64,000 bases of DNA from Eledone cirrhosa (GCA_964016885.1 OZ024741.1:192076001-192140000), one strand, 5' to 3'. Shown: positions 1 through 64,000, numbered from the stretch's first letter. Program-made: numbers and translations. The notes: a model not told the origin generated them from the letters alone.

Positions 1-1385
1 TGGATGGTATTGATACCAGTTTTCCGTTGTTTCTTTTCCATAGAATTTACATATTTTCCAGTGGATGTACTGCCTCAGTCAGTCATGTCTGTTTTTCTAT
101 TTAAGCAGTGCTAAGGAGGTGCAGGCAGATATTAGGTGATCCACTGTTTCTGTATTTCTATCGCAGAACCTGCATTTTGAATTATTATTTTCCCCCTATA
201 TTTTTGGCAGATAATTTTTTGTGTCAAGACATTGGTCTCGTGCAGTCAGTATTAAACCTTCTGTTTTAGCTTTCAGTCTTGAATTGCATAGCCACTAATA
301 GGTCTGGGTTTTGTTTGCATCTGCATGGTTCAAGTTAAGTACTGGCCATGTAGAGGTTTATTTTGCCATTTTATCTTCATCTGCTGAGGGGTTACTTCCT
401 TTGCTCTTGTTTTGAGACCTTTGCTGCCATTGTTGGTGTTAGAGGAGTTTCGTGTGTCACAACTGTGTTCAGATTTATTTCCCATTTATATTTGGTGCTT
501 TCTTTTATCACAGAGAAAAAGCTTTTTGCGAGTTTTGTGTTGTTTTACTGCTTGCATCATCTAATCATTGGTTACTTCAAGCATTTGGTAGGCCAGTTGT
601 TGTTCTCAGGTAGGACATCTCCAATTGGATTAGACTTTTGCCTTCTTCAGATCTGGTCAGGTACAGTCACTCAATGTCCACTTTAGGGTGATGTATATGG
701 GAACATGTGAGAAGTTTACAGGTTTTAGTGTCCATTCTTTTGATATCTTGTATTGTCCAGTTAATTATGTTAAAGCTATACTGAGCAGTTACTGCTAAGC
801 TATTTATCGCAGATACTCTATTCTTTGAATTGAACTCTGTGTTTAAAAGAAATCACACTCACCTATGATATTCTTTTCTAATTTTTTCTTCCTTTTGAGT
901 GTGACTTATCCCCACACCTTCAGGGTTGCCAAGATATTTGTAAGTGTCTTCTTCAAGTTCTTTTATTTTTGATTTTATGTCTAAGTCTATGTTAGAACTT
1001 GCAGTTACTTTGCCTTCCTTCAAGGTCAATTCTGCACATTTACCAAGGCCAAAATCCATTGCTCCATACGTAGTATTCCTTAGTTCATGAGAAAGAGGGA
1101 GTAATGCTATACAGAAGATTTCTTGAGTTTGTTGTGTCTTTGCTGTGTTTCAAGGAAAGAGTTGTCTTCTATGGACCCATACTTTGTTTCAAGAAATTTA
1201 TAATTGTTGGGGATATTTTGTAAATTTTAAGAAATCGAAGAATCTGTGAGTGGAGGACACTATCAGACACTTTGATAGTCTATCCAGTCTGTGTTGAGAT
1301 TTCATTCTTTGTAGAGCAGTTTTCCACTATTATTTTGTTTATGAGTAGTTGGTCTTTACAATGATATGATCCCCATTTTCACTTT
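1..1385 (-). mobile_element. Degenerate non-LTR retrotransposon, R4/Dong-like (RT C-terminus plus CCHC region)
   Basis: Minus-strand fragments MDFGLGKCA...YKYLG, LKAKTEGLILTARDQ and CRFC..ETVDHLISAC, with many stops and frameshifts. Confidence 0.65.
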
Positions 1386-2022
1386 TGCGTACACACGATT
1401 ATTGATTATTGATATTTTATTATTATTCATTCTTTTACTTGATTCAGTCATTAGAGCATGGCCATGCTGGGTCACTACCATGAAGACATTTAGTCAATTA
1501 TATCAACCCTATTATTATTTTTTAAAGTCTGGGGCTTATTTTATCAATCTCTTTTTGTCAAACAGCTATGTTATGGGACATACACACTGCCACACACACA
1601 CATATACGATGGGCTTTTGCAGTTTCTGCTTCCCAAATTTCATTGACATTCATCTATCCCTAGCTTCCTTAGCAACCACCATATTAAAGAGTTTGGAACT
1701 ATGTCAAAGGCTTTTCCCAGGCCAATGAATGTTAGGTATAGGGGCTTATCTTAACTAAGTACTTCTCCTGTGGCTGTCTCAACAGGAAAGCAGCATCAGT
1801 AAAAACCTCTCCCTGGCACAAAGCCAGGCTTATGTTTTCCCTAATCCCTTGTGCTACTATTCTTTCTATGATCTTCATAACCTGTAATTGCCTCTCTCTA
1901 ATGTATTAACCTTGTTCTTATATACATACTATATTATTTGATTTACTGAACTGGCATATTATTAGTTAAGTTGCATAGAGATGGTAAAGTTATGTGAAGT
2001 GAAAATATTTGGGAACACTTAC

Positions 2023-2113
2023 CTTTCCTAATGACTTTAGGGCAGAAGCTCGTGTTAGTGGTCCATTGAACACCTCCCATATCAAACATCCTAAACCCCA
2101 CATATCAGTAGAC
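2023..2113 (-). CDS. SCYL1: SCYL1 coding exon 6 ([31 protein letters not shown]); gene continues beyond the left edge
   Basis: aacag acceptor; the first G completes the Trp codon from exon 5; GTAAGT donor; subdomain [16 protein letters not shown]. Confidence 0.95.
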
Positions 2114-3196
2114 CTGTTCATTATAAGAACATATATATGTGTATATATGTGTGTAGGTATATGTGTATGTATGTGGAGGCATGTGTGTATGTATGTGTGA
2201 GTATACATGTATGTATATATATGTATATGTGTAGGTATATGTTTATGTGTATGTATAGGTATAGGTATATGTATATGTGTGTATCATCATCATCATCATC
2301 ACCGTTTTACGTCCATTCTTCCATGCTAGCATGGGTTAGACGGGTTGTCCTGTTGTGGCAAATGCCAGGTTGGGTGACCATGTCTTCCTCATACGGGAAT
2401 ATATATATATGTGTGTGTGTGTGTGTAGGTATATGCGTATTTGGGAATAACATTTTATTCTATTCAGCCAACTCCTTTTAAAAATAAGAACTAGATAATG
2501 TGAAAATGTTTTCCTATAATAGACTAATGTCTTATCCAGGGGAACCATAATCTTTCCTTTGCTTTAAGCAACAAAACCTGAGCAGTATAGTTATACCACA
2601 CTGTAGCACCTCTTTGCAGTTAGGTGGACTGGGCTATTAACAGTTAAGTGTCTTGGTTATGGTTACGTTACAGTGAACCATAGAACACTGTGGTACATAC
2701 ACACATATATACTTATACAGTCGCTATCCCCATACACCTACAGGTGCAAACACATATTCCATGCTATTCACATGTTAACACCTGACTTATCAGTGTAATT
2801 CTAATTTACAATGCCCACAGCTGGAACATATTTGATAATAGCTGACTTGAGGCTAAACATCAAGGAAAGACATATTAGTTACTATAGTCCTTAATACACC
2901 ATGTCTAAATAAAAGACAAGATAGTTATGGCTGGTTTCTGAATCAGGGCTGACCTCTTATTCAACAAAAACAACAAGGAAGGAGCCACTAGATAATGTAG
3001 TCATAGGTGTACTATATTTGTGTAAAAGACTCAATGGTCATAGCTACATTATGTCTGAATGAAATATAGAATGGTTACAGCTGGAACACCTTGTATGATA
3101 GACAGCAGGATCAGGCTAACTTGGAGCTACATAATAGCAACAAGAGAAAATATACAATGTAAAATTAGAAAAATACAGAATAAAGAATTGAATTAC

Positions 3197-3396
3197 CATG
3201 CATTTCCACCAGATGGTTCTGGTGGATCATAAACCTTTAATACTGGTAAAGCTTTCACAGTTGGTTGACCACTAGCTGGATATAAATAATCCACTCCACC
3301 CATCTTCCATTCTCCTGCCAGATCAACAAACACTGACCATAGATTTATGTTGTTGTGGATGAAACTGCAGTCATTGTTTAAGAAAGCAACACCTTT
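3197..3396 (-). CDS. SCYL1: SCYL1 coding exon 5 ([16 protein letters not shown]...GEWKMGG...YDPPE...)
   Basis: ttttcag acceptor, phase-2 donor TG|GTAATT, 200 bp. Pseudokinase motifs: IHNN in place of HRD, MGG in place of DFG. Confidence 0.95.
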
Positions 3397-3414
3397 CTGA
3401 AAATAGAAGAAACA

Positions 3415-3603
3415 GAACATAAGATATGGATGGTTGAAGTGATGGAGAAGGTATGGAATGGAACTAACATGAGATATGGATGGTTGAAGTGATGGAGAAA
3501 GTATGGAATGGAACTAAAATGAGCTAAGGATGGTTGAAGTGATGGAGAAGGTATGGAATGGAACTAACATGAGCTATGGATGGTTGAAGTGATGGAGGAG
3601 GTA
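3415..3603. repeat. 50-bp minisatellite, about 3.7 copies
   Basis: Unit gagatatggatggttgaagtgatggagaaggtatggaatggaactaacat starts at 3421, 3471, 3521 and 3571. Confidence 0.95.
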
Positions 3604-3769
3604 ATAAGGAGTTAAAGGTGCTGATGGTTTGTATATGTTACTGGAATTGTGTTCATTGTGCTGTGTCTATAACTAAGAACATTATCAGTCAACTAGATTG
3701 AAATGATATCTTCAAAATTTTGAGATACTGCGGTGTCCCAAAAGCCAAACCAAAGCCTTCATAATCCTC

Positions 3770-5080
3770 TAGGAAAACACATCATCATCAATCACTGTTG
3801 TTGGTGAGTAAATGGAGAAATTCATAACAACTAGTGTTCTCCAAGGCGATGTATTGGCACCCTAGCTTCTATTTGTTGTGATTGATTGGGAGATGAGAAA
3901 TGTCATAGCGGCAAACCAAAGGATATCCTGAAAAAAGGATTGGTAGCCTTGAATATGCAGATGATATTGGCATGGAGAATGAATTTAAAAGCAGTTAAAA
4001 ACAATTTGATGCACTGGCCTTTAAAGCTCCAGAAGTAGGTCTGTAATTTAACTTAGACAAAACAAAAGCCAAAGTGAAAAATATCAACCATGCTAATTCT
4101 AGATGGGACAACACAGAGATGGTTGATGATTTTCAGTATCTAGGGTCTTTTGACAATGATACTATAATAGGTTTCAAATATAGACGGCCAAAAGGTTGGA
4201 CAGCCTTTTGGAAACTGAAAGATGAGTGCCAACATCCCACTATAAATCAATTTTTAAAAAATACCAGTCTTCTATGTTTTCATCTACAAAACTGAGTCAT
4301 ACACCATTACAAAGACATTCATTCATTTCATTTCATTTCACTTTACGTCCGCTTTTTCCCTGCTTGCAAGGGTGGGACGGGAACTGATACTGGCTTGATT
4401 TCTACAGCTGGATGCCCTTCCTAACACCAACCTCATTTACAGTGAGTGCTGGGTGCCTTTTTGCCGTGGCACCTCCACAACCACTTTGCAGTGTGGGCTG
4501 GGTGCTTTTTTGCCGTGGCACCTCCACGACCACTTTGCAGTGGAATGATAGGGACCCCAGTCCTATCATCTCATTTCTACAGCTGAGTAAACTGGAGCAA
4601 TGTGAAATAAAGTGTCTTGCTCAAGGAAACAACACATCACCCGGTCTGAGAATTGAACTCACAACCTTTCGATTGCAAAGCCAATGCTCTAACCACTAAG
4701 CCATGTGCCTCCACATTAGAGAAAAAATTAATGCCTTTCAAACTCGGTGTCTGAGAATCTTATTTAACATCAGCAGAACAGACCATGTCACCAATCAATA
4801 TGTATACAAGCAAATAAATACCTGCCCACTAGTTAACAGTGATTTATTGGCAGTTATCATTCATTGGACATTCTATTAGATGAAGCAAGGAAGATTTGAT
4901 TCAGCAATACTGTCTGTATGTCCTATAACATGGGAAAAGAAGAAGAGGCAGACAGAAACCAAGCTATGTGAAGCATATTACTGGTTGCCTTCGTCATGAC
5001 GTCTGACTCTAAGAGAATGAAATATGTGAAGCTGCCAGGGACAGAGTGGTATGGAGTTCTGTTGCTGAGGCCATCTATCT
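3770..5080 (+). mobile_element. Degenerate RTE-like LINE fragment interrupted by a SINE
   Basis: Fragments VLQGDVLAP, EYADDI, VDDFQYLGS and GKRRRGRQK. SINE inserted at about 4320-4713. Confidence 0.6.
4320..4713 (-). mobile_element. tRNA-derived SINE (family C) with CORE/V-like body and RTE-type 3' tail
   Basis: Minus strand TGGCTTAGTGG (box A) and GAGTTCAATTC (box B), then TCCTTGAGCAAGACACTT. The tail is shared with the RTE 3' end. Near-identical copies at 22178-22512 and 25338-25685. Confidence 0.8.
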
Positions 5081-6334
5081 TTTCTCTACATTGGGATGAG
5101 ATAGAGCAGACTTAAAAAAGTAGGTACCACAGTGTAGTACAACTATAGAATTCCGGTTTTATGGTATAAATGAAAAGAGAGACAATGGTCCTTCTCTCAT
5201 CTACCACTTTCTATCCTATTCACTGTACCACATTGACTGAGTAACAAGAGAGGGTATTTGATTTATCTACATTCAATCCCTTCACTATCACCATCTAACC
5301 AATTATCATTATCACAATCACTTCTCTTCCACCATCACCCTCTTATTCCACCACTGTTCTTCTCATCACTTTCATCACAATTTCCATGGAATGAGGGATG
5401 ATATCAAATCTGTCCATATTCTATTCAGAACACCCTTCCATCACTCTCTACTGCTAATCCTCATTCACTATCTTTCTCCAATGCACTTCATACCTGACAT
5501 TTATCACTCTGACCACCACATATCTCTGTTGCTATCAATCAATTGCCCTTTCTTTCCATGACACATGTTTATTGCTATACTATTATGCTAGTCTTGCTAC
5601 CAATAAGCAATATGTAGTTCTCACTGTCTCACTAAGTCCCTCATTAACCATCCTCTCACCCTATTTCCCATATCTATTCATACTCTCTCCTCTTTTACAT
5701 TTTTAGTCATCAATCTTCTTTTTCTCATAATCTTGGTCACATTTGCTTTGAAAGAATGAAAGCATCATAGTCTGGAAAGGGTCACAGGAAAACAAGAAGA
5801 ACAGTAAAAAGACATCAGCACATTTCATTTTATATTATTTTGAAACTAAAAATGATTGAATGAAGGCATAGGGTAGACAGGGCTCTTTTGTCTTGTCCAA
5901 GTCCTAGTGCTGATACCACAATAAAATGCACCCAGTACACTCTATAAAGTGGTTGACAATTGAACAGAGATAATTTAAGATAAAATAGACTCTTTAGTTG
6001 CACTGAAGACTTAACAGCCATTCTAGTGCTGATGCCACTACAGTATATACACACAGTGCACTCTGTAAAGTGGTTAGTGTTAGAAAAGGGCATTTAGCTA
6101 TAGAAACTGTCAAAATGCAATGTCTGAGTGAGGTATGGTCCTTTGACCTGTTCAGTAACTCTAAATAGGAACTGAAATGGATTGTGAGGGCCCATTCAAC
6201 CAATGACAACATGGAAAATGGATATAAAATTATATATATGTATGTATATGATAGATGAATAAAAATGACGAAAAATCTTACTCCAGCTCCATTATTAATA
6301 CATAAATGTGTTTATATATTAAATATTAACACCT

Positions 6335-6411
<77 letters not shown>

Positions 6412-6412
6412 C

Positions 6413-6690
6413 ATCATCACCATCACCGTTTTATGTCCGTTCTTCCATGCTAGCATGGGTTAGACGGGTTGTCCTGTTGTGGGCAGTAGCCAGTCGGCTG
6501 ACCAAGTCTTGCTCATACAGGAACTGATTCTGGCTTGATTTCTACAGCTGGATGCCCTTCCTAATACCAACCTCATTTACAGTGAGTGTTGGGTGCTTTT
6601 TTTCCGTGGCGCCTACACGTCCACTTTACAGTGTGGGCTGGGTGCTTTTTTGCCGTGGCACCTCCATGACCACTTTGCAGTGGGAAGGGG
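6413..6690 (-). mobile_element. RTE-tail SINE/LINE 3' fragment
   Basis: catcat-gtttt..gtcc terminus and the ctggatgcccttcctaa.accaacc core. A shorter copy is at 2283-2400. Confidence 0.7.
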
Positions 6691-7162
6691 TGTATATATA
6701 AGCAAACAAAATTTGCTTTCAAGAAACCACTGGTAAATGAAATAATTATCTTATGTTGTTTATTACATAACTAATAAGCTCTGTAACCTACATAGAGTAC
6801 TCTTTTTTCCTTGAACCTTTCCGACGGAATTACTTCATTCATACATATATATAAACAAATAGTAAAAAGGAAAAAAAATACAGTAGAAAATGGTGGAGGG
6901 ATTTTTTCAGTATAATATCAAAACATATATTTATAAAGTAGGGATTTCTGCATTTAATCATGTACTGGTTTCAGCTTTATATGCTTTTTCAATGACGGAA
7001 GTGTACAGTGCAGTTAAATTGCATATTTATACGAATAATAATAAAATGGAGAAAAAAAAATGTTTAGTTTTTACATATATATTTAGAGAGGAAAGTTCAT
7101 ATTTTTGTTCGAAGTTTCCTTTCGTTCTCAACAGAAGTGGTAGCAGTTTAAATTGTTGGCTT

Positions 7163-7200
<38 letters not shown>

Positions 7201-7637
7201 CAAATAACGAAACGAAATTAAATTTAATTTCGTTTCGTTATTTGTTTTTATCGTCTCCGTTGAACCGGTACGTACTCACACTCTATGCAAATTGGTCTGC
7301 CCACTACTAATTTTCATAGAAAAAGCATATAGCGATATGTGCTTTTACGATTCTCTAGAAAGGCCGGGAGATAGGTAAATATTGCTGATGAGTTGTAACA
7401 ACAACGAAACTAGTTCAATATTCCTTGTCTGGCTTTCTGGAGAATAGAGGAAAGGTGTTTCCTCAAAAACCAGTATGACTCTAAAAACCGGTTTGTCTGT
7501 GTGTTTACATACAGAATAGCTGGACACTCACAGTAAAGTGACCAGTGAAAAAATCGGTACATCTACATATGTATACGTGTGTGTATTCATATGCATACTA
7601 GTATTTCAGTATACATATGTGGATGTACATTTTTAAC

Positions 7638-7668
<31 letters not shown>

Positions 7669-7761
7669 AGGATATGTTATGGCTGAAACACCTTTGATCA
7701 TAGGTCTGTTGGATCAGTGCTGATCTGGGGTGAAAAAAGAAAATAGAAAAAAAAGACTCAC

Positions 7762-7884
7762 AGCAATTTGGTGAAGTCCCCATGATATGGCAAGTTCATT
7801 ACAGCTACCATCCTTCTCATCATTAGTTAAGTGGGAACAAAGGGGGACAACTGATTCTGTCACAATGTAGATTATACGATCTGT
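7762..7884 (-). CDS. SCYL1: SCYL1 coding exon 4 (TDRIIYIVTESVVPL...ELAISWGLHQIA)
   Basis: tttgcag acceptor, GTGAGT donor, 123 bp. Contains VTE.V.PL and ISWGLHQI motifs. Confidence 0.95.
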
Positions 7885-8504
7885 CTGCAAAGAAAATCAC
7901 AAAACTATTACTAGTGTAGTCATTCAGAACAACAGGGGGGTTTGAGACATCGCAAACTCATACAATTTAACCTCTTTTACACAGGTGAACAACAGTAAGT
8001 ATTTAACTGCAGTGGTTTAATGTTTTTCAGAATGCACATTTTTCATGCATATTTTGAATGCTCCAGCTTTCTTCACTCAAAGTTCAAATTTTGCTGAGGT
8101 CAACTTTACCTTTTATTCTTTTGGGTTTGATACAATAAAGAACCACTCTAGGGTTGTAGATTGACAGGATTGTAAGAGCATTGGATGAGATGTTTTATGA
8201 TAATTTTTCCTGGACTTTGCATTCTGAGTTCAAATTCTGGTCCCTCATTAACAAAATCACTTGGCTCTTGGATGTCTTTAGTAGAGTCCACTCTGCTGTA
8301 AGCATTTAAACCAGATATCTAGTTTGAAGATAAAATACTGTTTTCGTCTCTACAACTAAACAGTAAAAAACACAATCTTTAAAATTACATAGTGTTTCTT
8401 TTATCACTATTTTGACAAGCAAAGTGGTCTATGCTTTACTGAAAAGGTTTAATAAAACTGAAACATATCGAGATTTGTCTCCCATACTTGCAAAAGTGAT
8501 TAAT

Positions 8505-8685
8505 GATTGTTTCTACTTTTGGCACAAGGCCAGCAATTACCCAGTGTATTACTGGTACTTTATTTTATCGACCCTGTAAGGATGAAAGGCAAAGTTAACC
8601 TCGGCAGGATTTGAACTCAGACCATAGAGGGATGTAACTATGCTGAAAAGCATGGCATCCGACCCTCTACCGATACTGCCAATAT
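8505..8685 (-). mobile_element. tRNA-derived SINE family A
   Basis: Box A TGGCAGTATCGG, box B GAGTTCAAATCC, body aactttgcctttcatcc..gtcgataaaataaagtaccag. From memory this resembles the Meta/MESC central domain; needs checking. Inserted in one arm of a long inverted repeat. Confidence 0.8.
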
Positions 8686-9489
8686 AATGATTGTTACTAA
8701 TTAAATTTTTGTTTCTGATGTTGATTACATTAAATATATTAACACTAACTAAATAATGATTTCACGTATTGCAGTAGATAAAATTATGAAAATAAAATAT
8801 GAATATTTATTACTATTATAATATTTCAGATTATTAAACTCATCTTTAAAATATGAATATTAAAAAAAAAAGAAAAATTTGGCATCTTCATATTTCAGTC
8901 AGTTTGATCCTTCTTATTCCTGGGTGTGTATATAGTAACAGATTGTATGGACCAACAACTAACACACACACACACACACACCCTCTTAAACTTGTACACA
9001 TATATCCTCAGAACTTCATATAGACAAATAAAAACAGTCTCTTAAACTTATATATACACACACACATCCTCATAGCGTTGTACAAAAAAAAAAACCCACA
9101 CTCTTACACACCTACATATCTACTCTATATATAAAAAGATTTTTTCCTTTTCAGCAAAATATAGATGCCTTCAATCATAGCGTTTTAAAACATGACCAAC
9201 TGGACTTCATACACCAACACTAAAATCAACAGCTTTCTAAGAGAAGGTGGCCTGAATAGACCTGTTTTTTCCCAAAGAAATTTGTTTTCGTTCCTTCCAC
9301 TGGTCACTCTCCTCTATCTTTTTATTTCTTCTTTAATTTCCTAATGAAGGACTAGCATCTGAAATGTTAAAATTCTTTTCCTACTATATCAAGCATAAAA
9401 CTAATATATTTCTTCAGTGTACTGTGTTGTATGATTAGTTATTTGTTTAAGTTTTGCATACATACATACATACATGAGGGTTGCAGCGT

Positions 9490-10420
9490 CTTCACAGACA
9501 ATTGGCCTCTCTTAGTGATTCTTCATCGTCATCCCATCCGTGTCCATGACTCCATAGACCAGCTGTAGATCTGCATGGTTTACGACACAGGTGACAGAAG
9601 AGAGTTATGCTTTCCACAGGGCCGGTGGAGTCACCCTGTGGGACACAATCTTTAGGCACCACCACGTGTTTTTTTTTTAGTCTGGAACTAGTTCTGCACA
9701 CTTTACTGCATATCATGCACGTTTATTCGCCAGGTCTTTGTTGAGTGATGTTGTGGGTTGTTACCCTTTCATGTGACTTCAGGTAATTAACATAACCAGT
9801 CTTTGAGAGGGGTACACACTGACAGCATTACCATGTCCAACTACTGATGACTTCATCAAGACTGTGAGCACAGCCCTTCCAGAGCTGACACTTCAGTTGT
9901 TTATGTTCTAGAGACGACATTCCTCAAACATTTTGCAACTGTCCTTTATACGCTTTCTCCACTCAGCCCTATTTAGAGCTATCTCCTCCCAGTTGTCTAC
10001 ATCAAATACCAGTTCTTTGAGGTTGTTCTTGATGCTGTCCATGTACCTCATTTTCAGTTTGTATTGAGGCCTTTTTCAAAGATGGAGCTCACCGTAAAAC
10101 AGTTGCTTCGGGATCCTGCTTTCTTTCATGCAGACGATATGTCCTGTCCAGCACATTTAAGATGTAACTTGAGACTTAATGCTTGGACATTCTGCTTTGA
10201 TAAGGACATGGATGTCAGGAGTTCTGTCTTGCCACTTGATGTTGAATATGTGCCTTAAACATTTCTGCCGTCCAGGTTTTGGCAGAGTATAAAAGAGCAG
10301 AGAGAACACATGATCTGAACACATGATCTACACACACACCTTGGTATTGTTGGTAATGTTGCGATTTACCCAAACTCTCTTTTCCAATTTTTCGAAGGCA
10401 ACAGAGGCCATGTGGATGTG
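9490..10420 (-). mobile_element. Degenerate RTE/BovB-like LINE 3' part
   Basis: Fragments [17 protein letters not shown] and C-terminal CxxC..H zinc knuckles (CHLCRKPCRSTAGLWSH). Confidence 0.6.
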
Positions 10421-10440
10421 CAGATGTACCTACATACATA

Positions 10441-10556
<116 letters not shown>

Positions 10557-10584
10557 TATATATATACATATATATATACATACA

Positions 10585-10619
<35 letters not shown>

Positions 10620-10835
10620 CAACACATGTACAGAGGTGTTTCAATTCCATTTTCGCTGTTAAAGCAGAGGTTAGCCTTATGGACCTCATGACTGTCATCA
10701 TACTCATCATAAGGTCCTTTTTGAGGCATTATTCTATGCCACTTACAACATTCAGGGTAATGATGTATCGATTCTAAACTAGAATCACACAGTATATATG
10801 TATCATCATTTAACGTCCGTTTTCACTTCTAGAAA

Positions 10836-10878
<43 letters not shown>

Positions 10879-12256
10879 TGTTGAAGTTTGCTTGAAGCAT
10901 TGTGGAATAATAAAAATGGTCGTTTTGGAAGCCTCAACAATGCAGATAGGTAAATCTCCAAGTAACAGAATCAGGTGGTAATGAGAGAGAGATGTAAGAG
11001 GAAGCATAGAAAGAGACATAGAGAGCGTAAAGGAATGTAGGAAAAGTGTAAAAAATAAAAACGCGAGATAGAGTTACCTTGGAAGTGATTTAATAGTCCC
11101 TGTATTTTGGATTTCGCATCCATCAACTGGGGGTTTTCTGAGGGAAAAAAGTTTTGTCAGAGAGGAATAACACATGGCCTCTGCTGTTTACCGTCTGCGT
11201 ACAACTGAACTACTCTATCGGGCGCGTGTGCGCGCTGAATAGCTACGGTCAGACAAAGTTCAAGGCAGTTCTTCTATACTAGAGTAGTGGGTTGGTGATA
11301 TGTCAATGTGTACGCATCTTTGCTGTCAATTCCTTACGTTCGGTCTGTGATAGTGAGGATCACTGGCAGGCATGGCGATGGTAGTCTGCCTGCTTCTTGT
11401 CTGTCGGTTGTTGGGTATGATATAGACACAATAGAAATCGCTCGATTGTCACTGTGTGTGTTGTTGTTGTTCCATTTGTTTACACGAGCCATCTCGTCTT
11501 ACTTCTCTCGGATCGATTATTGATTTGTGGTCCGAGGCGTTTGATCCTTAAAGTGCCAATTGATCAAGCAAGTTGATGGATGTGAAATCCAAAATATAAG
11601 GACAATTAAATCACTTCCAAGGTAACTCTATCTCGTGTTATTATATTTTACACTTTTCCTACATTCCTTTATGCTCTCTATGTCTCTTTCTACGCTTCTT
11701 CTTACATCTCTCTCTCTCTCATTACCACCTGATTCTGTTACCTGGAGATTTACCTATCTGTATTGTTGGGGCTTCCAAAACGACTATATATATATATATA
11801 TATATATCACGCCATAGACTCTTGTTATTCCCTGTCAATAATGTGCTCAAAGGAAAAGGAATCCTGAGCTCTTTAAAATACAATATGTTGAAAAGGTAAC
11901 ATACTAGAGAGAGATAGTGTGCCATCAATAAAACAGGGAAAACCACCAGTGTATGGAGTCTATAATCTATGGAAGGCAGAGTAGACACACAGTAATTAAA
12001 AATATAAATTAAAATGTATATACACACCTCTATAACTATATAACACACGCATACAAATCCAAAGAGATCTGTTTCACCAGGAAGATGTTGACTGAAATGG
12101 AATAGTTATAGAGGTGCGTATATACATTTTAATTTATATTTTTAATTATTGTGTGTCTACCCTGCCTTCCATAGGTTATAGATTCCATACACTGGTGGTT
12201 TTACCTGTTTTATTGATGGCGCACTATCTCTCTCTAGTGTGTTACCTTTTCAACAT

Positions 12257-12311
<55 letters not shown>

Positions 12312-13899
12312 TTGGTGTATGAAGTCCAGTTGGTCATGTTTTAAAACGCTATGATTGAAAGCATCTATATTGTGCTGAAAAGGAAAAAATCTTTTTATAT
12401 ATAGAGTAGCTATGTAGGTGTGTAAGAGTGTCTGTATATGTGTTTTTATTTGTCTATATGAAGTTGTGTGTACAAGTTTAACAGGGTATGTGTGTCTTAG
12501 TTGTTGGTCCATACAATCTGTTATTATATACACACCCAGGAATAAGAAAGATCAAACTGATTGAAATATGGTGAAGATGTCAATTTCTTTTTTTATATTT
12601 ATATTTTAAAGATGAGTTTAATAATCTGAAATATTATAATAGTAATAAATATTCACATTTTTTTTTCATTTGATCTACTTCAATATGTGAAATAATTATT
12701 TAGTTAGTGTTAATATATTTAATGTAATCAACATCAGAAACAAAAATTTAATTAGTAATAATTATATTATATTAATCACTTTTGGGAGTATGGGAGACAA
12801 ATCTGGATATGTTTCAGTTTTATTAAAACTTTTCAGTAAAGCATAAAGCATAGACCACTTGGCTTGTCAAAATAGCGATTTTGTTCCCTTATATATTCAT
12901 ACTATTGATACTCTGCTCCCCAAGAGCATTGAGTGCTAATTCACCATACTGCCTACAAACGCAATTAACTTCTACCTTAATACCAACACACACATATACA
13001 TGTATATATATATATATATATTTGTTTTGCAAGGTTTATGATATGAAATTATGTGTTGAAACAAATATTGTTATATTTGGGGAGGGTCATACTGTTATAA
13101 TATTGCCAGAAATAATAATTAAACACACTCACTGTTTGGTTTGGTTTGGTATGGGTTGGTTTTCGCTTCTGTATCTTTTATATCTCCACAGTTAATTTAT
13201 CTGACAATCAATGTTTCTCATTGATTGACCAACAGTTAAAAATACAGATATAAATATATATAGTCTATCAAAGTTCTTTCATCACACACCTGTGACATCA
13301 TCAGTGGTACTATTATATTTCCTCCCATTGTATTTGTAATGTCTACGCCATTTTTATTTTATTATTTATCTATTCTTGTCTCTGTGCATGCATTTGCATG
13401 TGTGTTTCTTGTTTGGTGTGTGTGTATGTTCATGTCTGAGTCATGTATATTTGTATTCTATCTTTATCCACTCGTGTGTGTTTAGGTGTGGTTGTTGTTA
13501 TTGTACCTGTATATATTTATTTATATTTATCATAGGTCAGTATTGTGTGTTTGTGTATGGTTGTTGTTGTTAATCTATTAATTTTTTCTGTTCAACTTTG
13601 GTTTTCTTAGTTCTATTTCAGTTGCTTCTCTGATTTGTCTATCTGTTCAGTAATTTCTATGTTTAGATATTATTTTAATTTCTATGTTGTCTATATTACC
13701 ATCATGTCTTTGCCTGGCATGTTCATATCGTACCGAACCGTCTTTTTGTCCTTTCAGTTCCCTCCAATGTTCGTCTATTCTTTCTCCTATGTTTCGAGCT
13801 GTATCACTTATGTACATCATTATCATGTTTCTGCATGTACGCTCTGTACATCTTATGCTATAGACTACATTTCTAGTTTTACAATTTATTTGAGGATTT

Positions 13900-16771
13900 C
13901 ATCATCATCATCATCATCATCATCGTTTAACGTCCATCTTCCACGCTTGCATGGGTTTGGACGGGAGTTTTCCCACTTGAGGCAAGAGTGGTTGTCTTGC
14001 TCGCATAGGACTGTGTGGCAGGTTTTCTACGGCTGGATGCCCTTCCTAACACCAACCTCGTTTACAGTGTGGACTGGGAGGTTTTTACCGTGTTACCTAC
14101 ACGGCCACATTACAGCGCGGACTGTGTGTTTTTTTGTCGTGACACCTACACGACCTCATTTGTTTCGGACTGGATGGTGTGGCACCAACATAACTTTACA
14201 TTGAAAGAGGTGGTGTGGATGGGGTGGGGTTAGTGGGACGGGGGTGTATTTTTGTTAGAGCTGCCTACTGACTGTAGTAGGTTTCATTTTGTACTTAGGT
14301 AAGGTGGGTTTTCTCTGTATTACTGTGTAGCGCCAAAGATCTCGGTTCAGTGACATTGTCTTGGAGAGGTGTAAGTGTGTGAGGTCGGAATTTATCAAGT
14401 CGTCCCAGGTTTTTCTGGGTCTGCCTACTCAGTGGCTATCGTCTATTTTTATTGCGCTGCACTTTTTTATACAGCTGTCGTCTTTCATGCGCATCATGTG
14501 ACCTTCTCTCAAGTAAACAACATCTGATCCCTCTTATTTCTAATTTTTCCCTTAGTTCGTTTATGCTTTGCCATTCACGTATATTACTATTACACATCCA
14601 GCGGAGCATGCAAGCTTCGTTCCTCTCCAGTCTGCGTATATCCTCTGCACACAATGCCCAGGTCTCACTTCCATGTAACATTGCTGTTCGTATGCAGGCA
14701 TCATACAGCCTGCCTTTCATTTTTAGAGAGAACCCTTTAGCGGCCATTAGTGGTATAAGCTCTCTGAACTTTTTCCATCCCGTTCTGACTCTAGCTACTG
14801 TACTTTCAGAGCACCCTCCCCCACTGCTGATTTTATCACTCAGGTAAAGGAAGCTGTCCACTATTTCTATAGAACCATCTGTGCAATGGAATGAGTTAGT
14901 ATTCTGTGGGCACTTGCTGCTACTTATTGCACCAGAGCACCGGCCACATATAAAATCTATATTCTTAGTTAGCTTACCTGTGATCCCACTACATCTTTTA
15001 TGTACCCATACTTTGCATTTGGGACATAAAAAGGAGTTTCTACCTACTTCTTTCCTACACAATGAGCATGATGGGACCGGTGCCCTATTTTCCTTCCTAC
15101 AAACTAGAACTTTAGTCTTAGACAAGTTAACTTTAAGGCTTTTTGATTCTAGGCCATGCTTCCATGTTTGGATTTTCTTTTCTAGTTCAGCCATTGATTC
15201 AGCTATGAGCGTTAAATCATCTGCATATAGGAGTTCCCATGGGCAGCCGGTCGTGAACTCCTCTGTTATAGCCTGAAGGGTAATAATTAATAGTAGGGGG
15301 CTAAGGACGGAGCCCTGATGAACACCAACTTTTACGCTAAACTCTTCACTATATTCGTTGTTAATTCTAACCTTGCTGACTGTTTCTTTATACATGGCTT
15401 GTATAGCTCTCACAAGCCATTCATCAACACCTAGTTTTCTAAGGGCCCACCAGATAATCGAGCGGGGTACTCTGTCAAAGGCTTTCTCCAAGTCAACAAA
15501 AGCTAAGTATAGGGGTTTACTTTTAGCTAGGTACTTCTCCTGTAGTTGTCGTACAATGAAAAGAGCGTCTGTTGTACTTTTACCTGACACAAACCCAAAC
15601 TGCATTTCGTCTAGATCACAGGTTCTCAACCCATTTAGGCCAACGCCCCCTTTTGTCCCTCGAAATCACGAAACGCCCCCCCCCCCCCCACCACCCTATT
15701 TTTCCATTTTTCAATATACTACTGATTTTTATATCAGTAGATTACTAAAAAATTGATTAACAATTGATTAAAAATTGATTAACAATTTTTTCTTTTCTTT
15801 TTTTTATTTGTAATATTATTTATACAATAGGGAATAAAATAGATCTACATAGTGTTAACTCGTCGCGGTTGAGTCAATAATTTCAGACATGAAATACATT
15901 GTTATCGGTGAAAGAAAGATAAGATCCTAACCGGCTTCGCTCAAAGTGTTTTTGAACAGTTGACTGTGGGTTTTTACATTTTTAGGATCTCAATTACCGG
16001 ACATGCCTGCACACCTGCTCACAGCTGCAGTTCGACTATAGTTATGCTGTCTGCAAGCTCATTCAAATGCATTCACACTGGCTGTCTCAAAGACAAACAA
16101 ATACGGCTTATAAAACCCCCCTAACGCGACCTTGCTTCCAAACGCCCTCCTGGGTGTGCATATGCCCCCCGTTGAGAACCTTTGGTCTAGATCAATTCGC
16201 TCTCTGATTAGTTGCGCTATTACTTTTTCTGTGACCTTCATGACCTGGTCAATTAATTTAATGCCTCTATAGTTTCCCCTATCTAGAGCATCACCTTTAC
16301 CCTTGTAGCAGTTAATGATGATGCTGCTGCGCCAGTCCTTCGGAACGACCCCATTCTGTATGACTTGGTTTACTATCCGGGTGACCATAGTGTGTCCCAC
16401 CGTTCCAGATGCTTTCAGCATTTCAGCAACTATTTCCAAAGGCCCAGCTGCCTTGCCTGTCTTCATATCTTTGATCGCCTTACTTATTATACTACCTTCA
16501 ACTTGCACTGCTGGTCCCTCTATTGGGTCGATGTGGGGGAGACTGTCTTTCTCCCAATTATTCTCCTCATTTAGTAGCCTTTCGTAGTGACACTTCCAAG
16601 CTACCTTCTTATCAGCGTCAGTGATGGCAAGTACACCATCATCATTTAGGACACACTTCTCCCCGACAATATCACTGTTTTCCTTGACACATTGCCTAGC
16701 AATCCTGAACACCTCACGTTTTTGGTCTTCGCGTTGTAGAACATGCTTGAACTTTCTTTCCTCTGCTTCCC
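13900..16771 (-). mobile_element. 5'-truncated RTE-clade LINE with RT domain, split by a hAT MITE
   Basis: ORFs 16059-16847 and 14436-15629 join across the MITE (ERIDLD|EMQFGF). Motifs KGKGDALDRGNYRGI, FVDLEKAFDRV, GVHQGSVLSP and LLYADDL. (GAT)n 3' tail at 13900-13924; 5' end abuts (TA)(CA)n. Confidence 0.92.
15617..16184. mobile_element. Non-autonomous hAT (Charlie-like) MITE, 568 bp
   Basis: 14-bp TIRs CACAGGTTCTCAAC / GTTGAGAACCTTTG (1 mismatch). Exact 8-bp TSD GTCTAGAT at 15609-15616 and 16185-16192, the NTCTAGAN site typical of Charlie elements. Confidence 0.93.
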
Positions 16772-16811
<40 letters not shown>

Positions 16812-17034
16812 TACATATGTAATAAATACATACACACACACACACACACATATATATATGTGTGTGTCTATCCAATCTAAGTTAGCATGGAAAAATGGAC
16901 TTTACATGATGATGATAAACAATTATATCATTTTAAAACATGTAAAACAGTAATGAGAAAAACTCTAACACACACATTGGATAGGTTTACAAATTCCAAG
17001 ATGTGCAAAAATGATTGTTTAAATTAAGACTGAC

Positions 17035-17115
17035 CTCCAGGCCATCTAGGTAAGACAGTATGTTTGGATGTCGAAGTGTTTTTAATCTTTTAAAGGCAGC
17101 TTGAGCAGTTTGAAG
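17035..17115 (-). CDS. SCYL1: SCYL1 coding exon 3 ([27 protein letters not shown])
   Basis: ttttccag acceptor, GTCAGT donor, 81 bp. Contains the [15 protein letters not shown]..DGLE motif. Confidence 0.95.
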
Positions 17116-17229
17116 CTGGAAAATGAAGAAAATAATTGACAGATGTGAAGTGTGTGAAATAGATATTATTACATTACAACATGGAGATTATATGAGAGAG
17201 AATGGATTTAATCTAAACTAGATGGATTT

Positions 17230-17560
17230 AAACAACCATTTTATGACAGACCAGTTGTTCAAATATTATCACTAGCACTGTATAGAGTACATAGCTTGGA
17301 AATCAGACAGTCGCTACTTCTCTGAATTGAGAGATCACAGCTCCAATATTATGGATATGTAGTTAGAATGTCTTAGGAAAGAATTTCAGGAGACCCATGG
17401 GTAGACACCAAGCAAGATGTTTGGATAACATCCATGGACATGCCTTGTCTCACCTGGGGATCTAGCTTGATCAATTGGAGACAGTTGCTCCTGACAGGAC
17501 CTGCTGGAAGGCGTGCTTGAGGACTCTGCCTCCACAACCCTCATAGAGAGAAGAAGGAGG
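17230..17560 (+). mobile_element. 3' fragment of a second RTE-like LINE family with (GAA)n tail
   Basis: Homologous, in reverse orientation, to 21095-21500, 18140-18320 and 44345-44550. Confidence 0.55.
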
Positions 17561-18361
17561 AGGAGGAGATGTGTCTATAGCAAAAACATTTCGCTATGAA
17601 ATGGTTCAGGTCATTTGGTTGTCAATGGCTACCATAATGTAAGAAAAATTCATGGCTATAAACTGTGATAATACTCTAAGACCAAGTTCACAAATTAGTT
17701 TAGATATTTAGATAATTGGCAGTTTAACCCTTTCATTACCATATTTCTAATGAAATACTTTGTATTTTAATTATTTAAACCCTTTAGTTACCAACCTGGC
17801 CAAAACTGGCTCTGATCCTAATTTTGTATAAGAACCTTATATTAAGTTACTATCTTAATAATGAAATAATTAATAATTTCAATAAATCCCTCAAAATTCT
17901 TCATCAATTAATTAAAATGAATGTATTTCATTAGAAATGCAATCATGAAAGTGTTAATGAAGAAATTGGAAAGGATTTACTAAAAATTTGGTTTCATTAA
18001 AATGGTATTTCTAACATAACAAAATGTTTTTATATAAAATTATGTTGGAAGGTTTTAATGTAGGTAAGAACCCTTTAAAATGCGTGCTTTGTTTCATTGA
18101 AACTGATAATTTTGAGCAGGTTGGCGCCGCTGCCACCACCTTCTTCTTTGCTCACTTATTCTTGACAGGGTTGTAGGGGCAGAGTCATCAAATACTTCTT
18201 CCAGTGGGTCCTGTCAGAAGAAACCGTTCCCAATTAATCTGGCTGGATCAGCTATAGTGCGTTTAGGACAGGCCACTTGTTATATTTCTCCTCCTCCGAA
18301 GAGATTTTATCTCGAAATATCAGGACAGATAAATATATAAGGTAACACATAACATCTTATA

Positions 18362-18971
18362 TAATGAAATTATTGTGTAAAGTGCTCAGGTGCACTACAA
18401 CTCGTCAATATAGTACATAGAATAATACACAAATGTCAGGGAAGTACATGTTTGTATGTGTTAGCTGTAGCGTTGGCGGATCTCGGGAAGCATGGAGGCC
18501 TTAAAGGATGCAGTGTCTCGACAGCTAACAACTGATGCAGGTAGTTTGTTCCATGCTTCAGCAACTCTGAGCGTGAAAAAATGTTTCCGAAAGTCATGGG
18601 AACTGTGCTGTTTTCTTACTTTGTGGGCATGTCCACGTGTGTTAGACACTTGGAGATCAAAAAGATGCTCAGGGTTGTTGTTGGCAACATGGTTAACAAT
18701 TTTGTGGGTGTTTACCAAGTCAGTTGCCAGGCGTCGGAGCTTCAATGAATCCATGCCCAGGGAAGCAAGGCGCTCAGAGTATGGTAGATGCCTGATGGAG
18801 GGTATTCGCTTGGTTGCACGTCTCTGAACAGTTTCCAGGCGGTCAATGTCCTGAGCAAGATAGGGGTTCCAGACTGGTGATGCAAATTCTAAGTGTGGTC
18901 GCACCATAGCTGTATACAGCCTTAAATAGATATCTGGAGAGCGGCTGACAAAGGTCTTGCTGAGTGATGCT
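18362..18971 (-). mobile_element. CR1-clade LINE 3' fragment
   Basis: MVRPHLEFASPVWNPY, LETVQRRATK, NTRGH and FFTLRVAEAWNKLP, followed by 3'UTR and ATT tail. Confidence 0.88.
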
Positions 18972-19099
18972 TTGCTTCATCTTATTTTCTTGTTCATCCA
19001 TTTTGCATTGTCGTGGCCTTCAAACTTCCCTTTCTTTCTCTCTCAATCTCTCATATATACATACATACATATATATATATATGAATATATATATATATA

Positions 19100-19365
19100 T
19101 CCAGGGAGTGTAACACGAAGTTACTGTAGGTTCACCCTGGTGAGCACTCGATGTTTAGGTTCACGTCAGTATCGAAGTGTAGAACTAGACAGAGTGTAAT
19201 ATAATAATACAGGGACGAATGATTACGCCTTCATTGTGTTTATTGGTTGGTGACGCACGTTTCACTACTGAACAGCTCAAGGTTCGATCTGTATCGATCT
19301 GACCCGACTCTGGAATCAAAAGCTCGTTGGACCTCTGTACAGAACTCTGATCAGTAGCAAAACGG
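19100..19365 (-). mobile_element. Solo pseudo-LTR of the Penelope-like family
   Basis: 19100-19187 matches 30050-30120 (ccagggagtgtaac...ttactgtaggttcacc) and 19210-19335 matches 34921-35015. Contains GAAACGTGCGTCACC; abuts (TA)n. Confidence 0.7.
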
Positions 19366-19555
19366 TGGATTGGCAGTATCGGCAGAGGGTCAGACGCCAT
19401 GCTTTGCAGCATAGAGTTATGCCCCTTTATGATCTGAGTTCAAATCCCGCCGAGGTTAACTTTGCCTTTCATCCTTACAGGGTCGATAAAATAAAGTACC
19501 AGTAATACACTGGAATTGCTGGCCTTGTGCCAAAAGTAGAAACAATTATTATTAT
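19366..19555 (+). mobile_element. SINE family A copy
   Basis: Same head, body and (ATT)n tail. Other copies at about 20510-20690(+), 21675-21855(-), 44148-44320(+), 44716-44930(+), 48030-48400(+, old), 55930-56050(-), 59005-59080(+) and 61245-61430(-). Confidence 0.8.
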
Positions 19556-19589
<34 letters not shown>

Positions 19590-19975
19590 TGAAGAGGGAA
19601 TGATAAAAAAGGAAAGAGACCGAGACAGAGAGAAGCAGAGAGAGAGAGAGAGTCAGAGAGAGATGGAGAATGAGACAGAAAGAGTCAGAGAGAGAGTTGA
19701 TCTCGATCAGACTGACTTATCTCTAGATATACACATGTCATGTAAAATATGGTGTTACTATGAACCATAGGTGGTATGTATGTATATACATACCACCTAT
19801 GGATAGACATCAACTCTCTCTCTCTTTCTCTCTAGCTCTCCTCCTTTGTATGTTTTGGTGATGAAAGTGGGGTGGTAAGTTTATTATGCTGGTGAGATGG
19901 TATGATGGTATGTGGTGGGTTATGACATGCAACTACTTGGCACAGACACATGAATAACACCAAATCCAACCTTAC

Positions 19976-20035
19976 CTGGGTACTGTCAGCACTTTTTACA
20001 TCAAAAGCAAAAATAGAAACTGGATCAGCATTGAC
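19976..20035 (-). CDS. SCYL1: SCYL1 coding exon 2 (VNADPVSIFAFDVKSADSTQ)
   Basis: tttacag acceptor, GTAAG donor, 60 bp, phase 0. Corresponds to SCYL1 'PVSIFVYDVK'. Confidence 0.9.
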
Positions 20036-20097
20036 CTGTAAATAAAATTAACAATTGTCTTAATTAACCTGTATCTTGAGTGACAACATTAATTGAA

Positions 20098-20782
20098 CTA
20101 GCAGAAAAACCACCCTTAGAGTGGTTTTCTGCTAGCATGTGTAGTGTGTATATTGATATTATATGCAGGTATATATATATGTATATATATATATACATGT
20201 AGATATGATACATCAAATAAAATCATAATTGACAATATATAATACATAGAAATTGAACGAAGACTGTGTTACACTGTCTTATGTAATCAGTAACGTAATC
20301 CATGATACATTAAAAAAGACGATATTATATATAAACTGCATTAGGAGAAAATCAGTGACAGAAAATTAGTATGTTTATTTAAGTGATCGCCACCGGAAGT
20401 GTTGACATTTCAGAAATTTTAAAGAAGTGAATCTTTAAATAAACAAAATATATTTAATCAACAGCCACGAAATTCAGTAGATAAATTATCTAATATTCAT
20501 TCATTATTTATTTGGCAGTATCGGTAGAGGGTCAGACGCCATGCTTTCCAGCAGAGTTACGTCCCTTTACGATCTGAGTTCAAATCCCGCCGAGGTTGAC
20601 TTTGCCTTTCATCCTTACGGGGTCGATAAAATAAAGTACCAGTAATGCACTGGGTAATTGCTGGCCTTGTGCCAAAAGTAGAAACAATTATTTATTCAAA
20701 GTAATCCAACTTATTTTACTAATGGGATAAAAAATTATAAACCATACACAGTCCTGCGCTCCTTACTTTTTTATAGTTTAGA
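20098..20782 (-). mobile_element. Non-autonomous Helitron, full length, with internal SINE
   Basis: Minus strand begins A|TCTAAAC and ends in a hairpin finishing CTAG|T, so it is inserted in an AT site with no TSD. Homology with the copy at 24559-25027 stops exactly at the TC end. Confidence 0.8.
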
Positions 20783-21094
20783 TTACAGGTGTCTAATTAA
20801 TGTGAAGTATCCTGGGTGTATGTGGCTGGGTGAAGTCAGATCTCAGGACCATGGGATCATGGAGGAGATGACAATATGGTCATTACAATTGGTGATATGT
20901 TGTTTACAATAGCAGACCTCTTCAATCAAGTCATCATGGAGAAAAAAATGACCATGATGATGAAGATGGTGCTTAGGGTAATATGGATGATGAGGATGTT
21001 ACTGATTAACCCTTTTGATAGCAAACCGAAAGAAACCATCTTGATTTTATGATACAAAACTACTTATTATAAAATGATTATATCAAATCTTTTT

Positions 21095-21500
21095 GTTCTT
21101 CTTCACCCACTTATTCCTGGGAGGGTTGTGGGGGAATAGTCCTCAAACATCTTCCAGCAGGTCCTCTCAGAAGCAGCTGTCTCTTCAAGCGAGACCAACC
21201 AAGCTCATGGATGTTATCCAATCACCTTGCTTGGGGTCTACCACTGGGCTTCCGGCTGGGTTTTGCCCATAAAATCTGTTGAGTGATTCTTTCCTGAGAC
21301 ATTCTAATCACATGTCTATAGTATCAGAGCTGTGATCTCTCAATTTGGAGAAGTAGCGCTCTACCAGGAATAATTCCGAAATTCAAACTATGCACCCTAT
21401 TAAGTAACATTAATCCGAAGACCCTTTGGAGGAGCCCCATTTTGGCCACTTATATCTGTGATCATATTTTTCCGATCATTACCCAAGACTCATGATTCTT
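21095..21500 (-). mobile_element. 3' fragment of the same RTE-like LINE family
   Basis: Shares gggttgtgggg..gtcc..cttccagc.ggtcc..tcagaagca with the other copies. Confidence 0.55.
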
Positions 21501-22177
21501 TTTATCCTAATTTTATTCAAGAAATTTTAAGTAATGTTCTAACTATAAGCTTACTAATGAAAGAGTTAGTTATTTTATTAAATTCCTGCCAAAATATTTG
21601 ATTATTTTTCGAATTTATTGAAACATATAGGCAGTGTAATTTCATTAGAAATATGTTACTGAAAGGGTTAATAATTGTTTCTACTTTTGGCACAAGGCCA
21701 GCAATTATCCAGTACATTACTGGTACTTTATTTAATTGACCTCGTAAGGATGAAAGGCAAAGTTAACCTCGGCGGGATTTGAACTCAGATCATAAAGGGA
21801 GGTAACTCTATGTTTCAAAGCATCGCGTCTGACCCTCTACCGATACCGCCAATCCAAATGACCTTTGCACATGGTGCAACACTGAAACTGCATTTGAGTA
21901 GTTGAATGAGTTGTAAATAAGTATTCATGTAAACAAACATAAACACTGCTGTATGCAATGCATCCATGCTGTCAATAATTATGACAATAGCATTGAACAT
22001 ATTTAATTTTTGGAGTCCAGGATTGGTATGCCATATATATACCAGGATTACTGGATATATGAACAATCATACAAACTGCAGTTTGATAAATTAATGTTTT
22101 GTATGAAAGAAACCCTATGACTTATGTTGATTACTGACACATGGAAGTGATTACAGATAATGATATTTTAATAATAT

Positions 22178-22512
22178 CATCATCATTCCATTTTACGTCC
22201 GCTTTTTCCCTGCTTGCAAGGGTGAGACGGGAACTGATTCTGGCTTGATTTCTACAGCTGGATGCCCTTCCTAACACCAACCTCATTTACAGTGAGTGCT
22301 GGGTGCTTTTTTTTCCGTGGCACATCCACGACCACTTTGCAGTGGAATGATATGGACCCCAGTCGCTATCATCTCATTTCTACAGCTGAGTAAACTGGAG
22401 CAATGTGAAATAAAGTGTCTTGCTCAAGGAAACAACACATCACCCGGAGAATTGAACTCACAGCCTTTCAATTGCAAGGCCAATGCTCTAACCACTAAGC
22501 CATGTGCCTCCA
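22178..22512 (-). mobile_element. SINE family C copy
   Basis: Near-identical to 4320-4713. Confidence 0.8.
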
Positions 22513-23084
22513 ATATATTTCTAGAATATAATTACATAAATGTTCAGGATATTTATACAACATAGAAGATTAAATATATGAGTAACTTAAGAGAAATAAC
22601 TATTTACAGGAACAAATGTAGGTTTAGAACCCAGGATCTAGTGATTGGAAAGCAAACTACTTATTGTAGCAACATGACTGACATAGGAACTGCACTATGT
22701 GGTTGTGTGTACATTTTAAAGAGTTACAGGCACAGATATATATAAATATACAAACACACAAAGTGTATCATAATTATTGATACAACACAGTACACACATA
22801 TTTTTTTAATAGGGTTCTATTTAATGATTGAAAAGCCATTTGGCCATGCAACGTCCATATATATATTTAATATTACTATTTTATACACCCTCTGAAAGTA
22901 AACTTAATCAACAGAGACAAACTATGTAACACATAACCATGTACCTTCCTGTGTAATGACTGGTATGACTGAGCAAAATAGGCAGGAAATATTCTCTTTT
23001 TATGTCAACATATGTAATATATTTTGCAGTTTCACTCATTGCATGTGGTCAAACCAACATCATGCATTCACATATATATATAAT

Positions 23085-24475
23085 CTTACCTCAAATGGGA
23101 CAATTCCCATCTAACCCATGCTAGCGTGGAAGATAGATGTTAAACGATGATGATGATAACGCCAGCACCAACAGTTTTGCAAGAGATGTCAACATGAGTG
23201 AACCTATTATTTTTATCTAAAGACAATTTTTCCAATTCCATCCCGCCCGTCCCCTTAATCTATTTTATTTCTCATTCTTTCTTCTGATGAAGGACTAGCG
23301 TCCGAAACGTTAAGACCCTCTTCCTGCTATATCAAGCGTTAACCTAATATATACCTTCCATATTACCTTTTACATACATATATATATTTAACGTCTATCT
23401 TCCACGCTAGGAAGATAGCCGTTAAACGATGATGATGATATATATATAAAGGATCGATTGACTTTTGTCAAATTGGACCGAGGAAACAATGTTTCCATTG
23501 GTCTTTCCAATTGCTAATACTATCTATCGGTCACAACTCTAGGTAGAAGGAGCAATGTGAAATAAAGTGTCTTGCTCAAGGACATAACGCATTGCCCGGT
23601 CCAGGAATTGAACTCATAATCTCACGATTGTGAATCCAATTCTCTAACCACTCAGCCACACGCTTTCATATATATTAAACGATGATTATATATATATATA
23701 TATCATCGTCATGACAAAAAAACACACAGTCCACGCTGTAATGTGGCCATGTAGGTAACACGGTAAAAACCTCCCAGTTCCACACTGTAAATGTGGTTGG
23801 TGTTAGGAAGGGCATCCAGGCGTAGAAAACCCGCCAGACAGTCCTATGCGAGCAAGACAACCACTCTTGCCTCAAGTGGGAAAACTCCCGTCCAAACCCA
23901 TGCAAGCGTGGAATATGGACGTTAAACGATGATGATGATGATCATCATCATCATCATCGTTTAACGTCTATCTTCCACGCTAGCATGGGTTAAACGGGAA
24001 TTGTCCCACTTGAGGCAAGATTGATTGGGTGATCATGTCTCGCTCGTACATAACTGTATCTGGCAGGTTTTCTACAGCTGGATGCCCTTCCTAACACCAA
24101 CCACATTTACAAGTGTGGACTGGTAGCCTTTTTTTCGTGACACCTACACGACCACTTTAGTCTGGACTGGATGTTCTGTGGTACCAACATAACTTTACAG
24201 AGAAAGGGTGGTGTGGGTGTGAGTGGGAGGATGGAGTAAGAGTAGTGGGTTGGGGTGTATATTTGGTTATGAAGTATATATATAAATCATCATCATCATC
24301 GTTTAACGTCTATCTTCCACGCTAGCATGGGTTAGACGGGAGTTGTCCCAATTTGAGGCAAGGTTGGTCGGGTGACCGTGTCTCGCTCGTATAGGTGACT
24401 TGGCATTGCTCACAACAGGACAACTCGTCTAACCCATGCTAGCGTGGAAGAATGAACATAAAATGATGATGTTAT
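23085..24475. repeat. Cluster of RTE/SINE 3'-tail fragments in both orientations
   Basis: At least six gtttaacgtc.atcttccacgct termini with (CAT)n or (GAT)n tails; tail-to-tail junction at about 23941. Confidence 0.8.
23280..23315 (+). ncRNA. Minimal type I hammerhead ribozyme motif
   Basis: TCTT-CTGATGA-A-GGAC(TAGC)GTCC-GAAA-CG-TT^AAGA: stem I TCTT/AAGA, stem II GGAC/GTCC, palindromic ACGT stem III, predicted cleavage after 23311. Confidence 0.75.
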
Positions 24476-24558
24476 ATATACTGACCTTGCACGACAAAAT
24501 GGTCAGAATTTCCAATATAAATACAGAAATATAAACAATGGAATTATAATAAATGTAT

Positions 24559-25027
24559 CAAGCAGGTGGTTTTCTGCTAGCATGTGTAGTATGTATATTG
24601 ATATTATACGCAAGTATATATGCATGTAGATATGATACACCAAATAAAATTGTAATTGACAATATACACAGAAATTGAACGAAGACTGCGTTACACTGTC
24701 TTAGGTAATCAGTAATGTAATCCATGATACAAAAGACGATATTATATATATAAACTGCATTAGGAGAACATTAGTGATGGAAATATAAGAATATTTATTT
24801 AAGCGATCGCTAACCGGAAGTGTTGACATTTGAAAATTTTAAAGAAGTGAATCTTAAAATAAGCAACAAAATTATTTATATTTAATCAAGAATAACGAAA
24901 TTTAGTAGATAAATTATGTAATATTCATTCATTATTTATTCAAAGTAATCTAACTTATTTTACAAACGGGATAAAAAAAATATATTCTGGACGCAGTCCC
25001 GGACTCCTTACTTTATTTTAGTTTAGA
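24559..25027 (-). mobile_element. Non-autonomous Helitron copy, 3' hairpin partly deleted
   Basis: Colinear with 20098-20782 apart from the SINE; same A|TCTAAAC 5' end. Confidence 0.78.
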
Positions 25028-25337
25028 TTCTTGGTGTGTTTTGCCTATTCATTCATACGTTACACACACATACATCTACACATAAATACATAAACAACTA
25101 CACAGACAACAGAGGTGCAAACACACACATATCTACTCATACATATCCATACATAGACACATTATAGAAAATAATTATTACATACACACACATCTATGTA
25201 ATGATTGAGGAAGGAAGGGGCTTATGAAACACTATAGTGATGAGCGCTCCAAGATTAGCTACACTTGTGTTTTGTGTGTGTTTTGTGTGAATGTATGTGT
25301 TTGTATGTTTACATTTATATACTCAGACATAAATGTA

Positions 25338-25685
25338 TCATCATCATCATCATCATTTCGTTTTAAGTCCGCTTTTTCCCTGCTTGCAAGGGTGGGACGG
25401 GAACTGATTCTGGCTTGATTTCTACAGCTGGATGCTCTTCCTAACACCAACCTCATTTACAGTGAGTGCTGGGTGCTTTTTTGCCATGGCACCTCCACGA
25501 CCACATTGCAGTGGAATGATATGGACCCCAGTCCCTATCATCTCATTTCTACAGCTGAGTAAACTGGAGCAATGTGAAATAAAGTGTCTTGCTCAAGGAA
25601 ACAACACATCACCCGGTCTGAGAATTGAACTCACAACCTTTCGATTGCAAGGCCAATGCTCTAACCACTAAGCCATGTGCTTCCA
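25338..25685 (-). mobile_element. SINE family C copy
   Basis: Near-identical to 4320-4713; (GAT)n tail. Confidence 0.8.
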
Positions 25686-26549
25686 TGTATACATATACAT
25701 TTACACATACACACACAATTGTAATGAATTGGTGTGTTTATGTGTACAGAGACGTGAGGAAATGAATGAAGAACAGAGGCATATCATTTTAAAGCAAGGT
25801 AGACTAAGACAAAAGGAGAGAAGAGATAATATACAACTAGATGAACATCTCTTAAATAGCTCCTTTTAATTTTTTTCATCCGTGGAATTTCCACAGGTTT
25901 TGCTAGTATCAAATATTTTGTTACCATTTCCTGTCTGGTGATATAACGAATAAAATATTCATGGTTTTGTTGTGTTCCTTGTCTAATTTCTGAATACAAA
26001 ACAGACTTTTATATACCTAGATAATTAAATTAAAAACAGGACAAAATGAAAACAAATAATTAGGAGTTGATGTGGATAATGTTAGTGTGCGTGTTTAATT
26101 CTGCTCTTTTCTGACTAAGGGAGGGAATGTTAATTTAACAACAAGCTGTCATCCTTTGTTGCAATTAACAACAATCATAGCTTATATAATTAAACAATCT
26201 CTATGTTGATAGATTGGGGGGGGGGGGAGTACAGAAGGAAGGCCCTTTATATAGATGCCCCCCCAAAAAAAAAATCAACGCCATTGAGGACTCAACATGG
26301 ACGTCTGACCTGTTAGAAAGAGCAACCAAATCTCTCTTAAAGCAAACATTAATCTTAAAAAAAGAATATAGTAGATAATCGTATTGAAGAAAAAAAAAGG
26401 TGGAATGTTCAGAGCCAGAACACCTTTGATCATAGGTCTAGTAATTTAGGACTAACAGGTGACTAAATAATAAAAACAAAATTACCAGAAAGAAAGCAAA
26501 GTGAAGGGTAACATAAGTGTTACTGCTTCTGCCTTGATAACATTTTATG

Positions 26550-27430
26550 GAACCCATTGTGATCGAGGAACGTGAGGCTGCCTGCGAGACGTAGAACCGG
26601 CTTGGACTTAGCCCAGTAGACGTCCCTCCTCCTCCTCCCCCTCCTGACCTCAAGTCCCCCCAGAGTACTTGGGATGCCATCCAGTGCAACCTGGCCTCAG
26701 ACAGGCTAGCGCGCCAGCTTGACCAGCACCGCCTTGCATGTTTTTGTGCAGCCTCACAACCACACAGCAGTGCCTGGCTCCATGCCTTACCCTCCTTCTC
26801 CACTGGCACACAGCTGGACAATGATAGCCTGTGCATTGGGGTTTCCCTGAGGCTTGGCCTCCGGATCTGTGAGCCGCACAAATGTCGTAGCGGATCCACC
26901 GTGGACTCTTTTGGCTACCACTTGCTTTCCTGTCACTACAGTGCCAGCCGCCTTCTATGCCATGCTGCTCTCAACAAGGTCATAAAGCATGGCTTGAATG
27001 CTGCAGGCTTCTCCTCCCAGCTCGAGCCGGTGGGGCTCGACCGAGGGGACAGCAAGAGACCAGATGGTATGACCATCTTCCTGTTTCGCAGAGGTAAACC
27101 CCTCGTCTGGGATGCCACTTGCAGCGACACATCCTCCAGCCGCAAACTGGTGCAGTCTGCAACTAACCCAGGTTCTGCTGCACTTTGGGCTGAGGAGGGT
27201 AAACTCTCCAAGAATCAGTCGCTCTCTGAAAGGTTTGCAATTGAGCCCCTAGCAGTGGAAACTTCTGGTGTCCTTGGTCCTAGGGCTACCTCCCTACTTA
27301 CCACCATAGGCGCTGAGCTGGCTAACCGCAGATGTGAGCCTCGCGAGATGGAATGGCTCTTCCAGCGCATCTCTCTTACCATTTTCTGGGGAAACGCCTT
27401 CTCTATTCTGTCTGCCGGGGCCGTGGGGTG
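26550..27430 (+). mobile_element. CRE-clade non-LTR retrotransposon C-terminal fragment (zinc motif plus restriction-like endonuclease)
   Basis: LGLRICEPHKC...YHLLSC...HAALN...LEPVGLDRGDSKRPDGMT...PLVWDATCSDT...PLAVETSG...LFQRISL..GN. GC-rich compared with flanks. Confidence 0.8.
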
Positions 27431-28727
27431 GCCAGCATGTGGAAGCCCATTTGCTCATAATACAGAGAGATGGGAAGAGCAAGGGAGATGGAAGTGGTAA
27501 CAGTGGTAGTTCGGCTCCTTTGTGTTCGGACCTAGTGTGCAGCGTCGGTTGTCGTCTTGATGTATTCTCTCACTCCCTTTCCTTTACTTTGTGTTCATTT
27601 TATAGATTTCTAACCAATAATATTTAGACAGTAGAATGTCTACAATAGGCATTATCATTTTTAACACCTACAATTATAATTCTAACACCGATAAAGTTAT
27701 ACACTTTAATCCTTTTGATACCAATCTGCCTGAAAACACTCATGATTCTATATGAAGCCTCCCATTTTATTTTGTTTATATTTATTTAAAAACCTTTCAT
27801 CTTAATTTTATGTAAATACCTTTCTTAGGTTATGTTCCCAGAAACACCTTAATAATGACTAATGTCAAAGTTAGCTATTTTACTCAATCTCTTCAAATTT
27901 TTGATTATTTTCAAAATTATTTGAATCAGATTGATAGTGTCTTTCATTAAGGGTTAACTGGGAGGAGAAAGAATAACACAGACAAGAAGAATATCCTGAC
28001 ATCTCATTTTTGATGTGTCAACTGTTGGGCAGAAGAGGGAGAAGAGAGAGACCCCAGAAGACAATCAGCTCCACCACAAATTAGATAGGTGAGAGAGATA
28101 GAGAGGATGAAAGAAAAACAAACACTACCACTTCAATTTTTAACATAGAGTCAGGCAGACGAACCCCACCCTCCTTCTGACAAGTCACCCCACCAACACC
28201 TCAATTGAGAGAGAGTATGGGGAGAAAGAGTGAGAGAGTGAAGAAGACAGAAGACACTCCTCTCCAGATAATCAGTAGCAAAACCACTTCTACTGTCAAC
28301 AGAGAGAGAGAGAGAGAGAGAGAATCAATGACCAACCAACCAGCCCTTCAACCTGGATATCAAAGGTATTCCATTTTCAATTAATTACAACCTTTTTAAA
28401 TTTTGTTTTGTAGTTTTTATTCTTTTTAGTGGGGGATGGGGGGGGGGGGGGTCTGAAGGACAGATGGGTGGTTGTGGTGAGAGTGTAAGGGGAAGAGAAA
28501 TATCTTGTCTGGGTTTTGTTTTTAATACAGCAACAAGAAAAGAAAAAAACTATCAGCACCAGGATTACTACAACAAAAACAATCACCATGGCTCCACTAT
28601 CCTAAAAACAACATCAATTACCATTACTACTACTACCCTTTCCAAACAACAACAATAAACTCCATAACTACCTGTGTGTAAATTTATATACTCATTCATG
28701 CAGTCTTGCTTACCTCTATACTCTATA

Positions 28728-29800
28728 TATCATCATCATCGTGTAATGTCTATTTTCCACACTCGCATGGGTTAAATGGGTTGCCATGTTATGAGACAAG
28801 TCAGGTTTGGAGACAATGTCATGCTCATATGGATCTGTATTTTGGCTTGGCTTTTATAGCTGGAGACCTTCCCTAACACCAACCATGTTACAATGCTGAC
28901 TGGATGCATTTTGTTGTGTCACCAGCATAACCACCAGCCAAGGTGGACTAGGTGCTATTTATCAGGTTACCAGCATGACTACATTACAGGGTGGACTGGG
29001 TGCTTTTTCTTGTGTTACCAACATGATTACCTTACAGTTTGGGTGTTTTTGTTGTGGCACCGGGTCAGTATACAAGGTTGGTTTAGTGCTTTTTGTCGTG
29101 ACAACAGTATTGTGGGAGACCAGATGTGCGTGTCTAGCTTTCATGTTTGTATGTGTGGGTTAGGCAGGCAAGGCAATGCTTGTTTCATTTCATTTTCTGC
29201 ACAGGGAAAGGCAGGTCTTCTGCAACACAGCATGATGCCAGAGATCTCGATCTTGTGTCATCTCCTTTGTGATGTTTAATTGGGCATGGTCAGCTTTTAT
29301 CACTTCATCCCAAGCTTTCTTAGGTCTTCCTCTTCCATAGTTTCTGTTGACTTAGAGTACCCTGCACCTTTTTATGCAGTTGCCATCCTCCATATGCATC
29401 ACACCATCTCCTCTCCTGTACACTACATCTGACTCCTCTTATGCTTAGTGACTCTTTCACTTCATTGATGCTTTGTTGTACATCTATATCTATTGGAGCA
29501 TGCAAGCTTAATTTCTTTTCAATCTTCATAGGTCTTCTGCACATTATTCTCCAGGTCTCACTTCCATGCAGTATTACTGTTCATACACAAGCTTTCATTT
29601 TGAGGGAAAAACTTGTTGTAACTAGCAGCGGTAGTAGCTCCCTGAACGTTTTCCATTCCATTCTCACTCTGGCTACTATACTTTCAGAACACCCACCTCC
29701 ACTGCTAATTTGGTCATCTAGTTAACAGAAACTATCAACTACAGTCTTCTGCACATTTAAAGGAGCTGGTTTCCTGTGAGCTCTTGCTACTAACTGCAGA
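28728..29800 (-). mobile_element. Diverged RTE LINE 3' fragment
   Basis: Paralogous to 13900-14940 (GGGCSES..ARV, GSETW, GVRCSVQERR) with a (GAT)n tail. Confidence 0.75.
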
Positions 29801-32479
29801 TGGTAGGTTTTTCCTCGATTTGAATATTCTTTTCAGGTGGTTAGTGGAGTTGTCGTCAGATCCAGGGGCCCACCTGTTGTTGTAGTGGTAGGCCCTCCAG
29901 CGGATCCTTCTAATGAAATTGTTGGTCTGCATTAGTAGAAGGTTCATGGATACATCATCCGAGGGTATAGGTGTGTCCTTTAGGGAGGAACTGTTGTGGA
30001 ACAATTCCATGGTGTTCCAGGTAAGCGCTCGACTAGGAAGGAGCTATGTATCCAGGGAGTGTAACTTGGACTTACTGTAGGTTCACCCGGTTGTCCAGTT
30101 CAGTGTCAAGGTGTAGAGCTATACAGAATATTCAAATCGAGGAAAAACCCACTGCACAACCCACTCCTAGAGGAGTTTGAGGACAGGATCATTACCATGG
30201 TCCGGAGTATTAAATTTAGAAAATCTACGCGAAATCCTGACAGAAGTGCATTCCTGTCTGAGCTCACATCCACCGTACAGAAGGTCAGGAAAAGCCCTGG
30301 CATCATCATACCAGCGGATAAGACGGGAAATATTTATAATTTGGAGTACAAAACCTACAAGAAATGCATCATAAACGAACTAGCTAAAATATACAAAACA
30401 TCAACACAGGAAAACCTAGCACACATAAACAAACAGGCAAAAACGATAATGACGGAATTGACCATAGACGACAGGACACAACCATACAACCCTAGGACAC
30501 CGAGGATATCGATTAAGGACCACAAACCGGACTTTCAGTCCAAACTACCGGTCAGACTCATAGCTCCCTCTAAATCAGACCTAGGTAGACTAAGCAAATG
30601 CATCATTGACCGGACAATGCAAGAACTAAGAAATAGGACTAAACTCAGCCTGTGGTCCTGTACAAAAGAGGTAATTGACTGGTTCTCCGGCATTGAAACC
30701 AAGTCGGACGTCCAATTCGTACAATTGGACATTGCGAACTATTACGTCTCTATATCCCCAGTCATCCTAAACAAGGCACTGATCTCAGCCATGAACAGAT
30801 CAAGCCTCACCAGAAAGGAGGTAGACATCATACTAGTAGCTAGGAAAACCTTACTAGAATTAGACGGTAAATTATGGGAACGACAAAATAGACCAGATAG
30901 CTTCAACATTACTATGGGATCTAGTGACTCTGCACAAGTTACGGATGTAGTAGGCCTCCTAAATATAATAATGGATGAGATCCCCACCATGGGCGGAGGC
31001 TTGTACCGGGACGACGCCCTACTCAAGGCCCGCGGACTCAATAATAGCCAATTAGATAGACTACACAAACGACTTAGATATATCTTTAAGACCCAAGGAT
31101 TAGTGGTAGAAATAGAACCTAACAGTAGGACAGTAAACTTCTTAGATGTCACATTAGAATTAGACACAGGTCTCTACTGCCCATACCATAAACCAAACAA
31201 AAACCTAAAATATGTCAACAGACACTCCAACCACTCTAGGAGCATAATTAACTCAATAGTTAAAAGCGTTTCCTAACGAGTGTCAAACCTGTCGGCGAAC
31301 AAAACTATCTTCAACAAGCACACGGAATACTATAACTCCGCACTTGAAAAGGCTGGGTACAATGAGAAGATAACTTACAATGACCAAACTAGAACCACAA
31401 CACCGCTAAACCAAAACAGACCTTTAGAAACCCATATAGACGAGGACACCCCACCTAGAACAAATACGAACCAAAGACCACCCTTAGCCGGCAGGGCAGG
31501 CAGCGTTACACACAACTGTCATGGAGATAAAGCTATACTCTCCAACCCCAATAAGGACTCTGATTATAGCACACGATGACCTAGTAATAGAGACCCAAGA
31601 CTTAACGCAATAGAATAGCAAGAACCCCCATGACAAATACGCCTGACCAAAACACACCCACACAACCACTAAACCACAACAGCTATACTAAGCACCGTAC
31701 AGCACGAAGCAGACCCGTGACATGGTACAACGCTCCGTACTCTATACACGTTGCCACCAATATACCGGGAACCTTCTTCAGAGCTCTTGACCAATCCTTC
31801 CCACCCATACATAAATATCACAAGCTCTTTAATAGACACACTGTCAAATTCTCCTTCTCCACAACACCAAATCTAGGCGACACAATAGCACACGCAAATA
31901 GGACAAAAATACACGAGAGCACCACAACCAACCACAACCCAGAATAAAACAACACACACAACACAACAACCGACAGCGTAGCAACAAACCCATAACCCCC
32001 AACTGCAACTGCAAAAGGCGGGTGGAATGCCCACTAACCACTAAACGAGGAGTGTCTCGTTAAAAACATTGTTTACCGGTGCGATGTCACAGCGGGCCAA
32101 AAAGAGTACTCCTACATCGACTACGTTTAAGGAACGCTTGTATAACCACAAAAGTTCCTTCAAACACAGGCCCAAACGATCCCAAACAAGACTGGCGGAC
32201 TTGATCTGGAACCTCAAAGACAAGAACTTGGAATACCAGATCAAGTGGTCAGTTAAAAGACGTGTGGCACATCTCCTCAACGACAAAAACCACTGCAGAT
32301 TATGCCTGGCCGAAGCGGCTGAGATCATTAAATTGAAATCGGCCATAAACTCAACATCTGACGTTATTATAAACTGCAGACACACCAGAATGATCACCTT
32401 CTCTGCACAAACATTCGGCCGAGGGCCAAACACTAACCCTGACCCAACATAGGGATAACCAACTTTGCTTTTCCACACC

Positions 32480-32812
32480 GTCCCTCATCTCAATACATTT
32501 GGCTTCTATAACATGTAACCCATGGTAAGATCAAATCTTGTAAATATCATGTCACACCATTCACCCCCACCAACAAACACTTCGCCATACATCCCCCATC
32601 TCAATACTATTGTGTTCTATGTGTCTTCTCTGTCAGGTATTAACTTGTAACCCATCGTAAAATCTGACCCTGTAAATATGATGTCGAACAAATCATCCCC
32701 ACCACCACTACTATCCCTCAGTCCAGTACCCCGTGTTCCCTATGTCACGTTTTAACCTGTAATCCATCGTAAAATTCGACCCTGCAAATATCATGTCACA
32801 ACCACCAGACAC
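32480..32812 (+). repeat. Three imperfect ~110-120-bp tandem repeats downstream of the PLE ORF
   Basis: Core tgtaa.ccat.gtaa.at....cc.tg.aaatat.atgtc at about 32514, 32646 and 32758. Confidence 0.7.
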
Positions 32813-33105
32813 ATCACCATACTTACACAACCATCAACATCACCAACACATATCATCCCTCCTTAAACAACGCATGTGTGTGTGTCTGTGTGTAGACATA
32901 TCTGTACGAACGCCATCCCCACTGGCTCTCTCACTCTCTCTCTCTATCTCTATATATATATATAACCAAAAGTTAAACAAGGTTCATTGATTAATCAATG
33001 AATATAGTTTTACAATAGATTAGAAGCACTCAACAAAGAAGTTTTCTGGAGTTATTAATATTAATTCAAAATATTAATAAATATAGACATTCATGTGATC
33101 AAATA

Positions 33106-33171
33106 TATTTTATTATATATATTTCAGAGGTACTGTGCTGTTTCCTCAGTACCTCCTCATCAGATAAAATA
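33106..33171 (-). ncRNA. Type I hammerhead ribozyme motif, intact copy, sense to SCYL1 pre-mRNA
   Basis: TATTTTAT-CTGATGA-G-GAGGTACTG(11 nt)CAGTACCTC-T-GAAA-TATATA-TA^ATAAAATA: 8-bp stem I, 9-bp stem II plus G.U, palindromic stem III. Confidence 0.75.
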
Positions 33172-33223
33172 AATTGATGTCTGACATACCTCAACTACAA
33201 TTGAGGTATGTCAGACATCAATT

Positions 33224-33289
33224 TATTTTATCTGATGAGGACGTACTGAGGAAACAGCACAGTACCTCTGAAATATATATAATAAAATA
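33224..33289 (+). ncRNA. Type I hammerhead ribozyme motif, inverted copy
   Basis: Mirror copy of 33106-33171 with one G>C change in stem II. Confidence 0.7.
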
Positions 33290-33306
33290 TATTTGATCAC
33301 ATGAAT

Positions 33307-34494
33307 CATCATCATCATCATCATCAACGTTTAACATCCATGTTCCACGCTTGCATGGGTTTGGACGGGGGTATTTCCCACTTGAGGCAAGAGTGATTGT
33401 CTTGCTCGCATAGGACTGTCTGGCGGGTTTTCTACAGCTGGATGCCCTTCCTAACGCCAACCACATTTACAGTGTGGGGCTGGGAGGTTTTTACCGTGTT
33501 GCCTACACGGCCACATTACAGCGTGGACTGTCTGGCGGGTTTTCTACGGCTGGATGCCCTTCCTAACACCAACCACATTTACAGTGTGGGGCTGGGAGGT
33601 TTTTACCGTGTTGCCTACACGGCCACATTACAGCATGGACTGTGTGTTTTTTTGTCGTGACACCTACACGATCTCATTTGTTTCGGCCTGGATGTAGTGG
33701 CACCAACATAACTTTACATTGAAGGGGCGGTGTGGAGGGGGTGGGGGTGGTGGGAGGGGGGTGTATTTTGTTAGAGATGCCTCCTGACTGTAGTAGGTTT
33801 TACTTTGTATTTAGGTAAAGCGGGTCTTCTCTATTACTGAGTACCGCCAAAGGTCTCGGTCCAGTGACATTGTCTTGGAGAGGTGTAAGTGTGTGAGGTC
33901 GGAATTTATCAGCTCGTCCCAGGTTTTTCTGGGTCTGCCTACTCCGTGGCTACCGTCTATCTTTATTGCCCTGCACTTTGTTATACAGCTATCGTCTTTC
34001 ATGCGCATCACATGACCATACCAACGTAGCCTTCTCTCGAGTAAACAACATCTGATCCCTCTTATTTCTAATTTTTTCCTTAGTTCGTTTATGCTTTACC
34101 GTTCACGTATATTACTATTACACATCCAGCGGAGCATGCAAGCTTCGTTCCTCTCTAGTCTGCGTATATCCTCTGCACACAATGCCCAGGTCTCACTGCC
34201 ATGCAACATTGCTGTTCGTATGCAGGCATCATACAACCTGCCTTTCATTTTTAGGGAGAACCCTTTAGCGGCTAATAGTGGTATAAGCTCTCTGAACTTT
34301 TTCCATCCAGTTCTGACTCTAGCTACGGTACTTTCAGAGCACCCTCCCCTCTGCTGATTTTGTCACCCAGGTAACGGAAGCTGTCCACTATTTCTATAGA
34401 ACCCTCTGCGCAGTTGAAAGAGCTAGTATTTTGTGGGTACTTGCTGCTACTTATTGCACCAGAGCACCGGCCACATGTAAAATCTATGTTCTTA
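33307..34494 (-). mobile_element. RTE LINE 3' fragment inserted in a hairpin arm
   Basis: Highly similar to 13900-14967; internal tandem duplication of about 113 bp in the 3'UTR (33413-33640). Confidence 0.9.
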
Positions 34495-37339
34495 TGTCTA
34501 TATTTATTAATATTTTGAATTAATATTTATATATATATATATATATATATATACTCACATGTGTATCTATACTACGTATTTGTCAGACCTAGTGTGTCTG
34601 TATGTATCTCCTTAGGAAAAAGAAACCACGAACACAATCATCACACCACCATAAACACCGCTACTTTTCATCTTTATCACAAACTACTACACCACACCCA
34701 TACCACACACAAAAATCAGCCACATCTACATGCCAAACTGTCAGCCAGCACCCCCACACCCCCGCCCACTTCAACCTGCGATCGACACCACAAAATTTTC
34801 ACCACACCCACCCCTACATACACTACGGGCAAAAACATCCCTATGAACTAATCCCCCAATCAAAACAAACTTTACTGACATTATCATACAGCATGTATTC
34901 ATTCTTCCATTAACATTACAAGGGGTCTGACGAGCCGCGGATTACAGAGTCAGGTCAGATCGATACGCTCGTCACCAACCAATAAACATAATGAAGGAGT
35001 AACCAATCATCCTTGTCATCTTATTTAACTATATATATATATAAAGAATTAGTATATCTATCAACATACATATACAGATGCATACCTATGCTAGCAAATA
35101 TATAGGTTTTGTCTTAGTAACTTTGTGGTTCAATGCAAGGGAATGCAGAACAATTATATGAAAGACGTAAAATAAGAAAATTATAAAAATTAACTTACTT
35201 ACTAAAATTTCACTCTGGAGTGAAATTTTAGTAAGTAAGTTAATTTTTATAATTTTCTTATTTTACGTCTTTCATATATATATATATATCATCATTTCAT
35301 TGTTGTTTGACAGCTGTTTTCCTTGGTAGCAAGAGTTGAATGGGTCTACATAGACCTCCCAGACAGCCCGGGTGGGGTCTGCATTATATCAAATGCAGAG
35401 GCGAGGCTGTCATATATTTGACACAACTGAAGGGTCCTCCTAACCCTTTGTTTATACATATACATGTACACATGTATTGTGATACTCTATGTATATATAG
35501 TTTGGCACTGTTATATATACATTTACTAATATTCTGGATTTTCAATAAATGGTACATATTAACCCCCAAAACAAGGAATATAATACTGAGTGTGTTTCTT
35601 GTGTGTATTTAAGAGTTGAGATTGTCAGTTTGTTGTCATTTTTCCAAGAGAAGAAACAAATACACATAATTTGAGACTATAGATGAAGATACTTGCTGAA
35701 AGTGCTTCACAGTGCAATAAAACCTAAATGGCTGCAAAGCACATTTCTTAACCACTTGACCATGTCTATACCTTCTAACCACATAGCCACTCTCTCTCTC
35801 TCACACACACAATTATCATTTTATATCCGTTTACCAGATGGGTCAGAGATACCGCTGACTTGTTACTCCATAATGCCAACCACCTTAGAAGGTGTACTGT
35901 GTGCATTTTATCATGGTCCCAGTAATAAAAAAACAGTGACTTATACTATACTTATACACACCTAAGTAAACTGTCTGACAAAGTGCCAGGAATTATCTCA
36001 GGTTTCTACAAAACTCAAAGGAAATCCACAATGGAGTACTGTTGTTGTTACACAAAAGTTCTACAGTAGATTCTGAAAATGGCCACTTTACTCATTGGCA
36101 TGAAGTCACTGGCAAATATATTCTCACCTCTAGCCCCCAAACATGCTGTCATCTTCGTTTTTTATATCGTGACTACAGTGGCATCCGAAGCATTCTGAAC
36201 CTACTTGACTCCTTGCTTAACAGTAATATAAATGAAGCCGCTTCCAATTTAGTTACAAGGCAAGAAATTTGGGGAGAGTGTTAGCCAATAAAATTGACAC
36301 TGGTACTTAATTGATACTTGGATGATGAAAGACAAAGTTGATCTCAGTGGGATTTTATCTCAGAGCATAAAGACATTTGTGCAACATACTAGCGATTTTG
36401 CCAATTCATGACTGTAATATGAGTAGCATAATAACAATATGTCACTGGTGCCAAGCTGCATCGGCTTGTGCCTTTCATTCAAATAACCTTGTAGAGAAAA
36501 AATAATTATCAGTTTATGGGGAGGTTTAATGTATTTTGATCAGTTGTCTCAAGAAAAAAATAAACAATGACAACACTTCATAATAAACTGAATTTGACAA
36601 GTTACAGAAGTAACATGCACGCAAGAAGTAGATTCTGAAGAAAGTCAGTTAACAATAAAGACCTAAACTATAAAGTGTGTATTTTTAATTGGCAAATTGT
36701 AAGTTATTTGGTTGTAGTATGTGTAGAGTTAGTATTGGTTTGCTATTGAGGTTCGTTGTTCACTTTTGTGTGTGACAGATGTAATAGTAATAGTTGACTT
36801 GATGGGTGATTCCATGAATTGCTCTCTCCCATATAAGCGCTGTGGGAATGTCTGTGATTTATGGCAAATGAATTGAGTGTATCTCATTGTGTCAAAATGT
36901 GTGGCTGTACACATTGCCATAGTCAGTAGTTGAAAATTGAAGGTTTGAAAGTGAAATTGCCATTAGCAATATCTGATGAACAATAAAAAAAAAACACTAT
37001 GATAATAATTTTTATTAAGAAATAATCTATGCCGAAGTTATTTTGACAACACAGGAAAATAACAAGAAACTAAGTGAATTGTGTGTTATGTTTGTGTGGT
37101 TGGTTTATGTGAATGCTGTAGTAGTCTGACAAGATGCATGGAATTAATCTTTATTGAACCTGTTGAGAGGGCTGAAGTTTTTGGTTAAGAACTACATTCC
37201 CCTGCTTTGCTGGAGCAAACTTTGTGATGTGTCTCCTCTGAGAAACGAGAGCAGAATGGTTTGATGAAAGTGTTATCTTAAATAAATTGCCAATGACCTT
37301 AGTTGGGTGCTTTCTCAAGACAAACTGGTGACTCCCATC

Positions 37340-37740
37340 ACAACTAGAGCTAGCAGGTCTTGACTGCAGAGATGGCAAGCGCCCCGATGGAATCACCCTT
37401 TTCCCATTCAAAGGAAGTAGATCCCTCATCTAGGATGCCACATGCTGTGACACGTTCTCCGCCTCCAACTTAGTCGTTTCGGCCACAAACCCCGGTACTG
37501 CGGCCCGCTATGCAGAGGAAAGGAAAATAAAAAAATACCATGAAATGTCAGGCCACTTCCTCTTCGCACCGGTTGCTGTCAAGACCTCAGGCATACTTTG
37601 ACCTCGCACTGCCGAGCTCCTCTACCAGATCGGAACGTTGGCGGCTCATCTGAAGAAGGAGCCCTGCGAGGTGAGGTGGCTGTTGCAGTAGGTGTCGGTG
37701 GCCATAGTCCGCGGGAATGCTTTCAGTCTTGTCCATAGGG
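37340..37740 (+). mobile_element. Second, more degraded CRE-like endonuclease fragment
   Basis: [36 protein letters not shown]...FAPVAVKTSG...AIVRGNA. Confidence 0.7.
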
Positions 37741-38989
37741 TATAGCCCGATTACTGCCGCACCCTAGGCTCAGAGCCAAATCATCCTCCCCCTTCCTTTT
37801 CCATTTCTTTAAAATATTTTCTTATTTTACATTCCATTCTTTCTTCTCAATCTAATTTTTTTCTTCTTTCTTCTATTAAATTGTATTTGATACAAAGTAA
37901 AAATGAACATCTGTTGCCCAGAAGTCAGTATGTGTGCTGACATCAGCACAGGAGTTACAATTACTGCTACAAAATGACCCTCCCAAAATACAATATCAGT
38001 TACAACACACAAATTCACATAAGATTTTGGAAAACAAAAAACGATTATATATGTGGTTGAACAGATAAAACAAAACAAATACAGGGATGCAAGAATATAA
38101 AGTCTTACTAGGATCACACTTAGGAAGAAGTAGAGGAGTGTTTGGCAGTTCAGACAGAAGTCCTTCATCAGGAAATGGAGAGTTTGGATAGAGAGAGAAC
38201 AGGGAGGTACATGAAAGTTTGGAAACGGTTAAGAAGGTTGGATATATATATTAGGTGATTCAGTAGATTTGTGATTTACTGAGGAAGGTACCAATATTAG
38301 CACTCAATGTTATAGGAGAGTGTATATATTAAGAACAAAACAAGGTTTTGAGGTTTTTATTGATTAGGCTCAATTACAAATGTTTTACAGATGGGTGGCT
38401 CAGGACCCATATTAGTGCTATAGACCTGATTCCCCTATCTGCTTCTCAGATTTGTTAATCAAACAAAACCAAAAGTTTGGTCTATAACACTAATATGAAT
38501 CCTGAGCCACCCATCTGTGAAACATTCGTAAAAAACATCAATGTGAAACCCTGTTTTGTTCTCTCTCTCTCCCTCTATATATATATATATATATATATAA
38601 AGTTGTATTCCTGTTTGTTCACGAACTACTCCTATGGTTTTGGAGACAGACCCCCATAACCATATATATTCTGAAACTACATTGCCCAGGGTACTTGGAT
38701 AAGTATATTTCATTTTAATCAAAGGGTTCCCCGGGACCACAAACCCCCGCTCAAAATGTTTTCCCTTCGATTTATATGAAATTTAAACCATATGTAAATG
38801 ACAAGATATGATGCCTATTCACAAAAGTTTTGAATTGATATTTTGAAAATAATTATTTACAAGAAACAAAATAAGAATAAGATTTAATAATGTAATTTTG
38901 ATTTGATATATTACAAAAAATAATGTTTTCCAGTTTTCATGCATTACATTTTACATTGAGTAATATTGAAATGCAGAGTTTTTCTCCAT

Positions 38990-39922
38990 AAAATCTAGCG
39001 TCCACATACTCCCTCCACAACACTGATATCAAGAAGTCCTCTTGTGAACGTGACCTGGGCATTACTGTCAGCAGCGATTTGCGTTGGACAAAGCATGTCT
39101 CTAAGATTGTCAAAAAGGCCGAGGGTGTCTTGGCATCACTCAGCAAGACCTTTGTTAGCCGCTCTCCAGCCATCTATTTAAAACTGTATACAGCTATGGT
39201 ACGACCACACTTGGAATTCGCATCATCAGTCTGGAACCCCTATCTTGCTCAGAACATTGACCTCCTGGAAACTGTTCAGAGACGTGCAACCAAGTGCATA
39301 CCCTCCATCAGACACCTACCATACTCTGAATGCCTTGCTTCCCTGGGCATGGATTCATTGAAGCTCCGACATCTGGCAATGGACTTGGTGAATACCCACA
39401 AAGTTATTAACCATCTCACCAATTGCAACCCTGATCACCTTTTTGATCTCCATGTGACTAACACACGTGGACATGCCTACAAAATCAGAAAACAGCACAG
39501 CTCCCATGACTTTCGTAGACATTTTTTCACGCTCAGAGTTGCTGAAGCATGGAACAAACTGCCTGCGTCAGTTGTTAGCTGCCGAGACACTGCATCCTTT
39601 AAGACACTCATGCTTCCCGAAATACGCCAAAACTAGACCTGATGTACCCCTTCCATACACATGTACACGTGTGTATCATGACTCGTGCACTGTTCATTTT
39701 ACTGATGTTTGTGCATTGCCCTATGTACTGTACATGCACTTTTTGATGAGTTGTGGTGCACCTGGGCACTGTACACAATATTTCATTATTATTATTATAT
39801 CATGACTCATACACTGTTCATTTTCCTGACATTTGTACATTATTCTATGTACTATACATGCACCTTTGATGAGTTGTAGTGGACCTGAGCACTGTACACA
39901 ATAATTTCATTATTATTATTAT
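38990..39922 (+). mobile_element. CR1-clade LINE 3' fragment with tandemly duplicated 3'UTR
   Basis: 185-aa ORF of the same family as 18362-18971. The 3'UTR plus (ATT)n occurs twice (about 39675-39797 and 39799-39922). Confidence 0.88.
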
Positions 39923-40116
39923 ACGGGGTCGATAAAATGAAGTACCAGTAATACACTGAGTAATTGCTGGCCTTGTGCCAAAAGTAGAAACAATTATTAT
40001 TATTATAAATTATATCACTGATTTAAAATCAATCATCATTTTCTTACAAAATAAATGTGTGAAACGCAGCAAGGTGCGGGTAATTCGGCTAGTATGTATA
40101 TATATATATATATATA

Positions 40117-40215
40117 TGCAGAGTGTTCCCAAAAATGTATACACACTTCAACAGCATTCTAATAAATATTGCCTGCACAGGTAATCAAAGATCAAAGTGT
40201 GTATACCCTGTGTAT
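40117..40215. mobile_element. Small Tc1-like MITE remnant
   Basis: cagagtgttcccaaaaatgtatacacactt ... aagtgtgtataccctg, flanked by TA runs. Confidence 0.4.
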
Positions 40216-40295
40216 ATATATATAGTGGCAAATGACTTCATTATCTAAGGAATGACAGACAACCACCCCTAGCATCGACTTGAGTCTAAACAACA

Positions 40296-40414
<119 letters not shown>

Positions 40415-43264
40415 TCTGATTAAACTTGACTATTAAAACACTCTTTCAATATTTAGTATGTAGAAATATCGATTGTATCGATTCGAAATTTCAATAAGTA
40501 CAAACGAAGATTGAAAGTGTTTCAAGTTAAACTGTCTGACACTATATACTGAAGCAGATGTTTTGTGGCTGTTATTTTAGCCAAGTGTAACTTTGATTTA
40601 GGTGCTCTAGCTCCGACTATCCAAACTTTTTAATCCGACATAAATATATGTTAAATGACCATTATCCAACGCGTCCATCCTTCTTTTAAAGGCTATATTC
40701 AGTATGTCGATCGACCACGTAGGCACATAACTTGTTCGTTTTTGTTTCCGAAAAATAAAAAAAAAAAGTAATTTGATAACCTATTTAAAAAAAGAAAACT
40801 ATTTTTATCACGTGATTTAAAAGAATAACCTGGAGTAACCATTTCGTTACCATATTCCTATTGAAACACACTGCTTATGATTTTCAAGTTGTTTTGAAAA
40901 TAATCAAGAATTTCGAAGAATTTAGTAATTAAATGTTAGCAAGGAAATCTCAAATATATGTGTTAATTATTATAACATTGTTAAGTTAGACACAAAATAA
41001 AATAAAAATTAAATGAAACAAAAAAAAAAGAAAAAAGAAAACAGAGAACAGAGAACAAAGTAAAAGGAGAGAGGGTCAGACTCTACACACCAGTCTGATA
41101 ATATAAACTTTCTCATTATTAAACTGGTGTTTGGAACATAACTTAAAAGATTCTTACATAAAATCATTATAAAAGAGTTTCAGATAAATATAAATACTTT
41201 AAAATCCATAGTTTTGTATCATAGAATCAGGTTCGGTTTGGGAATCAAAAGGGCTAAGAATAACATTTTCTAATATAGATAGGAAAATATACATTTGATT
41301 TGGGATAGGGTAGTTAATTAAATCAACGCAAGTATGTGACTGGTACTTATTGTATCGATCCTGGAAGAATACATGGCAAATATGGCAAATTAAAATACTG
41401 GAATAATGGTTTGACCAGAGATTTTCAAAGAAATATATAGACGGTAAATTGGCAGAGCAGATAGAGCGTTGAATAAAATGTTTTGCGGTCGGGTGTGGAC
41501 ACTGGATGGCACTGACTCCAAACTTTTCAACGCTGCACCCTCAGATTTAGAAAAAAGAAAAAAAGAAAAAAAGAAAAAAAGAAAAAAAGAAAAAAAGAAA
41601 AAAGAAATAAAAATCTGAGCTATACGTATTCCGAAATCCCACCTTTGAATTAGAATGCCCACTCAGAATGTTCCGAAATCCCCCGCTTTCCAACATCAAA
41701 AAACGGGCGACGGGCCTGCTTGCGGTACTTAGTTACGTGTAATTTACGTCTTGAGTTGAAGACCGGCCGAGCTCAACTTTGCCCTTCATTCTTTCAGAGT
41801 TGATAAAATAAAGTATTGGGGTTGATTTATATTCCAATAATGCACAAGATATTTTATCGATCCCTGAGGGGGAATGAAACGTGAATTTAACCCTGAGTTA
41901 ATTTGGGTATTTTTCATTTTTATGGCTTAGATAAGGTGGGTTATCCTTGAATGTTTTGTAGGGTTGCCTAAACTGGAGAGCGAAAAGCGAGAGAAATCAC
42001 GACTTATGAAATATCTACCCTCAGGCTGGAGACCTGGTTCCAATGTAGACACCGCTAAATATACCCAGGTCAGGAGGTCATATTAAACCGAAATAATTTT
42101 TTATTTTACCATACAAGAACGTGTACAGTCCACCCTATGTTTACACAGTTACCGTTTATTCAATTTCACTCAAAGGCTTGAGTCGACCCAAAGGCTTGAG
42201 TCGACCCTTATCTTCGTATAAGATAAAACTCAAAACCACGTTAATGCGAAGCAAAAATGATTAAAAAAACAAAACAAAATTGAACGATAATGAAAAATAC
42301 ACAAAAGTTCGTTTACAAACAGAATAAATTACTTTCCGTAAGTCAAAGAACAAGGAAAAATATATGAAAATAAGGAAATAGAATTCTGTATGGTGCAACA
42401 ATAAAACGTTGTTTAGGCACTATGGGGGGTTGACCAACAGTCCTACAATAAAATGTGTTCTAACGGTCTTGTAAGTGGATAAGGCATTACCAATATTAGT
42501 GAAAAATATATAAGTTCTAAGCTTTGAATACATTCAGCAACCTCATCAACTTTTTAAGAAAACCTATTAATGGAATTTCAAAATATTTATATGATAAAAT
42601 AATTAGAAGTGCAACCACACTCTTTTACCTGTTTCAGCCATCCGGCTGAGGCCATGCTGGGGCACCACACTGTTGCTATTGTTGTTTCACTTAGTTAAGC
42701 CCTGATTGAACAGACCCATGATCAAATATGTTGAGTTTGTGCCCACACCACCGTCTTTTCCCTAACCAAATTATGCAATGTGTCCTCTTTTATTTTTAAT
42801 GGTTTCGACTGGATAAAGGGGATGAGCCCATGGACTTCGTAATACCACCAACCTCTGGACACGCCCGAAACTGCTGAGATGGCATCAAACGTTTCTTCTA
42901 AGTAGTTGCAAGTCGACGTCCGCAGGATAAACAAAAAAAAAAGAACATGAACTGGGAAGAAGGAATGTGATTCGAGGGAGATTTGTCTACTTTTTTTAAC
43001 AGATCGGAAGCTGTTCCCTCAGCAATACCAGTGCATAAAAGTTGGGTTATGTTGCTTCTAAACTGAGTCTGCTACACTTGTTCGATTCATGGTGGAACCA
43101 CTTAATGTCACATGTCCATACTTCCAATGTGCAATAGATGTCAACAAACACTTCAGTGTTGACATCATGGAGAGATAGACATATATAAAGAATGAGGATA
43201 GATATATAAAGAAAATGAGGGTAGATATAGAGAGAGTGGGGATAGATATATACAGAGAGTGAGG

Positions 43265-43311
<47 letters not shown>

Positions 43312-43716
43312 ATAGAGTGAGGATAGATATATAGAAAGAGATGGAGGGGTGGACTTGCACTGGGCTGTTGACACTGCGTCTTATTGGCCACACGAACACA
43401 ACACTATTGATTTAACGACTGTGCGTTTTAAGTAGCACTGAAGTGAAAATATACTTATTTGATGAATTGAGCCTATAGCCTAATGTCACAAGTAGGTAGA
43501 GTACGAACTAAATGAATAAAGCAACAGGTTTTCAGAATTCGTTGTTGTTTTTTCTTCCAAAATGTAATTAAATAGGAAATAAACTTCGTGTTAAAAATTT
43601 ACTTCCTAGATCTTCTACGCGTGTATTTATATTTATATAAATATATATATATAGTGTGTGTGTATTAAAACAAATACAATAAATATGATGCGACGTTTTT
43701 GTAAAATATTTATTAC

Positions 43717-43830
43717 CTTCTTTTTCCCGGGGTGAAGGGTCCAAAGTGATTTTCCATTTAAAACAGTGACGGGCTCACCAACATCATAGTTAAAATCTTT
43801 GACTGGGTCTCTGGAGAAGAAGGACCACAT
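43717..43830 (-). CDS. SCYL1: SCYL1 coding exon 1 (MWSFFSRDPVKDFNYDVGEPVTVLNGKSLWTLHPGKKK)
   Basis: Matches the SCYL1 N-terminus (MWFFARDPV...W.LH.G.KK). Start context accacgATG; 114 bp; phase-0 donor GTAATA at 43716. Confidence 0.93.
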
Positions 43831-43960
43831 CGTGGTAGAGACTTGAAACCCCGACTGTCAAATGGTTAGCTGCGTGTCAATTTCGTGTTGGCCACCGGAA
43901 AACGGTGTCATGTCAACACAAAAATAATAGTCCCCGGTCTTCTCAATTTTGATGTGATTA
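43831..43960. promoter_or_regulatory. Putative SCYL1 5'UTR/proximal promoter, possibly bidirectional
   Basis: Short, more GC/CpG-rich patch upstream of the SCYL1 ATG with an ETS-like CCGGAA at 43895-43900. The TSS is not determinable from sequence. Confidence 0.35.
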
Positions 43961-44344
43961 ATCCACTTCTACACTTAATAACTTTCATTAAATCAAAACC
44001 ACATGATATCAAAAATATATAAATGCTATTGTTCTTTTGAAATCTTCGAAATAAATTCAGAAAATTTTATAATTTCTTTTGACTGAGCTGTAATAGTTAC
44101 AAGTATTTAGACCTCATCAAATGTAAGGGGAATAATCTTTCATTGGTGGATTGGCAGTATCGGTAGAGGGTCGGGCGCCATGCTTTGAAGCATAGAGTTA
44201 CCTCCCTTTGTGATCTGAGTTCAAATCCCGCCGAGGTTAACTTTGCCTTTCATCCTTATGGGGTCGATAAAATAAAGTACCAGTAATGCACTGGCCTGGT
44301 GCCAAAAGTAGAAACAATTATATGAAGTAAATTAAAGAAAATTC

Positions 44345-45235
44345 TTCTTTTTGAGAGGGTCGTGGGGGTAGAGTCCACTAGCACTCCTTCCAGCGGGTCC
44401 TGTCAGAAGCAACCTTCTCCAACTGATCCGGCTGGATCCCCAACAGAGACCAGACAAGCTCACGGATGTTATCCAACTATCTTGCTCGGAGTATACCCTT
44501 AGGTCTCCAGTCAGTTGATTTTGCCCGTAAAATCTGTCCAGCGATTCTATTGTCGACGTTGAAAAGGCATATGACCGTGTTCCTCGGAACGTGTGGAAGG
44601 TTCTGCAAGAGTATGGGATCGATGGTCAGCTCCTTGCTGCCCTGATGTCTCTATACGAATGCCCAAGTATTTGTGTTCGGATAAATGGTGCTAAATCGAA
44701 ACCTCCTGTTCATTATTGGATTGGCAGTATCGGTAGGGCGTCGGACAAGAAGCTTGGCAGCATAGAGGTATGGCCCTTTACGTTCTAAGTTCAAATCCCA
44801 CCGAGTTTAGCTTTGCCATTCATTCTTACAATCGATAAAATAAAACACCAGTAATGCACTAGGGACGATTTAATCGACTTTCACCTCCCCAAAACTTGTT
44901 GGCCTTGTGCGTATAGTAGAAACCATTATTTACATGAACAGGATTGACATGCACAGCCGGGCTGGAAATGGTATCATAATTGGCAGGTGTAAAATCAGTC
45001 GACTGGAATTTGCAGACGACATGGTGTTACTTAACTCGATAGGTTTGACTTGCACTCGATAGGTTTGATGCCAAGTGCTGCATGGCTGGAATGAAAATCA
45101 GTGCTGCGAAAACTGAGACACTCGTCTTCTCAATGAAGCCTGAATAGTGTTCTTTACATGTGATGGAGCTCCACTAAAGCGGGTAGAGAATTTCAAGTAT
45201 CTCTGAGCCGTGTTCACGAGTCATAGAAGAATTAA
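44345..45235. mobile_element. RTE-like LINE fragments between the two genes (3' end on -, RT part on +) with a SINE insert
   Basis: 44552-45235(+) reads VDVEKAYDRVPR, LEFADDMVLL and VENFKYL. 44345-44550 is the minus-strand 3' end homologous to 21095-21300. Confidence 0.65.
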
Positions 45236-45844
45236 GTGCAAGAATACACCAGCTTCAGCATTCAGTAATCAGAAGAAAGAATATTTAATTAGTTCTTTTT
45301 TCTGTTTCACTTGCATTTCTGAAGTTAACAATTTATTTTGTTTTGTAATTAATATTTCTGGCGAGGTATTGGGATGAATTTATTGTAATATATGTCTAAA
45401 ACATGGATTTATGTATGTTACTTTAAAATGAGGAATGAAGATACTGGAAGAAATGAAAGCTAAAGTAATATCGTTCGAATAATTAAGCATATGAAGAATG
45501 ATATTTTATAATTCATCTAGTATATAATTCTTACAATATTTCAGTTGTAATAGATTCTGTCTACATAATAAATCTTCTGAAGCATTAACTAATATTTTTC
45601 TTCTGCTACTCCGAAAACGAAACTAAACAAACGAAACTAAACAAACGAAACATATAATGAAACAAATTAAAAATTAGTTTTATTAATTATTTATGATTTT
45701 AGTAATACCGTTTAGATTCATTTTTTAAAATTTATCATATTAATTTTATTTAAATATAGTTTCTTTAAAATTTTATAATTTATATTATTGAAGTGAAATG
45801 GATACGAAATTAATTCCACCTTTTCATGTTACTAAACTGCTGCA

Positions 45845-48007
45845 ATGGCAGAGAAACAATCAGAAGAAGTGAGTGAAGTTATGTCATCTGAGATAATCAA
45901 TTTAAATGTTGGTGGGCGACGATTTTCAACCTCACGGCAGACTTTGACCTGGGTACCAGATTCTTTCTTTACCAGTCTTCTCAGTGGAAGGATATCAAGT
46001 CTAAAAGACGAAACTGGGGCTATTTTTATCGACCGTGACCCCAAATTATTTTCGATCATTTTACGATTTTTACGAACTAAAGAAATCAGTTTAAAACATG
46101 TTGACGTCTCAACACTTCGACACGAAGCCGAATTCTACGGTATTATGCCATTAATTCGCCGTTTGGTACTTTGCGAAGACCTTGATCACCCAACCTGTGG
46201 CGGTGTTTTGTTTCACAGCTATCTTTCGCCACCAACTCCTCCTCAACCGGAATCCATGGACGGAGGTCAGTCTCATTCTCTTGTCAGTTTAATTGAATCT
46301 GAATTATGTAGACCTGGTGTGGCTCAGAGAGTCGAAGCTGGTGCTAGTAGCGAGAACAACAGCCCACAACAACTACACACCCATTCCAGAAATTCTTCAG
46401 ACGATCTTTGCCATTCTCATTCCAGACAACCCTCCATGGAACTTCGACCTAACGTTGTGTCTCGCAATTCCTGTGGTGACATCCAGCATTCACGCAAGTC
46501 TTCCTGGGATTTAAGAGGTAACAAATTCGACTCCAATCATATGCCTGTTCAGTCTATGCGGGTAACAATGTTACGCGGCCACCACAACTGGATCTGTATT
46601 GCTTATTTACATTTCATCTCCTGTTTTCGTATGGATTCCACAGGTTGGCACTTGATTTGGACCAGTTTCTATATGGAGAACCCCGTAGAAAGAGTTGCTC
46701 TTAATGCCAAAGTGATCAATCCAAACCAGGACTTTGCTAACAAAATGGTAGCTGCTTCTACTGGAAGCACGGTTTGGTTGTGGTCTGTCACAGACGATGG
46801 TGACAGTAGAGAAATTGGAACATTTAATTTGAAAGTCTCTGTAGATTCTTTGTTTTTCATTGGTAGTCAACTTGTGGCTCTCAGTCAAACAGGTAAAGTG
46901 GGAGTATGGCATGCAATGACACAACATTGGCAAATACAAGATGTCATACCAATCACAAGTTATGACACAGCTGGCTCTTTCTTACTTCTCGGTTGTAATA
47001 ATGGATCGATTTATTATATTGATATGCAAAAATTTCCTCTTCGAATGAAAGATAATGATTTATTGGTGACAGAACTTTACAAAGACCCCAGCAATGACAT
47101 GGTCACTGCTCTTAGTGTTTATCTAACACCAAAAACCAACAGTCTCAGCGGTAATTGGATTGAAATTGCATACGGTACAAGTTCTGGCACAGTCCGTGTA
47201 ATTGTTCAACATCCAGAAACAGTTGGACATGAACCACAACTTTTCCAAACTTTCACAGTTCACAGAAGCCCTGTTACCAAGGTAATGCTGTCTGAAAATC
47301 ACTTAGTTTCTGTCTGTTCAGAATATAACCATGTTAGAACCTGGAGTGTCACTCGCTTCAGAGGAATGATTTCTACCCAGCCTGGTTCCACCCCACTTGC
47401 ATCTTTTAAAATTGTTTCTCTTGATAGGATGGATAACCAAATGAGCTACCCTGGTGGACACGATTTTGATAAATTACCTGGTCCTTTTGGGGAACAAGAT
47501 GATAAACAGGTTTTCGTGCAACGTGTTGTCCCTGATACAGATCAACTTTTCGTACGTCTTTCTTCCACAGGTCGGAGAGTTTGTGTCATCAAGTCAGTTG
47601 ATGGCAGCCCTATAAGTTCATTTTGTGTCCATGAATGTGACGGATCTAATAGAATGGGGTCCAGACCCAGACGCTATTTATTCACTGGACATACCAATGG
47701 TAGCATCCAAATGTGGGATTTGACTACAGCTATTGAGATGATGAAGAAAGACCAGTGTACAACCAGTGGGGGTCCTACACCTGCAGAATTAGTCTACATT
47801 CTTGACCAGTTTGATTTGAGTAATTCCCGATCATCTACCCCTTGTATCAGTCCATCTACATCTGTTATTACACCCCATGGATTCCAACCCATGGCATGTC
47901 GTCAAAAAACTGAAACCTTTCCTTGTGATCACCAGCCCGAAGCTGGACTTGGTTCTGTTGATGTTGAAGATGATGATGATTTTGAAGCTGAAGTATCTTG
48001 TTTTTAA
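45845..48007 (+). CDS. KCTD3: BTB/POZ domain-containing KCTD3/SHKBP1-family protein, single coding exon
   Basis: Uninterrupted 720-aa ORF. KCTD-type BTB ([30 protein letters not shown]) and family motifs [55 protein letters not shown]. Confidence 0.93.
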
Positions 48008-50699
48008 AGCAGGCAGAATTGGTGAATACCATAGTCAATATTTAGTAATATCTCTTTATATTCTGAGTTCAAATCCTGCCATGGTCGACTTTGTCTTTCA
48101 TCTTCTTCAGTTAGATTGGTGGGTGTGATGTAACAAAATAATTGATTTAATCCACTAACCCCTCCCCTCCAATTTCTGGCTTTGTGCCTCTGTTAAAAAC
48201 AATTATTATTGGATTGGCAGAATAGATAAAGCAGACAAAATACCTTGTGGTATTTAGCTACAGTTCTTTATGTTCTGATTCAAATCCCACAAAGGTCAAC
48301 TTTGCCTTTTATTTTTCTGGGGTTCATAAAATAAAGTACCTGTCAATTTAACCGCACCCTGAAAATTTCTGGCTTTTGCCTATGTTAGAAACAATTATTA
48401 TTAAAATTGAGATTATTTTTAATAACATTGTTATTGTTGTTATCAGAATATTGATGAACAAAGCTATATTCTCTGATGGATGCAAACTGAACCAGTGCAG
48501 CAAGCTGGAATCTAGTCTTTCAAAGTTTGGAAATAATTATTAAAAACCCAAATCCCCCAAATATATGAAAACGAACAATTAAAAAAAAAAGAGCTTTCAG
48601 TTAATGTATAGTGCCAGTATATATATATATATTAATATTTTCATTCAGACCTGCAGAGTTTTCAGGAGAAGGACCTCATCCAACCATTTAATTTTCGAAC
48701 TAACCTAAATATTTATGTTGGGCAATAATGTTGATTTAGAGTTTTTGTAATCTTTCATTTTCATTGAATTGTCAAAAATTTTTAGTTTCATTGAGTCTAA
48801 GTCTGTGTAAAGCAGTAGGTGTTTATAATGTTTTAAATGTAATATTGTATGTATATATACACACATCTGCCTTTGTGTGTGTGTGTATATAAACCTGATA
48901 TATGTATGTAACAAATAACTGCATTTTATTTTTAGCTTTTTTATGAAAGATTTAAAATATTTTCATATGAGTTCCTTGTGGTTTAGAACAGTAAAGTTCC
49001 CCAATCTATCATCACTGTTTCTAGACTTTCATAGTCCCATTTTCAGATTATTTTTCACAAATTCAAGATAAAGAAATCCACTAAATAAGACATTGATCAA
49101 CATTAGGTATTTTAAGAGAGCCATGCAATAATACAGACACAAATACAATACAATTGTCACCACACTTACTAGAAATACAGAAACTACACATAATAACTAT
49201 TATATGAATTAACCCTTTGTTACCATATTTCCTCATAAAATACACTACCTATATGTACCATTTTGAAAATTTGAAGAATTTAATGAGATAGCTAACCTTT
49301 TTGTTAGTAAGTTAATGTTTGAAATATTTCTTCACAAAAATCTTTTCAATAAAATTATGATGGAAGGTTCTAATATAAATATGAACATTTTAAAATGAGC
49401 AGTGGTATATCATAAAACCAGAGTGGTATCAAAAGGGTTAACTGCCTACTAACTATACTGTGAACAAAGTAATGTAGTTTATATGAAACATTGTTAGATA
49501 TGTGGTTATGATTGTTTTGGGAAAGCCAGTAAAAAAAATATAAGAATGAAAGCTCGAGTAGATTAAAGTAAGAAAAAACAAAACAAAACAGTTTATGCTT
49601 TTACTTTATATATTGTAATATTTGAGGTTACGATACCTCTTTGCAAAAGAAAGAAACTGTACCTGCTTTCCCAAAACAGACATAACCATATAAGAAATTT
49701 GAACACACTACTGATGACTGCATAAAACAGAATGTAAACTGCATTACTCCAAATCATATACTGAATAAAAACTTTATTAATAACAAACCACAAACATAAA
49801 TCTATGAACATGCTACTAAAGACCAATGTGCTTTATGAATTTGATTGCAAATGATTCTAACTGTTACACTGTCCTTCTGATTCACTGTAAGAGTGAGCAA
49901 TTTCAAGCATTACACTACACAACACAAAAGAAACCTACATAGGAAAACATTAGGACATACCACATCCATACTCTACAGAATTCCTCTAAAAATAGTCAAC
50001 TAACGATAGAAATAATACTCATAACAGCACAACACTAAAATAAATGCACAGACAGCATACATTAGTAACAAACAAAATAAACAGAATGATATATAAATGT
50101 AACTGTCAAAATTTAAATTTTGGTGGTAATGTCTACACTAATCACTTTAAAACTGCCTTCTATAATGAGACAAAAACACACACCAACCTCACTGCATGAA
50201 AACATTAACTCTTAATGCCCTGTACTGCATGAAACTGCATTTACAAAACATTCTTGCAAAATATAAAACAGTACTAAGACTGCATTACATTAAAATTAAA
50301 GCCTTTTCACATTGATCTGTTCACTAGTAAATATGTTATAAACATTTAAATTAACAAACATGTCTCTAGACATTTTCTGTTAAATCATTTCAGGATGTTA
50401 AGAGTTAATGATGGATTTGAGAACTTTTCTGTTATTAATAAGCTACAACTCATATGAAAAATAAAATTGATAAAAAATACGAAACTAGAACAGTCTTGTG
50501 TTCAATACAATGTTCATTCACACACTCACATGATCAGGTTTTGTTAGTGAAAACAGAAATAGCCAATTGTGAATAATATATATATATGTGTGTGTGTGTG
50601 TGGGCGGGTGTTTATATATATATATATAATTATATAAAAGGCTGAATGGGTTGGGGGTGTATAACCCAACTAAACTTAAGTACCTGTATATGTCACTGT

Positions 50700-51804
50700 T
50701 GTAACTAATTAGACTTCCCTTGTGGCCCCACACGCTTTCCATCGATGTTGCAGTGCTTGGATCCTATTGGGGAAGAAGCTTTCATCCTGTTTCATCACTT
50801 TAATATTCGTTCCCAGCCAAGAGTTTTTTCATGTTGAGGAACAGAATAGTCAGATGGGCCAAATCAGAATAGGGAGGGTGATGAACCAGTTTAAAACCAT
50901 AGTTACGCACAGCAGCCATTGACACCAAGGCTGGAACATTATCCTAATGAAAACAAGACCCCTTTTGTCTGTTTTCCTTGATAGCCTTTCATATCTGCCT
51001 CAGTAAGTTGGCATAGTACTTTCCATTGAGGGTGTGGCCCTTTTGAAGATAGTCAATAAACACAATGCCTTTTGCATCCCCAAAATCTGAGGCATCCCCT
51101 TGCCTGCAGATAAGATAGCCTTGGCCTTTGGAGCAGGTGAGGAGGGGTGTTTCCACTGCATGGATTGTTTCTCTGTCTCTGGCTCAAAGTGATGAACCCA
51201 ACACTTACCCTGGGTCAAAAAACATTTAAGGAAACCAGCTGGATTTGCCTCAAACAATGTCAGATTTTCCTGTGATGTGATCAGCCTGGTGTGCTTTTGA
51301 TCAGGTGTCAGAAGATGTGACATCCACCGAGGAGAAACCTTTGATGTGCAGAATATTCTTAACTTGCTCATGGACTGGATATTTGATTTATAGTCAATTG
51401 CCTGTCATCCATCACCATGTGGTGAACATGATCAATATTTTCCTCAGTGGTGGCAGTTGCAGGACGTCCAGACCTTAGGTCAACTTCAAAACTCTCCCTT
51501 CTCCTCCTAAATTTATCTGTCCACTTTTGCATTGTTGATAAAGCTGGAACATCATCCTCCAATGTAGCAACTGTGTTAGGATGATTGTCCTTGGGGGCTT
51601 AACACCTTTTCTGCAGGTACTTGAAACCAGAATGCCAAAATTGCTACTAGTTACTTTTGAAATCTTTGGCCAGTCAGATGTCAGTTTATCTAGAAAGAAA
51701 CAATAGTTTTTAATGAGAAGAGTTGAAATTAATGCATACAAAATTCACAGCTCTAGCATCACTTTTTCATACTCAGCCTATGAACTTTTCAGCACAACCT
51801 TATA
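50700..51804 (-). mobile_element. Degenerate mariner (Tc1/mariner) transposon
   Basis: Fragments RSGRPATAT, SPRWMSHLLT (WVPHEL-like) and WVHHFEPETEKQSMQW. TIR-like gaacttttcagcacaacctTA at the right end. Confidence 0.8.
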
Positions 51805-54619
51805 TGTATGCATGCATCCAGTGTTGTGTGAGTTTGCACCATGCAAGCATGGGTTGGATTAGCTATAAAACATTGCCTTTTTGAGGCAATGTTTTATAGC
51901 TGTATGCCATTCCTGACACCCACCCTTTTAGTCGCTTCATACAGCCCTCACGGGTATGATGTACTTTTTCTAAACCAAAAACACACGCATGTATATATAT
52001 ATATTGGAATTGGAGGTGGAAATTCCTTTGAGTCTAGGATAATTGTCCACCTGAATTAACTTTTGTGGAACTACATTTCTTCTTGTGTATGTGATTGTTG
52101 CTGTTTCAGGTTGTTTCTTGTTCACCTGGCTTTAATCAGTGATCAGTTTCCAGCGCCCACTGTGAGGAGGTCAACAACTTGGGCCCTGGAACTACATGTG
52201 ACAATTTAGATCAAAGTGGGTTTTACAAATTCAGTTATAGACCAGGTATTTATTGCCTTGCAGCAGAAGAGCTGCACTGCTGTTTTCTACCCTCATTGAG
52301 ACATTCAGTTTATGCTGGATCAGAATGTTGGGTTCATCATCAATGTTTCATCTCTAATTGTGTCAATGATTCATTAACAATTACTTCACGTGTACATTAA
52401 TGTCTCACTTATCCAAATTTCCTTTAAGTACATCTTTGAGCCATTTTACTTAATTCAGTAAAATAGTCTGTTTGGCCAAACCAATGGTCCAGTATATATT
52501 CTCTCTAACTCTGACTCTCTATGCATGTGTGTGTATAAACTAAGCATGTATTGAGTTCTCTTTGTTATACAGGTTGCTATTCTAAGTATGAATATATATA
52601 TTAATATGTGCACTAAGCAGCTGAAGTATATGATAAAGTTAGATTTATATATATACAGAATAGAAATAACTGTGACTGAATAAAACTGTAAATATATACA
52701 TATTTTGTAAACATGGTAAATACATTTTCTCTGTCAATTGAAAAAATGATAAATACCTTTAACTGTTTAAAGGTGTTTATCATCTTTTCACTCTACATAG
52801 AAATACGTGTTTGGCATATTTACATGCCTAAAAATGTTTATTTATATACATATTTATGCAAAATGACTTCTATTTTCTAATTAAACATATAACTTATCAC
52901 ACATATACATACATACATATATATATATATATAGTTCAAAATTCAAGAAAACCAAGGACAGTATTATTATTATTTATGTAGACATCACTATGGACGTTTC
53001 AATGTGGCAAGAATATCCCATCCATTTGTGGAGAAAAATGGACATTACCAGTTAGTTATTTACTCTATTATGGCTGCTCTACTCAGACTGTATCTCTTCA
53101 GGAAATATATAAAAGAAAAAATATGAAAAATTCAGGACCCCGATGGCTGAGCTCCTGCCGTTTCAACAGCTTCGGATCTAGCTGTTGAAATAGCTCAGTC
53201 ATCGGGGTCCTGAATTTTTCATATTACCCACTCTACTACCCCAAGTATAGAGTACTCTAGTGAGTAATGGTCTTACTGGTTTTTACTGATATAACAAAAA
53301 ATAATAAATTAATTAATATCATAAAACAAGTTATCAAGAATAATAGAGAATACATGTGAAAATTTCAAGTTTAAAATTCCATGTTTTGAATGCACCTTGC
53401 TTTCAATCCTCTATTATTCTTGATAACTTATATTAATCAATTTATAGTTATTTTTTGTTATATATATTTCCTGAAGAGTTACAGTCTGAGTAGAGCAGCC
53501 ATAATGGAGTAACTAACTGGTAATATCCAGTTTTCTCCACAAATGAATGGGATATTCTAGCCACATTAAAACGTCTATAGTGATGTATTCATAAATAATA
53601 ATAATACTGTTCTTGGTTTTCTTGTAAATGCTCTGCTACTGAAGTCTCCCGTTATTCATCCAGTTTTCTGTTCACTCCTGAAGAACTAAGGGTGGAAAAG
53701 GTGCATTGAATTTATCTCATCTTACTAATGCAAATATATATGCTACCAAAATTAGATTAATGATGCCATGTCTGAGAATATCAGAAACATGCACCATATC
53801 ACCCGTGGAATAAGCTCAAAGATTCCAAGTAATAAATCCGAGCATTTATTAACATTAAATTAAAAGTCGATTGACATATATATATAAAATAAACACATCA
53901 AACAATTACAGGGGATAATTTGTAAAGAGTGTAAACACACATAGTTACGGAGGTAAACATATTAAAAATTAACAAGAGCCTTGAATATAGATAACTTGCA
54001 ATAATGATTAATCTCCTTTGTATATAAATTGGTAAAGCAAATTATTTCGAATTAAGTTTAAATTAAATTTTTGTGACGAGTGGTGACACTTTGTATAAAG
54101 GGAGATAATCTTTATTTCTAAATCTGATTAGTTTTATATTTTATTGTTTTATGGTGCATTCTTTTTATTTATGGAGATGGTGCAGTTACAGTGGTGGTAT
54201 ATTTATATGTGTATGTTGGTTGTGTTGTAAATCCTGTATTAGCCTGTTGAATTTCATTTTAGGACATTTTATACGCTCAGTTATTAAAATAGTAGATTGC
54301 ATATCTCTCTCTATATATATATAATATACTGTGTTTTCTTTTCATTTTTATTGTGGTTATTGAAATATATATGTGTATGTGTGTGTGGCGGTGAAATGGC
54401 GGTCGTTATAACATTGAATAGAATGTTGTGTGGTATTCGCTTCGGCACTCTGCTTTTCAAGTTCAAATCCCGCAGAGGCCAACTTTGCCTTTCATCCATT
54501 CAAGGTCGATAAAAAATGTACTAGTCTAGTAATGGGATCAATTCTTCCCCTGTATCTCTTTATCATTTCCTATCCCTCACTCTATCCTTCTCTGGAAGAA
54601 CTGATAGAGTGTGAGTGAT

Positions 54620-54880
54620 TTGAGCGGAAAACTTGTCATAAGAGGAATTGGATGTAATGTGCAAGAGAGAAGACTGTGCTGGTATGGGCATGTGATGTGT
54701 ATGGAGGATAACAGCTGCATAAAGAAATGCAGAGCTATCTCAATAAATGGAACCCAAAGAAAAGGCAGACCCAGAAAGACGGGATGAAGTAGTGAAGAGT
54801 GACCTTAAGAAACAAAAGCCTCACAACTGAGATAATGAAGGTTCAAGTGTGCAGGCACTATGCTGTGATGATGAAGACCC
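54620..54880 (+). mobile_element. RTE LINE 3' ORF fragment
   Basis: VQERRLCWYGHV...KGRPRKT, homologous to the C-terminus of the RTE family. Confidence 0.6.
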
Positions 54881-56074
54881 GTACAATATAACCTGGCCTA
54901 TCCATGAGCCCCTCCCCTTCCTCCAGCATCAATCCTCACCACTAATGCACCCATCAACCATACCCCCATCCAGAACCACTCCTTAAATACTACCCCCTCT
55001 AAAGTCTTTAGATATCCTCACCATTGCATCCTGGTAGCTACTCCCTTTACCTCTTGTTCATCCTCTCCCGCACTAAAACTGCTTGCGTCCCTTATCTATC
55101 TCTCCACCACCTCTCTATCAAGTACATCCTTCACACTACTGAATCCCCTCGTCCTATAAATTAACCAGCTATCCATACCCCTTATTTATTCCTTACCTAT
55201 CTCTCCATCGTGCTCCCTACCCCCACCATATAGACCACATCCTATGCACTACTACATCCTCATACACTAATCAGCTACCCCTATCCTTTACTCATTGCCC
55301 TGCCAAATTCCTACAAACACTTATAACTTCATACCTATCCCCCTCCCCAGAGCCAAGAGAACTCTACAGTTGGGTCTATGACCTTTCTACTGATGGTGCC
55401 ATGAAAATGCTCCCAGTACACTCCGTAAGGGTGGTTGGCAACAAGAAGGGCGCCTCACTGTAAAAAGTATGCCTAAAAGGGTTGAGAGGACCTTTTATTT
55501 GTGTCAAAGACGCAACAACCTTTCTTGTGTTGGAATCTACACAATAAACACACCCAGTACATGCTGTAATGTAATTGTTGATAAGAAGGACATCCATCTG
55601 TAGAAAGCTTGCTGAACAAAGGGTTGGAAGGACCTTTCCATTGTGTCAAAGACACGACAGCCTCCTTAGTGCTGGTGATCTACACACTCTAAAGTGGTTG
55701 GTGTTACGAAGGGTATCCAGCCATAGAAGGCTTGCTAAACAAGGGGTTAGGAGGACCCTTCAGTTTGTGTCAAAAGGCGCAACTTCTCTGCACTTGATAT
55801 GACCGTACTTAAGTGAGATACAGATCCCTTGGCCTGTCTGGCAGGTCAGTAGCTCCACTTTGCTACTGACTTGGTTTATGTAAACTCATTCAACTCTTGA
55901 TAGCAGGGAAAGTGGACATTATATGATGATAATTGTTTCTACTTTTGGCACAAGGCCAGCAATTACCCAGTACATTACTGGTACTTTATTTTATCGACTC
56001 CGTAAGGATGAAAGGCAAAGTTGACCTCGGTGGGATTTGAACTCAGAATGGATGATGATAATGATATATCATCA

Positions 56075-58030
56075 TTATCTTCATCATTGTCTAACGTCCA
56101 TTTTGCCACACTTCCATGGGTTAAGCGAGTTGTCCTGTTGTGATAAATGCCAGGTCAGGTGACCATGTCTTGCTCATACAGAACTGATTTTGGCTTGGTT
56201 TCTACAGTTGGATGCCCTTCATAATACCAACCACATTTACAGTGAGTACTAGATGCTTTTTGTTGTGACACCTTCACACTAATATTACAAAGCCATCGGA
56301 GCATACTAACTTCATTTCACTCCAGCCTTTGCAGGTCTTCTGCGGTTAAGGCCCATGTTTCACTGCCATGTAGCATTGCAGATTGTGCACAGGCATCATA
56401 CAATCTGCCCTTCACTCTGAATGAGAATCTCTTTGTTATCAGCAGAGGTATCAGCTCTCTAAACTTCTTCCAACCTGTTCTGATCCTGGCTATCACATTG
56501 GCTATCCCTCACTGCTAATTTGATCACCTAAGTAACAAAAGCTGTTGACAATTTCTAATGAGCCTCCCTAGCAGCTGAAGGAATCTACTTTATGCTGGTT
56601 TTTAGTACTTACTTCTCCTGTCCATCTGCACATGCAAAGTCTACCTTTTCCATAAATCTGCCTATAATCTCACTACATCTCTTGTGTGTCCATAGATTGC
56701 ACTGTATGCACCTTATAGAATTTTTATCCACCCCTTTCTGATGTATTGAACAAGGCCATTTTCTTGATGGTATCACTCTCCTGTTCTCTTTCCCATTCAT
56801 TAGCACTTTTGTCTTTGCTAAGTTTAGTTATAGGCCTTTCAACTCTTCTTCCCTGTTTGAAAGTTTGCTTCTAACTCTCCTATGGATTTAGCTATGAGGA
56901 CTAGGTTATCAGCATATAAGAGCTCCCATGGAGTGCCAGTTTTAAACACTTCAATGGTGGCCTGAAAAACAATGATAAACAGGAGTGGACTGATGACTGA
57001 GCCCTGGTGGATACCTACCTACACTTCAAATTTATCACTGTACTCACTTCTAACCATAAGCCTGTTGGTTGCTCCTTTTTACATGGCCTGCACGGCCCTC
57101 GCAAGCCATATCTACAAAAGCCAGATATTATTGTTTACTCTTAGCTAAGTACTTCTGCAGTTGTCTCACTGTAAAGAGGGTGTAGTGAAGGGACACCTGG
57201 TGTGACAGCTATGCAGAGTTACCTGCACATAGCTCTGACGTCACCAAAAAGATATAAACTTAGGCAGCTATTTCCGAAGGGACAACACGTATAATGTTGG
57301 AGCTGACTTCTACCTATGGAGAGATATTTTCTGCCTTCTCTCCCTAGAGATGACTCCTACCTATGAAGAGATGACTCCTGTCTTCTCTCTCTCTGCTGTA
57401 TACGCTCCAGTCTTGGAGTCGAGACCAACTCACCAACTACACCATCACGACATGTGGTAAAATATTTCTATTGTGTTATTATTGACTCCTGTGATATAAA
57501 ACATTGTACAAACACGCACCAGCCATTCTTATTCGTTTTAACATTATTGCAAGTAATATATACACTAATACTTTTCATCTAAAAGGGCATCAATAGTACA
57601 CTTGCCTGGCATAAATCCAAACTGCATCTCATCTAATTTAATTCTGTTGCTAATTAGTTGTGATATAAACCTTTCAGCAATTTTCATGACTTGGTCGATC
57701 AACTTGATACCTCTAGTTGCTTCTTTCTGGTGTATCTCCTTTGCTCTTGTAGTAATTTACAATGACACTGCTGCGCCAGTCACTGTGAATGACCTCTTTA
57801 TGTACTAGTTGATTAACTATGTCTGACTGATGCATATTCGATCATGCCAGATGCTTTTAGCATCTCAGCAACTATACTAGATGGTCCAGCTAACTTCCCT
57901 ACCTTCATGTACTTAATTGCTTTATCTATCACACTGCTGTCAACTTTTATAGCTGGTCGCTCAGTTGGATCTACATGAGGTATGCCCTTGCTGTTCCATT
58001 TATTCTCTTCAATCAGCAGTCTTTCTATAT
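56075..58030 (-). mobile_element. Diverged RTE LINE with an internal insertion
   Basis: Fragments GKLAGPSSIVAEMLKASG, DEMQFGFMPG, GIHQGSVISPLLF, WELLYADNL and WTHKRCS, plus a 3' tail. Confidence 0.8.
57181..57582. mobile_element. ~400-bp insertion, solo-LTR-like
   Basis: Interrupts the RTE between aaagaggg and aaaagggcat (possible 4-5-bp TSD). Starts TGTAGTG, with CACTAATA near the end and an internal TATAAA. Confidence 0.4.
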
Positions 58031-58033
58031 TCA

Positions 58034-58283
58034 TATATTTCTGTCACTAATTTTCTCCTAATGCAGTTTATATATAATATTGTCTTTTTTTAAATGTATC
58101 ATGGATTACGTTACTGATTACAGAAGACAGTGTAACACAGTCTTCGTTCAATTTCTGTGTATATTGTCAATTACGGTTTTATTTGATGTATCATATCTAC
58201 ATGCATATATACTTGCGTATAATATCAATATATACACTACACATGCTAGCAGAAAACCACCCGAAGGGTGGTTTTTCTGCTAG
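58034..58283 (+). mobile_element. Helitron 3' fragment of the same family
   Basis: Reverse-complement match to 20098-20370; ends gctagcagaaaaccacccgaagggtggtttttctgCTAG|T. Confidence 0.78.
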
Positions 58284-59104
58284 TTTATTCTAAAACACTA
58301 TAATCTTATTAACAAAGACTTTATTAGATATTGAAACACTTTACTCTTATGTTCAACATGAAGATATTGCAGAACTGTGGTCCTTTAAACACCCAATCTA
58401 TTGCAATATTTGGTCCTAACTTAGGACAAGATTGTAGTTCAGTGGACTTGCACAGTGTTTAATTCCATAGTTTGCTAGCATTCTTTGAAAGTACTGAAAG
58501 TAGTAGATTAGCAGAGTCATTAGAGCATTGCACACATGCTTAGCAGCGTCTTTACATTCTGAGTTTATCCTTTGAACATCAGCAGTTTGCTTGATGCTTA
58601 GGTAGCATGACAATTGGTGGCGTTTGAAAACACAGATCTGAAGTCCAAACCTGAATGAAATGTGGATGCAGAAACAGTCATCTAGATAGGTACTAGTCCA
58701 GCACAAGATTTGGCATTTAGCCATATGAATGAGTTTGGTATATCATATTGTTAATAACAACAAATTCCTTTAATGATTGTCTTTGATATTTTGGTGTCAC
58801 CTATACAGTTAGTATAAGTGACTGTTCTAATAACTACAGAGATCTCTGAGAGAGCTACTACCAACAGTAAGGCCCCCAAATAGTTCCCCAAGGCACTCCA
58901 CTCAGAATATTTTACTTTTTTTAAAGGATGCCAATAGCTGCAACAGCTTAAAATGCCCTCCAACCAATTTTGTGGTTTTCCAACTATGTCAGATCCTATA
59001 TACTTCGGGGTTGATAAAATAAAGCACCAGTAATGCACTGGGGTAATTGCTGGCCTTGTGCCAAAAGTAAAAACAATTATTTAGAGTTTGGCATAATGAT
59101 CTAG

Positions 59105-59515
59105 GGGTTACAATGAAGACATTTTTGGCATAATGATCTAGGGGCTACTTTGAGGAAATTTAACATAGGGCAAAAGTTGACTTGTACCATACAACAACTT
59201 TAAGTCTAAGCAACCTTTGCAGTACTTGTACAATACACAATTGGAGAATAGTTCCATAAGACTGTAGACATCCATCAAAATTGACTCCTCTTCCTCAATC
59301 TATTCAACATGTTCTTGTAGATCATGCAGGCACAGTCAACTTTGAAGGGAAAAACATCACAAACTTAAGATTTGCAGTTGACATTGATGGCTTGGCAGAA
59401 AAAGAGGATGAACTGGTTTACTTAATTAACCACCTTTATAAAGCAAATTTGGAATCAGTACCAAAAAAACCAAATTCATGACAAACGCCAACAATGTCAT
59501 CATGACAGACATCTC
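59105..59515 (+). mobile_element. Degenerate RTE-like RT fragment
   Basis: GTVNFEGKNITNLRFAVDIDGLA (degenerate LRFADD). Confidence 0.55.
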
Positions 59516-59559
59516 GATATGTAAAGAAAATAAACCGAATACTCTGATGGCTGGATAAT

Positions 59560-60257
59560 TTTAAAGATTTTCCTCGATGAAGCAGCAAAAATGCAGGTTT
59601 TCACCTAATGCGGACCCTAGGGGGTCAAGAAAATTATTTTTTTTTATGTGCATTATATGCCTGAAATTTCGGGAAAATCGGCTAGACGTAACGCCTCAAA
59701 AAAGCCCTAAAAAGCTGAAAAAATGAAGTTTTTCACCTAATGTGGGCCCTAGGCCATAAAAAAGTTGGATTTTCTTTGCTCACGGTATGAAGAAGAGACT
59801 GACTAATACATAGTTACAATTTCAAGTAAATCGGTCTGACGCAATGCCTTTTTTATGTGCATAACACTCCCTGAAACATAAGTAATACACATGTAAAGTT
59901 TGAAAAATTCTGTTGGGTATTTCTCGAGTTTTAGGGATTCAAATTCACAGGCACACACACAGACGGACATCCTCAGGGAAGCGATGTAATGCAGACATAC
60001 AGACATATTATAAGGGCGCGACGTTATATGTATGTATCTATCTAAAAAGAGAAAGACTAAGAATTATAGAGAGAGATCGGTAAATGGCCTAATGCGGTCT
60101 TTAGGGACATGAAAATTTGAAATTCTTTTGCTCAGAATACTCCCTGAAATATAAGTATTACATGTGTAAAGTTTGAAAACAGTCGGTTGGGTGGTTATCG
60201 AGTTTTAGGGATTCAAACTCACACACACACAGACATCCTTAGTTTTATATATATAGA
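59560..60257 (-). mobile_element. Helitron-like 5' portion with internal duplication
   Basis: Minus strand starts TCTATATATATAAAACT..GATGTCTGTGTGTG..CCCTAAAACTCG. 59865-59975 is duplicated at 60138-60240. No 3' end found. Confidence 0.55.
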
Positions 60258-60849
60258 CTAGCAGAAAACCACCCGGTGGGCGGTTTTCTGCTAGCAAATC
60301 TAGTGTATATACTGATATTGTTGAAATTTGGATGAGAAATGTTTTCGGCACCACATGTTCACCGTCTCTCAGTGTGTCTTTTATGCATGTATAAATATAT
60401 ATGTTATCTATACGGTGAAATCTTTGAAATAAATATGTTAAAACGAAAAAGGAGAAAAAGAGATTAGTGACGGAAATATAAACGTTATGATACATAAACG
60501 TTATGATATAACGATGGAAATATATCTTCAAATGGTCCTTGGCATGGTGTCAAGTTAGAACCGCCTCGAACTGGTTACTTCTGGCTTGTGCAAGGTGTCT
60601 CTATAGCAACCAGCGATTCCTTCGGCCTCAGTGACCAAAGTTAGTGGAGAGGGGAAGGTAATGTTTCTATAGCGACAGTGTTTCTCTTGGTAGTACCAAA
60701 GTGGAGAAAGGAAGGGGAAGGTAATATTTCTGTAGCACCTACATTTGAGTTTTAGGGAAGGACAGACAGACAGACAAACAGAGAAATGCCCATATATTTC
60801 TGTGTGTGTATATATATATATTACACACACAGAAATGTATATATATTTC

Positions 60850-60926
<77 letters not shown>

Positions 60927-62077
60927 CACACACAGAAATGTATATATATTTCTGTGTGTATATATACATATATTACACACAGAGAAATGTATATATATTT
61001 CTGTGTGTGTATATATATATATATCTCTGTGTGTATATATATATATATTACACACACAGAAATGTATATATATTTCTGTGTGTATATATATATATTACAC
61101 ACACAGAAATGTATATATATTTCTTAGAACAAAATTATTATTAATGTTTTGCTGTTCATAACAATTGGAATTGAAAAATTACTTTTGAAATTATTAGTTA
61201 TTTTACTAATGCTTAGATATGTAAAAATGAAGCAATGTTTCTAATAATTGTTTCTACTTTTGGCACAAGGCCAGCAATTACCCAGTACATTACTGGTACT
61301 TCATTTTATCGACCCCGTGAGGATGAAAGGCAAAGTTAACCTCGGCGGTATTTGAACTCAGACCGCAAAGGGACGTAACTCCATGCAATGGAGCATGGTG
61401 TCCGACTCTCTACAGATTCTGCCAATCCACCGCCTTAATGTCTGTACGTAATGGGGGAGTGAGAGGGGAGAGAAAGAAAGGCAGAGGTGAAGTGACGAAG
61501 TGACTCTCTCCTCCTCCTCCATCTCCCCATTCGTCACAGCGATAGAGGGGAGGAATGTTAGTGTGTTACAAAGAGAAAGAGTGAGAGTGAGAGAAACAGA
61601 CAGACTAAAAGAGAGGGATAGCTGGAGAGAGAGAGAGATAGCAACAGATACAGTACAGTAGCTAAGGGATGTATATATATTTCTGTGTGTATATATATAT
61701 ATATACATTTCTGTGTGTGTAATATATATATATACACACACAGAAATATATATACATTTCTGTGTGTGTAATATATATATATATATTTCTGTGTGTGTAT
61801 ATATATATATATATTACACGCACAGAAATGTATATATATTTCTGTGTGTATATATATATATTTCTGTGTGTGTATATATATATATATATATATTACACAC
61901 ACACAGAAATGTATATATGTTTCTGTAGCACTCCTCAATTCCCCCTCTCTCCCTCCCGCTATCCCCCTCTTGTAGTCTCTCTCTCTACGTGTGCGCAAAA
62001 AACATTCGCACGCGCGCACGTGTTTCCACTGTCGGACAGACAGACAGAGAAATTGCTGGTTATATATTATAAGGAGA
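60258..62077 (-). mobile_element. Putative non-autonomous Helitron with internal minisatellite arrays and a SINE
   Basis: 3' hairpin plus CTAG at 60258-60295, of the same family. Candidate 5' end A|TCTCCTTATAATATATAA..CTGTCTGTCTGTC at 62077. Confidence 0.55.
60790..61925. repeat. Compound minisatellite arrays (60790-61122 and 61670-61925)
   Basis: Repeated ttacacacacagaaatgtatatatatttctgtgtg(ta)n units; each unit is itself a hairpin (cacacagaaat/atttctgtgtg). Confidence 0.9.
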
Positions 62078-63564
62078 TGAATGTAAGAAGAAGTGAAGTT
62101 CGGTTGTAAATTTTGTAGTCACGAAAGAAATATATCTGTTGCCGCAGTGATAAGAACCTTGTGAAAGGTAGTGTTGGGCTGGCATGCCATTTAGAAAGGA
62201 ACAAACAAATTAAGAGTTAAGACTGGCCGACCAGGCCGAAGTAGAGTTATTGTCATTACATATTGGCTAGTGGTCGAACGGCAAAAGAAAAATGGTGTTT
62301 ACCTTTCTACGATCAAGCAGCAACTGTTTAGTGAAAACAAAAGAAGCGGGAAAATCTTTGAGCTGGGCAGAAGTTGAAATATATCCATGCATGGCTTACG
62401 ATTGGTCTAACATAACCAAATCACGCATGGATAGTTTATTGATACATGCCATGCAAGTAGCTCCGCTACAATTTCAATGTATTACATTTTTTAAACACAA
62501 TATCTTACTTTCTTGTCTTTTTTCCTTACTTTTTCTTTTTTCTTCCTTTACCTCATTGTTTTTTCAGTCTCATGAGACTATAGTTGCTATAAAAAGCACT
62601 ATACCGTCTCTTAGTTGTCACATAAAATTCTGTGTGTACCTGTTATAGCTTAATTGTTATAAGTTATTGTTTTGCTTTGTCTTTTACTCCACAGGCAGCG
62701 CTTTAGCTTGTGTCAGATGTTGTGACATTGGTTGGACCAGCAGTAGCGTCAGTAAGGGTTGAAACTGCCAAAGTCAATTTCCACGGCTGAAGACCTGGGA
62801 GTTGTCTTTCGTTATTTCTTTTTGTTCTGCCTTATTTTTATTTGTTGTCTTCTCTTTGTTCATTTTCTTAATTTCATATGTATGTGTGTGTACTCAAAAG
62901 AAAAACAGAAATAACAAAACAAACAACACAGTACAATGAAGAAATATATTATTAGTTTTACGCTTGATATAGTCTTAACGTTTTGGATACTAGTCCTTCA
63001 CCAGAAAATAGAATGAGAAATTATATATATATAAATATATATATATATAAATATAAATACAATATCGGAGAAAGCTTTTTAGCGATACTCCGGCCAAATT
63101 CCAACTCACTCAACAAACATTAGGAAATAAGTGATTATATTCCCAATTATGTGTTCGGGGTGCTAACTAAAAGTATTGCGTGGAAAATTGACTGTATTAT
63201 TTCAAATGAGACATATCTAATATATCTCTTCCCAGACGGACGTCTCGTTTCATTATAGGACTCCTACAATTTGGGTGAAATTATACCAGTTTATGTAGGA
63301 GCTTGTATATCATCAATAGATATATATTCAAGTGGGCTCCTATAATTCATCAGTGGGTGCCCCAATAATACTAATATTGATAGTCTAACCAACATCAGCA
63401 TTTAGCGATAATCACTTTCTGTGCCTGAGGTATCTGTCAGGTAGCCAGTCCAGCAGTTCTGAAAGAAGTGCTCGAACTGATTCAAAAAATGAGGAAGTGA
63501 ATTACCGCCAAAAAACAATACATGCGCGTGACAATGAACTCTGAAAGGAATTCAGGCCACGTGC

Positions 63565-63735
<171 letters not shown>

Positions 63736-64000
63736 ATAAAATGTGGAGAAGGAGCACACGAGTTGGAATATATATATGTATGAAAATAGGGAGAAAAAGA
63801 CGATTATTAGGAAGAAAAAAAATTTTTTTTTTCCTTTTATTTTTTAATCTTTTTTCTAGGTTAGAAAATGTTTAAAACAAAATATTTTACTTTGTGTTAA
63901 GGTATTAGTTAATTCATTTATTAATTAACAATGGCATTTATTTATTTATTTATTTATATATTTAATAATTGTCTATTACCGGTTTCAGCATTTTATGCAT

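Follow-up and report, generated by a model that had tools for sequence, protein, structure and literature searches.

A 64,000-nt segment of the Eledone cirrhosa genome (GCA_964016885.1 OZ024741.1:192076001-192140000; hereafter the window, with coordinates counted from its first letter) contains, within a (TA)n tract, two inverted arms that each carry a hammerhead ribozyme motif. The question raised by this locus is what kind of element such a fold-back structure represents and how its two arms came to face each other. A previous reading based on the sequence alone interpreted it as a non-autonomous, ribozyme-bearing retroelement copied as a hairpin. We conclude, with a probability of roughly 80%, that the hairpin is an insertion consisting only of pseudo-LTR (pLTR) sequence from a Hydra-type Penelope-like element (PLE) family, likely built on site by two-ended priming on an uncut RNA, with the hammerheads predicted to be masked as a side effect.

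The fold-back organization, with one hammerhead per strand inside (TA)n, is confirmed by the complementarity of the arms and by a descriptor scan (Table 1). A repeat scan found the inverted arms at 33089-33194 and 33201-33306 to be 99% complementary and the outer parts at 33053-33090 and 34494-34531 to be 97% complementary; once the interrupting DNA is removed, the 138-bp arms are identical at 137 of 138 positions. The 6-nt loop proposed between the arms is indeed present at 33195-33200 but is merely the joint of two arms cut at nearly equal positions. This junction has one match in the 3.0 Gb genome (at most one mismatch permitted), which speaks against copying of the hairpin as a single piece. 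The adjacent segment of about 90-95 bp, previously considered unique, turned out to be the tail of a Penelope-like family, and the statement that the insert lacks an ORF is valid for the hairpin alone, because 33307-34495 is the 3' fragment of a LINE with RT-coding remnants.

Table 1. Features of the fold-back insert and its surroundings, in window coordinates
Feature	Position	Strand	Remarks
PLE tail (~95-100 nt)	32962..33056	-	comes after pLTR; 5' UTR starts with it in full-length copies; outer border runs into (TA)n
Left arm, 5'-truncated pLTR copy with tail	33057..33194	-	carries the private C>G at 33153; its hammerhead is on the SCYL1-sense strand
Type I hammerhead motif, left arm	33106..33171	-	predicted cut 33114/33113
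Head-to-head junction of two truncated arms	33195..33200	.	single genomic occurrence
Right arm, inner part	33201..33306	+	family-standard pLTR copy without tail
Type I hammerhead motif, right arm	33224..33289	+	family-standard sequence; predicted cut 33281/33282
Later LINE insertion, 5'-truncated 3' end with (ATG)n tail	33307..34495	-	RT-coding remnants
Right arm, outer 32 bp	34496..34527	+	stops at the first fixed 3' end of the family; (TA)n follows
Left (TA)n flank	32951..32963	.	belongs to internal TA tract of the 3' UTR of the host PLE
Right (TA)n flank	34528..34553	.	TA repeat
Host element, a different Hydra-like PLE	29735..35030 (approx)	+	3' UTR resumes on both sides of the hairpin

The descriptor scan recovered a type I hammerhead in both arms, with CTGATGA at 33232 on the plus strand and at 33163 on the minus strand, and the shuffle control (30 block-shuffled windows) gave 0 strict matches and 0.03 loose matches per window. 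The two motifs have an 8-bp stem I, 9 and 11 paired positions in helix II, ATATATAT as helix III and a UA^ site. An Rfam search, also suggested by the sequence-only reading, detected neither of them, with no hammerhead family found at the gathering threshold or at E<=10; the matches to Rfam miRNA families below the gathering score merely reflect the long hairpin. The intact copy had been assigned to the SCYL1-sense strand, but the core is complete in both arms, and it is the minus arm that deviates, through the private substitution at 33153 that makes helix II position 4 a G-C pair. This position is C.C in 91 of the 109 distinct motifs of the main family and C.U in family B, and the exact minus-arm motif with G-C is seen at the window locus alone; the plus arm is thus the family-standard form.

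Sister families found near the sampled loci share the hairpin-and-tail layout and differ in their helix sequences. For the analysis of covariation, 27 distinct motifs were compiled (11 sampled from the main set, 14 belonging to sister or older groups, and the two arms in the window). The core (CUGANGA/GAAA/UH) and the three helices are present, and 95.8% of the cells are paired, versus 34-60% in slid controls. Two-sided changes, in counts that are inflated by kinship since there are few change events between four families, occur in 9 of 21 pairs and are confined to helix II (7 of 9) and helix III (2 of 4), with helix I almost invariant. Covariation of helices II and III across sister families indicates that the hammerhead fold is conserved, and other genomic copies preserving both core and stem covariation accordingly exist. 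Conservation of the core itself provides no independent test because the motif set was chosen for an intact core. In the set of 129 distinct motifs chosen in this manner, helix III is fully self-complementary in 123; the four families have four different self-complementary sequences in this helix (AUAUAUAU, AUAUGUAU, AUGCGCAU and ACGCGCGU), and the family of the host element has another palindrome, ACGCGCGT. The assignment to Penelope-type hammerheads with a palindromic helix III is supported by the motif scan and by a parent PLE that bears the motif.

These features match the description of PLE hammerheads by Cervera and De la Pena (2014, PMC4209133), namely type I motifs located in the pLTR, with a long helix II and a palindromic helix III, and the paired motifs on opposite strands, 100-700 bp apart, that they describe in Schistosoma are akin to the pair in the window. 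The 8-nt self-complementary helix III found here differs from the minimal one in that report, stem I here has 8 bp, and the closing pair is mostly G.U. An alternative that we consider unlikely is that this family's motif is non-catalytic, retained as a structural signal to the protein of the element. Stem I is AU-only with a predicted pairing probability of 0.00-0.03 in single-arm folding, the closing pair 10.1-11.1 is mostly G.U, and the 5' ends of copies do not cluster at the predicted cut, all of which would be compatible with such a role. Nevertheless, the four sister families retain the same core letters while helices II and III change compensatorily, and related PLE hammerheads are described as cleaving weakly, as dimers only in one report (PMC4209133) or with protein in another (PMC11167929). 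The hammerhead would function for the parent element, probably in dimeric form or aided by protein.

The genome-wide search with the arm, which had been proposed as a check, revealed more than 1,000 copies as well as an autonomous PLE bearing the arm, in broken copies. A 25-mer from the arm has 1,069 exact genomic matches (0 for the control), the arm search listed 1,411 candidates at first look, with 53 matches scored at 91-100%, and one arm match adjoined GIY-YIG sequence. Among 30 loci chosen by GIY-YIG DNA alone, most of which have an RT upstream, the arm is located about 1.15 kb downstream of GIY-YIG on the same strand in 27, and 13 of the 30 ORF-start loci have the arm followed by the 95-bp segment, with the ATG some 70 nt further on. 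Because of these positions relative to GIY-YIG and the ATG, the arm is identified as the pLTR and the 95-bp segment as the tail. The parent family has a pLTR at both ends, with the 5' copy inverted and the tail optional, and encodes an RT with a C-terminal GIY-YIG in one reading direction (seen in broken copies; YRDD and VY..YIG motifs), with no intact ORF in 16 long regions read. Pfam returned no match for the RT and GIY-YIG pieces of the parent, the first match of a parent piece in the Atlas was a eukaryotic cluster with HTH_animal at 38% (further matches were to RVT_1), and 15 relatives at 34-62% were recovered when the parent RT was used as a protein query.

On motifs and by-eye protein comparison, the parent is classed as a Hydra-clade endonuclease-positive (EN+) PLE. 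As described in PMC8557442, this clade (including Hydra-1_Obim of Octopus and Penelope-13_HM) has, like the parent, RT followed by GIY-YIG, the DKT motif, a CxCx5C linker, no Cys pair inside GIY-YIG, a CxxC before the conserved E, a (TA)n target and a sense hammerhead near the 3' end. In the parent, KSDKTNNLY is found in 12 of 20 reads and the CxCx5C linker in 18 of 24; only a single Cys occurs in the 27 VY..YIG spacers, with no CCHH cysteines; CNLCNxE is present 23 times; and both (TA)n insertion and a canonical sense hammerhead near the 3' end are found in the family. Penelope-13_HM also has an inverted 5' copy, a hammerhead on both strands and the G.U closing pair (PMC8557442), all as observed here. 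The parent departs from the published description of the clade (PMC8557442) in several respects: the RWK position reads RWR in 10 of 17 cases, RWH in 2 and RWK in 0, RWR being a conservative variant; the unit, estimated from broken copies, is about 4 kb including a 1.15-kb 3' UTR versus generally <3 kb; the tail is about 100 nt versus 30-40; and helix II is longer, with a kept pyrimidine mismatch. Hydra-1_Obim itself was rejected as the parent given its different hammerhead and N-terminus; Naiad, with an N-terminal GIY-YIG as opposed to the C-terminal endonuclease of the parent, and Neptune, on domain order, were also rejected, both with clade diagnostics that differ. The family of the arm was not found in the open-licence literature, in which Craig et al. 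(2021) alone deal with octopus Penelope hammerheads; the family may already be deposited elsewhere, for example in Repbase.

Compared with the typical EN+ Penelope unit (Arkhipova et al., 2013, PMC3846280), in which a head-to-head inverted pLTR has one tailed arm as is the case here, the window insert retains the pLTR sequence alone. The non-LTR retrozymes of metazoa (bioRxiv 10.64898/2026.07.22.740005) share with it the non-coding character, the type I hammerhead and derivation from PLEs but are described as head-to-tail tandem arrays, whereas the window insert is one head-to-head pair. Identification of the insert as a retrozyme was rejected on this layout and because no head-to-tail tandem arrays were found in 83 sampled loci (+-1.5 kb).

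The ends of the copies are informative with respect to how the hairpins are made. The sample consisted of the first 100 listed exact 25-mer sites, on one chromosome, corresponding to 83 loci and 129 arms. There are two fixed 3' ends about 100 nt apart, the pLTR end, used in 75 of the 129 arms, and the tail end, used in 51, so that 126 arms stop at either site, nearly all of them beside TA repeats. Strict adjacent head-to-head pairs number 22 in the 83 loci; together with 11 from the arm search, they make 33 distinct pairs (with L003 and L130, which are the same locus, counted once), a set dominated by a single chromosome and skewed towards young copies. Exactly one arm is tailed in 31 of these 33 hairpins and in 21 of 22 in the unbiased subset, compared with about 48% expected if the two ends were independent. 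Arm lengths and arm ends vary from locus to locus, and a separate fold-back family of the MITE or SINE kind was rejected since copies share neither the junction nor fixed arm lengths. The one-tail counts and the unique junction in the window indicate that hairpins are made anew at each insertion, with one arm per start site. Arms at the same locus differ by 2.3% (pooled), versus medians of about 3-9% to other loci. Such similarity is equally expected from two RNAs of one source locus, a point that weighs against the copying of a single RNA favoured below.

At the other end, the first base lies 91-120 nt upstream of the predicted cut in 44 of the 129 arms, and the family has a sharp 5' boundary, TC|ACT, 114 nt upstream of it. 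Across the genome, 325 of 581 copies have a non-template base ahead of ACTGCC, compared with 92 of 673 when the position tested lies one base further in and 17 of 256 when it lies one base further out; 29 of 30 inspected TC|ACT boundaries are true junctions. The boundary matches the Inr-like TCACT motif of the rotifer pLTR (PMC3846280), and the window arms fall short of it by about 30 nt. A further group of 5' ends near -236 reflects subfamily divergence and arises as an artefact of the alignment. At the predicted cut, a non-template boundary is found in 31 of 1,048 copies, mostly as point changes within whole motifs, and 2-3 of 20 inspected cases are junctions. The idea that cleavage defines the 5' ends, which came from a locus with an upstream pLTR beginning at the predicted cut (L078), was rejected as a rule on this genome-wide count. 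Of the first 100 copies, 48 have G as the base before the start (hand count), versus 13 of 92 one base inside (p = 5e-7). An untemplated G has been taken as a cap signature for L1 and SVA (PMC4859970). Because joints between arms often have this G (10 of the 11 G cases) and starts that abut (TA)n seldom do, junction microhomology may add to the excess. From these patterns we infer that the template would be a capped, uncut, sense RNA. Neither a cap-G signature nor a one-tail-per-hairpin rule was found for PLEs in the open-licence literature.

The TC|ACT ends, the paucity of ends at the cut and the single tail per hairpin together favour two-ended priming on such an RNA. Under this scheme, a capped sense RNA would begin at TC|ACT, the enzyme of the parent would nick both strands of a (TA)n tract, and one uncut RNA would be copied twice, from its two start sites, the pLTR end being primed by one nicked strand and the tail end by the second. 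Both cDNAs would then run toward the 5' end of the RNA, stop (some 30 nt short of it in the window) and join head to head. The Poseidon element of Anolis carolinensis (Frangieh et al., 2024, PMC11167929) provides a close biochemical counterpart in that, in vitro, each strand undergoes nicking and extension, a pair of RT start sites sets the limits of the tail, the target is AT-rich, uncut RNA is the main substrate for insertion, and the hammerhead is protein-assisted. Poseidon belongs to another clade, and its tail lies within the start of the ORF, whereas here the tail, of about 100 nt, is in the 5' UTR; the pairing-up of inverted arms is not treated in that study. The copy statistics analysed here match these in vitro findings, favour two-ended priming on sense RNA and fit the antisense self-priming model less well.

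The latter model, put forward for the head-to-head repeats of rotifer Penelope elements (PMC3846280), is snap-back of one strand, with an endonuclease trimming the outer ends so that one arm keeps the tail. That many arms stop close together and that short overlaps are present at the junctions agree with it. Nonetheless, it seems improbable here: one arm would have to be a subset of the other, and three hairpin pairs have no shared sequence between the arms; with a fixed staggered cut, the tailed arm would consistently be the longer one or consistently the shorter one, and it reaches further 5' than the tail-less one in 11 hairpins, less far in 18 and equally far in 2; and the sharp 5' boundary on the sense strand, with its cap-like G, agrees with a sense template.

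The two-ended priming reading also bears on the presumed off switch. Predicted folding gives -178.7 kcal/mol for the duplex versus -92.8 kcal/mol with the hammerhead helices forced, and the probabilities of the hammerhead helices are 0 in the full-hairpin prediction. Transcription of either strand of a head-to-head pair reaches the antisense arm before the sense arm, and since the antisense arm comes first and the duplex is more stable, the SCYL1 pre-mRNA is predicted to remain uncut. Masking of the ribozyme in the duplex, as previously suggested, is thus predicted, but nothing indicates selection for a switch: masking would be a consequence of head-to-head geometry, and an evolved off switch is unsupported. 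The 106-bp near-perfect duplex in the SCYL1 pre-mRNA may be a substrate for A-to-I editing. The original proposal, taken to mean that a non-autonomous retroelement complete in itself undergoes transcription and reinsertion in hairpin form and retains masking as an off switch, could draw on the abundance of hairpins (the 22 strict pairs), on the predicted loss of the active fold and on the invariable order of transcription. We regard it as highly improbable, given a junction that occurs once in 3.0 Gb, locus-specific arm lengths and ends, 3' ends that are both those of the autonomous parent, and a window copy that lacks the likely start site of the family and is interrupted by a LINE. For another PLE, insertion in vitro does not require cleavage (PMC11167929).

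Many elements of this picture have been published, including the inverted pLTR plus tail (PMC8557442, PMC3846280), hammerheads on opposite strands (PMC4209133, PMC8557442), Hydra elements in Octopus (PMC8557442) and the two-start-site origin of the tail (PMC11167929), and the origin of the inverted repeat and tail of PLEs and the purpose of the hammerhead are called open in PMC8557442, PMC3846280 and PMC11167929. The insert is ordinary for its class, and the part worth following is the family-level counts; its value is as an entry into a young, high-copy Hydra-type family with countable copy ends. The start with excess G, the lack of a pile-up at the cut, the single tail per hairpin and the covarying palindrome translate into predictions for CAGE and for a reconstituted assay. 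A more general proposal, to which we assign even odds, is that about 1,000 young copies record the PLE cycle in vivo: a capped, uncut sense RNA from an initiator 114 nt upstream of the cut would be copied at a (TA)n break, once from either RT start site, with the two copies going onto opposite strands, every inverted pLTR-plus-tail unit would be a twin-priming product, and the four palindromic helix III families would point to an RNA-RNA dimer step. If true, the question of sense versus antisense template, left from 2013, would be settled. No paper on PLE mechanism invoking twin priming for inverted copies was found in the open-licence literature (titles and abstract starts).

The genomic context of the hairpin is a series of nested insertions. 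SCYL1 (N-terminal kinase-like protein) is encoded on the minus strand, with exon 1 at 43830-43714 (97% identical to Octopus entries) and exon 2 near 20035-19980, so the earlier placement of the hairpin in SCYL1 intron 1 is borne out; PDB and Pfam searches with the short SCYL1 exons gave no identification. The surrounding host PLE has a broken ORF at ~30065-32452, an inverted 5' piece at 29735-30043, an RT 52% identical in amino acid sequence to that of the parent of the hairpin, and its own hammerhead near 34926, in which GAAA was lost through deletion. Relatives of the host PLE join both flanks directly, one of them (L250) representing the empty site with a short TA tract only, and other copies hold other inserts at that tract, including a hairpin of the arm's own family (L251). 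The LINE, 1.19 kb in length, splits the right arm and arrived after the hairpin, and the order of nesting is therefore host PLE, hairpin, LINE. We infer that the hairpin copy is a dead-end passenger in this intron. The LINE, which we take to be RTE-type, is 91% identical in DNA sequence over 970 bp to a copy at 14008-14967 that has an ORF with RVT_1 and PHD domains, and four sequencing runs of unrecorded kind, which yielded short contigs and none that crosses the stretch, show very high depth over the LINE part of the insert.

The hairpin of head-to-head pLTR arms is inserted in an internal (TA)n tract within the 3' UTR of a second Hydra-like Penelope-like element (PLE), and in further copies of this host family the same tract is occupied by different inserts. 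Relatives of the window copy carry a host hammerhead with ACGCGCGT as helix III and a branched helix II; the window copy is missing a segment of this hammerhead that takes in GAAA. Another, perfect fold-back in the window adjoins (TA)n, and pieces of it match the genomic locus L079; it is likely to be the end of a further TA-targeting element.

Two sister families, B and C, share the hairpin-plus-tail layout of the main family, with different helix II and III sequences, and cluster in the same TA-rich spots. In several copies (loci L163 and L075, and window position 33307), foreign elements, including the same type of (ATG)n-tailed LINE, have landed inside or directly after the AT-rich helix III and stem I of the hammerhead.

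The ORF of the parent PLE, which supplied the pLTR arms, contains an Asn/Lys-rich stretch between the RT and the linker (L072, L074 and other parent copies), and some of these copies have it expanded into long (NK)n repeats. This stretch recalls the N-rich inserts reported for rotifer Penelope elements (PMC3846280).

Features of the window and member loci of the sister families
Feature	Window position or loci	Strand	Remarks
Second Hydra-like PLE family, host of hairpin	29735-35030
Second fold-back	35155-35278		61-bp arms, 100% identical
Open frame	45836-48004	+	2.2 kb, single long exon, start MAEKQSEEV
Weaker hammerhead-like match	7385	+	Paired positions: helix II 5, stem I 7; in another repeat
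Family B	L017, L027, L155, L170, L177, L181
Family C	L194, L178, L137

The open frame and SCYL1 exon 1 are arranged head to head, about 2 kb apart, and the N-terminus of the frame is presumably BTB-like, resembling SHKBP1/KCTD3.
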